A DNA stretch of 64,000 bases. Origin: Gemmatimonadota bacterium. GTDB taxonomy: Bacteria > Gemmatimonadota > Gemmatimonadetes > Gemmatimonadales > GWC2-71-9. The stretch lies in the NCBI GenBank assembly GCA_039588295.1, contig JBDHAB010000001.1:224001-288000 (forward strand), in the 5' to 3' direction. Below the pieces are notes generated by a model. The model made no database searches. It was not told the origin of the DNA and saw only the letters and a list, made by a program, of their open reading frames with translations. Of the stretch, positions 1 through 64,000 are shown piece after piece (position 1 is the first letter of the stretch; each line of letters begins with the position of its first letter). The position numbers and the translations under genes are program-made.

Positions 1-1
1 G

Positions 2-190
2 GAGGCGGCGGACGAAGTGCAAGAATGTCACGTCGTGACCGGCGAAGCCGGCTACCTCCTCAAGCTTCGCCTCGTCATGCTCGCAGACCTCCAGCACCAT
101 ATCGATGCGGCCCGACAGGCTGGGTGCCTCGTCAGCGCGGAGGTTGTCGTCACCACCGAGTTCGAGCGCTCGGTCGTGCCCGTTCGCTGA
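2..190 (+). CDS. Lrp/AsnC family regulator, C-terminal ligand-binding domain (5' truncated by window edge)
   Basis: Own translation of frame 2: EAADEVQECHVVTGEAGYLLKLRL...VVPVR*. EVxECHxVTGxxxYLLK is the typical AsnC RAM-domain motif. Not in the ORF track. Confidence 0.8.
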   Translation, partial: EAADEVQECHVVTGEAGYLLKLRLVMLADLQHHIDAARQAGCLVSAEVVVTTEFERSVVPVR

Positions 191-243
191 GGGTGCGCGT
201 CGGGCAGGTCGCTCCGACACACGGCCTCGCTACGGACAGGTCG

Positions 244-498
244 CTAGCTGATCAGCTCTTTTTCCGATGGCTGAGTGAGGCTGCGCGGTACGTATACGGC
301 ATGCCGCCCGCATTTCCCGCATTGCAGCGTGACATGGCGGTGCGATTCGCGCCGGTCCCTCGGTAGCCTCCGCCTCGGATGCCGGGTGATTCTGGCATGA
401 CCGCAGGATGGGCAGACCAGCCGTTCGCGGTCACGGTCGGCAAGGATGAGTTGAAGTGCCTCCGCAGCCCGGTACTCTTTTATCCCTCGACGTCCCAC
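244..498 (-). CDS. Small zinc-ribbon hypothetical protein
   Basis: 84 aa with CPSCG and CGKCG knuckles. Confidence 0.6.
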   Translation of the reverse strand: MGRRGIKEYRAAEALQLILADRDRERLVCPSCGHARITRHPRRRLPRDRRESHRHVTLQCGKCGRHAVYVPRSLTQPSEKELIS

Positions 499-627
499 GA
501 GATCTACTCCAGCTTGTTGCAGCGGACTAAGAATCTACCTCGCAAAACGGGGGAGTGCCAAACGCCGCTCTTGACGCCACGCCTTTCGCGCTCCACACTC
601 GGAATATCAGCCCAGCTGGAGCGATCC

Positions 628-903
628 ATGAGTTCTCCGGAAGCCCCCGACCAGGGGTTCGTGAGTGTGGCCGACGTTGAGGTGGACGCCGTGCATCCGG
701 GTCGGTCAGGCTTTGTCCTGACAGGTCGGGGCCGAGATCGTGCGGAGTACAGGCTCGAAATGGAGCTCGAAATGCCGGTCGACCAGCGAACCCGGGCTGT
801 CTTGGCCGAACTCCTGGCCCAGTCAGATTGGCGGGTGCTCCGGCGCGCGAGCCAGCCATTTAGACCGAAACGCCCGAGTGGGACCAAGAAGTCAGCTGGG
901 TAG
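628..903 (+). CDS. Hypothetical protein (91 aa)
   Basis: ATG at 628 after GGAG; protein-like composition; preceded by TTGACG-N17-CACACT (571-599). Confidence 0.65.
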   Translation: MSSPEAPDQGFVSVADVEVDAVHPGRSGFVLTGRGRDRAEYRLEMELEMPVDQRTRAVLAELLAQSDWRVLRRASQPFRPKRPSGTKKSAG

Positions 904-965
904 TTGGCTGTCTTAGTTGTTTTCTTACAAGAAGTTACACTTCTACACCACGGTGGGTGTCCGGG

Positions 966-994
966 TTGACTCTAGCCCTGGCACTGGCTAGCTT
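966..994 (+). promoter_or_regulatory. Putative sigma70 promoter of the histone-like gene
   Basis: TTGACT-17 bp-TAGCTT upstream of AAGGA SD and ATG 1027. Confidence 0.5.
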
Positions 995-1026
995 GCCCGC
1001 CACATTTCCCTCTGAAGGAACACCCC

Positions 1027-1458
1027 ATGGCGCGCGAGCTTGGCGGATCGCAGATCTCAGCCCTCTTAGAGTCGGTTCCGGGCATTGTCAATGTGCTTCG
1101 GAGCCCGGTCGCGGACGCGCTCGTGGACATGATCCGAGCTGGGGCGGGACTCGACGAGTTTCGCCTAGAAGCAGCGCAGGAACTCATTCAGTATGCAGTG
1201 CGTCGTGGTCTCATCGGTGCCGGTGAGGGCGAGCAAGTCCTGAAGGACGTCGAAGCCGTGGCACCCCGATCGCGGAGGCGTGGTGCGGGTGCACGCGGGA
1301 AGACCCGGGCGGGCGCTAAGCCGGCAACAAAGCCGCGGGCTCGCAAGCCGGTGCCGAAGAAACCCGAGGGGAAGGCTCCGTCGAAGAAGACGGCGACGAA
1401 GCGGAAGGCGCCAAAGAAGCCGGCGAGACAGACCACCAAGAGGGCAAAGCGCCGGTAA
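1027..1458 (+). CDS. Phasin-like N-terminal domain plus Lys/Arg/Ala/Pro-rich histone H1-like tail
   Basis: Helical N-terminus (AVRRGLIGAGEGEQVL) followed by a KPATKPRARKPVPKK...KAPKKPA tail. Confidence 0.7.
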   Translation: MARELGGSQISALLESVPGIVNVLRSPVADALVDMIRAGAGLDEFRLEAAQELIQYAVRRGLIGAGEGEQVLKDVEAVAPRSRRRGAGARGKTRAGAKPATKPRARKPVPKKPEGKAPSKKTATKRKAPKKPARQTTKRAKRR

Positions 1459-1470
1459 CGCCGCTCCGCA

Positions 1471-2067
1471 CTACCAGCGAAACGCGCGCCGCAGCACGAC
1501 CGTGCCACTTCCGGGCTCGGTCTCCGTGAACAGCAAGGCCCCGGCCGGCGGATCGTACTGCGCGGTCCAGATCGTCGAATCGGGAAGCCAGGTGAAGGTG
1601 ACCGTGCGGGTGCGGCGATCCCATTCGCCGCTCTGCCAGCGTCCGTTGGGGAGACGACGCCAACGTGCTTCGCCGCCACGACTCATCCTGAGCTCGATCT
1701 GCCGCCGGTTACCCGTTCCGGATCCATGCCACTCGCCATGTAATGGTCGCGCCAGGAGGCCCTGCGGCGCCATGGTGAGGATGGCTCCTTCAGCCGTCTG
1801 CAGCAGCAGGCGGTCCCGCACGAACCAGTATGAGACGGAGAATGAGCTGTCTCCGGTCACCGCCAGAGAGTCCCGCGTGACTCTGAACGCAACGGGTCGT
1901 TCGTCGTTCACCACGAGGAGCGTGTCAGCATAGAAGTCGAGCACGAGTGGTCGCCCTTGGTGGGTCCCGACCCAGCGCCGCGTCAGGGCCGGCTCTTGCC
2001 CGAGCGCGAGTGCCGGCCAGGAACACGCAAGCCCCAATGCGCAGACCATTTGTAACCAACGCTGCAT
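1471..2067 (-). CDS. Secreted hypothetical beta-rich protein
   Basis: Start reassigned to ATG 2067 (GAGG SD); signal peptide MQRWLQMVCALGLACSWPALA; two lipocalin-like W-x-G starts. Confidence 0.7.
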   Translation of the reverse strand: MQRWLQMVCALGLACSWPALALGQEPALTRRWVGTHQGRPLVLDFYADTLLVVNDERPVAFRVTRDSLAVTGDSSFSVSYWFVRDRLLLQTAEGAILTMAPQGLLARPLHGEWHGSGTGNRRQIELRMSRGGEARWRRLPNGRWQSGEWDRRTRTVTFTWLPDSTIWTAQYDPPAGALLFTETEPGSGTVVLRRAFRW

Positions 2068-2210
2068 TGCGTACCTCGTTTCCCGAACCACGGATGCTCC
2101 GGAACAGTTTATACACCGTACGGGTCCAAGGATAGGCGCCACCGGCATCGCGGTGAGGTGGATGGAGGCACTCCTTCGCGGGCTCGAAGTTGGGATTATC
2201 TTCAAGTGGT

Positions 2211-2831
2211 ATGACCACGTCAGCGACGACACACTCGACGCATAGTTGGCCCGGCAGGGCGGAAGCGCTGAGCCACTTCTTCCTGCGGGCAGGAGAAGCT
2301 CCGCGCCTCATCGCCTACGATGAAGACATGGGCTGCCCGCTCCACAATGCGTTGGCTGCGCTCGAATGGACGCTGGCGGTCGGCGTACTCAAAGACACCG
2401 ACCTGATCCACGCCGCCCGTCTGGGGGGTGAGACGGCCGCCGCTGTGGTGGAACGCCGTCACGACGGGCAGCGACGTTACGTCTACTTGGGGCCACGTAT
2501 GGATGCCCCGCCGGCAGATCCGTACGAGGGATCGCTGTTGTACGACGAGCCCGGCGTCCGTGCATATCAGTTTGTGCAGCGGGCGCACGCGGTGGCGCAC
2601 TTCCTCCGGGCGACTCAGGGGGCGGGAAGCGTGTTTTCCATACTGTCCCGTCGCGCGCCGGAGCTGCGCCACGCCCGACGGTGGCTCGCCGTCGTGTTCG
2701 AGAACCCGCCGGACGCGGTCTCAAACCTGTTGCTCGCTGGCTGGTTCGCGACCACTGGGGGTGGAGTCTTGTTTGCCCCAGCGGCGGTCGGTCAGCCGTA
2801 CGTATACCAAGAAGTGGGAAGTGAGTCATGA
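2211..2831 (+). CDS. Hypothetical protein with internal duplication
   Basis: Coding-like composition; ATGA overlap with the next gene. Confidence 0.7.
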   Translation: MTTSATTHSTHSWPGRAEALSHFFLRAGEAPRLIAYDEDMGCPLHNALAALEWTLAVGVLKDTDLIHAARLGGETAAAVVERRHDGQRRYVYLGPRMDAPPADPYEGSLLYDEPGVRAYQFVQRAHAVAHFLRATQGAGSVFSILSRRAPELRHARRWLAVVFENPPDAVSNLLLAGWFATTGGGVLFAPAAVGQPYVYQEVGSES

Positions 2832-3382
2832 ATCGTTATCGCGTCCTCTGTGCCGCTTGGGGTCTCGTCGCGGTGTGCACCACGGTGCCTGTGGTGCGTG
2901 CGCAGGAGCGCCAGGACGCGGCGCCTGCGGATAGTCTTCGGGCCGAGTACCGCGCGACCCTCCTCGAACTGCGCGACTCTGTGGCCGTGCTCCGCGCCGA
3001 TCTCGATCGATTCGGGCGCGACCTTCAGATGGCGGGCAACCTGACGGTTCTGAGTCGTGCGGGACGCCTGAACGACCGGTGCGTGAACTTGGGTGTGACC
3101 CTGGGGGATGCAGAGCCGGTCTTTCGCAAAGGGGGCGACTCCCCCCGCCTGCGGGACGCCGCACGCACGCTCGTCCGGCGGATGCGAGACCTCCGGCGAA
3201 CACTGCGTCTCCAGTGTGCCGAAGGGCTCGCGCCCACCGGTCCCGGTGTGTGGGCGGACTCGCTGAAGGCCTGGGGTCCCCATCGCACGAGTCAGCTCGC
3301 TCGTGTGCTGGCGGCGTATGATGGTGCGGCCGCCGCCGTGGCCCGCGCCGGAGAGTTCAAGCTCCAGCCCGAGACGCAATAG
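2828..3382 (+). CDS. Secreted helical hypothetical protein
   Basis: Signal peptide ending VRA-Q; translationally coupled to the upstream gene. Confidence 0.7.
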   Translation: MNRYRVLCAAWGLVAVCTTVPVVRAQERQDAAPADSLRAEYRATLLELRDSVAVLRADLDRFGRDLQMAGNLTVLSRAGRLNDRCVNLGVTLGDAEPVFRKGGDSPRLRDAARTLVRRMRDLRRTLRLQCAEGLAPTGPGVWADSLKAWGPHRTSQLARVLAAYDGAAAAVARAGEFKLQPETQ

Positions 3383-3393
3383 GCCCCCCGGAG

Positions 3394-3438
3394 GGTGTGG
3401 AGTCAGTGTGTACGCCGGTTATGCACACGCTCCACACC
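3394..3438 (+). repeat. Inverted repeat/hairpin after gene 2828-3382
   Basis: GGTGTGGAG/CTCCACACC and GTGTGTA/TGCACAC arms. Confidence 0.5.
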
Positions 3439-3532
3439 GCGTGGAAACTTGTGATCCCGACCAGCAAAACCGAGCGATTTTTCCTCCACACACCGTCCAC
3501 ACAAGTCACGTAAGCCGAAGAAACAGCGGCGC

Positions 3533-3560
3533 TTGCGCGGTTTCGTGGGCCTACTACATT
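3533..3560 (+). promoter_or_regulatory. Putative sigma70 promoter of the ncRNA
   Basis: TTGCGC-16 bp-TACATT immediately before the first helix. Confidence 0.55.
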
Positions 3561-3565
3561 TGAAC

Positions 3566-3997
3566 TCCGTTGCTCAGGGGAAGGGTTGAGACCCCATAAG
3601 TCCCAGCCACGCCTTGAGTGGCAGGCCCAAGGAGAGAATTCCGGGGAGGCCGCCGACGCATTCAAGGGCTTCGGGCGTCCTATGATCCGGGTGATCACCT
3701 CCCTTGAGCCGACGAGGCCAGTCGCGTGCCTCGTCCGCACCGAAGTGGCGCCTCGGTGTGCAGTGCGAGAGGCCGGTCCGCGACCCGGCTGACTCGAAGC
3801 GCCCGCACTGGCGAACCTTGCAGCGAGGCCAAGCTGCTTGGGGATGGAGGCCGGAGCTCCGGCGCGCCCAACCGCGGATGCATCAGTCCGAGCGGCGGCG
3901 GCGGGAAGAAGAACAGAGGGAGTAAATCCCCTGGCTCCGGGTAGCCAGCGCGTGGGGCGGCTCGTCACTTTCGGGTGTTCGGGCCGCCCCTTTTTTT
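3566..3997 (+). ncRNA. Putative large structured non-coding RNA (~430 nt), family not recognised
   Basis: No credible ORF; at least 9 helices visible by eye; potential kissing loop; promoter upstream and U-tailed terminator downstream. Confidence 0.65.
3954..3997 (+). terminator. Intrinsic terminator (+ strand)
   Basis: GGGGCGGCTCG/CGGGCCGCCCC stem, UUCG-capped extension, then T7; no U-tract in the minus direction. Confidence 0.85.
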
Positions 3998-4026
3998 GCC
4001 CAGATGAGCGCTCGCACCCTGGGTGG

Positions 4027-5466
4027 CTACCCCTTGACCACCCCGACGGGGACGAGCTTGGCGACCTTCTTGCCGATTCCCGCCCCGTGCACGACGTCCA
4101 CAACTTGGCGGACGTCCTTGTAAGCCTCCGGAATCTCTTCGTCGACGGTGCGGCGGCTCGCCGCTCGGACCAGGATTCCGTGCTGCTCCAGTTCCCGCAG
4201 CACATTACGGGGTCTTGCGACCTTCCGGGCTTGGTGCCGACTCATGCGGCGGCCGGCACCGTGGCAGGTCGATCCAAACGTCTCGCTGAACGCGCCGGTC
4301 GTGCCCACGAGCACGAACGAGTACCGCCCCATGTCGCCCGGAATGAGGACAGGCTGTCCGATGTCTCGATACCGCGGTGCCAGGTCAGGGTGGCCGGGGG
4401 GAAAGGCACGGGTGGCACCTTTGCGGTGCACGCAGACGCGTTGACGCCTCCCGTCGACTTCGTGGGTCTCGAACTTGGCAATGTTGTGCGCCACATCGTA
4501 CACGAGATCCGCGCTGTCGCTGACCTCCTCGGAGAACACCTCGGCCAACGACCGGCGTACGTAGTGACTCATGAGTTGCCGGTTTGCGAACGCGTAGTTC
4601 GCCGCAGCGTTCATCGCACCGATGTAGGCCTTGGCTTCCGGACTGTGCAGCGGTGCACAGCACAGCTGTTTATCTGGGAGCTCGATCCCGTATCTGTCCG
4701 CCGCGCGGACCATGGTGTCGAGGTAGTCGTCGCACACCTGGTACCCCAAGCCGCGGGATCCCGAATGAATGAAGAACGTGACGGAACTTGGGGTGAGTCC
4801 GAGCCTCGTTGCCGCGTGGTCGTCAAACACCTCTGCCACGTAGCCCACTTCGACGAAGTGGTTGCCACTACCGACCGTGCCGAGTTGTGCCTTGCCACGC
4901 TCCTTGGCGCGGCGGCTCACAGCATCCGGGTTACCGGACAAGGTCCCGTTGGCTTCGATGCACTCCAGGTCTCGGCGCGTTCCGAACCCCTCGTCCACGG
5001 TCCACCGCGCTCCGTGCTCGAGCACTCGATCCAGGGCGGTTGGTGAGAGCTTGACGTCGGAACGTGAGGAGCCGACCCCTGACGGAATTGCCGCGTACAG
5101 CGAGTCCACGAGACGCCGGAGTCTCGGACGGACCTCGTCAACCGTCAGCTGGCTCCGCAACAGTCTCACACCACAGTTGATGTCGTATCCCACGCCCCCC
5201 GGTGAGACCACACCGTTGTGTTCGTCGAACGCGGCGACGCCGCCAATCGGGAACCCGTATCCCCAGTGAATGTCTGGCATCGCGATGGACGGTCCAACGA
5301 TTCCCGGCAGGTGGGCGACGTTGACGACCTGCTGAACGCACGGATCGCCCTCGATGTCGCGCATCAACTCGGTGTCGGCGAAGATCAAGCCGTCTGTGCG
5401 CATGCCGCCGGTGCGGCGAACCCGCCAGCGGAATGCATCGACCCGCTGTACCTCGATGGGCTGCAT
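4027..5466 (-). CDS. rtcB: RtcB RNA 3'-phosphate/5'-OH ligase (archaeal/eukaryote-like long type)
   Basis: Motifs PDIHWGYGFPIGG, GYDINCGVR, GSGNHFVE, HSGSRG, HNIAK, HRKGATRA, STCHGAGR. Confidence 0.97.
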   Translation of the reverse strand: MQPIEVQRVDAFRWRVRRTGGMRTDGLIFADTELMRDIEGDPCVQQVVNVAHLPGIVGPSIAMPDIHWGYGFPIGGVAAFDEHNGVVSPGGVGYDINCGVRLLRSQLTVDEVRPRLRRLVDSLYAAIPSGVGSSRSDVKLSPTALDRVLEHGARWTVDEGFGTRRDLECIEANGTLSGNPDAVSRRAKERGKAQLGTVGSGNHFVEVGYVAEVFDDHAATRLGLTPSSVTFFIHSGSRGLGYQVCDDYLDTMVRAADRYGIELPDKQLCCAPLHSPEAKAYIGAMNAAANYAFANRQLMSHYVRRSLAEVFSEEVSDSADLVYDVAHNIAKFETHEVDGRRQRVCVHRKGATRAFPPGHPDLAPRYRDIGQPVLIPGDMGRYSFVLVGTTGAFSETFGSTCHGAGRRMSRHQARKVARPRNVLRELEQHGILVRAASRRTVDEEIPEAYKDVRQVVDVVHGAGIGKKVAKLVPVGVVKG

Positions 5467-5577
5467 CGACGCCTCCTACCTGCAATATACGGGTCGATGT
5501 GCGGAGGCACCGTGTCAGAGTGTTCGGCGGCGCGGGGGGCAACGGGAGGGACGGGAGATGATCCCGGCCGGTCGCGG

Positions 5578-5991
5578 TCAGACGTCGAACAGGATCTCCG
5601 CATGCCACCCTGCATCATCGTGCGCCACGGTGAACCCGTGCCGGGTGACGGCCTTCACTTCGGGCTGCGGCTTGTGGACCACTGGATCGCAGCGCTCACC
5701 TCGAACGAGGACGGCGAGCAGGGGTGGTCCGGGCTGTACGACCTGCAGATCGGCGGGCAGGAATCCCTCGGTTGCGGAACGGTACAGCAGGTCCTGGAGC
5801 AACCGGAGGAGCATGTCGGCTGGGTCGTCACCCTCGACTTCGATGCGATGCTGTTCCCGAGGAACGACTGGGCTGTGACCGGTCAATAAAAGACGCATGA
5901 CTGCGACGCCGTCGGCCAGCACTTCGTCGAATGTCGCTGCGTCAATGGCGACCTTGATGTCGGCGGTGTGCGGTAGAAACCGGTACGTCAC
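5578..5991 (-). CDS. Archease
   Basis: N-terminal YRFLPHTADI; C-terminal EVKAVTRHG...ILFDV; adjacent to rtcB. Confidence 0.93.
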   Translation of the reverse strand: MTYRFLPHTADIKVAIDAATFDEVLADGVAVMRLLLTGHSPVVPREQHRIEVEGDDPADMLLRLLQDLLYRSATEGFLPADLQVVQPGPPLLAVLVRGERCDPVVHKPQPEVKAVTRHGFTVAHDDAGWHAEILFDV

Positions 5992-6054
5992 GTTTCGCTC
6001 CCGTCACCGTGAAAGCGGTACGGTCGATCTGCGCGGGGTGCAACATCGTGTGGC

Positions 6055-6264
6055 ATGTCGCCCTGGTTCACGATGCCTTCGGGATGCGAAGCGACCCATT
6101 CTGCGGCCACTGCAGAGGCCAAGGCGGCGATCACCGCCATCCGGTGTGCGTTGCATCTCCTCGAGAGCACGGCACCTTCGGGTCGCGAGCGCCGGCTGCT
6201 GGTCGCGATCCACGATGAGCTCGCACAGATCCATCAGGCGCTGCGGTTGCTGAGCGGTAGGTAG
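6055..6264 (+). CDS. Small hypothetical helical-hairpin protein (HisKA-like pattern)
   Basis: 69 aa with two amphipathic helices; fills the gap between archease and the HD gene. Confidence 0.35.
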   Translation: MSPWFTMPSGCEATHSAATAEAKAAITAIRCALHLLESTAPSGRERRLLVAIHDELAQIHQALRLLSGR

Positions 6265-6284
6265 GCCGATCGACAATACGCGCT

Positions 6285-7271
6285 TCACGTGATACTCGGT
6301 GCACCCCAATCGCTCCGCAGACGAGAGACTCGCCGATGGTCCAACGAGCGCTGCAAGGTGGAGACGGTCCCCTCGGGAAAGTTGCCGTCGTCGCGCAGTG
6401 CCTCCGCAACGGATGCGGTCTTGGCGCTGGCGTTGTCGGCCCAATGCAGCACCTCGGCTTCGAGCATCATCGGGGTGATGGGGCTGCCAAACTCTTTCTT
6501 ACCGTGATGCGAGAGAATCAAGTGCAGGAGGATGTCGCGTTCGACCGCCGTGCACGGTGCCGGAGACTCTTGGGCCAGGCGTCGGTCGAGCATGAGCGCT
6601 CCCAGCACCACATGACCGAGCAGATACCCAAGCTCGGTGTGCTCGAAGACGCCGTCCCAGCGGTAGGAATCCAGCTTCCCGATATCATGCAAAAGGACCC
6701 CGGTCAGGACCAGTTCCTGGTCGGCGCCGCATGCGCGAGCGATGGTGCGGGCAATGGCGGCTACCTCTGTCGTATGCTTGAGGAGACCACCAATCACGGC
6801 GTGGTGACCGAAGACCGCCGCGGGACACTGCTCATACCGCTGGCGAAACGCATCCTCTTCGTAGAATAAGTCGACCACCGCCCGCAGGCGCAGCTTGCGC
6901 ATCTCCTGCCGCCAGCTGTCCAGCGTGTTCCAATACCGGTCGACGGAGCCCACCGATGGGAGCAGGGCTGTCCGATCGACGGCGTCTGGCGGCACGTGCC
7001 GCAGCGTAGTGATGCTCAGCTGCTTCCGGTCGCGGTATGTCGTTACCTCACCGACCACGTGGACGACATGCCCCCGTCTGAGGCCGGAAACCTCATCTTG
7101 GCGCTCGGGCCAGAATGGCACAGTGCCGATGCGTCCACTCGCATTGCCGAGCGTCAGTATCGTGAACGGATCACCACCTCCCGTCGTGCGAGCGTCGACT
7201 TCGAGCACCAGGAAGGAGCCCTCCAGGCGCGTACCGAGGGTGAGGGAGGGAATGTGGATGGGAGTCGGCAT
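6285..7271 (-). CDS. yhaM: YhaM/Cbf1-like 3'-5' exoribonuclease (OB fold + HD domain)
   Basis: N-terminal OB fold; PAA..HHA..GGLLKHT, LLHDIGK, ILSHHG..EFGSP, LHWAD motifs. Confidence 0.88.
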   Translation of the reverse strand: MPTPIHIPSLTLGTRLEGSFLVLEVDARTTGGGDPFTILTLGNASGRIGTVPFWPERQDEVSGLRRGHVVHVVGEVTTYRDRKQLSITTLRHVPPDAVDRTALLPSVGSVDRYWNTLDSWRQEMRKLRLRAVVDLFYEEDAFRQRYEQCPAAVFGHHAVIGGLLKHTTEVAAIARTIARACGADQELVLTGVLLHDIGKLDSYRWDGVFEHTELGYLLGHVVLGALMLDRRLAQESPAPCTAVERDILLHLILSHHGKKEFGSPITPMMLEAEVLHWADNASAKTASVAEALRDDGNFPEGTVSTLQRSLDHRRVSRLRSDWGAPSIT

Positions 7272-7303
7272 GTCAGAAACCTAGGTGCAATGGGCCCTCG
7301 AGC

Positions 7304-8785
7304 CTAGCCGCGCTGCTGCCAACGATTCAGCTGCGGCAGAGAGAAATCGGGTTCGAGGGCCGGATGCATGACGGCGTCGTACTCGAGGCTCGGAACGAGG
7401 TGTCGAATAGAATTGGCATAGTACTCCAGCAACGGTCGCTGCCGCGGCAGAATGACGAATGCGTCCCGTTGTCGAACCACCAGTCGGCGCATACTCAGCA
7501 TGCGCCAGGCGCGGTCCAGAATGACGTCCACCGGGCGTTGTGGCTGAACTAATGTCGCACCCTTCCGCAGCAATGCGTCGCGGAACTCGTCGACGCGCTC
7601 GAGTAGTTGAGCCTCGGGTACGAGCGTGTCGTTGAACGACAGGAGGGCCGCCGCGACGAGGGGCACGGGGGTCACGGGCATGATGTCGGCCACTCTAGCC
7701 ATCACGTGGTCGCCGAGTTCCTGGATGTGCGGTAGGCGCTCCTCCTTTGAGGGTGCCAGCGCGTCCGGCCGGTCGCGAAGCCATGCGCGCAACGACATCG
7801 GTTTGCCGAAGACGACATGGACACGCCCGTAACGGCGGAGATTCGCCGTGAGCAGTCGTACGAGGTTGGCCGACACGTAGTACAGCAGCCCGAGCATCTG
7901 GCGAAACCGGCCCGGTCGTGCGTCGCGATCGAGGAGCTCGAGAATCAGCGTGCGATCCTCCAAAACCCGATCGTAGTTCATCGCCACCGGCACGAGGTGA
8001 ATGTCGCGGGCGGGGTCGAATTCAGGGAGGACGGTGGCGATGGAATCGAGGAGCCCGAGCTTCGCGGGTCGGAACCGGCCGTCACGAGATAGGCCTCCTT
8101 CGAGGAAGATGCCCTGCGTGACGCCGTTTCGGGTAATCAGCTGCACGTAGCGTCTGAGAACCGTGTGGTAGAGCGGGTCGCGGAAACCCCGCCGTACGAA
8201 GTAGGCTCCAAAAGACTTGAACACATACTCCAACGGCCACACCCTAGCCCACTCACCGACGGCGTAGCTGATGCTGACGGCCCGCGCCAACACGTAGGCG
8301 AGCACCACGTAGTCGGCGTTCGAGCGGTGGTTCATGAGATAGACCACGACGTCGTCGCGAGGAATTCGGTCGAGCGCTTCGCGGTCCGCGTACTCGGACT
8401 CGACCCGGTATAGGAGATGGATGAGCGCTCGGGCGACGTTGTAGCCGAACTTGTAGTACGACAGCACGTTGAACTGGGGTACAATTTCGTCGACATACCT
8501 CTCGACCCGCACGCGAGCGTCGAGTTCACTCACCCCATGCTCGCGTGCGTGCTCCCCCATGGCGAGGCGCACTACCGGGTCACTGAGAAGGCTCTCCCGA
8601 ATACGGCGCTTGCTTACCAGCTTGTAGCGATCGAGGCGCACCCGGAAGTCGTGGACCGCGCGGAGCACCGCGCGGTTCACCCAGTGGCGGATGGCACGCC
8701 GGGTGCGGCGGATGGTCCACAGTGTCAGACCGGCCGTCAGTACGGCAGCAGCCGCGAGGAGCACCCAATCGGTAATGGAGAGAAT
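7304..8785 (-). CDS. Glycerol-3-phosphate/1-acylglycerol-phosphate acyltransferase (PlsB-like)
   Basis: NHRSNAD (HX4D), FLEGGLSRDG, YDRVLE motifs; start either ATT 8785 (TGATT overlap) or GTG 8764. Confidence 0.85.
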   Translation of the reverse strand: MLSITDWVLLAAAAVLTAGLTLWTIRRTRRAIRHWVNRAVLRAVHDFRVRLDRYKLVSKRRIRESLLSDPVVRLAMGEHAREHGVSELDARVRVERYVDEIVPQFNVLSYYKFGYNVARALIHLLYRVESEYADREALDRIPRDDVVVYLMNHRSNADYVVLAYVLARAVSISYAVGEWARVWPLEYVFKSFGAYFVRRGFRDPLYHTVLRRYVQLITRNGVTQGIFLEGGLSRDGRFRPAKLGLLDSIATVLPEFDPARDIHLVPVAMNYDRVLEDRTLILELLDRDARPGRFRQMLGLLYYVSANLVRLLTANLRRYGRVHVVFGKPMSLRAWLRDRPDALAPSKEERLPHIQELGDHVMARVADIMPVTPVPLVAAALLSFNDTLVPEAQLLERVDEFRDALLRKGATLVQPQRPVDVILDRAWRMLSMRRLVVRQRDAFVILPRQRPLLEYYANSIRHLVPSLEYDAVMHPALEPDFSLPQLNRWQQRG

Positions 8786-9825
8786 CAGGCTCCCTCCGGT
8801 AGCGCTCCCGTGCGTTCGAGTTGGTAGGCCATGGCCTTCAGGCGGGCAATGCGAACCGCCATGGGGGGATGGGTCGCCAGGGCGTTTGCCACGAATCCTT
8901 CCTTGCTCGATACACGACGTCCTAAGGGATCAGCGATGCAGAGATGCGCGGTGCCGCGCTTGATCGCGGCGGTAGGAGCAACCGCGTCTTCGATCTTGCG
9001 CAGGGCTGCTGCGAGCGCACCCGGGTTGCGGGTGAACTGCGCGGCCGTGGCGTCGGCGAGGAACTCGCGCTTTCGGCTCACGGCGAGCGCCAGGAGCCGC
9101 GAGACGATCGGTGCGAGAATGAGCGTGATGAGCCAGACGACGAGCACGACGAGCGCGAGCGCGCCGGCGCCACCTTTCTTTCCCCCTCCTCCTCCGCCCC
9201 CGCGTCCGCCGCCCCGTCGGCTGAAACTCCCGAATCGAATGAGCCGCCACGAACCCTCGGAGAGCAAGGCGATCACACCGACCAGTGCCGCGAGCAAGGT
9301 CATGAGTTTGACGTCGTGATTCTGGATGTGCGCCATTTCGTGGGCGACGACGCTCTGGAGCTCGTCACGGTTCAGGGTCTGGAGCAGCCCCTCGGTGACG
9401 GCGACGTGCGCTTCCTGCGCGTTGGTTCCCGTGGCGAAGGCGTTGGGGTCTTGATCGGGGACCACCCAGATCGTCGGGCGTGGCAGACCCGAGGCAATGG
9501 CCATTTCCTCCACGACGTTCACCAGCTGATGCTCTTCGGGATTGCTCGACTCGAGCAGCTGCCAGGCCCCGGTCGACCAGAGCACCTGTTTCGGTCCGCG
9601 CCTGAAGGCGAACCAGGCCATGCCGAGACCCGCCAGCGTCGTGCCGATTCCAAACCATGGGATCGCGTGATGATAGGCATTGGGTGGTGCGTCGACGGTG
9701 CCAAGGTAGAATGCGAGGTCGCCGCCGAACCCAACCCAGGCAAAGAACCCGACAAAGATGGCTACCAGGATCGCGGAGCGGCGGCGATTCGCTTTCTGTT
9801 GTGCGAAGAGGTTCGTGTCACTCAC
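8785..9825 (-). CDS. htpX: HtpX-like M48 membrane zinc protease
   Basis: PNAFATG, AHEMAH (HEXXH), SRKREFLAD, ATHPP. Confidence 0.92.
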   Translation of the reverse strand: MSDTNLFAQQKANRRRSAILVAIFVGFFAWVGFGGDLAFYLGTVDAPPNAYHHAIPWFGIGTTLAGLGMAWFAFRRGPKQVLWSTGAWQLLESSNPEEHQLVNVVEEMAIASGLPRPTIWVVPDQDPNAFATGTNAQEAHVAVTEGLLQTLNRDELQSVVAHEMAHIQNHDVKLMTLLAALVGVIALLSEGSWRLIRFGSFSRRGGGRGGGGGGGKKGGAGALALVVLVVWLITLILAPIVSRLLALAVSRKREFLADATAAQFTRNPGALAAALRKIEDAVAPTAAIKRGTAHLCIADPLGRRVSSKEGFVANALATHPPMAVRIARLKAMAYQLERTGALPEGA

Positions 9826-10412
9826 TGCTTGGGCTTCGAGGACAGGTCGACCTTTGGCACCTCACGTTCCTGCTCGTCGCTGATCTCCCACAATTCGACG
9901 ATCTCCGCACGGGCCAGCCCAGCGATCAGGTTCCAGGGAAACTGCTGCTGGCGCACGTTGTACGTGGTGGCCGTGTCGTTGTACAGTTGGCGGGCGAACG
10001 CGACCCGATTCTCGGTCGAGGTGAGCTCTTCCTGCAACTGACCGACATTCGACGTTGCTTTGAGGTCCGGATACCGCTCGACGACGAGGTTGAACCTCGA
10101 GAGCGCAGCCGAGAGCGTGGCCTCCGCGGCGGCGAGTTCCTTGATGCCACCGGTGGGCGTCGCGCCCGCCTGAATCTGCACCGCCTGGTTGCGAGCCTGG
10201 ATCACGGACTCGAGCGTCTCACGCTCGAACTCCATGGCGCCCTTGACCGCCTCGATGAGGTTGGGAATCAAATCGTGTCGTCGCTTGAGTTGCACGTCGA
10301 TCTGCTTCCAGGCGTTCAGCGTCTGGCCTTTGAGCGCGATGAGCGCGTTGTAGGCCGAGATCGCCCAGACGACGACGACCACGATCAGGATGAGAAAGAT
10401 CCAAGTTGCCAT
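9822..10412 (-). CDS. lemA: LemA family protein
   Basis: YN.L...AWKQIDVQLKRRHDLIPNL, ERYPDLKA, ENRVAFARQLYND, QFPWNLIA. Confidence 0.95.
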   Translation of the reverse strand: MATWIFLILIVVVVVWAISAYNALIALKGQTLNAWKQIDVQLKRRHDLIPNLIEAVKGAMEFERETLESVIQARNQAVQIQAGATPTGGIKELAAAEATLSAALSRFNLVVERYPDLKATSNVGQLQEELTSTENRVAFARQLYNDTATTYNVRQQQFPWNLIAGLARAEIVELWEISDEQEREVPKVDLSSKPKQ

Positions 10413-10441
10413 GCTCGACTCCGGTTTGGCGGTCTACGTAG

Positions 10442-11137
10442 TCATGCGGAGTGGCCACTTCGCTCGGACGACGAATCGTCGCTCGTGGCGTCCGAGACAC
10501 GGTGGAGCGGCGAGAGAATACGCCCGATGGCGAGGCGAATCGCATCTCCAATCTGTGTTCGGAGATCCTCGCGCGTGGCCGCCGGATGATTCTCGCGAAT
10601 GTGCAGCTCGAGTCCGTCGTCAACGGGCATCCGTTGCCATACCGTAACAACAGCCTCGTCCTCGTCCGTCCCTGGTCGGCTCCACACTCGAAAGATCTGC
10701 CCCGCCCGCCCCCGCGGTTGGTCTTCCTCAGAGAAGAGCGGGAGTGCTGCGGGTGCTGGGAGTTCCGACCCCAGCGCCGCGGCGACGCGGCGCTCCAACA
10801 CATCGCCGGCGGTCGCGGACAACTCCTTGGCAATCCCCGCGAGGGTCGATCCCTCCATCTGCCGCAGCTTGATGGCGAGCACCTCGAGGAGATGACGGTA
10901 CGAATACGTCGCTGCAGTCCCTCGTCCTTCAGGTGGCGTCACCAAATTACGCGCGACATAGAACCGAATGGTGCGCTCAGTCGGATGAGCGCTCGCCGCT
11001 GCGTTGATGGGCCGTACGCCTGCTGCGTCGAGAATGGCGGCCGTGAGTGCGGTGAGATCGCGAAGACTCCATGGTGCGAGCCGCCGGTACTCTCTCAGGC
11101 TTGCTAGCGGGTCCTGGACTTGTCCGCCGCCAGTCAT
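10442..11137 (-). CDS. MerR-type HTH transcriptional regulator
   Basis: ERTIRFYVARNLVTPP.GRG..ATYSYRHL...IK.RQ.EG.TL..I. Confidence 0.85.
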   Translation of the reverse strand: MTGGGQVQDPLASLREYRRLAPWSLRDLTALTAAILDAAGVRPINAAASAHPTERTIRFYVARNLVTPPEGRGTAATYSYRHLLEVLAIKLRQMEGSTLAGIAKELSATAGDVLERRVAAALGSELPAPAALPLFSEEDQPRGRAGQIFRVWSRPGTDEDEAVVTVWQRMPVDDGLELHIRENHPAATREDLRTQIGDAIRLAIGRILSPLHRVSDATSDDSSSERSGHSA

Positions 11138-11293
11138 CGATCTGAGGCCCTCCGTTCGCGAACGGCACGCAGGATGAGCATGCGTAGTATGGGTGGTGGC
11201 CGTGGGGTGGGCAAGGGTGATGTGGGAGGGTTCCGATCCTGACCTGCAACACTCGGGTTAGGTGGGGGTATCGCCGGCGCACGAGGTTGGCGC

Positions 11294-11722
11294 ATGCGAC
11301 GCGGCGTTACCCTCTTGGAACTCGTGACGGTGCTCGCCGTCATCGGCATCGTCACCATCGTGGCCCTGCCGCACCTCTCCTCGTGGTGGGATCGTCTCGC
11401 TACCGCCCGAGCCGCGCGCGAGCTCGCAAACTTCTACACCTACAGTCGGTTCGGCGCGATCTTTCACGGTACGCGGGTACGCCTGGAGTTCGGCGCAGAT
11501 ACGCTGCGTGCAGTGTACGAGGGGGTGCGCGACTCCGTGTTTCTCGTGCGGCCGGGACCCAGCCGGCACGGCGTCTCCCTGACCGCCAGCCGCCGTGTCA
11601 TCCGCGTCCATCCGAACGGGATCGGTCGGGGAGGGGCAAACACCAAGCTGGTAGTGCGCCGCGGTGCCGCGGCGGAATCACTCACCACGTCGCGGCTCGG
11701 ACGTCTGAAGCGTTGGAATTGA
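11294..11722 (+). CDS. GspH/FimT-like pseudopilin with prepilin cleavage motif
   Basis: RRG|VTLLELVTVLAVIGIV class III signal; C-terminal SRLGRLK. Confidence 0.85.
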   Translation: MRRGVTLLELVTVLAVIGIVTIVALPHLSSWWDRLATARAARELANFYTYSRFGAIFHGTRVRLEFGADTLRAVYEGVRDSVFLVRPGPSRHGVSLTASRRVIRVHPNGIGRGGANTKLVVRRGAAAESLTTSRLGRLKRWN

Positions 11723-11749
11723 TCGCCGTTGGTGGCGACGCTGGCAGCG

Positions 11750-12814
11750 TCAGCGCCGGCCCAGCGTCCAACGCATGACCGGGCCGTCCTCCGCCGGCCA
11801 GACCGTAGGGCCCAGGGCCGCAGCCGGCGCCTCTACGTCAGCACGGATGCCTCCGTCAGTGAGGCCGATCGCGACGAGCTGCCCGGGTCCATCGTCACCA
11901 CCGGTGACGACGAAGACCGTGCGACTGTCGATGCCCACCGCCAGGCCCCTGGGTTCCGACGAGGTGCGAACGTCGGCCACACGCGTCCGGCGTCGTACGT
12001 CGAACACCACGATCCCCAGCCCAGCGGGACGCATGATGACCGCAACCCGTCCGTCCGGCGAACGAACGAAATCCGTGCCACCGGTTCCGACATCGGCCGA
12101 GTCGAACGGTGTGAGGCGCGGGCGATCGACGTACAGGAGCTGCCCCGATCGGTGGCAGAGCACGTACACGATGGTGCCGTTGGGCGCCAGGCTGAGGGCC
12201 GTGGCTCCGCACGGCAGACCGTTCTCGGACCCAAGGGTCGTCGACCGCACTGCCGAGCGCAGCCGTTTGTCGACTTCAATGAGCTGGTCGCCACCGCACA
12301 GCACGTAGAGTTTGTCGGTCGCTTTCACCGTAGCGATGCCGCGGAGTGAGTCGGTGCAGACGTCCACGCCCACCGGCGCGGTGGCGAGGTCCGCGGAAAG
12401 GAACTGGACCGCTGACGCGATCCCGTCGCCGGTTTGTTGAACGGTGCCAACGAGCAGCGTCCTGCCGTCGGGGAGCACGCTGACCGCGGCAAGATCGCCG
12501 TGAGGCACCGCAGCACGGTCGAGCACGGTGCCATCGCTCACCCGTATCCGTTCGAGCGTGCTGGACCGTGGCCCGCGCCAGCCAACGTACAGCGTGCTGC
12601 CGTCCAGTCCGGGCCAAAGCCCAGACAGCTCACGAGTCGAGTCGCGGACGCCGCCCGGCACGACCGTGTCGAGCACAGAGAGATCGGGGCGGAAGAGCGT
12701 GACGACTCGCGCGGTGGGATCGGCGAGCGCGACCCAGCGGGGTTCGGGCGAGCACCCCAGGACAAGGAGCCCGGCGTACGGTACGAGAATCGTGAGCCGG
12801 CGAACGACGTGCAT
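11750..12814 (-). CDS. YncE-like beta-propeller lipoprotein
   Basis: Lipobox VLGC; repeated PDG(R/S)TLYV-type blades; start reassigned to ATG 12814. Confidence 0.75.
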   Translation of the reverse strand: MHVVRRLTILVPYAGLLVLGCSPEPRWVALADPTARVVTLFRPDLSVLDTVVPGGVRDSTRELSGLWPGLDGSTLYVGWRGPRSSTLERIRVSDGTVLDRAAVPHGDLAAVSVLPDGRTLLVGTVQQTGDGIASAVQFLSADLATAPVGVDVCTDSLRGIATVKATDKLYVLCGGDQLIEVDKRLRSAVRSTTLGSENGLPCGATALSLAPNGTIVYVLCHRSGQLLYVDRPRLTPFDSADVGTGGTDFVRSPDGRVAVIMRPAGLGIVVFDVRRRTRVADVRTSSEPRGLAVGIDSRTVFVVTGGDDGPGQLVAIGLTDGGIRADVEAPAAALGPTVWPAEDGPVMRWTLGRR

Positions 12815-12839
12815 GAGGCGGCGGGCCGGCCGAGCCAGC

Positions 12840-13541
12840 TCAGCCGCCGGTTGAACGTCCAGTGCGGCGTTCGGCCTGTTGCCGGAATGCCTCGATCGCC
12901 GACCCGTGATCCAGGTACTCTTGACGGCCCGCGCTGATCTCGCGCTGGTAGTTCTCGAGGAATCGCTCGTGTGCGGCACGGCTCGCCGCACTGTCACCCT
13001 GCACTTGTGCCACCGAGTTGCGGAGCATCGCCGCCAGAAGGTGACCCGGGACCGCGCTCTCCATGGAATCCACCCGTGCCATTGCCTCTTCGGCGTTGCC
13101 CGTGATGGCGCTGACGAGCCCCACATGGTAGTGCGCGTCGGGGTCGAGGTCACCCAAGATGCCGTAGGCCTGAACCGCCATGGAGGCAAACTGGTTGACC
13201 CTGCCGAAATCGCCCTGCTCGTGCGCGGTCATGACCAGATTGAACAGGCGATCGGCCTGCTGCCGGGGGGAGAGATTGCTGATGTCCGGGGCGGCCCCGG
13301 TAGCGCCGGCTGCTGCGAACGGCGCCCCACCCGGTGCCACGGCCGGCTGAGATGACCGACCGGCGCTGTAGGCAACGACCGCGACCACGATCACCACGAC
13401 CAGCGCTACCAGACCGAGCAGCGGGGGCGGTATCGGTTTCCGTTCGGTACCCTGCTTGGCTCCGCACGCGTGGCAGAATTGGGCGGTGGCGTTGATCGAG
13501 GCCCCGCAGTTGCCGCACGTCTTCTTGGCAGTCGCGTTCAT
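12840..13541 (-). CDS. Zinc-ribbon / TM / TPR-like protein
   Basis: CGNCG...FCHACG, one TM helix, TPR-like helices (DPDAHYHVG). Confidence 0.75.
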   Translation of the reverse strand: MNATAKKTCGNCGASINATAQFCHACGAKQGTERKPIPPPLLGLVALVVVIVVAVVAYSAGRSSQPAVAPGGAPFAAAGATGAAPDISNLSPRQQADRLFNLVMTAHEQGDFGRVNQFASMAVQAYGILGDLDPDAHYHVGLVSAITGNAEEAMARVDSMESAVPGHLLAAMLRNSVAQVQGDSAASRAAHERFLENYQREISAGRQEYLDHGSAIEAFRQQAERRTGRSTGG

Positions 13542-13683
13542 CGAAAGAGTCCCTGGGTCTTCGTTGTACGACATATCGCTCGGAGGCGAGTAATATAGTA
13601 GAGGCACCACCAGATAGTCCGTGGCGTGTGCGGGCGAGCATCCACGCTGGCGTGGTCACGCGGAGGAGATTACTGTAGCGCAC

Positions 13684-13986
13684 ATGACGTCGGATTCAGG
13701 AGATCAATCCAAGCCTACACGATTCGACCCTCCGTGGAGCCAGATCAAGGCTCGGCAGATGGGGGAGTTGCAGCGGGGCGAAGACCGGTGGGACGTTCTG
13801 TTGGAGACCGTGGTCGACTCCTCGGTGGACGCGATCCGGGGCCGGATCCATTTCATTTGCGGCAACGTGCATCGCCTGTCCGGGTGGATCTTCTTGGAAT
13901 GGGCCGAGAAGGAGATCGAGATACGCTTCACGGAGTTTTCGGCGCAAGAGCTGTGGACGCTCCTGGGCTCCCTCGAGGAGTCGTAG
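13684..13986 (+). CDS. Hypothetical protein
   Basis: GGAGG SD, ATG 13684, protein-like composition. Confidence 0.7.
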   Translation: MTSDSGDQSKPTRFDPPWSQIKARQMGELQRGEDRWDVLLETVVDSSVDAIRGRIHFICGNVHRLSGWIFLEWAEKEIEIRFTEFSAQELWTLLGSLEES

Positions 13987-13990
13987 CGCT

Positions 13991-14857
13991 ATTCCCACTG
14001 AGATCCTCGGAACCCCGATCGACGCGGTGTTGCTCGATGTCGACGGAACGCTGCTTTCAGAGTCCGGCGCCGTCCCAGGCGCCGCGCGAGCGGTCCAGAG
14101 TCTACGTCGCCGTGCCGTACCGTTTCGGGTCCTGACCAACATCACGCGCCGTTCACGATCCGCTGTCGTGGAACGTCTGCGTCGGCACGACATTGATGTG
14201 CGTGCCGAGGAGGTGTTCACGTCTGTGCTGGCCGGCGCCCAGTGGCTCAGGCGGAGGAGCATACGGGTAGTGGCGCCCTACGTGGCGGAGGAGGCCCTCG
14301 CCGATCTCGCGGAGTTCACACTGGTCGGTGGGATGAGCCGTCGCACGGGAGCCGACGCACCCCAGGCGGTCGTCGTCGGCGATCTGGGTGAGAGTTGGTC
14401 ACATGCGCTGCTCAACGAGGCGTTCCGCCATGTCATGAATGGAGCGCAGTTCGTCGCGCTGCAGCGGGGACGCTATTGGCTCGGCCCCACGGGCCTGGAA
14501 GTGGACGCCGGTGCCTACGTTGCCGCGCTGGAGTACGCGACGGAGAAGCAGGCAGTCGTGTGTGGCAAGCCGAATACCGAGTTCTTCCTGGGCGCCGTCG
14601 CATCGCTGAAAGGCGAAGATCTCGCCGCCGCCGCCGCCGCGGATGGCACGCGACGCGGTGGACCGTCGCGGCAACCTGACCGGGTGCCTGGGGTCGTCAT
14701 GGTCGGCGACGATCTCTGGTCGGATGTGTATGGCGCGCAGCAGGCGGGGCTCGGAGGTTGGCTCGTCCGGACGGGCAAGTTTCGCACGGACGTATTGGCG
14801 GAGAGCGATGTACGGCCCGACCGTGTGATCGAGTCGGTAGCGGAACTCGTCGATTGA
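13991..14857 (+). CDS. HAD-superfamily class IIA hydrolase (LHPP/NagD-like)
   Basis: LLDVDGTL, LTN, CGKP, MVGDD..SDV.GA, LVRTGKF; start probably ATT 13991 (GTG 14027 lies inside motif I). Confidence 0.9.
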   Translation: MPTEILGTPIDAVLLDVDGTLLSESGAVPGAARAVQSLRRRAVPFRVLTNITRRSRSAVVERLRRHDIDVRAEEVFTSVLAGAQWLRRRSIRVVAPYVAEEALADLAEFTLVGGMSRRTGADAPQAVVVGDLGESWSHALLNEAFRHVMNGAQFVALQRGRYWLGPTGLEVDAGAYVAALEYATEKQAVVCGKPNTEFFLGAVASLKGEDLAAAAAADGTRRGGPSRQPDRVPGVVMVGDDLWSDVYGAQQAGLGGWLVRTGKFRTDVLAESDVRPDRVIESVAELVD

Positions 14858-16440
14858 GGATCGTACGCAGCACGCGGTTCGCGACACTGGCGGCGCTGCT
14901 TCTGCTGTCGTGGCCGTCGTCGCCGCTTCGTGCCCAACAGGTGCCGCCCGGCGACCCGGTAATCGATCGCGTTGTCGTGCGCACGCACAACGTGTTCGAC
15001 AGCACCGAGGCTCGGGGCAACTTCCTCTTCCGCTTGGCCAATGCGCTCCACTTCACCACACGGTCGTCGGTCGTGCGGCACGAGCTGCTCTTCAAGGAAG
15101 GTGATCGATACGACGCGGCCAAGGTGGCGGAGACACTGCGCAACCTGCGTGCGCGGGGGCTCTTTCGTGATGTGCGCATTGAAACACAGCCCTCCGACAG
15201 CGGGGTCGAGGTGCTCGTCGAAACGGCTGACGGATGGACGACCGAAGCGGTGCTCAACGCCAGATTCACCGCCGGAGAGTTCTCCTGGGCGTTGGGCGGA
15301 CGCGAACGCAATGTGCTGGGAACGGGGGCGGAGCTCGGGGTGGTCTACCGTGATGAGCCGGATCGCACAGCGCTGCAGTTGAGTGGTGCGGTCCCCCGGA
15401 TTCGTGGCACGAGGTTCGAGGTTCGGGGATTCTTCCACGATCTCAGCGACGGTGATGTTGGAGGCTGGTCGGTAGCGCTTCCGTTTCGATCGCTAGCCGA
15501 TCGCAACGGGTTCGCGCTCACGGGTTTTGTAGGGCGGCAGCGCATCCTCCAGTTTCGCGACGGAGATTCGCTGGAGACCTATCGACGGCGGGTGTTCCTG
15601 CAGCGCGGAGAGGTAGCCTACGCGCCCTACGCAAGTTCGGCCGGATACGTCCGTGTCGGTCTGGCCGCGCAGATCAAGCGGGAAGAGTACTTGCTGTGGG
15701 GCGAGGTGGCCTCGCAGGTGCCGGACACGGTGACCGGTGCGGTCGGGGCGTTCGCCGAGGTGCTACTCCCGCGCTTCAAGGTGGTCACGCATTACGACGG
15801 GTTCGCGCGCGAGGTGGATCTCGATCTGAGTACGCGACTTGCGGTCGGGGCGTGGATTGCACCGAGTGGGCTTGGCTACCGCGAAACGGGAATTGGGCCG
15901 AGCGCCTATTTGCAGACCGGCGTGTCGTGGGGGAGGAACTTTGCGAAGCTCCAGGCGTGGGCCAACGGCCTGTTCACCGACACCGGCCTCGATTCCGGGC
16001 AAGTGCGTGCCGCTCTTACGCTGGCCTCGCAGGTGATTCCCAAAAACGCAATCGTGTTCCACATCGAGGCGGGATCTCGTCGCGGCACGCCGCCCGGTAG
16101 CGAGTTCGACCTGGGTCACGGTCAGGGCCCCAGGGTGTTCGGTCCGCACGCGTTCACGGGCGACCGGTCACTCTGGGGTACACTCGAGCACCGCGCCTTC
16201 CTCGTCGACGAGTTCGCGGGCGTGATCGGTGTCGGGTTGGCGGGGTTCGTGGACTACGGGGGAGCGTGGTATGCGGACCAGGAAGCGCGCGTTGGAGGAG
16301 ATATTGGACTTGGGCTCCGGTTCGGTGCCACGCGCTCGACGGGGCAGAACATCGGACGCCTCGATGTCGCGTACCGGTTTGGCGACGGCTGGGAGGGGAG
16401 CCGCTGGGCGGTGAGCTTCGGACGAGGCTTCGCGTTCTAG
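14854..16440 (+). CDS. POTRA + Omp85/BamA-TamA-like outer-membrane beta-barrel
   Basis: Signal peptide; ELLFKEGD.YD...ETLRNLR POTRA; ERNVLGTG; C-terminal aromatic F; TTG overlaps the upstream TGA. Confidence 0.85.
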   Translation: MRIVRSTRFATLAALLLLSWPSSPLRAQQVPPGDPVIDRVVVRTHNVFDSTEARGNFLFRLANALHFTTRSSVVRHELLFKEGDRYDAAKVAETLRNLRARGLFRDVRIETQPSDSGVEVLVETADGWTTEAVLNARFTAGEFSWALGGRERNVLGTGAELGVVYRDEPDRTALQLSGAVPRIRGTRFEVRGFFHDLSDGDVGGWSVALPFRSLADRNGFALTGFVGRQRILQFRDGDSLETYRRRVFLQRGEVAYAPYASSAGYVRVGLAAQIKREEYLLWGEVASQVPDTVTGAVGAFAEVLLPRFKVVTHYDGFAREVDLDLSTRLAVGAWIAPSGLGYRETGIGPSAYLQTGVSWGRNFAKLQAWANGLFTDTGLDSGQVRAALTLASQVIPKNAIVFHIEAGSRRGTPPGSEFDLGHGQGPRVFGPHAFTGDRSLWGTLEHRAFLVDEFAGVIGVGLAGFVDYGGAWYADQEARVGGDIGLGLRFGATRSTGQNIGRLDVAYRFGDGWEGSRWAVSFGRGFAF

Positions 16441-16461
16441 GGTACACCCGACGGGAGCGCT

Positions 16462-16791
16462 CTACCAGGCAATCTGGACCGCAGTACCCGCCGCGCTGAC
16501 CATCAGCATGTTGCCGCCCTGGCCGACCTGAATGGTCTCATAGTCGATGTCGACGCCGACGACCGCGTTGGCACCCAAGGCCTCCGCCTCCATTGCCATT
16601 TCGTCGATCGCCGTGTCTCGAGCCTTGCGCAGCTCTTCCTCGTAGGCGGCGGATCGTCCGCCGACGATGTCGCGGATCCCGGCGAAAAAGTCCTTGAAGA
16701 TATTGGCGCCCAGGATCGCTTCTCCGGTCACGATACCGTAGTAATTGCCTATTTCGACGCCCTGCACCGTCGGGGTTGTCGTAATGAGCAC
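16462..16791 (-). CDS. YbjQ/UPF0145 family protein
   Basis: [47 protein letters not shown]. Confidence 0.92.
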
Positions 16792-16808
16792 GGGCTCTCC
16801 TCCAATTT

Positions 16809-17369
16809 TCAGGTTCTGAGACGATGGAGCGCGATCGCGCGTGCGATCGCGCGTCGCAGCGCTCCATCCACGCCTCGCTGTCCGATATCGGTGACGAGGC
16901 ACCACAAGGCCTTGGCCGTCCCGGACGACGGGGACGACGCTGACGCGACTCCGTGAAACATGAGATCGTGATGTAGATGGCCGGGCTCACCCATGGCCGG
17001 CGGGATCTCGTGCACCTCGATGCTCACGAGTTCCAGCCGGTCATGCTCCGAGACGACCACGCCAGTTTCCTCTTGGACTTCTCGGAATGCGGCGTTCACG
17101 ATGGACGTGTCGTGCGGCTCGATGTGCCCACCGGGCTGAAGCCAGCGACCGAGCCGCTCGTGGTATGCCAACAGCACGTGCTGTCTCGTGGAATCGAGCA
17201 CCACGGCGCTCGCCGTGATGTGCCCTGGCTCGTAGGTGGTTCTGGCAAACGGATCTCGAGTAGTGCGCAGGAGATCGGCGGTGCGCCGTGCGTCGTGCGT
17301 CGCGCGTGCGTCGCTGGCGGCGTCGAACGCCTCCACGACAGCGAGTACCTCTCGACGCGAAACAATCAT
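16809..17369 (-). CDS. NUDIX hydrolase
   Basis: [15 protein letters not shown]...[11 protein letters not shown]udix box. Confidence 0.9.
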
Positions 17370-18037
17370 GCTTCGACTGGGCGCACGCACTCGGGACCGT
17401 CGTTGTGCGGGCTGTTTACGAAGGTGCTGACTGGATGCGCGGCCATCTCGCTCGCGGGATACGGCCTGAGGAGATCACGGAGATGCTCAACGTCTTGGTT
17501 GGCCGGATCGAGCCACGCGTCATAATGCTGTTGGAGTAAGATCACCGGCATGCGATTGTGAATCGGCTGGAGCAGCTCGTTGGGCTCGGTCGTGATGATC
17601 GTAAACGTCTCGATCGGGCGGTGCCCCTCGTCGCTCCAGCGTTCCCACAGTCCGGCAAAGGCGAATACACCGCCGTCGTGCAGACGGAGGTAGTATGGCT
17701 GCTTGCCGTGATCGGTCTTCATCCACTCGTAGAACCCGTCCGTGGGGATCAGACATCGTCGGTACCTGTACGCCGCCTCGAAGGCCGGTTTCTCCGACAG
17801 GGTCTCCGCCCTCGCGTTGATCAGGCGGTTGCCGATGGTGGGGTTCTTGGCCCAAGAGGGAATGAGCCCCCATCGGAGCAGGTGGAGCCGCCGCTCACCC
17901 GAGGGACGCTGACGCACGGTGGCGGCGTCCTGTGTGGGCGCGAGGTTGTAGCGCGGCGGCAGGGCGGGAACGTTCAGGAGTTTGAACACTTCCCGATCGA
18001 GGTCAGCAATCTGTGCCTGCGTGAATCGGCCGCACAT
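17366..18037 (-). CDS. SRAP/YedK (HMCES-like) SOS response-associated peptidase
   Basis: MCGRF N-terminus, RYNLAPTQ, WGLIP, INARAET, GFYEW, HNRMP. Confidence 0.95.
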   Translation of the reverse strand: MCGRFTQAQIADLDREVFKLLNVPALPPRYNLAPTQDAATVRQRPSGERRLHLLRWGLIPSWAKNPTIGNRLINARAETLSEKPAFEAAYRYRRCLIPTDGFYEWMKTDHGKQPYYLRLHDGGVFAFAGLWERWSDEGHRPIETFTIITTEPNELLQPIHNRMPVILLQQHYDAWLDPANQDVEHLRDLLRPYPASEMAAHPVSTFVNSPHNDGPECVRPVEA

Positions 18038-18146
18038 GGAAAGGAATCAACTTTTCAACCAGGTGACTTCCAAGATACTGCCCCAGTTTGCCCCCGGCGA
18101 ACGCACCGCGCAAATTCGACTGTCCCGTCTCAGCTTGGAGTGACGC

Positions 18147-19121
18147 ATGCGATGCTATCGGCTGCTCTTCCCGCTCTTCCTCATGGCGGTCCCCGTCTTC
18201 CAGCTCGGTGCTCAGGACACGGTGCGATTCACGCCCACGGTTGGATACTCGACGTTTGCCGTGCGTGAGCCCGTGCTGCGGATCGAGCCGGGATCCGTCT
18301 TGATCTCCAACACGAATTTCGGCGGTTACTACACGGAGGAGGGCGGTGCCTTCCCCGGAGAAGTTGGGCCGATTTACGTCGAGGGGGCGACCACCGACGA
18401 TATGCTGGTCGTGAAGATCCACTCGGTGCGGCCGAACCACGATCTCGCTGCGTCGCGGCTGTACGCGAACTTCGGTGGCCTGACCCAAGATCGGTGGGTA
18501 CGCACGCTCAACGACCCCGCGCCCGAGCGGCGTTACGTGTGGAGGCTGGACACCGAGCGCATGGTGGCGCGCACCCGGCTGCAAGGCAGCGCGATCGAGG
18601 AAATCGAGATCGATCTTCGTCCCATGCTGGGGCGCGTTGCGGTGGCGCCGAGAGGCAGCGAGGCGTTCGGTGGTCTCTGGCCGGGCGACTTCGGTGGCAA
18701 CATGGATGCCGTGGAGGTCCGGGAAGGCACGACGGTGTACCTCCCCATCTTCCATGACGGAGCCTATTTCTACTTCGGCGACGGCCACGCGCGGCAGGGC
18801 CACGGTGAGGTTTCGGGCACCGGCCTCGAGACGTCGATGGACGTCGTGCTCGAGATCGATCTCATCAAGGGCGAGCGCATCGACTGGCCACGCCTCGAGG
18901 ACGACGAGTACATCATGGTCGCGGGGAGTGCGCGGCCGCTCATCGACGCGTTTCGGATCGCCCACGTGGAGCTCGTGGAATGGCTCGCGGAGTACGGCTT
19001 CGAGCGCTGGGATGCGTACATGCTGCTGGGCCAACTGGCCGAGAGCTCTGTCGCCAACATCGTCGATCCGGCGTACACGGTCGTGGCGAAGTTTCCCAAG
19101 CGATACCTCCCTGAGCAGTAG
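18147..19121 (+). CDS. Acetamidase/formamidase family protein with signal peptide
   Basis: GPIYVEGA, GGNMD, GDGHARQGHGEVSGTGLE. Confidence 0.88.
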   Translation: MRCYRLLFPLFLMAVPVFQLGAQDTVRFTPTVGYSTFAVREPVLRIEPGSVLISNTNFGGYYTEEGGAFPGEVGPIYVEGATTDDMLVVKIHSVRPNHDLAASRLYANFGGLTQDRWVRTLNDPAPERRYVWRLDTERMVARTRLQGSAIEEIEIDLRPMLGRVAVAPRGSEAFGGLWPGDFGGNMDAVEVREGTTVYLPIFHDGAYFYFGDGHARQGHGEVSGTGLETSMDVVLEIDLIKGERIDWPRLEDDEYIMVAGSARPLIDAFRIAHVELVEWLAEYGFERWDAYMLLGQLAESSVANIVDPAYTVVAKFPKRYLPEQ

Positions 19122-19174
19122 ACCGGCTCAGGGCACCACCTATCTCGTTGCTGTCAAAGGTGATAGACGAGCCC

Positions 19175-19220
19175 TTGACACATCCGACCCACAATGCTAC
19201 TGTGTTGGTAGACCAATACA
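19175..19220 (+). promoter_or_regulatory. sigma70 promoter overlapped by a GntR/YtrA-type palindromic operator
   Basis: TTGACA-17-TACTGT with extended TG; near-palindrome TGTGTTGGTAGACCAATACA at 19201-19220. Confidence 0.75.
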
Positions 19221-19228
19221 CTTATCAG

Positions 19229-19609
19229 ATGTTCAGCCAGATCGATCCCCGCAGCCCGACGCCGCTGTACGACCAGATTGCCTCGCGCATTCGGGTCGCC
19301 GTGGCGGCCGGTGAACTGCACTCCGGTGACGCACTGCCTTCCGTGCGCCAGCTGGCGAGCCAGCTGCGCGTGAATCCCGCCACGGTGGTGCAAGCCTACC
19401 GAACGCTCGAGTCAGAAGGGTTCGTCGAGATGCGCCAGGGGTCCGGAACGTTCATCCGAGAAATCGGTTCCAGTCGACGCGCGGAGGAGCGCGTGGAGCA
19501 GGCGCGCAAGATCGTGCGGAGGATGTTGACCGATGCGGCGCGGCGCGGCCTTTCTGCGCGTGAGGTGGAGCGGGCGTTCAAGACCGAGTTGGGTTCGGAG
19601 GTGTCATGA
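19229..19609 (+). CDS. GntR family (YtrA subfamily) regulator
   Basis: PLYDQI...LPSVRQLA..L.VNPATV..AY..LE.EG; short C-terminus; precedes an ABC ATPase. Confidence 0.93.
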   Translation: MFSQIDPRSPTPLYDQIASRIRVAVAAGELHSGDALPSVRQLASQLRVNPATVVQAYRTLESEGFVEMRQGSGTFIREIGSSRRAEERVEQARKIVRRMLTDAARRGLSAREVERAFKTELGSEVS

Positions 19610-20508
19610 GCAGCGCGATCGAAACGCGTGGCGTGCACGCCCGTCTCGGCAAGACGTTCGAGATCCGGGAGCTGTCGCTCAACGTGCCGACCGGATCGAT
19701 CTACGGGTTCTTGGGTCCCAACGGTTCGGGCAAGACCACGACCATCCGGCTCGTGCTGGGACTGTTGCGAGCGAGACGGGGAACCATCACCGTGCTGGGC
19801 CGCACGATTCCGGCCGACACACCGCGGGTGTTGGCCCGTACCGGCTACGTTCCCGAGCGGCCGCATCTCTATACCGGACTCACGATTGGCGAGGCCATCC
19901 GCTACCACGCGGCGTTCTACTCGACGTGGGATGCGCGCCGGGCGCAAGAACTGGAGCGCCGGTTCACCCTCAATCGATCGCTTCGTCTCGGGCGGCTCTC
20001 GAAGGGCGAGACGGGCAAGCTCATGATGCTCCTCGCCCTGGCGCAGAACCCCGACCTCCTCGTGCTGGATGAACCAACCGACGGGCTCGACCCCGTGGTG
20101 CGCCGCGACGTGCTGTCGGCGCTGTTGGACTACGTGTCCCAACGGGATGCGACGGTGTTCGTCTCGAGCCATCTCGTGCATGAACTCGAGCGCGTGTGTG
20201 ACTGGATCGGAGTGATGGATAACGGACGCATGGTTGCCGAAATGCCGATGCAGACGTTCAAGAATGGCATCAAGCGGCTGCGGGTGGCCGAGGCCCCGTC
20301 GCTCGTGAGTGACACACCGTTCGTCCTGTTGGCACGAGAGCCCGGGGATGGCGTGAGCGCCGGTGAAGTTTGGGTGGTTCGAGGCTGGCAGACACCGATG
20401 AAGCAGTACTTCGATGGAATCGGAGCGACATTGCGCGAGGTGGTGGACTTGGACCTCGAGGAAGGCTTCGTCGAGCTGCTGCGCACGTTCCGGACGCCGA
20501 GCGCGTAG
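19606..20508 (+). CDS. ABC transporter ATP-binding protein (YtrB-like)
   Basis: GPNGSGKT, LSKGE, LDEPTDGLD, SSH. Confidence 0.95.
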   Translation: MSSAIETRGVHARLGKTFEIRELSLNVPTGSIYGFLGPNGSGKTTTIRLVLGLLRARRGTITVLGRTIPADTPRVLARTGYVPERPHLYTGLTIGEAIRYHAAFYSTWDARRAQELERRFTLNRSLRLGRLSKGETGKLMMLLALAQNPDLLVLDEPTDGLDPVVRRDVLSALLDYVSQRDATVFVSSHLVHELERVCDWIGVMDNGRMVAEMPMQTFKNGIKRLRVAEAPSLVSDTPFVLLAREPGDGVSAGEVWVVRGWQTPMKQYFDGIGATLREVVDLDLEEGFVELLRTFRTPSA

Positions 20509-20519
20509 GGAGATCGCCG

Positions 20520-21176
20520 ATGTTCGCGCAAATACTGTACACGCAGTGGAAGTGGTCTGGAAAAGGGATCCTCCTCGCCGCGCTGGTCGCGTTTGCGCTC
20601 CCGATCCTCACCGTGCAAACGGCGGGCACGGCGGACCCGACGTGGCTCGACGCTCGGAGGCTGCTGGCGGAGATGGAGGGCTGGAGTCGCTGGTATCCGC
20701 TCCTCGCGCTGGCGATCGGACTCCTTGCCGGCACGACGGCATGGACCAATGACCACCGAATGAAGCACGTGTATGCGCTATCGCTACCGGTACCCCGGTG
20801 GCACTACGTCCTGCTGCGCTACGGTGGGGGGCTCGTGCTCCTCATCGCCCCGATCGCGCTCTTTGCGATTGGTGCGCTCGTCGCCAGCGCCACGGCGACG
20901 ATCCCGCCGGGGCTGCACGCGTATCCGGCTGCGATTGCCTTGCGGTTCGCCCTCGCGGTGCTTCTGGCCTACTCCATTCTCTTTGCGATCTCCGCAGGGA
21001 CGACCCGCACGGCGGGCTACGTACTGAGCATCGTCGGTGGGGTTGTGGTGTTGCAGCTCATGTTCGAGTTGTCCGGCGCGGGTGGGAACTTCGTGACGCC
21101 CCTGTTCGATCGCATGGTCACCTGGCCTGGACCGTTCGAGATCTTCTCGGGCCGCTGGATGCTGATCGATGTCTAG
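20520..21176 (+). CDS. ABC-2 type permease-like membrane protein
   Basis: Multiple TM helices; YALSLPVPR motif; operon context. Confidence 0.75.
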   Translation: MFAQILYTQWKWSGKGILLAALVAFALPILTVQTAGTADPTWLDARRLLAEMEGWSRWYPLLALAIGLLAGTTAWTNDHRMKHVYALSLPVPRWHYVLLRYGGGLVLLIAPIALFAIGALVASATATIPPGLHAYPAAIALRFALAVLLAYSILFAISAGTTRTAGYVLSIVGGVVVLQLMFELSGAGGNFVTPLFDRMVTWPGPFEIFSGRWMLIDV

Positions 21177-22260
21177 CGAGGCGCGACGGACAATTACGGT
21201 CGCGCTTGCGCTGGTGGTAAGCGCGGCTGCGTCGGTCCCGGTCAGCGCCCAGACGGTCGACGAGCATCGAACGCGCGTGGATCGACTGGCCGACCGGCTC
21301 GAAGCCCTGCGCACCCAGGTGCTGAGCGCCGAGTCTCAGGTGCCCTTGGACACCGTCGCCACGGGCCGGATTCATGTGGTGGCGCTGCCCGACCGCCGCA
21401 CGTTCACGCAGGACGTCGCGCGGCTCGTGTGGGACTCCCTGCGGATCACACTCCGCGCCGACACGTCACTCGTGACGGACCTGTATGTCTACCTGCACGA
21501 TGCCCGCGCCCCTCGCCTGAGCGTTGGCGATCTCAGGTCACACTTCATCGAAGAGGCCGCGACCACCGAAGTGGTCGCCGGCCAGTTGGTGGGGATGGCC
21601 ATGTCGGACCTATGGGCCGGGGCAGATGCGGATCTCCGGGGCTGGCTGGGTACGGTGTGGTCGTTCGATTCGTTGTCCAGCGTGCCCGCCGAGGTCGTGT
21701 ACAGGGAGCTGGTGATCGCGCCGTGGCAGGTGACGGATGCCTGTCGGCGGGGCGATCTCGCGTCGTGCCGACGTGTCTTGGGACTCGAGAGCACCGAGGA
21801 TTCGGTGTCCTACTGGTACACGCCGGAGGAGCAGCGGAGAGTCGTCGAACAATTCGATCGATACTCACCCGCACTCTGGCTTCGCACGATGCCAGCGTTT
21901 CAGGCATGCGTCGGAGGCACGGACGCGGCGTGTACCGAACTGCTCAACGAGCACTTCTACTTGATCAGGGCTCCTTTGTCCGCGAGCGCACGGGAGACCT
22001 TGCTGCGCCTTGCGCTCCAATACGGCGGAGAGGGTGCCCTGGGGCGACTCGTGGGTAGTGAGGGTCTTCGGCTCGACGAGCGGCTCGGCCGTGCCGCGGG
22101 AATCGCGGCGGACACACTGCTCGTTCGGTGGCGCGAGCGGATCCTGGCCGCGGCACCCGAACCGACGATTCTCACTCGCCGCTCGGGGTGGTTTGCGTTC
22201 CTGTGGGTCGTGGCGTTGGTGGTTCTCTCCGCGAGGAGCACGCGATGGCGCACCGACTGA
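21169..22260 (+). CDS. Exported, C-terminally anchored hypothetical protein
   Basis: Signal peptide, C-x3-D-x2-C motifs, C-terminal TM helix. Confidence 0.75.
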   Translation: MSSEARRTITVALALVVSAAASVPVSAQTVDEHRTRVDRLADRLEALRTQVLSAESQVPLDTVATGRIHVVALPDRRTFTQDVARLVWDSLRITLRADTSLVTDLYVYLHDARAPRLSVGDLRSHFIEEAATTEVVAGQLVGMAMSDLWAGADADLRGWLGTVWSFDSLSSVPAEVVYRELVIAPWQVTDACRRGDLASCRRVLGLESTEDSVSYWYTPEEQRRVVEQFDRYSPALWLRTMPAFQACVGGTDAACTELLNEHFYLIRAPLSASARETLLRLALQYGGEGALGRLVGSEGLRLDERLGRAAGIAADTLLVRWRERILAAAPEPTILTRRSGWFAFLWVVALVVLSARSTRWRTD

Positions 22261-23414
22261 GTCGATGGCTCATTGCGGTCGTTCTCGCCTGCGCGGCCGT
22301 CGCGGTGATCCTCCTGCCCCCGCACGCCCCCACGGACGAGAACGAGCGGATGCGGCTCCCTCCGTCTTGGGTGTATGGGCGCGCACAGCGGCAGTTGGGG
22401 CAGGCGGTCGAGATCCTGCGGCTCGCGCGTCTCGATCAGTCGTTAACGTCACGCGTCGGGCTCGAAGACACCGGCGGGGGCTTACCTGCCATCATCGTCG
22501 ATCCCAACGTCCCGTCGAGAATCGCGGACCTCCTCGACCACATCGTCGCCGCTTCATGGCAGCGGATTGTGCCGGTCGACTCGTCGATCGCCTTCGCGGT
22601 CGCAGTGTCGGTAGACACCATTCAGGTGGTGGAGGGCTATGAGAGAGAGGCGTGGTGGGGTACGCGGGTCTCCCACCTGCTGCCGGTGGAGCCGGACGAC
22701 CGAGACTGCGTGTCCGTTGCGAGCTTTGGCAGGAAGGACGCAAGGTCCTTCGCGAGCGGGCGTTCGTTGGACGGATGGGAAATGCAGTGGTTGCGTGAAA
22801 GCATCGTGGGCGCGTGTGGCTACTACGCGGTGTTCGGCAAGCCTGGCGACGGCATCGCCCGCTGGCTCGAGTCGTGGGAGTACTCACCGATTCTCTCAAC
22901 GTCGTGGTTGGCGGGCGAACAGCCTGGAGCGAGCCGCGACTGGCGCTTTCGGAACTTTCGCGGTCTCCACACCGAGTTCGTGGGCTGCGCGGCAGGTGAT
23001 CTCGCCAGGTGTCGGGCGGCGATGCACAGCACACCCGGAGAAGGACGGGTCTTCGTGCGTCGTGCGGACTTCACGCTTCCCGGTATGGTCGGCGCGGACC
23101 CGTACAGATCCCGATACCCGCCACGAGACGCGCTGGGGCCGGCGGCCGACCGCTACTTCGCCGACATGGTGGTCGAGTTCGGGCGAGACCGGTTTCGAGC
23201 GTTCTGGACCTCGGAGGCCGCAATCGAGGATGCGTTCGCGCAGGCGATGGGTGTTGCCCTGGACGAGTGGACTAGGCAGTGGGCGCGGACCTACATCGGC
23301 GTCCCGCAAACGGCCCGCAGTATTCCGCTTGGATCGACCCTGCTATCCCTCGTGATCGCAGGCGTGTTTGTCGGCGGTGCCGGGGTGCTCGCGTTGCGCC
23401 GGCAGGTGAGCTAG
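22245..23414 (+). CDS. Membrane-anchored hypothetical protein (paralog of the upstream gene)
   Basis: GAGGAG SD then ATG 22245; N- and C-terminal TM helices; CAAGDLARCR motif. Confidence 0.75.
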   Translation: MAHRLSRWLIAVVLACAAVAVILLPPHAPTDENERMRLPPSWVYGRAQRQLGQAVEILRLARLDQSLTSRVGLEDTGGGLPAIIVDPNVPSRIADLLDHIVAASWQRIVPVDSSIAFAVAVSVDTIQVVEGYEREAWWGTRVSHLLPVEPDDRDCVSVASFGRKDARSFASGRSLDGWEMQWLRESIVGACGYYAVFGKPGDGIARWLESWEYSPILSTSWLAGEQPGASRDWRFRNFRGLHTEFVGCAAGDLARCRAAMHSTPGEGRVFVRRADFTLPGMVGADPYRSRYPPRDALGPAADRYFADMVVEFGRDRFRAFWTSEAAIEDAFAQAMGVALDEWTRQWARTYIGVPQTARSIPLGSTLLSLVIAGVFVGGAGVLALRRQVS

Positions 23415-23436
23415 CCCGCGGCGCACCGCGAGCCCG

Positions 23437-25170
23437 TCAGGTTCGGCTCCGTGCGCATTCGTCCGCTTTTGCCAGGGCCACTTCGAGGTCCGTTCGCGAT
23501 TGAGCGATTCCCATCGCGGACGCTCGCTCGACCGCCACACGCAACGCTTCCATCACCGTTTCGGCCATTCGCAGCTCTCCGGTCATCGCTTGTCGTTTGA
23601 CTTGAATCTCGTCCTGGCTGCGTGCGAGTGACCGTGGCGATTCCAGCGTTCGGCTCCCGCTCTGTTCGTCCGACAGGTGGTCGAGTCGGCTGAGCTGTCG
23701 TGCAACGGAGCGAACTCGGGCAACCACCTGGTCGGCGGCAGCGACGATTGCCGGAAACTGCTCGCGCTCCGACCGCGGCATGTTCGCGACCAGCCCGGCG
23801 ATGACGGCGCGCTCGCTCCGTACGAGCTGGACGGAGTCCCCATGGACGCCGAATGCCCCCGATCGCGGCACGGGGGTGAGGGCCCCAGTGACCGGGTTCA
23901 CCGGGGTGGATGCTGGGTCGGGATGACCGCGCATGATGTCGCGCCATGCATAGCCGGCGGTCCACAGCCGCGCGTACATCGACGCGAGCGGCAGAGCGGA
24001 CAGCGCGGCAACGACCGGTGCAAAATCCAGGGAGCCGTTCAGCAGCAGATCGACCGCGAGGAGGCCCGAGTTCCCGATCACGAACAGGCCGAGCGCGCGG
24101 CGTAGCGAGGTGATCGGACTGGTAGGAGCCTTGGCGCTCGTGATCGCCGCCCGAATGCCGGACGTGAATACGGATGCAGCCGGTTGTGCGGTGTCCGGCC
24201 GGACAGCGGCGGTCAGTTGCGCCGCCGTCGCGAACCGATCGTCCGGCTCTTTGGCCAGGCAGCGTGCCACGACGGCCGCGAGGTCGGCCGGGCAATCCGG
24301 TCTCGCGAGTGTGACGAGCGGTGCCTCTTCAGTGACGAGTTTGACTACCAGTCCCTGGAGCGTCGACGCCTTGAAGGGCAGCTCGCCCGCGAGCATTTGG
24401 TAGACCACTACGCCGAGCGCGTACACGTCCGAGCGGCGGTCCACCTCACGTTCGCTGGCCTGTTCGGGACTCATGTAATCCGGTGTGCCGAGCAGAATGC
24501 CGGTTCCCGTCAGGGCGGTCCCCTCGGCTTCGGCTGCCCGCGCGATGCCAAGGTCCATCACGAGCACCCGCTGTTCGTCACCTTCGAGCATGATGTTGTC
24601 CGGCTTGATGTCGCGGTGGACCATGCCTGCTTCGTGTGCGTGATGCAGCGCACCAGAGGCCTCGAACGCGATCCGACGAATCTCTGAGATGGCCAGACGG
24701 CTCTCACGCCGAAGACGCTGCCCGAGCGTTTCTCCCTTGACCAGGGGCATCACGAAATACGCGAGCCCCTCATGCTCCCCTACCGAATAGATGGGGATGA
24801 TGTTGGGGTGGCGGAGCTGTGCCATCGCCTCGGCTTCCCGTTGAAACCGCTCGCGCACGATGTCACTGGCGCGGAGGTCGTAGCGAAGGGTCTTCACCGC
24901 TACCTCGCGCTTGAGCCTCAGATCCCTGGCAGCGTACACCTCGGCGAAGCCACCGCGGCCCAGCAGGGAGCCGAGCGCGTACTGGTCTCCGACGGCACGC
25001 TGCAGGTGGGCGCGGTGTTCCTCATGGGCGCGTTGCTGAGGGGTCAGAGCCGGAGTTGGAGCTGGCGCTTGCATGGCGTCGGGGCGTGGCGCTCCGCACT
25101 CGGGGCAGAACTTGCCCTGCCCAGGGAGTGTCGCCTGGCAGATGGGACAGCGTTCGAGGGCGTCGGTCAT
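23437..25170 (-). CDS. Hanks-type Ser/Thr kinase with N-terminal double zinc ribbon, TM pair and coiled coil
   Basis: CPIC/CPEC; GRGGFA, VAVK, HRDIKPDN, DLGIA, GTPDYMSPEQ. Confidence 0.93.
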   Translation of the reverse strand: MTDALERCPICQATLPGQGKFCPECGAPRPDAMQAPAPTPALTPQQRAHEEHRAHLQRAVGDQYALGSLLGRGGFAEVYAARDLRLKREVAVKTLRYDLRASDIVRERFQREAEAMAQLRHPNIIPIYSVGEHEGLAYFVMPLVKGETLGQRLRRESRLAISEIRRIAFEASGALHHAHEAGMVHRDIKPDNIMLEGDEQRVLVMDLGIARAAEAEGTALTGTGILLGTPDYMSPEQASEREVDRRSDVYALGVVVYQMLAGELPFKASTLQGLVVKLVTEEAPLVTLARPDCPADLAAVVARCLAKEPDDRFATAAQLTAAVRPDTAQPAASVFTSGIRAAITSAKAPTSPITSLRRALGLFVIGNSGLLAVDLLLNGSLDFAPVVAALSALPLASMYARLWTAGYAWRDIMRGHPDPASTPVNPVTGALTPVPRSGAFGVHGDSVQLVRSERAVIAGLVANMPRSEREQFPAIVAAADQVVARVRSVARQLSRLDHLSDEQSGSRTLESPRSLARSQDEIQVKRQAMTGELRMAETVMEALRVAVERASAMGIAQSRTDLEVALAKADECARSRT

Positions 25171-25316
25171 CGGTGTGCAGCAGTCCAAGCCTCAGGCAAT
25201 GTACGGCGCTGCCTTCGTGCCGCGAGATTCTCTATCGTACCCGGGTGGAGGCGATGGTGTTCGCCGGGTGCGAGGGCTTGAGAATGCCCCCCGGCGGGGC
25301 GAGCTTTGACGCAGTT

Positions 25317-25388
<72 letters not shown>

Positions 25389-25446
25389 CTGGACCCACCT
25401 CCTCTCGTCTCCTAGCTTAGCTCAGGACCAGACGGGAGTCGTCGTA

Positions 25447-28362
25447 ATGACGGACCTGCTGGACCGCCTCAAGACTGCCCTCGCCGACCGCTACGCCATC
25501 GAGCGCGAGTTGGGTCGTGGGGGGATGGCCGTCGTCTACCTCGCCAACGACAGCAAGCTCGGTCGCCCCGTCGCCCTCAAGGTGCTCCGTCCCGAGTTCG
25601 CTGCCTCACTCGGCGCCGAGCGGTTCCTCCGCGAGATCGAGATCGCGGCGAAGCTCACCCATCCCAACATCCTGGCACTCCACGACTGCGGTGAGGCCGA
25701 GGGCCAGTTGTACTACACAATGCCGTTCGTGGAGGGTGAGTCTCTCCGTGATCGGCTGAACCGCGAGAAGCAGCTTCCCATTGACGACGCGCTCCAGATC
25801 ACCAAGGAGGTGGCCGACGCGCTCGGCTATGCCCATTCGCTTGGCATCGTGCACCGCGACATCAAGCCCGAGAACATCCTGTTCACCGCAGGCCATGCGG
25901 TGGTGAGTGACTTTGGCATTGCGCGAGCGGTGACGGAGGCGGCAGGAGAGACGCTCACTGAGACTGGCCTCGCGGTTGGCACCCCGGCGTACATGAGTCC
26001 TGAGCAGGCGGCGGGCTCGAAGGGTATCGATGCGCGGACGGACATCTACTCGCTCGGCTGCGTGTTGTACGAGATGTTCGTGGGGGAGCCACCGTACACT
26101 GGCCCCAGTGCCCAGGTGATTCTCGCGCGCAAGTCGGTCGAAGCGGTGCCGAGCCTCAGCGTCGCACGGGAGACCGTTCCCGACCAAGTCGAACACGCGG
26201 TCACTAAGGCGCTGGCCAAGGTTCCAGCAGACCGATTCGCAACGGCCGCACAGTTCTCTGATGCGTTACACGGAGTATCGCTCGCACCTGCGCCGCCGCG
26301 TCGGCGAAGAATCACGGTAGCTGTGGTCACTACTCTCTTCATCGCGGCGGCAGCAGTCCTTTCGCTCCTCGCTGTCAAGCGCGAGAGGTCTGCCGATCTG
26401 GATCCCAATGCCATTGCGGTGCTGCCGTTCAGGGTCGTGGGCGGCAGCCCCGCTGTCGGTGCACTCGCAGGGGCGATACCGGAGTTGTTCCACACGCAGG
26501 TCACTGGTGAGTTCGGGCCGTGTGCCAGCTACCCGCCGACAGTCATTCATGCCTGGCAGCGCGCCGGCGGCGGGCTCGGCGAGCCACTGGAAGCCGTTGC
26601 GGAACTCGAGCTGGCGCGAGCCGTGGGTGCCGGGCTCCTGGTCAGCGGTTCGGTCATCGGGACGGACACGAGCATCATCATCACGGCCACGATGCGCAAT
26701 GTCGCGAGCGGTGATATCCGTGTGCCCCCGACGAAGGTCGAGGGTCAGTACGAGCGGCGGTTTGCACTGGTCGACCAGCTCGTCGTACAGCTCCTGTCCA
26801 GGGACTTCGGCGAGGCGACCGAGCACCTCCAGGAGTTTGCGCGCCACCCATCCGAGGCTGTCCAGGCCTACTTGGCCGGGCGAAAACACTGGCAGGATTT
26901 CGACTGGGTAGCGGCGGAGGCGAAATTCGGTGAAGCGCTCCGGTATGACTCGACGTTCGTGCTAGCCGCGCTCTACAAGTTCGCTGCGACGGAGTCGGAC
27001 ACCGCGGCTGCACGGCTCGCGTGGGAGGGGCAAGACCGGTTGACCCCCACCGACCGAGTGTATCTGCACGCGATCGCCGGTCGCCTCTTCGGCGTCACAC
27101 GGACAAGGCGAGAGGAGATTGCTGGGCTCGAAGAGGCAGTGCGCCTCGGGCCCAACAGAACTGACCTGCTGACCGCGCTAGGAGTCCGGTACGCGAATCT
27201 TGGGACGTTTGTGGTGCCCGATTGGATCGGCCGTGCCCGGCATGCTCTGGAGCGTGCCGTTGCGCAGGACTCGGCGAACGCGTTGGCACTGCTGCTACTG
27301 CTGGAGCTAGCGGTCTTCGAAAGGGACACCGCACGGGTGGGTCGTCTGGCAGATGTCTATTGGGACATTGGTGCGGGGACGAAGTGGGAGCCCTACGCGC
27401 GCTGGTTAGTCGCGGAAGCCCTCGGCGACACGGCTGAGGCCCGCCGTCGCTGGGCGCGACTGGGACCAAGAGGAGTGTACAACTACATGTTGGCCTCGTC
27501 CTCCTTTGGCCTGGGTGTCGACCGCCTAGCACGCCAGCACCTTGCGGTAACCTACGTGGGATCCATGATGGAATTCAGGGGGAAAACGCTGTGGGCCCGT
27601 TATCGGGGGTGGTACGACGAATGGCGCACGTATCGCGAGTCCTACTTCAACGCCAGCGCACCCGTGACGGCGGCAGCGTTCCGCATCCGCGATGCGCTGT
27701 TCTTCGGGGAGTGGAACGAGGCAGTTCCCGCTGCCGTGCGTGTCTTCACAATCATCGCCGACGGCGATTCCAGTCCGCCACCCCCGTCCCACGTGAGCGG
27801 AGTCGCTCACTGCTGGAGCGCACTGTGGCGGCTCGATCGAGGTGATACCGACGCTGCGCATGCTGCCATTGGGTACCTGCGCCACGAAGCTCGCTTCCCG
27901 GAACGCTACACGGTCTGTGCCGCGCTGCTCGACGCGCTCCTCGCCAGGGCCGAGGGGCGGGATCCACAGGCTGCTGTCTTGCGCCTGGACTCGCTGGCTC
28001 GGGAGGGACCGCAGGATCTCTATCTCGGCTGGTGGTTGACGGAGCATGACCACATGTCAGGGCTCAGAAACCTGCTCGACGTTCGGCTGCTCCTGGAGAT
28101 CGGCGATACTACACGGGCGCTGGAGGCAACTCGTCGCGGGCAAGGAGGCGGTGCGTGGCGGTCCGTTTGGACTGAAGGCTACCTGCTGGATCTGCTGCGG
28201 GAAGAGGGCCGGCTGGCAGCGGCTGTGGGCGACACCGCCGCCGCGACGCGCGCGTACCAGCACTACCTCACATTACGCGAGGATCCCGATCCGCCCTGGC
28301 GGGAGGAATGGCAGCAGGTGCGGGCCGAGGTGGCGGCGCTGGTCGGCGAGCCGCGACGCTGA
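25447..28362 (+). CDS. Ser/Thr kinase with TM, TolB-N-like (IAVLPF) and TPR-like C-terminal region
   Basis: GRGGMA, VALK, HRDIKPEN, DFGIA, GTPAYMSPEQ; IAVLPF; TPR helices. Confidence 0.93.
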   Translation: MTDLLDRLKTALADRYAIERELGRGGMAVVYLANDSKLGRPVALKVLRPEFAASLGAERFLREIEIAAKLTHPNILALHDCGEAEGQLYYTMPFVEGESLRDRLNREKQLPIDDALQITKEVADALGYAHSLGIVHRDIKPENILFTAGHAVVSDFGIARAVTEAAGETLTETGLAVGTPAYMSPEQAAGSKGIDARTDIYSLGCVLYEMFVGEPPYTGPSAQVILARKSVEAVPSLSVARETVPDQVEHAVTKALAKVPADRFATAAQFSDALHGVSLAPAPPRRRRITVAVVTTLFIAAAAVLSLLAVKRERSADLDPNAIAVLPFRVVGGSPAVGALAGAIPELFHTQVTGEFGPCASYPPTVIHAWQRAGGGLGEPLEAVAELELARAVGAGLLVSGSVIGTDTSIIITATMRNVASGDIRVPPTKVEGQYERRFALVDQLVVQLLSRDFGEATEHLQEFARHPSEAVQAYLAGRKHWQDFDWVAAEAKFGEALRYDSTFVLAALYKFAATESDTAAARLAWEGQDRLTPTDRVYLHAIAGRLFGVTRTRREEIAGLEEAVRLGPNRTDLLTALGVRYANLGTFVVPDWIGRARHALERAVAQDSANALALLLLLELAVFERDTARVGRLADVYWDIGAGTKWEPYARWLVAEALGDTAEARRRWARLGPRGVYNYMLASSSFGLGVDRLARQHLAVTYVGSMMEFRGKTLWARYRGWYDEWRTYRESYFNASAPVTAAAFRIRDALFFGEWNEAVPAAVRVFTIIADGDSSPPPPSHVSGVAHCWSALWRLDRGDTDAAHAAIGYLRHEARFPERYTVCAALLDALLARAEGRDPQAAVLRLDSLAREGPQDLYLGWWLTEHDHMSGLRNLLDVRLLLEIGDTTRALEATRRGQGGGAWRSVWTEGYLLDLLREEGRLAAAVGDTAAATRAYQHYLTLREDPDPPWREEWQQVRAEVAALVGEPRR

Positions 28363-28398
28363 CGCCCCGCGCCTGGGAAGCTCCTTGGGAAGGTTTTG

Positions 28399-28497
28399 CC
28401 GCAAACGGACGCAAAGAGATGCAACGATATACAAAGGGTCGGTCGCGTAACCGCCTGAGACGGATACTAGACGCAAACGACAACAACTAGACGCAAA
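28399..28497 (+). repeat. Phased GACGCAAA-like direct repeats (possible integrase arm-type sites)
   Basis: ACTAGACGCAAA at 28466 and 28486; 10-nt period GACGCAAAGA/GATGCAACGA/TATACAAAGG at 28408-28437. Confidence 0.55.
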
Positions 28498-28510
28498 GAC
28501 TCGGCGAGAA

Positions 28511-28554
28511 CTGCAAAACCTCCATTCGGCGGTTCGAGTCCGCCCGGTGCCTCT
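28511..28554 (+). repeat. Duplicated 3' half of tRNA-Cys (att site)
   Basis: CTGCAAAACCTCCATTCGGCGGTTCGAGTCCGCCCGGTGCCTCT. Confidence 0.92.
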
Positions 28555-28557
28555 CGG

Positions 28558-28586
28558 AAACGGGCCCGCAGTCGCGGGCCCGTTTG
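28558..28586 (+). terminator. Terminator-like hairpin after the att copy
   Basis: AAACGGGCCCGC-AGTC-GCGGGCCCGTTT perfect inverted repeat. Confidence 0.75.
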
Positions 28587-28637
28587 CCTGCGCCACCGGG
28601 CTGCTTCGGTCCTCGCCACTCCTCTGGCGACTCGTGG

Positions 28638-28693
28638 CATTCGGATCGAGTCCGCCCGGCGCCTCTGAGGTAAGGCCCTGCAATGCGGGGCCT
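28638..28693 (+). repeat. Second, degenerate tRNA-Cys 3' fragment plus hairpin
   Basis: TCGAGTCCGCCCGGCGCCTCTG (28646-28667) is identical to the tRNA 3' end and is preceded by CATTCGG; hairpin AGGCCCTGC-AAT-GCGGGGCCT follows. Confidence 0.8.
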
Positions 28694-28707
28694 CAGTGGT
28701 TTCGGCG

Positions 28708-28814
28708 CTTGTCGGTAGGCAGTTGTCAGTTCTTAGTCTTCAGTCTTCAGCAAGCCGTTAGCTATCGGCCTCTTACCGCTTCTCCCTCCACCGCCCCACC
28801 GCTGTCAATTGTCA
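28708..28814. repeat. Degenerate heptamer tandem repeats downstream of the kinase
   Basis: CTTGTCG GTAGGCA GTTGTCA GTTCTTA GTCTTCA GTCTTCA .. GCCGTTA GCTATCG; GCTGTCA ATTGTCA across the stop codon. Confidence 0.75.
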
Positions 28815-31465
28815 GTCACCGACCGCCGCCGGACTTCGTCGGTCCAGTTGAGTACGAGCACCATCTCCGACAGGCGTCCTTGATGAACCATTACAAACCG
28901 GCCGTCCGGCCCCACATCATAGTTGGCATGTGGGTCAGCCGGCTCGTACTCGCTGGCATCGAACAGCGCCTGGCGAGAGAGAACGCGGAACTCAGGGTCC
29001 GTTGCAACACTGAGGGCCACGAGCTGGGAGCCTCGCTGCTCGAATCCTACGTAGTACAACTCACGCCCGTCCCGCGACCATACGGCCTCGCGACCACCGT
29101 TTTGCGAGACAAGCACCTTTGCGCCCGGGCCGGGATAGGGACGCACATAGACCTCGTTCTGGCCGGATTCGTCGGACGTGTAGGCAAGCCATTGCCCATT
29201 CGGAGAAAGGGCAGGCCATCCCTCATTGAAAGGCGTGGCGAGAAGCGCCTCGGGTTCCGGAGCTCCCAGGTTGAGTATTGTACCGATATCCCAACTCCCG
29301 TCCGTCCCTAGAGGGATCGTGAGCACCCGGTTACCGTCGGGCGTGAATGTACCCGCAGTCGTAGGTGCGTCACCCACGAATAACCGCTCGGCAACGCCAG
29401 AACCGTCAGCGTTCTGAAGAAAGACACCGACCACTCCGTTGGGGGCAGAGGCATACGCGACTCTCCGACCATCAGGCGTCCATACCGGATCGTGCCCATC
29501 GTTAGCAAAGGTGAGACGCGTGAGCGTGTTCTGCCGGAGATCCAGCGTCCACACATCACGGCTTCCTTGATAGCTGAAGTCGACCGCGATGTAGCGTCCG
29601 TCCGGTGATAGGCGCGGACTGTGAAATCGGCGCCGAAGATCCGAGACGACTGCCCGGGTGCCCTGACGATCAACCAACGCGAGACTGAACGGCGACTCGG
29701 GGACATACACGAGCGACCCGGTCTCCGAGACGGAAAGGTGTGCCGGACCGCCGACCGAGATCCGCACATCTTGCGCGAGTGTCACCGGCGATCCCGTGAT
29801 CGCCAATTGGCCGACGTCAAACGCCGCAGCAATCAACGCCCCGTCAGGTTGCGCCCACAAGAGGTAGCCGTCGTCGTATGCCATAGCGTTGATCGCCGAC
29901 TCAATGAGGACCGTCCGCTTACCAGACTCCGTGTCGATAGCGATCCCGTGCCCGTTCGTGGAACCCTGCGTCGCCGCGGTGAGCAGCACGGTCCTCCCGT
30001 CCGGCAAGATGTCCGACACGTACAACGCGGTCTCTCCCCGTGTCGAGTCCGGCTCGGCAACGACCGACAAGGAGCCGTCCACACCGAGACGCCGCAGCAC
30101 CCCATCCCCAGTAACAGTCAGCAACGATCCATCGTCGAGCCAGAGCGATGACGGAAAGCCTGAGAAGGGCGCATTCTGTACGGTCACCGGTGCGCCGCCC
30201 GTTACCGCGACCTTCTTCAGTGCGTTCCCCGAGTAGAATGCCACCCATCGGCCGTCGGGCGTGAAGAACGGACTGATCGCCCCCTCGGTGCCAGGCATCG
30301 GTGTCGGTGTCAGTTCGTCCAGACGGCGGAGGTAGAGCTGCGTGCCCCCAGTGCTCACGCCCACGTAGGCGACCGCGTCGCCTTGAGGCGAGAGCGTCAG
30401 CACCCGATACGGAACACCGGGCAGCCGATGCGTGCTGTCTGTCGCGATCGTGAACCGACCTACCAGATTTGTGTCGGACTGTGCTCGGCTCATCACGCGA
30501 CCCGCCACAAGCCCGACGGCAAGCGTGAGACCTGCGAAGGTCCACGGGATCCATCGACTCGTCGCGGATGGAGCGGCGCTCGCAACGCGAGGGGTCACCG
30601 TGGGTGTCGCACCCTCGGAACCGATGCTGAAGCCCGGGTCTTTGAGCGCCGTTGCGAACTCGGCTGCACTGGCGAACCGATCGGCTGGCAACTTGTTAAG
30701 CGCCTTCCCAATGGCCGCCGCCACGTGCGATGGTACCGTGTCGCGCGAGGCCGTCACCGGCGGCGCCTTCTCCGTGATCACCTTTGCCACAATCGCCTGC
30801 GCCGTGCTCCCCGTGTACGGCGGATCGCCTGTCAGCATCTCATAGAGCATGGCGCCGAGACTGTAGACATCGCTGCGTGCATCCAGCTCCCGATCCCCCA
30901 TCGCTTGCTCGGGACTCATGTAGTGCGGTGTCCCAATCGACAGCCCCGTCTCGGTCAACCGCGCCCCGCCCGCATGACTCACGGCCAACGCAATGCCAAA
31001 GTCCGCCACCAACGCCTGCCCATCATGGAGCAGGATGTTCGCCGGCTTGATATCGCGATGAATCACATCGTGGCGATGCGCGTAATCGAGCGCCGCCGCC
31101 ACCGAGCGCGTGAGCTCCACTGCCTCCTCGATCCCGAACTGCTTCTCCCGATCCAGCTTATCCCGCAGGGTGTCGCCCTCGACATACGGCATCACATAGT
31201 AGAGAAACGTCTCCGCTTCCCCACTGTCGTAGAGCGGCAGGATGTTCGGATGCTGCAGATTGGCCGTGACCTTGATCTCGGCCAAGAACCGCTCGGCCCC
31301 AATGACCGCGGCCAGCTCGGGCTTCAAGACCTTGAGGGCCACTTTCCGATCGTGCTTCAGATCGTGGGCGAGAAAGACGGTGGCCATGCCGCCTTCGCCA
31401 AGCTCGCGCTCGATCGCGTAGCGGTCGGCGAGGGCGGTTTTGAGTTGGGAGGTGAGTTCGGGCAT
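28805..31465 (-). CDS. Ser/Thr kinase with TM and TolB/PD40 beta-propeller sensor
   Basis: GEGGMA, VALK, HRDIKPAN, DFGIA, GTPHYMSPEQ; multiple SPDG/WTPDG repeats. Confidence 0.95.
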   Translation of the reverse strand: MPELTSQLKTALADRYAIERELGEGGMATVFLAHDLKHDRKVALKVLKPELAAVIGAERFLAEIKVTANLQHPNILPLYDSGEAETFLYYVMPYVEGDTLRDKLDREKQFGIEEAVELTRSVAAALDYAHRHDVIHRDIKPANILLHDGQALVADFGIALAVSHAGGARLTETGLSIGTPHYMSPEQAMGDRELDARSDVYSLGAMLYEMLTGDPPYTGSTAQAIVAKVITEKAPPVTASRDTVPSHVAAAIGKALNKLPADRFASAAEFATALKDPGFSIGSEGATPTVTPRVASAAPSATSRWIPWTFAGLTLAVGLVAGRVMSRAQSDTNLVGRFTIATDSTHRLPGVPYRVLTLSPQGDAVAYVGVSTGGTQLYLRRLDELTPTPMPGTEGAISPFFTPDGRWVAFYSGNALKKVAVTGGAPVTVQNAPFSGFPSSLWLDDGSLLTVTGDGVLRRLGVDGSLSVVAEPDSTRGETALYVSDILPDGRTVLLTAATQGSTNGHGIAIDTESGKRTVLIESAINAMAYDDGYLLWAQPDGALIAAAFDVGQLAITGSPVTLAQDVRISVGGPAHLSVSETGSLVYVPESPFSLALVDRQGTRAVVSDLRRRFHSPRLSPDGRYIAVDFSYQGSRDVWTLDLRQNTLTRLTFANDGHDPVWTPDGRRVAYASAPNGVVGVFLQNADGSGVAERLFVGDAPTTAGTFTPDGNRVLTIPLGTDGSWDIGTILNLGAPEPEALLATPFNEGWPALSPNGQWLAYTSDESGQNEVYVRPYPGPGAKVLVSQNGGREAVWSRDGRELYYVGFEQRGSQLVALSVATDPEFRVLSRQALFDASEYEPADPHANYDVGPDGRFVMVHQGRLSEMVLVLNWTDEVRRRSVTDN

Positions 31466-31468
31466 CCA

Positions 31469-31531
31469 GTCGTCGGTCGTTAGTTGTCGGTTGTCGGTTG
31501 TCGTACGCCCTGCGTCTTGCCCTTTATCCCT
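31469..31531. repeat. Heptamer tandem repeats abutting the kinase start codon
   Basis: GTCGTCG GTCGTTA GTTGTCG GTTGTCG GTTGTCG, then TACGCCC TGCGTCT TGCCCTT TATCCCT. Confidence 0.8.
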
Positions 31532-31983
31532 TGCAAGTCACCACTGCGCACTCCGTGCACACACCCCAGGCGCCACCACACATGATGACGGAAGGCGGGG
31601 ACCCCCGACGCTCGCAGTGGATCGGAACCGGCTTTGGCCGAGGACATCTCGGCGCGCGAGATCCCTTGGCAAAACCGGGCGGCTACCGTATCGGGAATAA
31701 CCGACCAAAGCTATAGGCTTTCCGTCTTCTCGGCCAGGGAACCACCATCCCGTGAACAAGTAAACCCCGTTAAGCAATTCGCCCCCAAGTACAGTTGAAC
31801 CGCTCATGCGTCCGGCGAGCGGTCGGCGGCTTGATGACCCCCGGGTTTCTCTCGCGCCTCGAGGACGGCCTGCGCGGTCAGGAACTCACGCAGGTGCGTG
31901 ACTGCATCGTCCAGATCCGGAACAGGCTCAGGAATGTGGCGTTCGAGGGATGCTAGGGTGGGAAGACCGGCGAGCCGCATCTG

Positions 31984-32122
31984 ATCGACTTCGACGGCCA
32001 GCGCTACGAGCACGACGTGCTCGTGCAACGCGACGGTTCTGTCGAGAAGCGCAAGAAGAAACTCTCCAGGCGCGTCTACGGGACCTCCCACACGGTATCG
32101 CTGGACGAGACCAAGCACATCC
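31984..32122 (+). pseudogene. Fragment of an Mth938/AAMDC-like protein
   Basis: IDFDGQRYEHDVLVQRDGSVEKRKKKLSRRVYGTSHTVSLDETKHI; in-frame TAG at 31954 and no proper start; C-terminal half missing. Confidence 0.6.
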
Positions 32123-32254
32123 GGACGCTTAGGTCTTACCGCTGGTCAAACTCCAGCCTTCACAGAACCGAGGCAGAAGTGACGAGGCTGGCTCTCTGCA
32201 GAGAGGATTCCCACACCGTCGGGCGGTGCGCGCAGCGCCAACTTTGGTGCGGCG

Positions 32255-34492
32255 TCAGTCTGACGGTTGGAGGATGACCGCGCCCAACGGCGGCAGGCGG
32301 AGACGGATGGACTGCGGTAGTCCGTGAAATGGCGCCGGATCCGTGACTGCCCACTCAACGGTATCGAAGCCGCTCCCGCCATACTCGGATCGATCGCTTG
32401 AGAGCCGCTCGCGGTAGCGTCCCGGCCGCGGAACGCCGATCCGGTACTCGTCGCGCGGCACGGGGGTCAGGTTGAGCACCACGATCGCGTGAGCATCGCC
32501 GTCACGCCGGATGTAGGACAGGATGCTGTTATCGAGGTCGCCACAATCGATCCACGAGAAGCCGTCCGGGTCGGGATCTCTCCGCCACAAACAGGTCAGC
32601 TCTCGGTACAACGCGCCGAGATCAACGAGGAACCGCGACAGGCCGGCTCGGTTCGGATCGTCCATCAGGTGCCAATCGAGGCTGACGTCGTGATTCCACT
32701 CACGATCCGACGCGAGTTCCGCGCCCATGAACAGCAGCTGTTTGCCCGGGCGGGTGTACTGGTACGTGTAAAGTGCGCGGAGATTTGCCAGCTTCTGCCA
32801 CTGGTCGCCCGGCATGTTGCTGAAGAGCGAGCCTTTGCCGTGCACGACCTCGTCGTGTGACAACGGCATGATAAAGCGCTCACTGTACTCGTAGATCATC
32901 GCGAACGAGAGTTGATCTTGGTGGTGGCTCCGATGCACCGGATCACGCTTGAAGTACTCAAGCGTGTCGTGCATCCAACCCATGTTCCACTTGAAGGTGA
33001 ATCCGAGACCACCTTCGGACGTCGGTTGCGTGACCCCGCTCCACGCAGTGGACTCTTCCGCCACCGTGAAGCACCCCGGTTGATCAGTCGCCACCGCGTC
33101 GTTCAGGGCCTTGAGGAACGCCACGGCCTCCAGGTTCTCGCGCCCGCCGAACTCGTTGGGGATCCACTGTCCCTCTTCGCGGCTGTAGTCAAGGTACAGC
33201 ATGGAAGCGACCGCATCGACGCGCAGCCCGTCGATGTGGAATTCGCTTAGCCAATACAGGGCGTTCGCGATGAGGAACCCCGTGACTTCCTTCCTGCCGT
33301 AGTTGAAGATGAGCGTACCCCAATCCGGGTGCTCGCCACGTCGCCAATCCTCATGTTCGTAGAGCGCCGAGCCGTCGAATCGGCGCAGCGCGAAGTCATC
33401 CTTCGGGAAATGCGCCGGGACCCAATCGAGAATCACACCGATATCGTGCCGGTGGCAGTAGTCCACAAAGAACCGGAAATCGTCTGACGTGCCGTAGCGC
33501 GAGGTCGGCGCGTAGTATCCGGAGACTTGATACCCCCACGATCCGGCGAACGGGTGTTCCATGATGGGGAGCAGCTCGATGTGGGTGAAGCCCAGTCGCG
33601 TCACGTGCTCGACCAGTTTCGGGGCGAGCTCCCGGTAGGTCAGGGGACGGTCATGCTCCTCCGGAACGCGTACCCACGACCCCACGTGCACTTCGTAGAT
33701 CGCCATGGGCTCCCGAGTGGGGTCCCGCTGCGCGCGTCGCTGCATCCACTCGTGATCACTCCACTGGAACGACGAAACCACTACGCGAGATGCGGTGCCG
33801 GGCGGCATCTCCATTGCGTTGCCATAGGGATCCGCTTTCCGCCGGATGTCTCCGTCGCGCGTCCTGATCTCGAACTTGTACAATGAACCCGGCCCTATGG
33901 CCGGCACGAACAGCTCGAAGATCCCAGAAGATCCGAGCGCGCGCATCGGGAGGATCCGCCCGTCCCAGCGGCAGAAGTCGCCCACCACGCTCACGCGACG
34001 GGCGCTCGGCGCCCACACGGCGAACGCCACCCCGTCCACGCCGTCGATCGTGCGCGCGTGCGCACCGAGACGAGTCCAGAGCTGGCGGTGCGTTCCCTCG
34101 TTGAAGAGGTGGAGGTCCATATCGCCGACGGTGGGGAGAAAACGATAGGGATCGTCGAACACCCATGTGTCCCCACTCGCGAAATGAAAGCGTAGTTGGT
34201 ACGCGATCGGTGGACTCACCCCGGCGAGAAAACCGGCGTAGAGGCCTCCCTCCCCCACCATTTCTAGCTCCACGGGCGCCCAGCCGCCGACCAGGCACCA
34301 CACGGCGGTGGCCTCGGGATGAAACGCCCGAATCACCGTCCCGCGCCGCCGCCCTACGGTGGCCGGATGGGCTCCGAGAACGGCATGCGGTTGCGTGTGC
34401 TCGCCCGCCACGAGCGCGCGCCGATCGGTCTCGGGCACGGCGAGCGGCGCAGGTCGAGAGGACCGTTTGGCTGCCTTTCCCGGTCGCTGCAT
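32255..34492 (-). CDS. glgB: 1,4-alpha-glucan branching enzyme
   Basis: FAVWAP, SWGYQ, DWVPAHF, DGLRVDAVASMLY, AEEST, WNMGWMHD, LSHDEVVHGK; ATG overlaps the glgX TGA. Confidence 0.97.
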   Translation of the reverse strand: MQRPGKAAKRSSRPAPLAVPETDRRALVAGEHTQPHAVLGAHPATVGRRRGTVIRAFHPEATAVWCLVGGWAPVELEMVGEGGLYAGFLAGVSPPIAYQLRFHFASGDTWVFDDPYRFLPTVGDMDLHLFNEGTHRQLWTRLGAHARTIDGVDGVAFAVWAPSARRVSVVGDFCRWDGRILPMRALGSSGIFELFVPAIGPGSLYKFEIRTRDGDIRRKADPYGNAMEMPPGTASRVVVSSFQWSDHEWMQRRAQRDPTREPMAIYEVHVGSWVRVPEEHDRPLTYRELAPKLVEHVTRLGFTHIELLPIMEHPFAGSWGYQVSGYYAPTSRYGTSDDFRFFVDYCHRHDIGVILDWVPAHFPKDDFALRRFDGSALYEHEDWRRGEHPDWGTLIFNYGRKEVTGFLIANALYWLSEFHIDGLRVDAVASMLYLDYSREEGQWIPNEFGGRENLEAVAFLKALNDAVATDQPGCFTVAEESTAWSGVTQPTSEGGLGFTFKWNMGWMHDTLEYFKRDPVHRSHHQDQLSFAMIYEYSERFIMPLSHDEVVHGKGSLFSNMPGDQWQKLANLRALYTYQYTRPGKQLLFMGAELASDREWNHDVSLDWHLMDDPNRAGLSRFLVDLGALYRELTCLWRRDPDPDGFSWIDCGDLDNSILSYIRRDGDAHAIVVLNLTPVPRDEYRIGVPRPGRYRERLSSDRSEYGGSGFDTVEWAVTDPAPFHGLPQSIRLRLPPLGAVILQPSD

Positions 34493-36684
34493 CACGCGCG
34501 CTCCGGGGGCCGCCTCGCGGACTCCCCTCTCCCAGACGTGCCCTGCACCCATTTCTCCGACCGGCTGCCGGGGCGCTGGTAACTCAGGAGCGCGAGGGAA
34601 TGGGGCAGAACCCGGACCCCTCGGCCACGCACGACCCGTGGCGGCGTTTGCCGAGCGGTGTGCACCAAGAAATGCCAATCGCCCGGACCATTCATCTCGG
34701 GGAGGGTGAAGACGCGCGCGCGCGCGCCAGCGTTCATGAGCAGCAGCACGGTGTCGCCCTGAATGAGACGTCCTCGCTCGTCCATCTCGTCGGTTGCCTC
34801 ACCGTGCAGCAGCATCCCCAGCACGCGATGCTTCGGGCTCCGCCAGTCAGGCTCCGTCATTTCCCCGCCCTCGGGCCTGAGCCAAGTTACGTCTCGCACT
34901 CCGCCGCTCGACGCGGGGCCGCCGCTGAAGAAGCTCCGTCGGAGAAACACGGGATTCGCCAGCCGCAGCGCGAACACCCTCCGCGTGAACGCCAATAGCT
35001 CACGGGCCTCCGCATCCAGGTCCCAATCCACCCACGTGATGTCGTTGTCCTGGCAGTACGCGTTGTTGTTCCCACGTTGTGTCCGTCCCAGTTCATCGCC
35101 GTGGGACAGCATCGGAACGCCTTGGGAAAAGGCCAGCGTCGCAAGGAAGTTGCGTTTCAGCTGCTCACGGATCCGCACGACCGGCAGAGATCCTGTGGTA
35201 CCCTCTACGCCCCAGTTTGCGCTCCAGTTCGCATCCGTTCCGTCCCGGTTGTCGTCCCCGTTTGCTTCGTTGTGTTTCTGCGCATAGCTCACGACATCCT
35301 GTAGCGTGAAGCCATCGTGGCAGGTCACGAAGTTGACGCTCGCGTGGGGACTCCGCCCACGATGATTGTACAGATCGCTGCTGCCGGCCAGCCGATAGCC
35401 GAGATCGGCGAGTTGCCCGTCGTCTCCGCGCCAGAACTGACGGACGGTGTCACGGTACTTGCCGTTCCACTCTGCCCATCCGCCCGGGAAGTTCCCCACT
35501 TGATAGCCTCCCGGACCGACGTCCCACGGTTCCGCGATGAGCTTGACCTGCGACAGCACGGGATCCTGTTGGATGAAATCGAAGAACCCCTGCAACCGAT
35601 CGAGCTCGTAGAGCTCGCGTGCCAGGGCCGGTGCCAGATCGAACCGGAAGCCGTCGACATGCATCTCCTGCACCCAATACCGGAGGCTGTCCATCATCAA
35701 TTGCATGGCCCGGGCGTTCTGCATGTTGAGCGTATTGCCGGTGCCGGTGAAATCGAGATACTCTCGGGGGTTGTTAGGATCGAGACCGTAGAACGACACG
35801 TTGTCGACGCCTCGCAGGAACAACGTGGGCCCGAGCCGATTGCCTTCCGCCGTGTGATTGTACACGGCATCCAGGATCACCTCGATGCCCGAGCCATGGA
35901 GCACCTTCACCATCGTCTTGAATTCCGCAACCTGTTGCCCCAGTCCGCCCGTGGCATACCGCACATCGGGTGCGAAGAACCCGACGGTGTTGTACCCCCA
36001 GTAATTGCGGAGGCCCATCTCCGCGAGGTGATGCTCGGTCACGTGATGATGCACCGGCAGCAGTTCGAGCGTCGTAACGCCCAACTTCGTCAAATGCTCT
36101 ACGATGGGGTCGGACGCCAGTCCGAGATACGTCCCTCGCAGCCGATCCGGCACGCCCGGATGGCTCATGGTCATGCCTTTGACGTGGCACTCGTAGATGA
36201 TCGTGTGGTTCCACGGGACCCGAGGCGGTCGATCGTCACCCCAGGTGTACGCGGTGTCGACCACAACGCACTTTGGAACGAAGGGGGCGCTGTCCCGAGG
36301 ATCGAGTGACGCATCTTGGTTAGGATCGCCAACCGTGTAGCCGAACACGGCGTTATCCCAGCGGAGGTCCCCATTGATCGCCTTCGCGTAGGGATCGATC
36401 AGCAGCTTCGCAGGATTGAACCGATGACCCCGCTGCGGTTCGTACGGGCCCGACACGCGGTAGGCATAGAGCTGACCGGGACGCGCATCGGCCAGATAGA
36501 CGTGCCAGACCATGTTGGTGCGCTGCGACATCGAGATGCGCTCGACCTCCGAATCGTCGTCCCGGTTCTCGAACAGGCACAACTGGACGTCGGTCGCGTG
36601 CTCCGAGAAGACCGCGAAATTGACCCCCTCGCCATCCCACGTCGCGCCCAATGGATACGGACCGCCCGGCCGGATCCTGGTCAC
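34492..36684 (-). CDS. glgX: Glycogen debranching enzyme (isoamylase)
   Basis: PYPLGATWDGEGVNFA, NYWGYNT, VYNHTAEG, DGFRFDLA, IAEPWD, HDGFTL, GNNNAYCQDN. Confidence 0.97.
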   Translation of the reverse strand: MTRIRPGGPYPLGATWDGEGVNFAVFSEHATDVQLCLFENRDDDSEVERISMSQRTNMVWHVYLADARPGQLYAYRVSGPYEPQRGHRFNPAKLLIDPYAKAINGDLRWDNAVFGYTVGDPNQDASLDPRDSAPFVPKCVVVDTAYTWGDDRPPRVPWNHTIIYECHVKGMTMSHPGVPDRLRGTYLGLASDPIVEHLTKLGVTTLELLPVHHHVTEHHLAEMGLRNYWGYNTVGFFAPDVRYATGGLGQQVAEFKTMVKVLHGSGIEVILDAVYNHTAEGNRLGPTLFLRGVDNVSFYGLDPNNPREYLDFTGTGNTLNMQNARAMQLMMDSLRYWVQEMHVDGFRFDLAPALARELYELDRLQGFFDFIQQDPVLSQVKLIAEPWDVGPGGYQVGNFPGGWAEWNGKYRDTVRQFWRGDDGQLADLGYRLAGSSDLYNHRGRSPHASVNFVTCHDGFTLQDVVSYAQKHNEANGDDNRDGTDANWSANWGVEGTTGSLPVVRIREQLKRNFLATLAFSQGVPMLSHGDELGRTQRGNNNAYCQDNDITWVDWDLDAEARELLAFTRRVFALRLANPVFLRRSFFSGGPASSGGVRDVTWLRPEGGEMTEPDWRSPKHRVLGMLLHGEATDEMDERGRLIQGDTVLLLMNAGARARVFTLPEMNGPGDWHFLVHTARQTPPRVVRGRGVRVLPHSLALLSYQRPGSRSEKWVQGTSGRGESARRPPERA

Positions 36685-36881
36685 AGGCCAGCTCTCACTG
36701 GAGCGGGGGCTCCGGGCATCGGCGCCGTGATGGAGAGCCACGAGCCGCTCCTTGACGACACGCCCTCCGGTCCGAGATGGCCCGGGAGTCGATCGAGCCG
36801 TGGGGTACACACGGTGAACCACCGGCTTCCGTCGTCGCGCACCGTCGCGCCCTGATCGAGTGTCCGGGCCATCGCCCTCAC
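36681..36881 (-). pseudogene. Probable internally deleted treZ remnant / coupling mini-ORF
   Basis: MARTLDQGATVRDDGSRWFTVCTPR resembles the GH13 CBM48 N-terminus (GA....G..F.VWAP); GTGA overlaps with both treS and glgX. Confidence 0.5.
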
Positions 36882-39800
36882 GATCCCGGATCGCGATCGA
36901 CGAGCTGCGCGATGCCACGGAGCGGAATGCGCACCCAGTCAGGGCGGTTGTTGAGCTCGTACGCGAGTTCGTACAGCGCTTTGTCGAGCAGATGGGTGTC
37001 GAGCAGGACGCGCCGCTCATCCGCCGTCTTGGGAAGGAAGGCCGCACTACCCGCCGTCTCCACGTATGCCTGCAGAAACGCGGTGCCAACCCACGCGCAC
37101 CAATATCCCGCCCACTGCTCCAGCGACGCCATATCCTCGGACCGCACTCGGCCGGAGAGCAATGCCGACACCGACGCGTAGTGGAAGGAACGGAGCATGC
37201 CCGCGACGTCTCTCAAGGGGGAGCGCTTGAGGCGCCGCTCACCGAGTGGCCGCGCCGGCTCCCCCTCGAAGTCCAGAATCACGAAATCGCGTCCGGTGTA
37301 GAGGACTTGCCCAAGGTGATAGTCGCCGTGGCACCGAGTCCGTACCGCCTTGATCTTGCGATCCAACAGCGACCGGAGCCGCCGAGAGATCTCGGCACGG
37401 GCGTTCAGCACCTCGCGCGCCAGCGCGCGCTCCTCCTTCGGGACGTGCCGGAGCCGTTTGTCGAGCACACTGAGCGACTGCTCCGCCCGGGAACGTACGG
37501 ACTGATACAACGAGCGTTGATACATCGTGCTGAACGCTTCCGGCGCAAATGCTGGATCGTCGGTTCGCGAGGCGAGGGCGAGGTGTAACGACGCAGTCCG
37601 GTCCCCCAACATGCGCGCCGACTCCAGGTACAGCCCAATGCGGTCCCGTGCCGCGGGAGGGATCTCGTCACTGAGTCGTTCGACGATGTGAGTGCGGGGG
37701 GTTGCCTCGGTTTCCCCGGCCCGAGCACGCGCGGCGACCTGTTCGAAATACCGCCCGAGCGCATCGAGCGTGTACTGCCATGCGTCTCCCTCGTTCGGCA
37801 CAAACCGATGAATGATGCCCAGCGTCACGGGCTCGCCACGAGACCGGCGGTACTCGAAGCCGCCTGCCACCGGCGCCATGTCCTTGTACGCCGTCCGTTC
37901 GGTGAGGAACCGGCCAATTTCGAGATCCGGGTTCACACCGGCGTCCACGCGACGCAACACCTTCATGATCAAGCGATCGCCGAAGGTGCAGGACGTGTTA
38001 CTCTGCTCCGCCCCAAGGACCTCCGCCTGCAGGGTCTCACTCGCCTCGCGGACCTGTGCCTGAAAGCCCCGGGTCGTGAAGCCGGCCACTTCGCCGTGCG
38101 TCCCCTTGAGTCGTCGCTTGCGTCCTCCAAGCGCTGCCAGACTCGCCGCGAACCGCGGCTCGTACAGCGCGTCGTACAACAGGCCTGTTCGGTCTCCGTC
38201 TGGCGATCGCTCCGTGACCTGCGCGATCACCGCCTGCGGATGGGCCTCGGACACCTCCGTTGCCTGGTCGTCCACCGCGAGCCCCAGCGGCAGGAGATAC
38301 GTCTCCGGATCCCCGTCGGCATACGTCACCTCCACAAACACTAAATGGGCCGCGGTGTCACGCGTCGGTACGGCAACTGCCTCGGCGATGCGGACCGACA
38401 AGACTTGCCGCGCTTTGCCGCCGAACCACCGGCACGTCTTCAGATATCCAGGTAACATCCGCTCCAGCAGCTTTGCCTGCTTGCCGGAGAGGAGCGCGTG
38501 CCAGGGCCCGTCGACTGACACGTGCCGCTGGGACACCGATGTCACCACGGCCGGTTCCTCTGCTGCGGTGGCGGGTTGGAGATCGAGCCAATAGAACGCG
38601 TGCGGGCTGAGGGTGACGAAGTAGGGCGACTCGCCGATGAACGGGAACCGCATGCCACCAAACATCTCTACGGGTACCATCCCGCGATGCTTGGCCAGAT
38701 CTAGCTCGACGCACTGGACGAAGCGCGACAGATTCGCCACGATCAACACGCGCGCGTCCTGGTACTCGCGCACGAAGGCGAGAATCTTGTGATTGTCCGG
38801 CTGAAGAAACTCGATCGTGCCGCGCCCAAACACCGCCGACTCCTTCCGGAGTGCCAGCAGCCGCTTCATGTACCAGAGGAGTGAGTTCGCGTTGCCTTGT
38901 TGTGCCTCGACATTCAGTGCCTCGTAGTGGTACTCTGGATCGATGATGACCGGCAGATAGAGCTGCTGGGGGTTGCTGCGCGAGAAACCCGCATTGCGAT
39001 CGGCACTCCACTGCATTGGTGTGCGGACGCCGTTCCGATCACCAAGATAGATGTTGTCACCCATCCCGATCTCGTCACCATAGTAGATCGCCGGCGTTCC
39101 GGGCAGCGAGAGCAGCAGGCTGTTCATGAGTTCGATGCGCCGGCGGTTGCGGCCCATGAGCGGCGCCAGGCGGCGACGAATCCCCAGGTTCACACGAGCA
39201 CGAGGATCTTGGGCGTAGACACGGTACATGTAGTCCCGGTCCTCGTCGGTTACCATCTCCAGTGTCAGTTCGTCGTGGTTGCGAAGGAAGATGGCCCACT
39301 GAGTGCTGTCGGGGATTGGCGGGGTTTGGTTTAGGATGTCGACAATCGGGAAGCGATCCTCCATCTGGATGCCCATGAAGAGGCGCGGCATGACGGGGAA
39401 ATGAAACGCCATGTGGCATTCGTCACCCTCCCCAAAGTACGCAACCGCATCCTCGGGCCATTGGTTTGCCTCTGCGAGCAGCATCCGATCGCCGTATTTG
39501 TCGTCGACGCGCTTCCGTAGCTGCTTCAAGAACGCATGCGTCTCCGGCAGATTCTCGCAATTGGTTCCTTCCCGTTCGTACAAATACGGCACCGCGTCGA
39601 GTCTCAAGCCGTCCACACCCATCCCAAACCAGAAATCCACGAGCTGGAACACTGCTCGGCGCACCGCCGGGCTATCGAAATTGAGATCCGGTTGGTGAGA
39701 ATAGAACCGATGCCAAAAGTAGGCGTGCGCAACCGGATCCCACACCCAGTTGGAGTGCTCGAAATCCTTGAAAATGATCCGCGCCTCGGCGTACTTGTCG

Positions 39801-40204
39801 GGCGAGTCGCTCCATACATAGAAGTCGCGGTGCCGGCTGCCCGGCCGGGCGCGCCGCGCCCGTTGGAACCAGGGGTGCTGATCGGACGTGTGGTTGATCA
39901 CGAGTTCCGTGATGACGCGAATCTCGCGCCGGTGCGCCTCCTTCAGAAACGCCTTGAAGTCGCGCAACGTGCCGTAGTCGGGATGGATATCTCGGTAGTC
40001 AGCGATGTCATAACCATCGTCGCGCAGCGGCGAGGGATAGAACGGCTGCAGCCAGACGGCCGTGACTCCAAGATCTTCGATGTAGTCGAGCTTCGACGTG
40101 AGCCCGCGGAAATCGCCAATGCCGTCACCGTTACTGTCCTGAAACGCGCGGACGTGAATCTGATAGATGGTGGCGTCCTTGTACCAGTCCGAACCGGAGG
40201 TCAC
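36878..40204 (-). CDS. treS: Trehalose synthase fused to maltokinase (TreS-Pep2/Mak)
   Basis: WYKDA.IYQ, DDGYDI, DGLRLDAVPYL, AEANQWP, FLRNHDELTLE; C-terminal EQSNTS, HGDYHLGQV, DFEGEP, RDVAGMLRSF. Confidence 0.97.
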   Translation of the reverse strand: MTSGSDWYKDATIYQIHVRAFQDSNGDGIGDFRGLTSKLDYIEDLGVTAVWLQPFYPSPLRDDGYDIADYRDIHPDYGTLRDFKAFLKEAHRREIRVITELVINHTSDQHPWFQRARRARPGSRHRDFYVWSDSPDKYAEARIIFKDFEHSNWVWDPVAHAYFWHRFYSHQPDLNFDSPAVRRAVFQLVDFWFGMGVDGLRLDAVPYLYEREGTNCENLPETHAFLKQLRKRVDDKYGDRMLLAEANQWPEDAVAYFGEGDECHMAFHFPVMPRLFMGIQMEDRFPIVDILNQTPPIPDSTQWAIFLRNHDELTLEMVTDEDRDYMYRVYAQDPRARVNLGIRRRLAPLMGRNRRRIELMNSLLLSLPGTPAIYYGDEIGMGDNIYLGDRNGVRTPMQWSADRNAGFSRSNPQQLYLPVIIDPEYHYEALNVEAQQGNANSLLWYMKRLLALRKESAVFGRGTIEFLQPDNHKILAFVREYQDARVLIVANLSRFVQCVELDLAKHRGMVPVEMFGGMRFPFIGESPYFVTLSPHAFYWLDLQPATAAEEPAVVTSVSQRHVSVDGPWHALLSGKQAKLLERMLPGYLKTCRWFGGKARQVLSVRIAEAVAVPTRDTAAHLVFVEVTYADGDPETYLLPLGLAVDDQATEVSEAHPQAVIAQVTERSPDGDRTGLLYDALYEPRFAASLAALGGRKRRLKGTHGEVAGFTTRGFQAQVREASETLQAEVLGAEQSNTSCTFGDRLIMKVLRRVDAGVNPDLEIGRFLTERTAYKDMAPVAGGFEYRRSRGEPVTLGIIHRFVPNEGDAWQYTLDALGRYFEQVAARARAGETEATPRTHIVERLSDEIPPAARDRIGLYLESARMLGDRTASLHLALASRTDDPAFAPEAFSTMYQRSLYQSVRSRAEQSLSVLDKRLRHVPKEERALAREVLNARAEISRRLRSLLDRKIKAVRTRCHGDYHLGQVLYTGRDFVILDFEGEPARPLGERRLKRSPLRDVAGMLRSFHYASVSALLSGRVRSEDMASLEQWAGYWCAWVGTAFLQAYVETAGSAAFLPKTADERRVLLDTHLLDKALYELAYELNNRPDWVRIPLRGIAQLVDRDPGS

Positions 40205-40217
40205 GCTGACTCCTCGC

Positions 40218-42176
40218 TCAGCGCACCACGCGCATGACGTGGCCGACGTGCTGGGCCGGATCTAAGCCGACATGGATCCACTCACCGCTCCACGAGTGCC
40301 GCTCCCCCGTCAGGAGGTCGTCGACCGCGTACGGCGCATCGGCTGGCAGGCCCCACTGCTGCATCGGGACCTGCACGCGCCCGGCCTGGGCCGCCTGTGG
40401 ATCGAGATTCACGACGACGAACAAATCGTTGCCCCATGCAGACCGGCTGTAACACAGCAACCGCTCGTTCTCGCTGCCGTGAAACGCCAAGCCCTCCTGA
40501 CGCTGTAGCGCGGGATTCTCCCGCCGCAGCCGATTGATCAGCTTCAGGTCGTCGTTGATGTTGCCGGGAGCGTCCCAGTCCCGCACACGTATCTCGTACT
40601 TCTCGGAGTTCAGGTATTCCTCGCTTCTCGGTTCGCGCGGTTCGTTCTCGCACAGCTCGAAGCCACTGTAGATGCCGTACGCCGGTGAAAGTGTTGCGGC
40701 CAACAGGAGCCGTACCCGGAAGGCGGGGCGGCCGCCCCGCTGCAAGTACTCGTGCAGGATATCGGGGGTGTTGGCGAACAGGTTGCCGCGAAAGTACTCG
40801 ATCAGCGGGGCTCGACTCAGCTCCGTGAAGTACTCACGCAGCTCGTGAGACGTGTTCTTCCACGTGAAGTGGGTGTACGACTGCGTGAAGCCCAGCTTGG
40901 CCAGTTGGAACATGCGCTTGGGCCGAGTGAATGCTTCGGCGAGAAACACGACGTCCGGGTGCTCGCGTTGCACGCTGTCGATGATCCATTCCCAGAACAC
41001 GAACGGCTTGGTATGCGGGTTGTCGACGCGAAAGGTCCGCACGCCTCGCGCGATCCAGAAGTCGAAAATCTCCTTGCAGGCGTTCCACAGGCCTTGCCGA
41101 TCCTCACACCAGAAGTCCAGCGGATAGATGTCATGGTATTTCTTGGGGGGATTCTCCGCATACTTGATCGAGCCGTCAGGACGGTGCACGAACCACTCGG
41201 GATGCTCCTGGACCCATGGGTGGTCGGGCGAGCACTGCAAAGCGTAGTCGAGAGCCACTTCCATGCCGAGCGCCTCGGCAGCGCGCGCGAAACACTCGAA
41301 ATCCGCCACCGTGCCGAGCTGCGGCTCGACGGCCATGTGCCCGCCGTGGTCGCTCCCGATCGCCCACGGGCTGCCGGGATCACCCGGCTTCGCGACGAGG
41401 GCGTTGTTGCGGCCCTTGCGGAACGTCTGCCCAACCGGATGAATCGGCGGCAGATACACGACATCGAAGCCGAGATCGGCAATACGCGACAGTTCGCGCT
41501 CGGCCTCCTTGAACGTCCCGTGCTTGCCGGGGGCGCCGCTCTGCGATCTGGGAAACATCTCGTACCACGCGGCGGTCCGAGCACGTTCCCGGTCGACCAC
41601 GATGCTGAACTCCACGTCGCTCGACGTGACCTGTGCTTCATCGACGTAACCCGTCATGAGCGCGCGAACCTCCGGATCGAGACCCTCCGCGATCCGAGCT
41701 TCGGAATCTCCCGATGCGTCCTCGAGGATCGTTGCCGTCCGATGCAGTCGCTCGGCGGCTTCACCCCGGGCCCGGCTGGCGGCCCCCTCGACGATCGATG
41801 CTCCTTCGGTTAGCTCGACGGACACATCGAGGCCCGCGTGAACTTTCTTTTCCAAGCCGGCTCGCCAGGTGTCGAATACGTCCGTCCACGCATCGACCGC
41901 GAAGGTCCACCTACCGACCCGATCGAGCACGAACTCACCGTGCCACCGGTCGGTGTCGTGATCGTATGTCATCTGAATCCGGTGCCAGCGTCGGTCGCTG
42001 GGACCACGCACGCGTATCCGTGCGGCAATGTGGTCGTGTCCCTCCTTGAAGATGTCCGCACCGACATGGCAGAGGTCGCCCACGGATCGTTTGGCAGCAT
42101 GCCGCCCGCCATCGACGGACGGGGTCACATGCTCAATGACGAACATCGGCAGTGCTACCGGTGAGTTGGGGGTCAC
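40218..42176 (-). CDS. glgE: Alpha-1,4-glucan:maltose-1-phosphate maltosyltransferase
   Basis: WYEMFPRS, YLPPIHP, PGSPWAIG, YAENPPKKY, FRVDNPHTKP, NTPDIL, EEYLNSEKYE. Confidence 0.97.
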   Translation of the reverse strand: MTPNSPVALPMFVIEHVTPSVDGGRHAAKRSVGDLCHVGADIFKEGHDHIAARIRVRGPSDRRWHRIQMTYDHDTDRWHGEFVLDRVGRWTFAVDAWTDVFDTWRAGLEKKVHAGLDVSVELTEGASIVEGAASRARGEAAERLHRTATILEDASGDSEARIAEGLDPEVRALMTGYVDEAQVTSSDVEFSIVVDRERARTAAWYEMFPRSQSGAPGKHGTFKEAERELSRIADLGFDVVYLPPIHPVGQTFRKGRNNALVAKPGDPGSPWAIGSDHGGHMAVEPQLGTVADFECFARAAEALGMEVALDYALQCSPDHPWVQEHPEWFVHRPDGSIKYAENPPKKYHDIYPLDFWCEDRQGLWNACKEIFDFWIARGVRTFRVDNPHTKPFVFWEWIIDSVQREHPDVVFLAEAFTRPKRMFQLAKLGFTQSYTHFTWKNTSHELREYFTELSRAPLIEYFRGNLFANTPDILHEYLQRGGRPAFRVRLLLAATLSPAYGIYSGFELCENEPREPRSEEYLNSEKYEIRVRDWDAPGNINDDLKLINRLRRENPALQRQEGLAFHGSENERLLCYSRSAWGNDLFVVVNLDPQAAQAGRVQVPMQQWGLPADAPYAVDDLLTGERHSWSGEWIHVGLDPAQHVGHVMRVVR

Positions 42177-42255
42177 GCACGCATCCGCCTCCCGAGAGTA
42201 CGATGGACAGCCGCCTGGGCGTCCGGGTCGACAACCCGCTGACCGCGAGGTAGGC

Positions 42256-44412
42256 TCACGCCGTGGGTGGCAAATCTACCTGGTTCTCACGGTGGATCGT
42301 CGGCAGGTAGTAATCCGTGGCGTACTCCTGAAGCATCCGCCGAGCCGTGAACTGCCGGCCCGCCACGTGAATCGCGTGCTTCATCCGCCGGACCCAGCCC
42401 ACCGGGACACCGTGGCGGTCCCGCTCGTAGAACAGTGGGATCACGTCTTGTTCGAGGGTCGAGCAGCAGTGCTCAGCGTCCCACGCATCCGCATCCCGGT
42501 CCGGCGGGGCCTCTTGAATGAGCCAGCCGTTCTCGCCCGTCCACCCCTCCGCCCACCATCCATCGTTCGTTCCGATCTGGGGAACGCCATTGAGGGCCGC
42601 TTTCATGCCGCTGGTGCCACAGGCTTCGAGCGGGACGCGCGGCAAATTCACCCACACGTCGACCCCCTGCACCAACCGGTGCGCCAGGTGCAACTCGTAG
42701 TCTTCGAGAAAGGCGATGCGTCCCTCGAACTGCGGATCCCTGGCAAAGGCGTACACGCGCTGGAGGATGCGCTTGCCCTCCTCGTCGGCGGGGTGCGCCT
42801 TGCCGGCGAAGATGATCTGCACGGGCCTCCAAGGATCCGTGACCAGCCGCTTCAGCCGTTCCGGATCACGAAACAGCAGGTCGGCCCTCTTGTACGCTGC
42901 AAACCGCCGCGCGAAGCCCAGGGTCAGCGCATCGGGGCTCAGCAGGGTGCCAGCACCAACCAGGTGCGCTGCGTCGGGCCACTGCTCACGCCAGCGTCGC
43001 CGAGCCTCGTCGTCGATGAACCCCATGAGCCGGTCCTTGAGCTCCCGATGCGCCGCCCACAGCCGAGCATCGTCGACCGCGATGATGCGCTCCCACAGCC
43101 CCGGTGCGTCCGGGCGCCAACCCCAGTCCTCGCCCAAGTGCTCGTCCAGCAGCTCCATGACCGGCTGCGCCATCCAGGTGGCAAGGTGTACCCCGTTCGT
43201 CACGTGGCCCATCGGGACGGCATCGGCGTCACGATCGGGCCAGAGGCACTGCCACATTGTCCGGGTGACCGTAGCGTGCCGCGCGGACACCCCGTTCACC
43301 CGGCCCGACAACCGAATGGCCGCGACGGTCATATGGAATCGGTTCCCATCCCGTTCCGGATGGCGACCGAGCTGCATGAACTGGTCCTTGGTGAGGCCGA
43401 TCTCGTTCCACACGGGCCCGATCGACCGCTCGATCTGATCGACCTCGAAGACGTCGTGACCGGCCGGGACCGGCGTGTGAGTCGTGAAAACGCTCGTTGC
43501 CCGCAAACGCGCGATCGCCTGATCAAACGGTGTCCCTCGCGAGACGAACTCCCCCAAACGCTCCAGCAACATGAACGCGGCGTGCCCCTCGTTGACGTGC
43601 CAGACCACCGGCTCGATACCGAGGGCTCGGAGTACCCGTACGCCGCCAACGCCGAGAATCCATTCCTGGCGCACGCGGAGTCCCGGCCCTCCGGCGTACA
43701 GCTTGTGGAGCAACTCCCGGTCTGCGGCGTGGTTCTCTTCCAAGTCGGTATCGAGGAAGTACATCGGCACCCGACCAACGGTGAGGCGCCAGGCACCGAT
43801 GTACACCACGCGGCCGTCGTTCCTGACGTTGGCGAGAAACGGTTCCCCGTTCGGGCCCGAGAGACGCTCGAGCGGCGTGGTGGCCGGATCGAAGTCGACG
43901 TCGCTGTCTTCCTGCCACCCGTCGAGGCGGACTCGTTGGTCGAAGTATCCTCGCGTGTACAGCAATCCGACGGCCACGAGTGGGATACCGAGATCCGACG
44001 CTGCCTTGCAGTGGTCACCCGCCAGCACCCCGAGTCCACCGGAGTAAATGGGCACGGCGTTGTGCAACGCGTACTCGGCGGAGAAGTAGGCGACCGCGCC
44101 TTCGGGAGACCCCGGTTCGAGGTTGCGAAACCAGGTGTCGCGCGTCGACCGCTCGTGCTCGACCTCGGTCATGACATCGTCATACAGCGCGAGGAAGGCC
44201 GATTCGGTAGCGCAGGCCTCCAGCCGTTCATCCGCTACCTGTTGCAGCATCGTCACCGGATTGTGTCGGGTGAGTCGCCAGAGGGTGGGATCGAGGGCAC
44301 GGAAGAGGTCGCGGGCGTTCCGTTTCCAGCTCCACGTCAGATTCGTGGCCACGTCGACCAGGCCGTGAATCCGTTTCGGCAGCCGGCCGGCGATGCCTGA
44401 GGGTTGCGTCAT
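42256..44412 (-). CDS. glgP: Alpha-glucan phosphorylase
   Basis: YSGGLGVLAGD, NEGHAAF, FTTHTPVPAGHD, ARRFA.YKR, AGKAHPAD, EACGTSGMKA. Confidence 0.96.
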   Translation of the reverse strand: MTQPSGIAGRLPKRIHGLVDVATNLTWSWKRNARDLFRALDPTLWRLTRHNPVTMLQQVADERLEACATESAFLALYDDVMTEVEHERSTRDTWFRNLEPGSPEGAVAYFSAEYALHNAVPIYSGGLGVLAGDHCKAASDLGIPLVAVGLLYTRGYFDQRVRLDGWQEDSDVDFDPATTPLERLSGPNGEPFLANVRNDGRVVYIGAWRLTVGRVPMYFLDTDLEENHAADRELLHKLYAGGPGLRVRQEWILGVGGVRVLRALGIEPVVWHVNEGHAAFMLLERLGEFVSRGTPFDQAIARLRATSVFTTHTPVPAGHDVFEVDQIERSIGPVWNEIGLTKDQFMQLGRHPERDGNRFHMTVAAIRLSGRVNGVSARHATVTRTMWQCLWPDRDADAVPMGHVTNGVHLATWMAQPVMELLDEHLGEDWGWRPDAPGLWERIIAVDDARLWAAHRELKDRLMGFIDDEARRRWREQWPDAAHLVGAGTLLSPDALTLGFARRFAAYKRADLLFRDPERLKRLVTDPWRPVQIIFAGKAHPADEEGKRILQRVYAFARDPQFEGRIAFLEDYELHLAHRLVQGVDVWVNLPRVPLEACGTSGMKAALNGVPQIGTNDGWWAEGWTGENGWLIQEAPPDRDADAWDAEHCCSTLEQDVIPLFYERDRHGVPVGWVRRMKHAIHVAGRQFTARRMLQEYATDYYLPTIHRENQVDLPPTA

Positions 44413-44668
44413 GGAGGTGAAATAAGCGCCGTCCGGCGCGCTTTGGAAGTGCCGGTGCGTCGAGACACTCTGCCGTTGACGCGTCCCGGGGGCGGCCTTC
44501 GCCGGGCGTCGGTCACAGTGATGCCGCCTCCCGATTCAGCCGGGAGGCGGAGCCAATCCCTCATCGCGCCCCCCGCGGTGGCTCCGGAAAGTTTGAGGGC
44601 TGGGGCTGCCGGCTACATTGAACGGTTCACGTTCACATGCGAATCGCCTCCGGCCGAGGACGCTCCTC

Positions 44669-45823
44669 ATGACCGACACCTACCGCCACATCGAGACCAA
44701 GCTCATCCATGCCGGCGAGCCCGACCCTCGCATCGGGGGTGCCGTGAGCATGCCGATCTTTCAATCCGCCATGTTCGAGTACGCGGGCGAGACGAGCTAC
44801 CACGACATCAAGTACATCCGGCTCAACAACACGCCCAATCACGTCGTGCTGCATGACAAGCTGGCCGCCTTGGAGAACGCCGACGCGGCATTGGTCGCGT
44901 CCAGTGGCATGGCGGCTATCTCGACAGCGCTGCTCACGATCTTGGCATCGGGCGACCACCTCCTCGCACAAAACTGTCTCTACGGCGGCACGCACGACCT
45001 CGTGACCAAGGACCTGGGGGCGTTCGGTATCTCGCATGACTTCTTCGACGCGAGCAAGCCCGAATCGTGGGAGGATCAACTGCGGCCGACCACCAAGCTG
45101 CTGTATGTCGAGACCATAGCGAATCCGCTGATGGACGTGCCGGACCTCAAAGCCGTCGTGGAGTTCGCGAAGCAGCATGGGCTGGTCACATTGATCGACA
45201 ACACGTTCGCGAGCCCGGTCAACTTCCGCCCGGCCGAGTGGGGCTTCGACCTCTCGCTCCACAGCGGCACCAAGTACCTGAACGGCCACTCCGACCTGGT
45301 AGCTGGCGCGGTGATCGGACGAGACGACTTGATCGCCGCAGTCACCCACAAGCTCAATCATCTGGGAGGCACGCTCGACCCGCATGCCTGCTTCTTGCTC
45401 CATCGCGGCGTCAAGACGCTCGCTGTCCGGGTCGAGCACCAGAACCGGAGCGCGCTCGCCATCGCGTCCTTCCTGGAACAGCACCGTGCGATTCGCCAGG
45501 TCAACTACCCGGGGCTCGAGCGTCACCCTGGGCACACGGTCGCCCGCGAGATGTTCGACGGGTACGGGGGGATGCTGAGTTTCGAGCTCGACGGCGGGGT
45601 TGCAGCCGCGGAGCAGCTCATGCAGAGAGCGCGGCTGCCGGTGATCGCACCGAGCCTGGGTGGGGTGGAGACACTTCTTACCAGACCGGCAACGACCTCA
45701 CACTCCGGTCTGAGCCCCAAGGAGCGGGCAAGCGTCGGGATCTCGGACAGCCTCGTTCGCATGTCCGTGGGGATCGAGCACGCCCAGGAGCTGATCGACG
45801 ATCTGGAGCAGGCACTGGCGTAA
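44669..45823 (+). CDS. Cys/Met metabolism PLP enzyme (cystathionine gamma-synthase/lyase family)
   Basis: SSGMAA, YGGT, ETIANP, DNTFA, HSGTKYLNGHSD, SLGGVE. Confidence 0.92.
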   Translation: MTDTYRHIETKLIHAGEPDPRIGGAVSMPIFQSAMFEYAGETSYHDIKYIRLNNTPNHVVLHDKLAALENADAALVASSGMAAISTALLTILASGDHLLAQNCLYGGTHDLVTKDLGAFGISHDFFDASKPESWEDQLRPTTKLLYVETIANPLMDVPDLKAVVEFAKQHGLVTLIDNTFASPVNFRPAEWGFDLSLHSGTKYLNGHSDLVAGAVIGRDDLIAAVTHKLNHLGGTLDPHACFLLHRGVKTLAVRVEHQNRSALAIASFLEQHRAIRQVNYPGLERHPGHTVAREMFDGYGGMLSFELDGGVAAAEQLMQRARLPVIAPSLGGVETLLTRPATTSHSGLSPKERASVGISDSLVRMSVGIEHAQELIDDLEQALA

Positions 45824-45850
45824 CCTGAGCCCAGGCATCGGGCAGAGCTG

Positions 45851-45985
45851 TGGCCGAAATCTTGCAAACCGTGTGCAGTGGAGCCGTCTTCTGGCCTGGG
45901 AGCTGACGAATCCTGCAAAAGTGTCGCTGATATTCTGCAGAAAGTGCGGGAAATCCTTGACACCGTGGCGGCCCCCAGCTAAGGT
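45851..45985 (+). promoter_or_regulatory. glnA regulatory region: sigma54-like and sigma70-like promoters
   Basis: TGGCCGAAATCTTGCA (GG-N10-GC) at 45851-45866; TTGACA-17-TAAGGT at 45957-45985. Confidence 0.55.
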
Positions 45986-46052
45986 TCCGGCCCGCTCACG
46001 GCTGCCGTGAGCCACTCAAGAAGACCTCGAGCCACCCGTAAGGAGCCGACCC

Positions 46053-47456
46053 GTGCCGCCGCGCAAGAGCCTGACCCTCCCCGCCCGTGGAGCCAAGCCC
46101 CCGATCCGCAGCGGAAACTTCGACACGACCGGGGTCAACGCCCGTGATATCCTCAAGCTCACCAAGGAATTCGAAGTCGACTTCCTGCGCCTCCAGTTCA
46201 CCGACATCACAGGCATCAACAAGAACGTGGAAGTGCCGCAGAGCCAGTTCCAAAAAGCCCTGGACGGCGAGATCATGTTCGACGGCTCCTCGATCGAAGG
46301 GTTCGTTCGCATCGAGGAAAGCGACATGATCCTCAAGCCGGATCTCGAGAGCTTCAAGATCTTCCCATACGACGATGAAGGTGGGCGCGTCGCTCGGCTC
46401 ATCTGCGATATCTACAACCCCGACGAAACACCCTTTCCCGGCTGCCCCCGGATGGCACTCAAACGCCAGGTCGAGCGCGCGAAGAAGCTCGGGTATGAGA
46501 TGATGGCGGGAGTGGAGGCTGAGTTCTTCATCTTCCACCAAGATGAGCATGGGTTCCCGACGCTCGAGACCCATGACGAGGGTGGGTACTTCGACCTCGC
46601 ACCGGTCGACAAGGCGGAGCCGATCCGGCGTCTCATCATCCACGATCTCGTCGACCTCGGCTTCGAGGTGGAGGCCGGCCACCACGAGGTCGCCGAAGGC
46701 CAGCACGAGGTCGATTTCAGGTACGCGAGCGCCCTGGTCACCGCGGACAACCTCGCGACGTTCAAGTTCATCGTGCGGAACATCGCGTACCGCCACGGGT
46801 TCATCGCTACGTTCATGCCCAAGCCGGTCTTCGGACAGAACGGCTCAGGCATGCACACACACCAATCGCTGTTCAAGAAAGAGAAGAACGCCTTCCACGA
46901 CCCGAAAGCGGAATGGGAGCTGTCACCGGTTGGACTTGCCTACGTCGCCGGTCTCCTCAAGCATGCTCGTGGATTTTGCGCGATCACCAACCCGCTGGTG
47001 AACAGCTACAAGCGCTTGGTGCCCGGCTACGAAGCGCCGGTGAACGTCGCGTGGAGCATGCGCAACCGATCACCCCTGGTGCGGATTCCGGAACGGCGCG
47101 GGCATGGGACGCGATGCGAGCTGCGGATGCCGGATCCCTCGTCGAACCCGTACCTGTCGTTGACGGTGCAACTGGCCTCGGGGCTCGACGGAGTCGAGAA
47201 CAAGCTGACACCGCCGGATCCGGTGAACAAGAACATCTTCATCATGAGCCAGCGCGAGCGGCGGCGGTACCGGATCGACGAGCTTCCGAGAGACCTCCAC
47301 GAAGCGTTGGACTATCTCGAAAAGGATGCAGTCATTCGCGATGCTCTGGGAAGTCATATCTACAACATGTTCCTGGAGGCGAAGCGCGCGGAATGGAAGG
47401 AGTACACCAGTCAGGTGAGCGGGTGGGAGGTCGATCGGTACCTCGGGCAGTATTGA
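46053..47456 (+). CDS. glnA: Glutamine synthetase type I (I-alpha)
   Basis: FDGSSIEG, HHEVA.GQHE, FMPKP..GQNGSGMH, SYKRLVPGYEAP, NRSPLVRIP, ELRMPD..NPYL. Confidence 0.97.
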   Translation: MPPRKSLTLPARGAKPPIRSGNFDTTGVNARDILKLTKEFEVDFLRLQFTDITGINKNVEVPQSQFQKALDGEIMFDGSSIEGFVRIEESDMILKPDLESFKIFPYDDEGGRVARLICDIYNPDETPFPGCPRMALKRQVERAKKLGYEMMAGVEAEFFIFHQDEHGFPTLETHDEGGYFDLAPVDKAEPIRRLIIHDLVDLGFEVEAGHHEVAEGQHEVDFRYASALVTADNLATFKFIVRNIAYRHGFIATFMPKPVFGQNGSGMHTHQSLFKKEKNAFHDPKAEWELSPVGLAYVAGLLKHARGFCAITNPLVNSYKRLVPGYEAPVNVAWSMRNRSPLVRIPERRGHGTRCELRMPDPSSNPYLSLTVQLASGLDGVENKLTPPDPVNKNIFIMSQRERRRYRIDELPRDLHEALDYLEKDAVIRDALGSHIYNMFLEAKRAEWKEYTSQVSGWEVDRYLGQY

Positions 47457-47557
47457 TCGATACCGTGGTCTGATCGAGGTTGGGAAATCCCCGGTGTCGG
47501 AGCCGCTTCGCGCTCTGCCGCCGGGGATGTTCGCATCCGGCGCCGATGAGCCGGTGG

Positions 47558-47989
47558 CTACTCAGGGGTGCCGCCTGGCGTTGACCATGCCTCGAGAGCC
47601 GCGCGGTCCTCGTCGTTCGGCTTGGAGGAGCGATGGACGAACCGATAGTACCAGAGCGGCATCTTTCCTTCCTCAACTTCCTCCCAGATCTCCTCGATCT
47701 TCTCCCGCTGTTCCTCTTCATCGTACCGGTTCCAGGTGGTGAAGTTGAGGTGCTCCCGTCCCTCGCGCACGTCGTGCGCGACGAGCCAAGAAGCGGGTGC
47801 GACGTAGCTGTACCACGGCCATCGCGTCTCGTTCGAGTGGCAGTCGTAGCATGAGCGTTCCAGGATCGCCCGCACGTTCGCGGGCGCTGCCGGCTCCTGT
47901 TCGACAGGAGGATTGCTGCGGTCGACGGGTATGAGTTGGATCAAGGTGAGCAAGGCCGCGAGGCCACCGAGAACGAGTCGTGTTCGCAT
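47558..47989 (-). CDS. Haem-binding domain protein (c-type cytochrome)
   Basis: CYDCH CxxCH, WPWYS..AP.SW, LNF..W, MPL..Y..H. Confidence 0.88.
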   Translation of the reverse strand: MRTRLVLGGLAALLTLIQLIPVDRSNPPVEQEPAAPANVRAILERSCYDCHSNETRWPWYSYVAPASWLVAHDVREGREHLNFTTWNRYDEEEQREKIEEIWEEVEEGKMPLWYYRFVHRSSKPNDEDRAALEAWSTPGGTPE

Positions 47990-48129
47990 GCGCGGATTGT
48001 AACGTTTGTACCGGCGATGGTGAAGCTGACGGTGTCGAGGGGTCGGTGCCCTCCTGCGGGCCGAGGCTGATCAAGGCCGCTAGCTTGCCCCATGCGGACT
48101 TGGTCGACGGTGCCCCGTGCCATGGAGAC

Positions 48130-51100
48130 TTACGTCGAGTGGGCTCTTCTCAGGTAGGCGATGACGTTGTGATACTCGTCGTGCACCTGTGAACAGAGTT
48201 CGGCAGCCTCCTCGATTTCGCCGGACTCTCCTGCGGCCTCCGTTTGCTTGAGCAGGGCTGCCAGGTGCTGTGCGCGCACCGTGCCCGCCGCCGATTTGAA
48301 CGCGTGTGCTGCAGCCCGGATCTCGTGCGCATGTTGAGCCTGCACTGCCTTTTCGAGATCACTTAACCGCCCCGGGGCGTCTTCCAGGAACACGTCGAGA
48401 ATGTTCTCGACGGAATCCTCGATGCCGGCATCCCGCATCTCCTGCCGGAATCCGACGAGGTCGACTGGCGCGGTCGTCACGGTCGGCGCCGCTGGCTCCT
48501 CCGACTCCGGAGTCTGCGCGCCAAGGCCCTCGACAACCTGCAGCAGGTCCTGAGGCTTGAACGGCTTCGCCAGGTGCTCGGTCATCCCTCCAGCAAGGAA
48601 GCGCTCCCGCTCGTCCAGCGTGGCATGCGCGGTCATGGCGATGATCGGCAGGTCGGCGTGCGCGGGGTCGCGCCGTATGTGCGACGTCGCGGTGAGACCG
48701 TCCATTTCGGGCATCTGGATATCCATCAGCACGGCGTCGTAGCGGGTGCGCTCGACGGCCTCGACCGCCAGGCGACCGTTCTCGACCACATCCACCGTGT
48801 GGCCCCGCTTCTGCAGGATCGTCATGGCGACTTGTTGATTGACGACGTTGTCCTCGGCCAGGAGGATCCGCAGGTGGCGGCGCGCTTCCGCCATTGAGTG
48901 GCGTGTGATCAGGGTATCGCCCGCCACATGCTCTTGGCCCGTGATCACTGCCGCTACGCTTTCAATCAGTTCCGAGCGTGATACGGGCTTCGTGAGATAC
49001 GCGCGGATGCCAAGCTGTCGACATCGCTGCCCATCCCCGCGCTGGCCGGCCGAAGTGAGCATCATGATTCGTGTCTCGGCCAGTTGAACGTCGTTCTTCA
49101 TGACCGAGGCGAGTTCGAATCCGTCCCGTCCCGGCATCCATCCGTCGATGATCGCCAACTCGTAGGGTCGACCCGCGTGCTTGCTGCGGTAGAGATGCTC
49201 GAGCGCCTCATCGGAGTTGCCGGCTTCATGAATCAAGGCCCCGGCCGGGCTGAGGAGCCCGCCCACGATGCGGCGATTCGTGGGGTTGTCGTCCACCACG
49301 AGCGTGCGCATACCCTCGAACGAGACCTCCGACAGGCCTGGGATTGCTGCGGGCTTCGTGGACTCGACCGGAAACGGTACGGTGAAGAAGAAGGTCGTTC
49401 CTTTGTCCACCTCGCTCTCCACCTGGAGCTTACCGCCCATGAGGGCGACGAGTTGCCGGGAGATCGTGAGCCCCAAGCCCGTGCCGCCGTACTTGCGGGC
49501 CGTCGACACGTCAGCCTGTCGGAACTCTTCGAAGATCAACTCGACCTTCTCGGGAGGAATGCCGATTCCCGTGTCGCGCACGGCGAACCGTAGAAGGGCC
49601 TCGCTGTCGCGCGTCGCCTCCTGCGATACGGTCACCTCCACCTCGCCTTGGTGGGTGAACTTGATTGCGTTGCCGATCAGGTTGGTCAACACCTGCCGCA
49701 GCCGACTCGGGTCGCCGCGCACCTGCGTCGGGACGTCCGGTCGGACGTCGTAGGCGATCTCCACATGGCGTTCGAAAGCCCGAACGGCCAACAACCGAAC
49801 CGTGGAGTCCACGAGCCGGGTGACGTCGAACGCGGTCTGGTCGAGCTGGAGGTTGCCCGTCTCGATCTTTGAGAAGTCGAGAATATCGTTGAGGATTCGC
49901 AGCAACGATTCGGCCGAAACCCGGATCAGCTCCACCCAGCGTTGTTGCTCCGGGTTGAGCTCGGTTTCGACCAGGAGGTCCACCATGCCGAGCACGCCGT
50001 TCATCGGCGTGCGGATCTCGTGGCTCATGGTAGCGAGGAATCCGGCCTTCGCCTGCGTCGCCTGCTCGGCCTGTTCACGAGCCGCCTGGAGCGCCTCCGT
50101 GACGGCGGCGCGCTCGGTCACGTCTCGTGCCGTGCCGTGGGCGCCCACCACGGCGCCGGTGGCATCCAACATGGGCTTGGCGGCAAAGCTCAGGTGTTTG
50201 CGTTGGCCGGCCGCGTCCAAATGAATCGTTTCGTAGTCGGTCAACACCGCGCCTTCGAGCACACGCCGGAACGTCTCGAGATCGCTTTCCCGGTGTGCCG
50301 GATTCACCATGTTGGCGAACGGCTTCCCGACCAGCTGGTTCACGGACAGGCCGTAAATGCGCTGGCAGGCTGCGTTCAGAAACGTCCACGTCCCTTGCGC
50401 GTCGACCTGCCAGACGAGATCGGACGCCGACTCCACCAACTCCCGATACTGTTGCTCCGCGTCCCGCAGCGCCCGCTCCGCCTGCTTCATCTCAGTGACG
50501 TCGTCGAACAGGACGATCGTGGTGCCCTCGGGGTCGTCCTCCACGCGTGCCGCGGCAATCCGGACCGGGACGAGGGTGCGGTCCTTCCGCAGCCTGTCTG
50601 CCTCGACGACGACGGTCTCCCCTGCTCTCGTCTGTGCGTGTCGTCCGCGCGCCGCTTCTTGCTCCGCAGCGGGGACGACCAGCTCGATCAGGTCCTTGCC
50701 GTGCACTTCGTGTCTCGAGTAGCCGAACAGGTGCTCGAAGCCAGGATTCACACCTCGAATGGTGCCGCCCTCGTCGATAGTCACGATGCCACTTGGCACA
50801 CTGGCTAGGAGGGCGTCGAGGAATCCCTGTTCCCGCGTGACACTTCGCTCTCTGAGTTCGAGCCGCTTGGCCGACCGGACGTTGGTCGCCAGGAGGGCGT
50901 GCGACCGCTGGTAGAGAATCACCATGGTGCCGGTGAACAGGGCAAGGAGCACGACCGCCACTAATTGAGGACGGTCGGTCCCCGAGAAGAGGATCCCAAG
51001 AGAGAGTGGAGCGACGACGGCGGCCGTGTACCAATAGAAGCTTCGCTGGTCGGCGACCAAGGTCGCCGTGGCGCCCGCCACCAGGCCGCTGAAAATGACC

Positions 51101-51534
51101 ATCATGAGCGCGACGTCGGGAAACGGAAGGCTGGGAGCCACGACAGCCGCCCCCGAGCCCCACGCCAGCCCATGCACGAGCACGGAGCGGCGCATGGACG
51201 TTCGTACGTAGTCCGGTGTGTCGAGGTGCCGGGCGAGCCGCTGCCGTACGAGGCCCGCTACCACCGTTGCCCACACGACGACCACGAGCCAGAGCACCAA
51301 GGCGAGGGTCGGGACTGTGCCCCATCCAACCACCGCGATGATGCTGGCAAGCAGCATGTGTGCGAGTTCCGCAGTCGGTCCGGCCGCGATCAGTTGTTCG
51401 GCCAAGACCCTCCCTACCTGGTGCTCGACAGCCTCCATCGTCGCCTTGTGTGCGAGCTCGTCGATCTCCGGCAGGAAGGCGGAGCGTCGCGGACGGCTAC
51501 CCGGTTCGGATGGCCGTGCAGTCTGTTCGCTCAT
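48130..51534 (-). CDS. Hybrid sensor kinase (TM - PAS - PAS - HisKA - HATPase - REC - REC - Hpt)
   Basis: SHEIRTPMNG, NLIGNAIKFT, DTGIG, GGTGLGL, two receivers, AAHAFKSAA Hpt. Confidence 0.95.
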   Translation of the reverse strand: MSEQTARPSEPGSRPRRSAFLPEIDELAHKATMEAVEHQVGRVLAEQLIAAGPTAELAHMLLASIIAVVGWGTVPTLALVLWLVVVVWATVVAGLVRQRLARHLDTPDYVRTSMRRSVLVHGLAWGSGAAVVAPSLPFPDVALMMVIFSGLVAGATATLVADQRSFYWYTAAVVAPLSLGILFSGTDRPQLVAVVLLALFTGTMVILYQRSHALLATNVRSAKRLELRERSVTREQGFLDALLASVPSGIVTIDEGGTIRGVNPGFEHLFGYSRHEVHGKDLIELVVPAAEQEAARGRHAQTRAGETVVVEADRLRKDRTLVPVRIAAARVEDDPEGTTIVLFDDVTEMKQAERALRDAEQQYRELVESASDLVWQVDAQGTWTFLNAACQRIYGLSVNQLVGKPFANMVNPAHRESDLETFRRVLEGAVLTDYETIHLDAAGQRKHLSFAAKPMLDATGAVVGAHGTARDVTERAAVTEALQAAREQAEQATQAKAGFLATMSHEIRTPMNGVLGMVDLLVETELNPEQQRWVELIRVSAESLLRILNDILDFSKIETGNLQLDQTAFDVTRLVDSTVRLLAVRAFERHVEIAYDVRPDVPTQVRGDPSRLRQVLTNLIGNAIKFTHQGEVEVTVSQEATRDSEALLRFAVRDTGIGIPPEKVELIFEEFRQADVSTARKYGGTGLGLTISRQLVALMGGKLQVESEVDKGTTFFFTVPFPVESTKPAAIPGLSEVSFEGMRTLVVDDNPTNRRIVGGLLSPAGALIHEAGNSDEALEHLYRSKHAGRPYELAIIDGWMPGRDGFELASVMKNDVQLAETRIMMLTSAGQRGDGQRCRQLGIRAYLTKPVSRSELIESVAAVITGQEHVAGDTLITRHSMAEARRHLRILLAEDNVVNQQVAMTILQKRGHTVDVVENGRLAVEAVERTRYDAVLMDIQMPEMDGLTATSHIRRDPAHADLPIIAMTAHATLDERERFLAGGMTEHLAKPFKPQDLLQVVEGLGAQTPESEEPAAPTVTTAPVDLVGFRQEMRDAGIEDSVENILDVFLEDAPGRLSDLEKAVQAQHAHEIRAAAHAFKSAAGTVRAQHLAALLKQTEAAGESGEIEEAAELCSQVHDEYHNVIAYLRRAHST

Positions 51535-51580
51535 CAGCGATCATCCTCACGGTGGTGGCGGCTGCGTGCTTGCCTCAATG

Positions 51581-53008
51581 CTATTGCTGGCCGAAGCCCT
51601 TTCGTGTCATCTCGCCCCACGTGTGCACTCCATGGAGTGCGGAGATCAAGCCCCGCTGACGGAAGAACGAAATAACTTGCCGATACCCGAAGTTCTCGAC
51701 CGCGGCCAGCCCGAAGAGCCGGAGGAGATCGGCCAGCGTCGGGTATCGACGAAAGCTAAGCTCTTCAAGGCCCACGGCCGCGATCGAGAGCACCATCCCG
51801 AACACAAAGGCCGCCATGAAGAACCCGGTGACGTAGAGGGTCGATGCGAGTCCCAAGATCACGGTCAGCGCAAACGCAAAGTAGCCAACGATCTCAACGA
51901 CGGTCCCCAGCGTTTCCAAGAAGAAGAAATAGGGGAAGGCCAGGAGCCCAATGCGCCCGTAACGGGGGTTGAGGAGCATCTTACGATGTCGCAGGAGACT
52001 CTCCGCCATGCCGCGTTGCCAGCGGTCGCGTTGTCGTGCGAGCATGCTGAGCCGCTCGGGGACTTCGGTCCATGCAACGGGATCGGGCACAAACCCGATC
52101 TTGTACGGGATCTTTCGTTCGTGACAGTGTCGATGGAGTCGGACGACGAGCTCCATGTCTTCCCCTACGGTCTCGCCCGAAGTGAAACGCGAGGCATAGC
52201 CACCGGCATCGACGACCGTGCTGCGTCGGAACATCCCAAACGCACCAGAGATGATGAGTGTTGCCTCTGCGGCCGCCCAACCCATACGACCGGCCAAGAA
52301 CGAGCGGAGATATTCGAGGACTTGGAACCGCGCAAAGAGATTCTTTGGGAAACCGACACTTGTTACGAGTCCAGCTTTGACGGTACAACCATTGACGATG
52401 CGGATGATGCCTCCGGTGGCGATGGTAGAAGCCTCCTCCATGAATGGCCGCACGATCCGGGTGAGCGCGTCCCGCTCCACCAGGGTATCGGCGTCCATGG
52501 CGCAAAACAACGGCGTCACACAGTGGTTGATGCCGGCATTCAACGCGTCCGCCTTGCCGCCGTTTTCCTTGTCGATCACCCACAGATTTGGATAGCGTCG
52601 GCTCTGAAGGATCTGACGGACGGCAGCGGTCGGAATACTCGCCGTGGGAAGGCGGGCTGCGGGGACCAGCTCGAACTCCTCTGTTAGGCGCTCGAGCGTC
52701 CGGTCTCGCGAACCGTCGTTGACGACGAGGATCTCAAACTGCGGGTACTCGAGCGTCAGCAGCGATCGTGTGGCCTCAGCGCACGTGTCCTCTTCGTTGT
52801 ATGCCGGTGCAAGAAGGCTCACCGGGGGTACGCCCTCGGAGGTCAGCAGTTCTCCGAGGTCGAGTGTCTTCAGGCGTTGCACGTAGCGTCTGATACTCCG
52901 AAACGCGATGAGACTCATCGCGAGATACACCGTGTTCAGCGCGACGAAATAGGTGAGGACGATGAGGTTGAACACCCCCAGTGCCGCCAATACGAAACCC
53001 TCGATCAT
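51581..53008 (-). CDS. Processive GT2 glycosyltransferase (PgaC/IcaA/YaiP-like)
   Basis: PAYNEE, NDGS.D, KENGGKADALN, DAD, GED, QRDRWQRG (QxxRW), TM helices. Confidence 0.92.
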   Translation of the reverse strand: MIEGFVLAALGVFNLIVLTYFVALNTVYLAMSLIAFRSIRRYVQRLKTLDLGELLTSEGVPPVSLLAPAYNEEDTCAEATRSLLTLEYPQFEILVVNDGSRDRTLERLTEEFELVPAARLPTASIPTAAVRQILQSRRYPNLWVIDKENGGKADALNAGINHCVTPLFCAMDADTLVERDALTRIVRPFMEEASTIATGGIIRIVNGCTVKAGLVTSVGFPKNLFARFQVLEYLRSFLAGRMGWAAAEATLIISGAFGMFRRSTVVDAGGYASRFTSGETVGEDMELVVRLHRHCHERKIPYKIGFVPDPVAWTEVPERLSMLARQRDRWQRGMAESLLRHRKMLLNPRYGRIGLLAFPYFFFLETLGTVVEIVGYFAFALTVILGLASTLYVTGFFMAAFVFGMVLSIAAVGLEELSFRRYPTLADLLRLFGLAAVENFGYRQVISFFRQRGLISALHGVHTWGEMTRKGFGQQ

Positions 53009-54069
53009 TCCCTCACCTCGGCGAGTACCTGCAGTGCCAACGGGGCGCGCTCGTCCTTTGCCGCACCCAACTCCCGTAGCACGGCAAACTGGCCGGCGTC
53101 TCGCAGCGCACGTGCGGCGTGGAGCGCGACCCAGGGCGATTCGTCACGGTACGCGTCGTGGAGGATCTGCATGTCCTCGGATGTGCCAAGACTGCCGAGT
53201 GCGCTCACCGCGCAGGAACGCACGAAGAAGTTGGGTGACGTCGCCAAGCGCCGAATGATCGGGAGATGCTCCGGGCGGCCTACGCGGAGAAGAAGCCGCA
53301 AGACCGCCGCCACGAACTCCTGGTCTGTCTCGGCCTTTAAGGCTTCGGCCGCGAGGTCGGCCGCAGGTACGTCGTTGAGAAAAGCCAGTGCAGTCGTCGC
53401 AACGGCGCGCAGCTGTGGGGGGTGTGACTCATCGCGCAGCGCACGGCGGAGCGCGGGGGCGGCATCGGGCCCGATCCCGGCCAACATGGAGGAGAGGAAG
53501 TAGGGGCTCCAGTTGGTGAAGCGGTGCAGGCGGGCAATGACGGCGTCCGAGTGTTCGGCATACTGGGTCTTTGCGAGCGAGCGGGCCGCAATCATGGCGA
53601 CGAGGGGAGATGGATCATCGAGCGCCTTGACAACAGCCCCAGCGTGCGTTGGAAGCCCAAGCTCCCCAAGTGTCTGGACCGCTCGGGCCCGCCGCTCAGT
53701 GTCACGCAGGTTCGTGTGCTCGGCGATTGGCTCGAGGTAGGGCAGTGCCAGCTCCTGGAGTCGCTCTCGCTCTTCGCCCCTGAGCAGCCGTGTGTACCGC
53801 AGGAGATAGTTGACGAAGTAGAGCTCTTCGTCCGGAGCCACGCGCGAGGTCAGATCCGAAGCCGGCTGTGACCCGATCAACACCTCCAGGATCACGGGCT
53901 CCCACTTCGCCTCTACCTCGGCCCACTTCGCCTCCTCCCGTGTGTTTCGGATACGCAGGACGACCACCGAGATGGCGAAGAGGATGGCAAAGAGAATGAG
54001 AATGCCGATGCCGATGGCCAGGAAGAGGAGGACGCTCTCGCCAAGATCGAGGTTCAGGAGAGACGGTAT
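53005..54069 (-). CDS. HEAT-repeat membrane protein
   Basis: Repeated L.D....VR..AA.AL motifs; an in-frame TM helix upstream of GTG 53967 suggests an ATA start at 54069. Confidence 0.85.
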   Translation of the reverse strand: MPSLLNLDLGESVLLFLAIGIGILILFAILFAISVVVLRIRNTREEAKWAEVEAKWEPVILEVLIGSQPASDLTSRVAPDEELYFVNYLLRYTRLLRGEERERLQELALPYLEPIAEHTNLRDTERRARAVQTLGELGLPTHAGAVVKALDDPSPLVAMIAARSLAKTQYAEHSDAVIARLHRFTNWSPYFLSSMLAGIGPDAAPALRRALRDESHPPQLRAVATTALAFLNDVPAADLAAEALKAETDQEFVAAVLRLLLRVGRPEHLPIIRRLATSPNFFVRSCAVSALGSLGTSEDMQILHDAYRDESPWVALHAARALRDAGQFAVLRELGAAKDERAPLALQVLAEVRE

Positions 54070-54113
54070 GCGCGCCCCCTGTTCAGTGGTGCGCGGGCAC
54101 GGGCGGCGGCACC

Positions 54114-55667
54114 CTAACCTTGCACGGCTGCCGCCCTGAGCAGTCGATGGACACGGGCGAGTAGCTCGACTGGCGAGAACGGCTTGGTCATGTAGTCGGT
54201 GGCTCCGAGCTTGAACGCGCGAACGATGTCCTCTTCGCGGCCCATACTCGTGAGCATCAAGATCGGCACGCGCGCGTACTCCTCCCTGTCGCGTAGCCGT
54301 TCGAGGAGCTGCAACCCGTCCATCTCAGGCATCTTTACGTCGAAAATGCACATCGCTACCGTCAGATCGTGGGACGCGGCCAAGGCCTCGGCTCCGTTGG
54401 GGTAGTGTATGACCTCGAAGCCCGCTCGGGTGAGCCGATGCTGAACGAGTGCTGCAGAGACCCGGTCGTCTTCTGCGAGGAGAATCTTGGGCAGCGCCGC
54501 CGGCTCCGGCGTCGCCTCGAGGCCGATACCGTCGGGGGTGAATACACGTCCACGCTCTGCCGTGCCAGCCTTGAAGAGCAGTTCGTCGGCTGCGGCGACA
54601 GCGTGTTCGATTGAGTCGCCGGTCCTTACAGGTACCACGCCTGCCGAAACGGTGGGCTCGATGGTCTTCGAAACCCCTTCTACTGACACCGCAGCAGCAA
54701 GCAGCGCTTGAGAGTCGGTGAGGCGCGTTGCCGCAGCCTTGCACTCCGTGTTGGGAAACAGAACGACGTAGCGATCTCCCTGCCAGCGGGCAACCAGGTC
54801 AGTCGCTGCCAGCGACCCTGTGAGACGCACGCCGATCTTGCGAAGAACCGCTTCGGCTGCTCCTTGGCCAGATGTCTCCTGGATCTGCTCGAAGCGATCG
54901 ACCTCCAGCAGCGCGACGGCGAACGGGACGCCGGTGACCTCGGATCTTGCCGCCACATCTGAGAAGACGTCCATGACGGCCGCGCGGTTCAGCAGACCCG
55001 TGAGTTCGTCTCGCGTGCGATCGTGCGCCGCCGTCGCCACGTCGCACAGTGCGGTCAACGCAGCGTGGCAGAGCGCCTCGGCTTCGACGGGCTTCTCCAA
55101 GAACGCGTTCGCGCCGAGAGAAAGACATTCGTTCTCGAGCCACCCCCCTTGGGGACCAGACAGGACCACAATCGGGACGGTTTCTGTTTCGGGGTGCTGT
55201 CGGAGCTCGATAATGAAGTTTCGGCCGTCCGCGTCGGGGAGCACGATATCGAGAACCAGGAGAGAGAACGCTCGCTGCCCGAGCAGCTCACGCACTCGCG
55301 CAGCGCTTCCGGCCACATGAATCGCCCGATCTGGACTGGCCAACATGTGCTGCGCCGATTCGGCGAAGTCGGAGTAGCCACTGACCACCATGATGGAGAG
55401 CTTCTCCGGCACGTGACCCCGAAGTGCGGCCACCAGCCGGGTAACGCGCTTGGCAAGGTCTGCCGGTGACGCACCTTGAACACCTGCCGCGTGCTCCGTG
55501 AGGTCCGCGAATTCCTGCCGCTCGGCATTCGCGCCAATGAGCGCTGCGATCGCGCGTACCGTTGTCTGCGCGGATTCGTCCTGTCGAGCCAGGTCCCGCT
55601 CGAGGCCGGCCAGCACATCAACTTGAGCCGCGAGCCGCTGCCCTCCCCACGCTTCCTGATGGCTCAT
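54114..55667 (-). CDS. Response regulator: Hpt-like - REC - degenerate GGDEF - REC
   Basis: LDIVLPDADG, FLEKP; RDELTGLLNR; ARWQGDRY; ILLAEDD, FDVKMP, DYMTKPF; start reassigned to ATG 55667. Confidence 0.88.
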   Translation of the reverse strand: MSHQEAWGGQRLAAQVDVLAGLERDLARQDESAQTTVRAIAALIGANAERQEFADLTEHAAGVQGASPADLAKRVTRLVAALRGHVPEKLSIMVVSGYSDFAESAQHMLASPDRAIHVAGSAARVRELLGQRAFSLLVLDIVLPDADGRNFIIELRQHPETETVPIVVLSGPQGGWLENECLSLGANAFLEKPVEAEALCHAALTALCDVATAAHDRTRDELTGLLNRAAVMDVFSDVAARSEVTGVPFAVALLEVDRFEQIQETSGQGAAEAVLRKIGVRLTGSLAATDLVARWQGDRYVVLFPNTECKAAATRLTDSQALLAAAVSVEGVSKTIEPTVSAGVVPVRTGDSIEHAVAAADELLFKAGTAERGRVFTPDGIGLEATPEPAALPKILLAEDDRVSAALVQHRLTRAGFEVIHYPNGAEALAASHDLTVAMCIFDVKMPEMDGLQLLERLRDREEYARVPILMLTSMGREEDIVRAFKLGATDYMTKPFSPVELLARVHRLLRAAAVQG

Positions 55668-55836
55668 GTAGCTGCCTGTCAAACGAGTGCGCGTTTGCGT
55701 CGCCTCGGTTGTGCCGAGAGCCGCTCCGAGCGGCATCCGTCGGGGGCAAACTGATACAATAATGCGAAATCGCGTCTGAAACGACAGTCTGCACCGGGCT
55801 CGATGGGTACGAACCCGGACCCCGATGCACCGACGG

Positions 55837-57432
55837 TCAAAACACCCAGGTACCTGACGCGGTGAGTGCGAGGTAGCGGTAGCCCGTCTCACCGGTGGCA
55901 AAGCTCTGCAGGCCGGCGTTGGAATAGAGCGCCGACACACCGACTTCTCGTCCTGGAAAGACCTCGTACGTCGAGCGGGCGAACAAGCGTATCGTCGCGT
56001 GCAGGCTGCCACCGCTGCCGACCTGCTCCAGCCCCGGGGCAACTGCGGCCTCGAACCGCCAGTGGCGGCGCGAGGGCTGCCAACGGAGGATCGCCTCGCC
56101 GTGACCGTAAAAATCGGGATCGAACAGCCCGTCCAGTAGGTTCCCCTCTCGGAATCCGAAGACACGGAGTCTCAGGGCAGTAGCCCAGGGCCGCGCCAGC
56201 CGTCGCGTCACGACGGCAAAGCCGCCGATCCGCCGGTTCGACTCGGTTCCGTTGAATTGAGCGATGGATCCACTCACATCCGCCAGCCAAAGTGGCGAAG
56301 GCTGAGCGCGGAGCGAGAGTGTCCCCAGCGCGTAGGTCACCCCGCTGTCGATCAGCAGCGCTGTCGCGTCGAGAACCGAGCGCTCGAAGGCGACGGCGCC
56401 GACCACGTGGTTCCGCCGCGGGCTCGTGATGCCGAACCGCACCGTTGGCTCCGTTTCCGCCGCCGCGCCGTTGGATCCTGCTGCTCCAACGCCAGCCGAC
56501 ATGCTCCATCCTGGCTCTACGAAGAGCCGGCCGCCCACGAGCGCCCCCCAAGCGCGCCGGCTGGACGTGACTCGCGTGGGCTGAGATGCGGTACGTCCAT
56601 AGGCGTCGATCCCCACCTCGAACCGCAGCATCGGCCGAAACGCCGACCGTACGAGCAGCGTGGCGATGGAGTTGTCGTCTGAGTCGAGCTCAACAATCAA
56701 GGATGGGGCCACCCGTGGGTCGATCGCTGCCGCGACGGCACGGCGCTCGTCGGTGACCTCGCGAGTCCCGCGACGTTCGGGCGGGACGCGTTCCAGCATC
56801 TCGTGCGCCGCGGCTCCTCGGTTCTGCCACCGCAGCACCTGCGACAGGCCGACGAGGGTCACGGGATCCGTAGCGTTGAACTGCAGCGCGCGGTGCCACT
56901 GTGACTCCGCACCGATCAGGTCGCCACCCCATCCGGTGATGCGCGCCATCCCCTGCAAGGCCTGCAGGTCGGCGGAGTCCCGGGCCAGCAACCGCTCGTA
57001 TATCCCGCGAGCCGAGTCGAGGTCGTCGTCCCAGGAGAGCGCCTGCGCGAGCCCCAACAGGACCAGTCGACTCTCGGGGTACTGATCGAGTGCTGCGTCA
57101 TATGCTTGGAATGCGTCTGGAAATCGATTTGCCCACAGTAGGATCTTGGCGCGGTCGAGACGGGCCTCGATGTTCTGCGGTGATGCCCGGAGCAGCCGGT
57201 CGAACAACGCGATGCCCTCGTCGTACTGCTCGTTCCACGCCAGCATGAGTCCCATGCGGTGGAGTGCACGGTCGTCCGACGAGTCGGCAGCGAGGCGCTC
57301 CGCGTAGAGCCGTCGTGCGGTCTCGATCTCCCCACTCCGCCAGGCTGCGTCGGCGGGATCCTGGCCAGCGAGCCCGTCAGCCGTTCCCAGGCTCACGAGG
57401 AGGGTGAGCCCGGCAACGCATGCCGTCCTCAC
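55837..57432 (-). CDS. TPR + outer-membrane beta-barrel protein (PgaA/YaiO-like export protein)
   Basis: Signal peptide; LA..L.W TPR repeats; beta-strand C-terminus ending WVF. Confidence 0.8.
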   Translation of the reverse strand: MRTACVAGLTLLVSLGTADGLAGQDPADAAWRSGEIETARRLYAERLAADSSDDRALHRMGLMLAWNEQYDEGIALFDRLLRASPQNIEARLDRAKILLWANRFPDAFQAYDAALDQYPESRLVLLGLAQALSWDDDLDSARGIYERLLARDSADLQALQGMARITGWGGDLIGAESQWHRALQFNATDPVTLVGLSQVLRWQNRGAAAHEMLERVPPERRGTREVTDERRAVAAAIDPRVAPSLIVELDSDDNSIATLLVRSAFRPMLRFEVGIDAYGRTASQPTRVTSSRRAWGALVGGRLFVEPGWSMSAGVGAAGSNGAAAETEPTVRFGITSPRRNHVVGAVAFERSVLDATALLIDSGVTYALGTLSLRAQPSPLWLADVSGSIAQFNGTESNRRIGGFAVVTRRLARPWATALRLRVFGFREGNLLDGLFDPDFYGHGEAILRWQPSRRHWRFEAAVAPGLEQVGSGGSLHATIRLFARSTYEVFPGREVGVSALYSNAGLQSFATGETGYRYLALTASGTWVF

Positions 57433-60035
57433 TCGTTCGGTTCTCGCTGGTCGATCACGTCAAACGCGCTCCGGACTGCAGAGAATACCGGTCGGCGGCG
57501 GGCTCGCCATTGGGGCTCGTCCCACGTAGACCAGCTGAACAGCGCGACGTCTCGGGCGGCACCGGACTGCGGCCACAAACGCCACGCGCCACTGGCGGCG
57601 CGGCTTCCGACCAGAATCCGGACCCCGCCCACGGTAACTGTTTCGAACGGTGGCTCCAATAGGAGTGTGGAATCCCGCCCTTCGGGTGTCGACAGGACCT
57701 GGCGGCTCGACGGGTCCGCCACGTTGATCAGCGTCCACGGAATCCGCACCTCGAGGGTGCCGCTAGAAGGATCCAGCTCCCAGAGGCCGTCTGGCGGCGG
57801 GCCCTCGGGCAGCACACCCCGATCGTATCCGATGGCTGCATACACCGTCGTGTCACGCCCGAACCGGCGGCGGTTGGTGATCGCCCACAGGGGCTCAAAG
57901 TACGCCTGTGGGGATGGTGCCGGACGGAGCCATCGGTTGTAGCGCTGGGAGAACTGCCCGCTCAAGATGCTCGCGGGTGCGGCGTCGACCGTCAGGGTGT
58001 GGACCGGTCGGCCAAGCGGCTTGTGCAGCTTGATGCGGAACGGGTTCGCCGAGTGCTCTGCCACCAACCGCACGCCTGCGGCAGATTGTACGAGCGCGAA
58101 CTCGATGCCGATGGGTAGTCGCGGCCCGCCGCCGGGCCAGCGGAACCCGCCGCCGTCCGGGTTCACCACGTCGAGGCCGACGTAGGCAACCTCGGCGCGG
58201 TCCGAGCCGTTCGGCTCGAGCAGCAGCCAGAGGTAGGCTTCGTCGGCCTGCGCGCGCAGTCGGCCTGCGTACAAGTCGGGGATGCGCCGCCAGTCGGCCA
58301 GCCGCTCAGCCAACGTTGTACCGTGAAGCCGCGGCGTCGGCTCCAGGGCGAACACGCCGTAGTGCTGCTCCGCGTTCATCCGGCTGTACCACATCCGGTT
58401 TCGTTCGAGCGGAATCTCGAGATCGATGACGACCCAGGTCTTCTTGAACCACTCGTCGATCCAGGCAAAGAGTATCCCGCCGGCCATTCCGCATTCGGCG
58501 ATGAGTACGGTGAGGGCCGAGTCCACGGTGGCCATGCCCGCCTCCGTATGACCGCCGTGGTGCCAACCCTCCCGGGCCAGGTGTGCCACGCCGATGCTGG
58601 CCGGCACGCCGTACTCCGCGATTACGACCGGCATGTCACGATGATGCTGCTTGAGTCGGCGCAGGTACTCTCCGTAGTCCGAGCCGAACAGCATGATGTC
58701 GGGGTAATACGGGTAGGCGTGGTACGAGGCGAAGAACCCGGCGGTGAACTCCGCCGTCGGTCGGATTCGGTTGGGGTGGATGGCGACGACGTCGTTGTCG
58801 TACTCCTTGGGGACCACGTCGATGGAGTCGCCCAGCGCTTCGCGTATCGCGAGTTCCTCGCGGACCGAGGTCTCGGTGGGGTGTACCAGGGGGTCGAGCG
58901 TCGGCCAACTGGTGTATGCAATCGGCCGCTGTGTGCGATACCGCTCCGTCTCGTATGCGATCATGTGCTCGCAGGCACCCGCCAACCAGCCATCCATGGC
59001 GGTGCCGCCTCGAACGCTGAGATAGCGTCCCTGCCAATCCCCGCCGGTGTGGGTGGTATCGTATTGTTCGACCGCAGCGGGCTCCCACTCGCGCCCAATG
59101 ATGTAGGCCAGCGTCCACCGGGATACGTCCGCGGTGTAGAACCCCGAGGCGTGGCCCGTGCGCGGCCGGATGTCAGCCCGTCCATGAATCAGATCGACGA
59201 CTCGTTTTTCCTCCGCGACGAACTCGGCGCGCCAGGTGGCATCGTCGAAGTTGTGCCCGGGTGGCAGCTCCGCCCACACGCCGTGGATGAGCCACAGGGG
59301 CGTGTCCGGGTGTGCCTGGTTGAAGTCGGAGAGTGCCTGGTAGAAATGCGGCGGGTGAATCGTGTACACCCGGACCGCATTGGTCCCCATCGCCACCATC
59401 TCGGCAACCCACTCCGCGTATACCGTGGAATCGGGGAACTGACTCGGGTGCCGCCCGGGCAGTGCCGCACCCAAGTTCACGCCTTTGATGTAGAACGGTT
59501 TCCAACCGTCGCGCGTCGCGATCTCAAACCGATCGCCGTTGGTGCGGGCCGGAACGAGGAGTGAGTCCGCCAGGACGAGTGGTGGTCGCTCGGGCGGCGC
59601 TCCAATACCGCCAGGCAGGCGCGCGAGGTAGTCGTGTGCCTCCGGCCGGGTGGGATCGAGCGCCTGCACCCGGGTGAATTGCTCGTGGACGGCTTCGAGT
59701 TCCCCTTGACGCCACGCCGCAATACCCAGGCCGACGTGGGCGTCTACCTGAGCAGAGTCCCTCGCGACGGCCGCGTTGAAACGTCGCTCGGCATCGTCCA
59801 GCCGACCTTCGCGCAATGCGACATATCCGAGCCCGACCGTCGCACTGTTGTGGCGGGGACAGAGCGAGAGCGCGGTATTGAAGGTTTCCGCGGCCGTCGG
59901 GATGGAGTCGGCGCGGTAGTGTTCCCATCCCCGGGCGGCGACCGAATCGGCCGACGCGAGGCATGTCGTCCGGACCCGACAACTTGTCGAGGCAATGACA
60001 ACGAGTGCAACAAGGCTCGTCGACAAGAGGCGCAC
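57429..60035 (-). CDS. TPR + glycoside-hydrolase-like TIM-barrel lipoprotein
   Basis: AAGGAG SD then GTG 60035; lipobox STSC; TPRs; IKGVNLG, N..RVYT..PP.FY, IGREWEP, YHAYPYYP, IAEYGVP, FAWIDEWFK. Confidence 0.82.
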   Translation of the reverse strand: MRLLSTSLVALVVIASTSCRVRTTCLASADSVAARGWEHYRADSIPTAAETFNTALSLCPRHNSATVGLGYVALREGRLDDAERRFNAAVARDSAQVDAHVGLGIAAWRQGELEAVHEQFTRVQALDPTRPEAHDYLARLPGGIGAPPERPPLVLADSLLVPARTNGDRFEIATRDGWKPFYIKGVNLGAALPGRHPSQFPDSTVYAEWVAEMVAMGTNAVRVYTIHPPHFYQALSDFNQAHPDTPLWLIHGVWAELPPGHNFDDATWRAEFVAEEKRVVDLIHGRADIRPRTGHASGFYTADVSRWTLAYIIGREWEPAAVEQYDTTHTGGDWQGRYLSVRGGTAMDGWLAGACEHMIAYETERYRTQRPIAYTSWPTLDPLVHPTETSVREELAIREALGDSIDVVPKEYDNDVVAIHPNRIRPTAEFTAGFFASYHAYPYYPDIMLFGSDYGEYLRRLKQHHRDMPVVIAEYGVPASIGVAHLAREGWHHGGHTEAGMATVDSALTVLIAECGMAGGILFAWIDEWFKKTWVVIDLEIPLERNRMWYSRMNAEQHYGVFALEPTPRLHGTTLAERLADWRRIPDLYAGRLRAQADEAYLWLLLEPNGSDRAEVAYVGLDVVNPDGGGFRWPGGGPRLPIGIEFALVQSAAGVRLVAEHSANPFRIKLHKPLGRPVHTLTVDAAPASILSGQFSQRYNRWLRPAPSPQAYFEPLWAITNRRRFGRDTTVYAAIGYDRGVLPEGPPPDGLWELDPSSGTLEVRIPWTLINVADPSSRQVLSTPEGRDSTLLLEPPFETVTVGGVRILVGSRAASGAWRLWPQSGAARDVALFSWSTWDEPQWRARRRPVFSAVRSAFDVIDQREPNE

Positions 60036-60249
60036 GAAGTACTCCTTCGTAGCTTGGACTGTGGATGCGCTTGACCTCAGTGCACGACCGAACACGATAT
60101 GAAAATAGCCAGCGCACTCCAAGAGTATGTGATCTAGGTCGCGTCCGGTCGGTGTGAAAGTTCTGTGCTGGTCAGTATGTTTTGTGAGGAGTCTGAATAT
60201 GGGGGCGTTTGACAGACCAGATTCGGAAACAAGCACGGAGCCATGCAGC

Positions 60250-61320
60250 GTGCGACGAGTGTTGATGCGGGCACTGACGCTAGCGGCTGCGGTGGCGGCC
60301 GCGGGTGTGTCCTGTGCGGTGGGACAGACTAACGTGACCCCCAACGGCGGTCTCACGGCTGTGGCCGGGATCAAGGTCGGTCATGTCACGCTACGCGACC
60401 GCCCCACTGGCTGCACGGTGATCCTGGTCGAGGACGGGGCCGTGGGTGGCGTGGACGTTCGTGGCGGTGCTCCCGGGACTCGGGAGACCGATTTGCTGAA
60501 TCCAGTGAACACGGTCGAGCGCGTGCACGCCGTGGTGCTGTCCGGCGGCAGCGCGTTCGGACTCGATGCGGCCTCTGGTGTGATGCGCTACCTGGAGGAG
60601 CGGGGGGTGGGTTTCGACGCCGGCGTGGCGCGCGTGCCGATCGTCGTGGGGGCAATCCTGTTCGACCTGCGGGTTGGCTCGGATCCGGGTGTTCGCCCGG
60701 ATGCTGAGTGCGGGTATCAGGCGGCCGTGGCTGCGTCGGCCGGTCCCGTCGCCGAGGGCAACGTTGGGGCGGGCACCGGGGCCACGGTCGGCAAGCTTCG
60801 TGGGCCGGCCCGCGCCATGAAGGGTGGGGTGGGAACCGCATCCGTCACACTGCCCGACGGACTCGTCGTGTCTGCGTTGGTGGCGGTGAACGCCCTGGGT
60901 GACATCATCGACCCCGCGACTGGAGCAGTCGTTGCGGGCGTGCGCTCAGAGGATGGGCAGTCTCTTGCCGACGCTCGGACCTTGATCCGGAGGGGCCTAA
61001 GCGCGACGAACCAGTTCGGCCAGAACACATCGATCGGCGTCGTCGCCACCAACGCGGCACTCACGAAGTCGCAGGCGAGCAAGGTGGCGCAGATGGCGCA
61101 CGACGGTCTGGCTCGTGCCGTGTTTCCGTCCCACACGCCCTGGGACGGCGATACGATCTTCAGCCTCGCGACCGGCACGTATGCGGGCGATGCCGACGTG
61201 CTCACGATCGGTGTGCTTGCAGCAGACGTCGTCGCCGAGGCTGTTGTGCGGGCCGCGCGAGCGGCGGCGAGCGTCGAAGGCTATCCCGCAGCCAGGGAGC
61301 TGTCGGATCGAGGTCGATGA
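60250..61320 (+). CDS. P1/S58 family (DmpA-like) peptidase with signal peptide
   Basis: G..VGH, TGCTV, GGAPGTRETDLL, LSGGSAFGL, GNVGAGTG, NTSIG, HT..DGD. Confidence 0.92.
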   Translation: MRRVLMRALTLAAAVAAAGVSCAVGQTNVTPNGGLTAVAGIKVGHVTLRDRPTGCTVILVEDGAVGGVDVRGGAPGTRETDLLNPVNTVERVHAVVLSGGSAFGLDAASGVMRYLEERGVGFDAGVARVPIVVGAILFDLRVGSDPGVRPDAECGYQAAVAASAGPVAEGNVGAGTGATVGKLRGPARAMKGGVGTASVTLPDGLVVSALVAVNALGDIIDPATGAVVAGVRSEDGQSLADARTLIRRGLSATNQFGQNTSIGVVATNAALTKSQASKVAQMAHDGLARAVFPSHTPWDGDTIFSLATGTYAGDADVLTIGVLAADVVAEAVVRAARAAASVEGYPAARELSDRGR

Positions 61321-62732
61321 ACCTCAGCCTGCTCGTCCTGCTTCTCTCTTACGCCGTCGGCCTGAGCGCTCTCGGTCTTTGGATTGGGCGCCGCGTGAAG
61401 ACGAGCGGCGCCTTTTTTGTCGCCGGACGCCGACTCGGTCCGTTGCTGATCTTCTCGACGGTTCTGGCGGCGAACATTGGCGCTGGATCGACGGTAGGCG
61501 CGGCTGGTCTTGGCTACCGCGACGGATTGAGCGCCTGGTGGTGGGTCGGGTCGGCGGCGATCGGGACCTTGTTCCTCGCCTTTTGGGTCGGGCCGCGCAT
61601 GTGGCGGATCGCCCAGGCCAAAGGGCTGTATACGGTCGGGGACTTTCTCGAGCTTCGCTACGGACGCTCGGTGCGGGCCGTGATCGCCGTGTTGCTGTGG
61701 TTGGGGACGCTCGCGATTCTGGCTGGGCAACTGATCGCCCTTGCGTGGGTGCTGAACGTCGTGGCGGGAGTGCCGAAGATCGCCGGATGTCTGATCGGTG
61801 GCGTCGTCATGACGGTCTACTTTGCGGCAGGAGGGCTCCTCACGTCAGCCTGGGTCAACGTCGTCGAGCTCGGTGTTCTCCTCCTTGGCTTCTTGATCGC
61901 CCTCCCGTGGGTGTTCGTCGATGCCGGCGGATGGGCTGCGGTCACGGCAGCCGCACCAGCGACGCAGTCCGAGTACTTCGGGTTCTTACATGGTGGGGGC
62001 TCGGGCTGGATGTACCTCGTATTGCTTGGGCCGGCGTTCATCATTTCGCCGGGTCTCATTCAGAAGGTCTATGGGGCACGGGATGAACGAACGGTCCGTT
62101 GGGGCGTTGGGATGAGTGGGCTGGTGCTCTTGGTGTTTGCCCTGCTTCCTCCACTCTTTGGCATGGCTGCGCGAGTCTACGCTCCCGAGCTCGCCAATCC
62201 CGAGCTCGCGTTGCCCACGGTGTTCACCGAGGGTCTGCCACTGGCACTGGGAGCCCTCGCGCTCGCAGCGGTGTTCTCGGCGGAAATCAGTTCGGCCGAC
62301 GCCATCCTGTTCATGTTGTCGACTTCGCTGTCCGAAGATCTCTACCGGCGATTCGTGCAGCCAGACGCGGCGGATGCGAAGGTGCTGCGTGTCGCGCGCC
62401 TCGCGGCGATTGCAGGCGGTGGCCTTGGAGTGGCCCTCGCCATCGTCCTCCCGTCGGTGATCAGCTCGCTCAGCATCTTTTACGCGTTGTTGGGGGTGAG
62501 TCTCTTCGTCCCCATCGTGGCTGGGCTCCACTCGACGCGACCGGGCGTACCCGAAGCCCTCGCGGCCATCGTCGGCGGGGTAATCGTCACGGCGGCTGCA
62601 CGACTGGCAGGGGTCTCGACTACGGGAGCGTGGAATGCGAACACCTGGGGGCTCCTCGCCTCCGGCGCCGCGTTCGGAATCGCCTTTGCGTTCCGCCGGA
62701 TTCGGGCTACATGGGCTCGAGCCGCGCCGTGA
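61317..62732 (+). CDS. Sodium:solute symporter family protein
   Basis: FFVAGR.LG, NIGAGS..G, Y..GLS, QK.Y.A.D, A..SSAD; about 13 TM helices. Confidence 0.92.
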   Translation: MNLSLLVLLLSYAVGLSALGLWIGRRVKTSGAFFVAGRRLGPLLIFSTVLAANIGAGSTVGAAGLGYRDGLSAWWWVGSAAIGTLFLAFWVGPRMWRIAQAKGLYTVGDFLELRYGRSVRAVIAVLLWLGTLAILAGQLIALAWVLNVVAGVPKIAGCLIGGVVMTVYFAAGGLLTSAWVNVVELGVLLLGFLIALPWVFVDAGGWAAVTAAAPATQSEYFGFLHGGGSGWMYLVLLGPAFIISPGLIQKVYGARDERTVRWGVGMSGLVLLVFALLPPLFGMAARVYAPELANPELALPTVFTEGLPLALGALALAAVFSAEISSADAILFMLSTSLSEDLYRRFVQPDAADAKVLRVARLAAIAGGGLGVALAIVLPSVISSLSIFYALLGVSLFVPIVAGLHSTRPGVPEALAAIVGGVIVTAAARLAGVSTTGAWNANTWGLLASGAAFGIAFAFRRIRATWARAAP

Positions 62733-63999
62733 AGTGCCGTAACACCGGAGCTTCGTAGATAAGTCGGAGACCGCCGATCGCGTCCCGCTCCGCGAGCAGC
62801 TTCGCACACACGTCTGTTACGAACCCGAGATGACTCGTCGTGTATACGCGGCGTGGAACGGCCAACCGAACGAGTTCTAACGCCGGCCACTCTCCCCCAG
62901 CGCCGAACATCAGCCCGCCGATTTCGACTCCGCGGATACCACCTTCGAGGTAGAGGGCGCAGGTGAGTGCTTGCGCCGGATACTGGTCTTGTGGGATGTG
63001 CGGCAGGAACCGACGCGCATCGAGGTAGACGGCGTGACCACCCACCGGCAGCACGATAGGAACTCCTGTTGCCTGGAGCGCGTCACCGAACGCCCGTACC
63101 TGACCGACCCGATGGGCGAGATAGCGTTCGTCCAGCACTTCGTCCAGTCCCTGCGCGATCGCCGCCATGTCGCGTCCGGCGAGTCCCCCGTAGGTGGGGA
63201 AGCCTTCGATGAGGATGAGCATGGTGGTGATCTTCGTCTTCAGCTCGTCGTCGTTCAGTGCGACGAAGCCGCCCATGTTGACGAGCCCGTCCTTCTTCGC
63301 CGACATCGTGCATCCGTCGGCCAGGGTGAAGAACTCACGCGTCAACTCGGGAATGCCCGCTTCCAACTTGCTGCGGATCTTGTTGAAGTACGCGTTCTCG
63401 GCAAAGCGGCAGGCGTCGTAGAAGAATGCGATGCCGTGCTTGCGACACCACGTGCTCACCTGGCGCGCGTTATCGAGACTGACGGGCTGCCCACCACCGG
63501 AGTTGTTCGTGATCGTGAGCAGCACGAGGGGGATGCGCCCGCGCCCGACCTCGGCGAGCACACGATCCAGCTTGCTGATGTCCATGTTCCCCTTGTAGGG
63601 AAGTTCCTTGACCGGATCGTAGGCGTCGTCGATCACGCAGTCGACCGCGACGCCTCCGTTGTGTTCGATGTTCGCCCGGGTCGTATCGAAGTGGATGTTG
63701 TTTGGGATATGGTCCCCTTCGTTTACGAGGGCGGTGAACAGCAGGTTCTCCGCCATGCGGCCTTGATGGGTCGGAATCACATGTCGGAAACCGGTAATGC
63801 GACGGATCGCGTCCTCGAACGTGAAGTAGTTGCGGCTTCCGGCGTACGACTCGTCTCCGGTCATGAGCGCAGCCCACTGCCGATCCGACATCGCCGACGT
63901 TCCCGAGTCGGTGAGCAGGTCGATCGTGATCAGACGCGCGGGAACATTGAACACGTTGTACCCTGCCTCACCAAGCGCATGCGCTCGCTCTGGGCGCGA
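62707..63999 (-). CDS. tnaA: Tryptophanase (beta-eliminating lyase), 5' truncated by window edge
   Basis: IDLLTDSGT, GDESYAGS, HQGR.AE, HFDTT, SAKKD, EGFPTYGGL; LRHFTA is TnaA-type (TPL has LRFFTA). Confidence 0.88.
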   Translation of the reverse strand, partial: SRPERAHALGEAGYNVFNVPARLITIDLLTDSGTSAMSDRQWAALMTGDESYAGSRNYFTFEDAIRRITGFRHVIPTHQGRMAENLLFTALVNEGDHIPNNIHFDTTRANIEHNGGVAVDCVIDDAYDPVKELPYKGNMDISKLDRVLAEVGRGRIPLVLLTITNNSGGGQPVSLDNARQVSTWCRKHGIAFFYDACRFAENAYFNKIRSKLEAGIPELTREFFTLADGCTMSAKKDGLVNMGGFVALNDDELKTKITTMLILIEGFPTYGGLAGRDMAAIAQGLDEVLDERYLAHRVGQVRAFGDALQATGVPIVLPVGGHAVYLDARRFLPHIPQDQYPAQALTCALYLEGGIRGVEIGGLMFGAGGEWPALELVRLAVPRRVYTTSHLGFVTDVCAKLLAERDAIGGLRLIYEAPVLRHFTARLEPM

Positions 64000-64000
64000 C

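Follow-up and report, generated by a model that had tools for sequence, protein, structure and literature searches.

A free-standing structured RNA gene with a double-pseudoknot core in two Gemmatimonad families

The window considered here is the whole stretch of DNA that was analysed, 64,000 nucleotides of a Gemmatimonad genome (G000 in what follows). By comparison with its homologs, the segment at about 3567-3997 of the plus strand is a free-standing gene for a structured non-coding RNA, provided with its own promoter and its own terminator. The features of the locus are the following:

2211..2831 (+): upA, orphan gene for a protein of 206 amino acids (P0001), candidate protein partner of the RNA
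3396..3501 (no strand): cluster of DnaA-box-like sites (TGTGGA/TCCACA), with TTATGCACA at 3419-27, conserved upstream of the promoter
3511..3560 (+): conserved upstream element TAAnCCnAAnAnA..GGC and sigma70-type promoter
3533-38 (+): -35 hexamer TTGCGC, followed by a 16-nt spacer
3555-60 (+): -10 hexamer TACATT, conserved in homologs
3567..3622 (+): domain I, a variable 5' hairpin, missing from short versions and second copies
3624..3710 (+): domain II, an optional branched stem
3711..3803 (+): universal core of 93 nt, with hairpins A, B and C and two covarying pseudoknots
3711-35, 3736-60 and 3764-98 (+): hairpins A, B and C, adjacent, all in the core
3721-26/3779-84 (+): pseudoknot 1, kissing loops
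3747-51/3799-3803 (+): pseudoknot 2, loop B with the 3' tail of the core
3804..3952 (+): domain IV, multibranch, in some lineages reduced or missing, with the purine-rich conserved linker GAAGAAGAAC
3954..3997 (+): intrinsic terminator, GC stem 3954-61/3983-90 and T7 at 3991-97
4027-5991 (-): rtcB and archease, found between the RNA and yhaM in few genera
6285..7271 (-): gene for a yhaM-like 3'-5' exoribonuclease (OB and HD domains), a frequent convergent neighbour

Two small genes without a Pfam match are also present upstream of the locus, at 625-903 and 1027-1458 (+), and a long histone-like tail rich in Lys, Arg and Ala marks the product of the second.

An earlier note on this DNA, made from the letters alone, had proposed the promoter TTGCGC-16-TACATT, a terminator that does not serve rtcB and the absence of any credible open reading frame, and all of this agrees with the comparative data. 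Both hexamers are kept among homologs, and at the -35 position GGC[AG]CTTG recurs across the 81 distinct loci whose upstream regions were compared; a consensus promoter scan over the locus called 0 promoters, and the case for the promoter is its conservation. In the short versions of the RNA, the core begins 1-11 nt past the same -10 hexamer. From the position of the promoter, transcription probably starts at about 3567, and one contig from an RNA run starts at 3573. The stem of the terminator covaries, its sequence turning over with retention of pairing and T tract, and rtcB adjoins the RNA only in few lineages. A conserved coding frame is lacking: of the 45 full-length homologs, 41 carry within 3640-3945 an indel whose length is not divisible by 3 and breaks the frame.

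Part of the stretch is contained in 16 runs from 11 studies, 14 of which are recorded as RNA. Contigs from 4 of the RNA runs (4 studies) cover 3573-3949 and include neither promoter nor terminator; near-identical pieces correspond to 3573-3848 (3 differences) and 3585-3739 (0 differences). Summed depth in the bin of the core is 900-184,000, and no bin of rtcB or upA goes above 19. These values suggest a highly abundant RNA; abundance is suggested and not measured, because the runs were picked as containing the stretch, relatives were summed, and contigs carry neither strand nor ends, and the missing cover outside 3573-3949 proves nothing alone. In run X1 an adapter sequence directly follows 3948. 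In run X2 position 3948 is joined back to 3634 and to 3711, in one contig each, from one study and at 80% likeness, which hints weakly at molecules that are circular or ligated head to tail.

Covariation shows the predicted working unit of the RNA to be its 93-nt core, three hairpins tied together by two pseudoknots. In an alignment of 60 diverse, non-redundant core sequences, selected from 100 extracted ones, 95.8% of the cells are paired and 30 of the 38 pairs have changed on both sides, with pseudoknot 2 paired in 99.3%. None of 500 shuffles scored as high, and slid structures were 34-43% paired; the structure was read by hand from the same alignments, which favours it over its slid alternatives, and related sequences make the shuffle test look better than it is, so that the structure-blind MI-APC, which replaced a crude pairing screen that proved too permissive, is the better check. 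Of the top 30 MI-APC pairs, 20 are predicted pairs, including 3721/3784 (z 9.4) and 3724/3781 of the kissing loops and 3749/3801 of pseudoknot 2 (z 6.8). Covariation in the core includes G-U pairs and thus points to an RNA and not to a DNA element. Folding of the single sequence is not above chance (z -1.77; 6 of 100 shuffles equally good), and the evidence for structure is therefore comparative.

Natural shorter versions show that the RNA can do without domains I, II and IV. Full forms measure 367-390 nt before the terminator (46 sequences; 385 nt for the copy in the window); truncated ones are of about 290 nt, with much of the 3' domain missing, or of about 310 nt, without the 5' domain, as in the second copies described below. 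The shortest natural forms, of 140-175 nt, are without both flanks and keep the same promoter and only the core, 3711-3803. The 5' 60 nt of the RNA align poorly, which weakens all tests touching them; on this poor alignment, the local stem of domain I (3569-79/3612-22) has a paired fraction of 0.64 and 61 compensatory cells. Domain II contains the covarying pairs 3630/3705, 3642/3689 and 3649/3679, and domain IV the pairs 3806-12/3944-50, 3824/3833, 3854-55/3936-37, 3858/3906 and 3915/3932.

About half of the detailed fold drawn in the earlier note is wrong, and it missed the two real pseudoknots and the modular build. What stands are the helices at 3711-35 and 3736-60, both 99% paired in 46 full-length homologs and with 75 and 47 compensatory cells, respectively, together with hairpin C and the helices 3824-25/3832-33 and 3915-21/3927-32, all supported across homologs. 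Conversely, several proposed elements are not supported in the same 46 homologs: the outer helix 3572-81/3700-09 has a mean paired fraction of 0.47, the hairpin at 3606-22 (GCCAC/GTGGC) of 0.59 and the loop-loop contact 3612-17/3662-67 of 0.34; the other two tertiary contacts put forward, 3649-54/3894-99 and 3592-96/3839-43, are 0.78 and 0.62 paired with 0 compensatory cells each. Helix 3850-63 reaches 0.64. Helix 3761-67/3804-10, 0.81 paired with 5 compensatory cells, claims bases used by hairpin C and by the closing helix of domain IV, and in place of helix 3931-36/3943-48 (0.75 paired) the covarying pairs are 3854-55/3936-37 and 3806-12/3944-50. As to context, the note had also overlooked upA, the linked orphan, and the further copy of the RNA that this genome carries.

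A DNA search of 61 related genomes returned long matches down to about 70% identity, and two covariance models were used for wider searches, R1 for the 3' two-thirds of the RNA and R2 for the core. Families are designated here by the arbitrary labels f1-f12, f1 being that of the window and f3 and f2 its sister families; the name of the order is taken from record titles. Matches to R1/R2 were found in 70 of the 71 genomes of f1 and in both genomes of f3 (2/2), and the remaining genomes of the phylum sample (77) gave no match to R1 and a single borderline one to R2 (E 0.037, among the 31 genomes of f2). With the core model, the best E over the 39 genomes searched from another order was 0.4, and 16 loci of f2 yielded no convincing match in the surroundings of yhaM. 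A pattern scan of the genome collection returned at least 120 stretches; among the 80 listed and scored, 35 are members of the RNA family, all with titles of the Gemmatimonad- type (Gemmatimonadales or similar), and the other 45 are non-members (best E 0.006, off pattern); outside the order, absence is established for the genomes and stretches that were scored. BLAST against phages and plasmids gave only chance matches of 25-31 nt, and neither of the 2 stretches returned by a pattern scan of viral contigs belongs to the family. One genome of f1, G029 (97% complete), is the only one of that family in the sample without the RNA and without upA.

The earlier note had described a standalone, large, structured and possibly undescribed RNA, whose novelty a strong Rfam match would remove, and this description is borne out by the homologs, by covariation in the core and both pseudoknots, by the promoter and terminator, by the contigs from RNA libraries and by the negative Rfam search. 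With Rfam 15, the segment 2500-5500 of the window gave at E<=10 one chance match, located elsewhere, the whole window only a tRNA, and 8 homologous loci, including short and second copies, nothing over the gathering score; of the 10 weak matches at these loci none falls on the core. The note was also right in setting aside tmRNA, RNase P RNA and SRP RNA, whose genes are found elsewhere in the genome: rnpB at C1:186671 (RF00010, 297 bits), SRP RNA (RF00169) at C8:65897, and tmRNA (RF00023) in two parts, one at the end of contig C13 and one at the end of C52 (L271, L272), with no tmRNA called by ARAGORN in the window. A bacterial Y RNA is rejected, as no TROVE match was found in the genome (96% complete) and no Rfam or ARAGORN match at the locus. 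The model of OLE RNA (RF01071) matched neither the locus nor the control genomes, and the 367-390 nt of the full forms do not fit its length of about 600 nt. Our RNA also does not conform to 6S RNA: it lacks a match to RF00013, does not lie between zapA and rny, and covaries as a pseudoknotted fold of several hairpins. No description was found in the literature on Gemmatimonad RNAs, where motif collections present only in supplements or under subscription could contain one; the accessible main text of PMC5737381 has 0 mentions of Gemmatimonads. From its sequence, the RNA appears to fit no known family, and its mode of action may still resemble that of 6S/Ms1 or raiA RNA.

The closest companion of the RNA is upA, whose distribution equals that of the RNA (70/71 in f1, 2/2 in f3, 0 in other families). 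With coordinates compared by eye, the distance between upA and an RNA copy is at most about 1.5 kb in 72 of 73 genomes, the exception being G176, where the RNA is 611 nt from the start of a contig; the adjacency survives inversion of order and orientation in f3 and at L096. UpA is highly conserved, with many conserved Arg and His residues, a pI of 6.3 and 1159 relatives in the protein collection. Its AlphaFold model (pLDDT 88) shows two alpha/beta repeats, an internal two-fold repeat, and UpA would accordingly be a soluble alpha/beta orphan without a recognisable RNA-binding fold. The C-terminal 167 amino acids have no Pfam or NCBIfam match, and searches of PDB sequences, Foldseek, VIA-align and the ESM Atlas returned no match, by which a new fold is not proven; the best structural comparison (Z 6.2, rmsd 3.1 over 68 residues) is inside the background range. 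After upA, the commonest neighbour is yhaM, from which the RNA is separated here by rtcB and archease; the product matches NF010007 with an E of 3e-37, under the curated cut-off, and its link to the RNA is positional only.

Upstream of the promoter, TCCACA is present in 78 of the 81 regions compared, and TTWTNCACA, allowing one mismatch, in 59 of the 81, with a mean of 1.11 as opposed to 0.14 in shuffles. We call these sites DnaA-box-like on the basis of what we take to be the DnaA-box consensus; the same box core recurs at the dnaA locus, 37 kb away, both in front of dnaA and in the dnaA-dnaN interval. The locus itself is not oriC, as dnaA-dnaN and the skew minimum are about 37 kb distant. 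The densest cluster of such sites in the genome, G000:C3:107646-107830, is also far from dnaA, and could possibly be a DnaA-titrating or regulatory site. DnaA-box-like sites are present, too, just downstream of the 3' end of the tmRNA.

A second or third copy of the RNA is found in 19 of the 73 carriers. In G000 the second copy, at C10:49300-49551 (L066:4001-4250), is diverged, lacks domain I and stands divergent from a gene for a YbaK-type tRNA-editing protein. A USP, CBS or hibernation-factor gene occurs within 3 kb in 6 of 14 second-copy loci, whose frames were chosen by codon composition and not taken in all frames, and 2 of the 14 have hibernation-factor (RaiA-type) genes nearby; genes for phosphoribosyltransferase, BON, FtsH and beta-CASP proteins also recur. 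As a background, the 4.5 Mb of G000 contain 1 USP gene and about 11 CBS genes. We take such gene sets to be dormancy or hypoxia islands, after the mycobacterial DosR regulon. In the tree, one clade with weak support (90/84) unites 10 of the 13 second copies, so that the link with these islands may represent a single recruitment. No consistent FNR/CRP boxes were found upstream of the second copies. One second copy (L103) lies downstream of rtcB and a hibernation-factor gene.

As for 6S RNA, none was found in the genome of the window, and matches to RF00013 are distributed as 0/71 in f1, 0/2 in f3 and 10/19 in the genomes of the more distant families f10-f12, where the 6S gene lies between zapA and rny. 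The zapA-rny spacers examined in f1 and f3 (29) do not exceed 168 nt and are too short or without such an element. Conversely, in f2, where the double-pseudoknot RNA is missing, 10 of 12 loci carry in this spacer a promoter and an irregular rod of about 150 nt, missed by Rfam (L257-L269, L298). A model of this element matches 17 of the 31 f2 genomes at E<1e-6, 4 of them used in its building; elsewhere it gives weak partial matches (E>2e-4) in 5 of 71 genomes of f1 and 1 of 2 of f3, like the background in other families, and nothing in G000. Of its 11 rows 2 come from the unpublished genomes G212 and G192, which also enter the count of 10 out of 12. What makes the f2 element 6S-like is its position and shape alone, with no sequence match to the 6S RNAs of f10-f12; it is probably a divergent 6S RNA, or else an rny leader. 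Families f6 and f7 match neither RNA, probably because both models miss them.

The model that we favour, regarded as roughly an even bet, is that of a trans-acting, protein-binding RNA for the control of growth and dormancy, probably tied to DnaA, with UpA as first candidate partner. Starting from its own sigma70-type promoter and ending at its own terminator, a chromosomally encoded, trans-acting RNA would be produced, whose folded core would offer a docking surface to a protein; the resulting abundant ribonucleoprotein would hold or tune this protein in shifts between growth and dormancy. For the protein, the product of the adjacent orphan gene, UpA, would be the first candidate. Transcription of the main copy would probably be coupled to the replication state via DnaA, and a second lineage of copies would have been recruited into dormancy gene islands. 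The model draws on the near-universal retention of the RNA (70/71, 2/2), the covariation of core and pseudoknots, the constant terminator and the inversions, the cover in RNA runs, the co-distribution and adjacency of upA and the conserved Arg and His residues of its product, the upstream DnaA-box-like cluster and the dormancy genes near second copies. Several points speak against the partnership with UpA: with a pI of 6.3 the protein is not basic, no RNA-binding fold can be recognised in it, the co-distribution of its gene follows ancestry, yhaM travels with the locus too, and second copies sit away from upA; the joint absence of RNA and upA from G029 would be explained by one deletion or an assembly gap. 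Against the link with islands, the second copy of G000 itself has just the YbaK-type gene beside it.

A different possibility, unlikely in our estimate, is that the RNA binds RNA polymerase (core or holoenzyme) like the Ms1 of actinobacteria and replaced 6S RNA in the ancestor of the two families. RF00013 has no match in f1 and f3 and matches in f10-f12, and the 29 zapA-rny spacers examined in f1 and f3 offer no room or no such element where f2, which lacks the RNA, keeps a rod. Like 6S and Ms1, the RNA is free-standing, of comparable size, tied to dormancy genes and present in clades apparently without 6S; its size and the dormancy link fit Ms1 (about 300 nt; PMC9130861). Unlike them, it is a compact double pseudoknot and not a long rod with a central bubble, it does not occupy the zapA-rny site and no model matches; moreover, the f2 element lacks a sequence match to the 6S RNAs of f10-f12, and the argument is a single evolutionary contrast, the mirror-image pattern of RNA and 6S-site element being statistically untestable because it amounts to one evolutionary event. 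A reading of the locus as cis-acting (riboswitch or leader), as a DNA element or as coding would find support at most in the aptamer-like size of the pseudoknotted core and in the DnaA-like boxes, a feature at the DNA level. This reading is highly improbable: the constitutive terminator always follows the RNA, and at L096 and in f3 the gene has turned round between its neighbours, which argues against cis action; downstream genes are unrelated or convergent, so that no co-oriented gene of consistent function has a fixed place behind it, as a riboswitch or leader would require; and the G-U covariation and the frame-breaking indels oppose a DNA element and a coding region, respectively.

The core combines a double pseudoknot with invariant nucleotides, as is typical of catalytic RNAs, so that a ribozyme could be considered, or else an RNA that is processed or circularised in connection with YhaM and RtcB; yhaM is often found nearby, rtcB stands beside some main copies and one second copy, and the two back-joints of run X2 would fit circles. 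We consider this improbable: no known ribozyme family matches, rtcB adjacency is restricted to few lineages, no TROVE/Ro60 gene was found in the genome, and each back-joint, seen in a single contig with the intervening letters unread, would equally arise by library ligation or template switching. Just as improbable is a remote relationship with raiA-motif (ModT) RNA, with retention of its P3b/PK1 module and of a stationary-phase role. In the raiA RNA at L229 the sequence GCC-AGUCGCA-GGC is followed by CCACG, and in hairpin A GCC-AGUCGCG-UGC is followed by CCRC, with agreement of 11 of 13 letters and of the register; in raiA, according to PMC12968392, the loop opens with an unpaired, stacked base and the six bases after it make up PK1, the same register as in hairpin A, and 2 of 14 second copies have RaiA-type hibernation-factor genes in their vicinity. 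However, the context of the PK1 partner differs, this being a hairpin loop and not a linker, and short GC-rich loops converge easily, so that chance or convergence could explain the likeness; RF03072, whose model matches a Nocardioides genome as positive control, gives no match at the locus even at E 10, the core model reaches a best E of 1.6 on a raiA locus, and the closing helix P1, the most conserved raiA element, is missing, with no 5'-3' pair among the top covarying pairs and short versions made of tandem hairpins.

In general build, our RNA resembles raiA RNA (RF03072; PMC10861870, PMC12968392) in being standalone, single-locus and trans-acting, with two pseudoknots, a small conserved core, optional peripheral stems and, possibly, a similar 7-nt loop that forms a 6-bp pseudoknot. 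It differs in its three tandem hairpins with a loop-loop kiss, its phylum, its neighbours and its tightly linked orphan protein gene; for raiA RNA no strong partner candidate is reported in PMC10861870. With the large ornate RNAs OLE, ROOL and GOLLD (PMC12286853) it shares large size, dense pairing and unknown biochemistry; unlike these, it is shorter, reducible to a 93-nt core, without an Rfam match, found in another phylum and not seen in the phage and plasmid collections searched. OLE is encoded beside its own protein partner, OapA, and an adjacent gene for a candidate partner, UpA, is likewise proposed here.

Few bacterial RNAs are at once large, structured and strongly conserved, and those whose function has been established mostly serve core processes. 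The RNA described here is carried by nearly all genomes searched in two families of a soil and sediment order that is abundant and for the most part uncultured, and it appears in sediment and soil metatranscriptomes, where annotation would miss it. A bolder version of the favoured model, rather doubtful as a whole, holds that a DnaA-regulated ribonucleoprotein of the double-pseudoknot RNA and a new-fold protein replaced a lost 6S RNA, with the duplicate serving dormancy islands; if true, it would be a third, structurally unrelated RNA solution to growth-phase control, coupling replication state to transcription or dormancy. The replacement of 6S RNA in lineages lacking it becomes directly testable in vitro, and the system offers several handles: a natural minimal form of 140 nt, three-dimensional constraints backed by covariation, a candidate partner without known fold, a candidate regulator in DnaA, and a distribution that mirrors that of the 6S-site element. 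Genome G108 shows a duplication, its short copy having remained beside upA and yhaM and its long one, with a full promoter, being located elsewhere (L080, L098).
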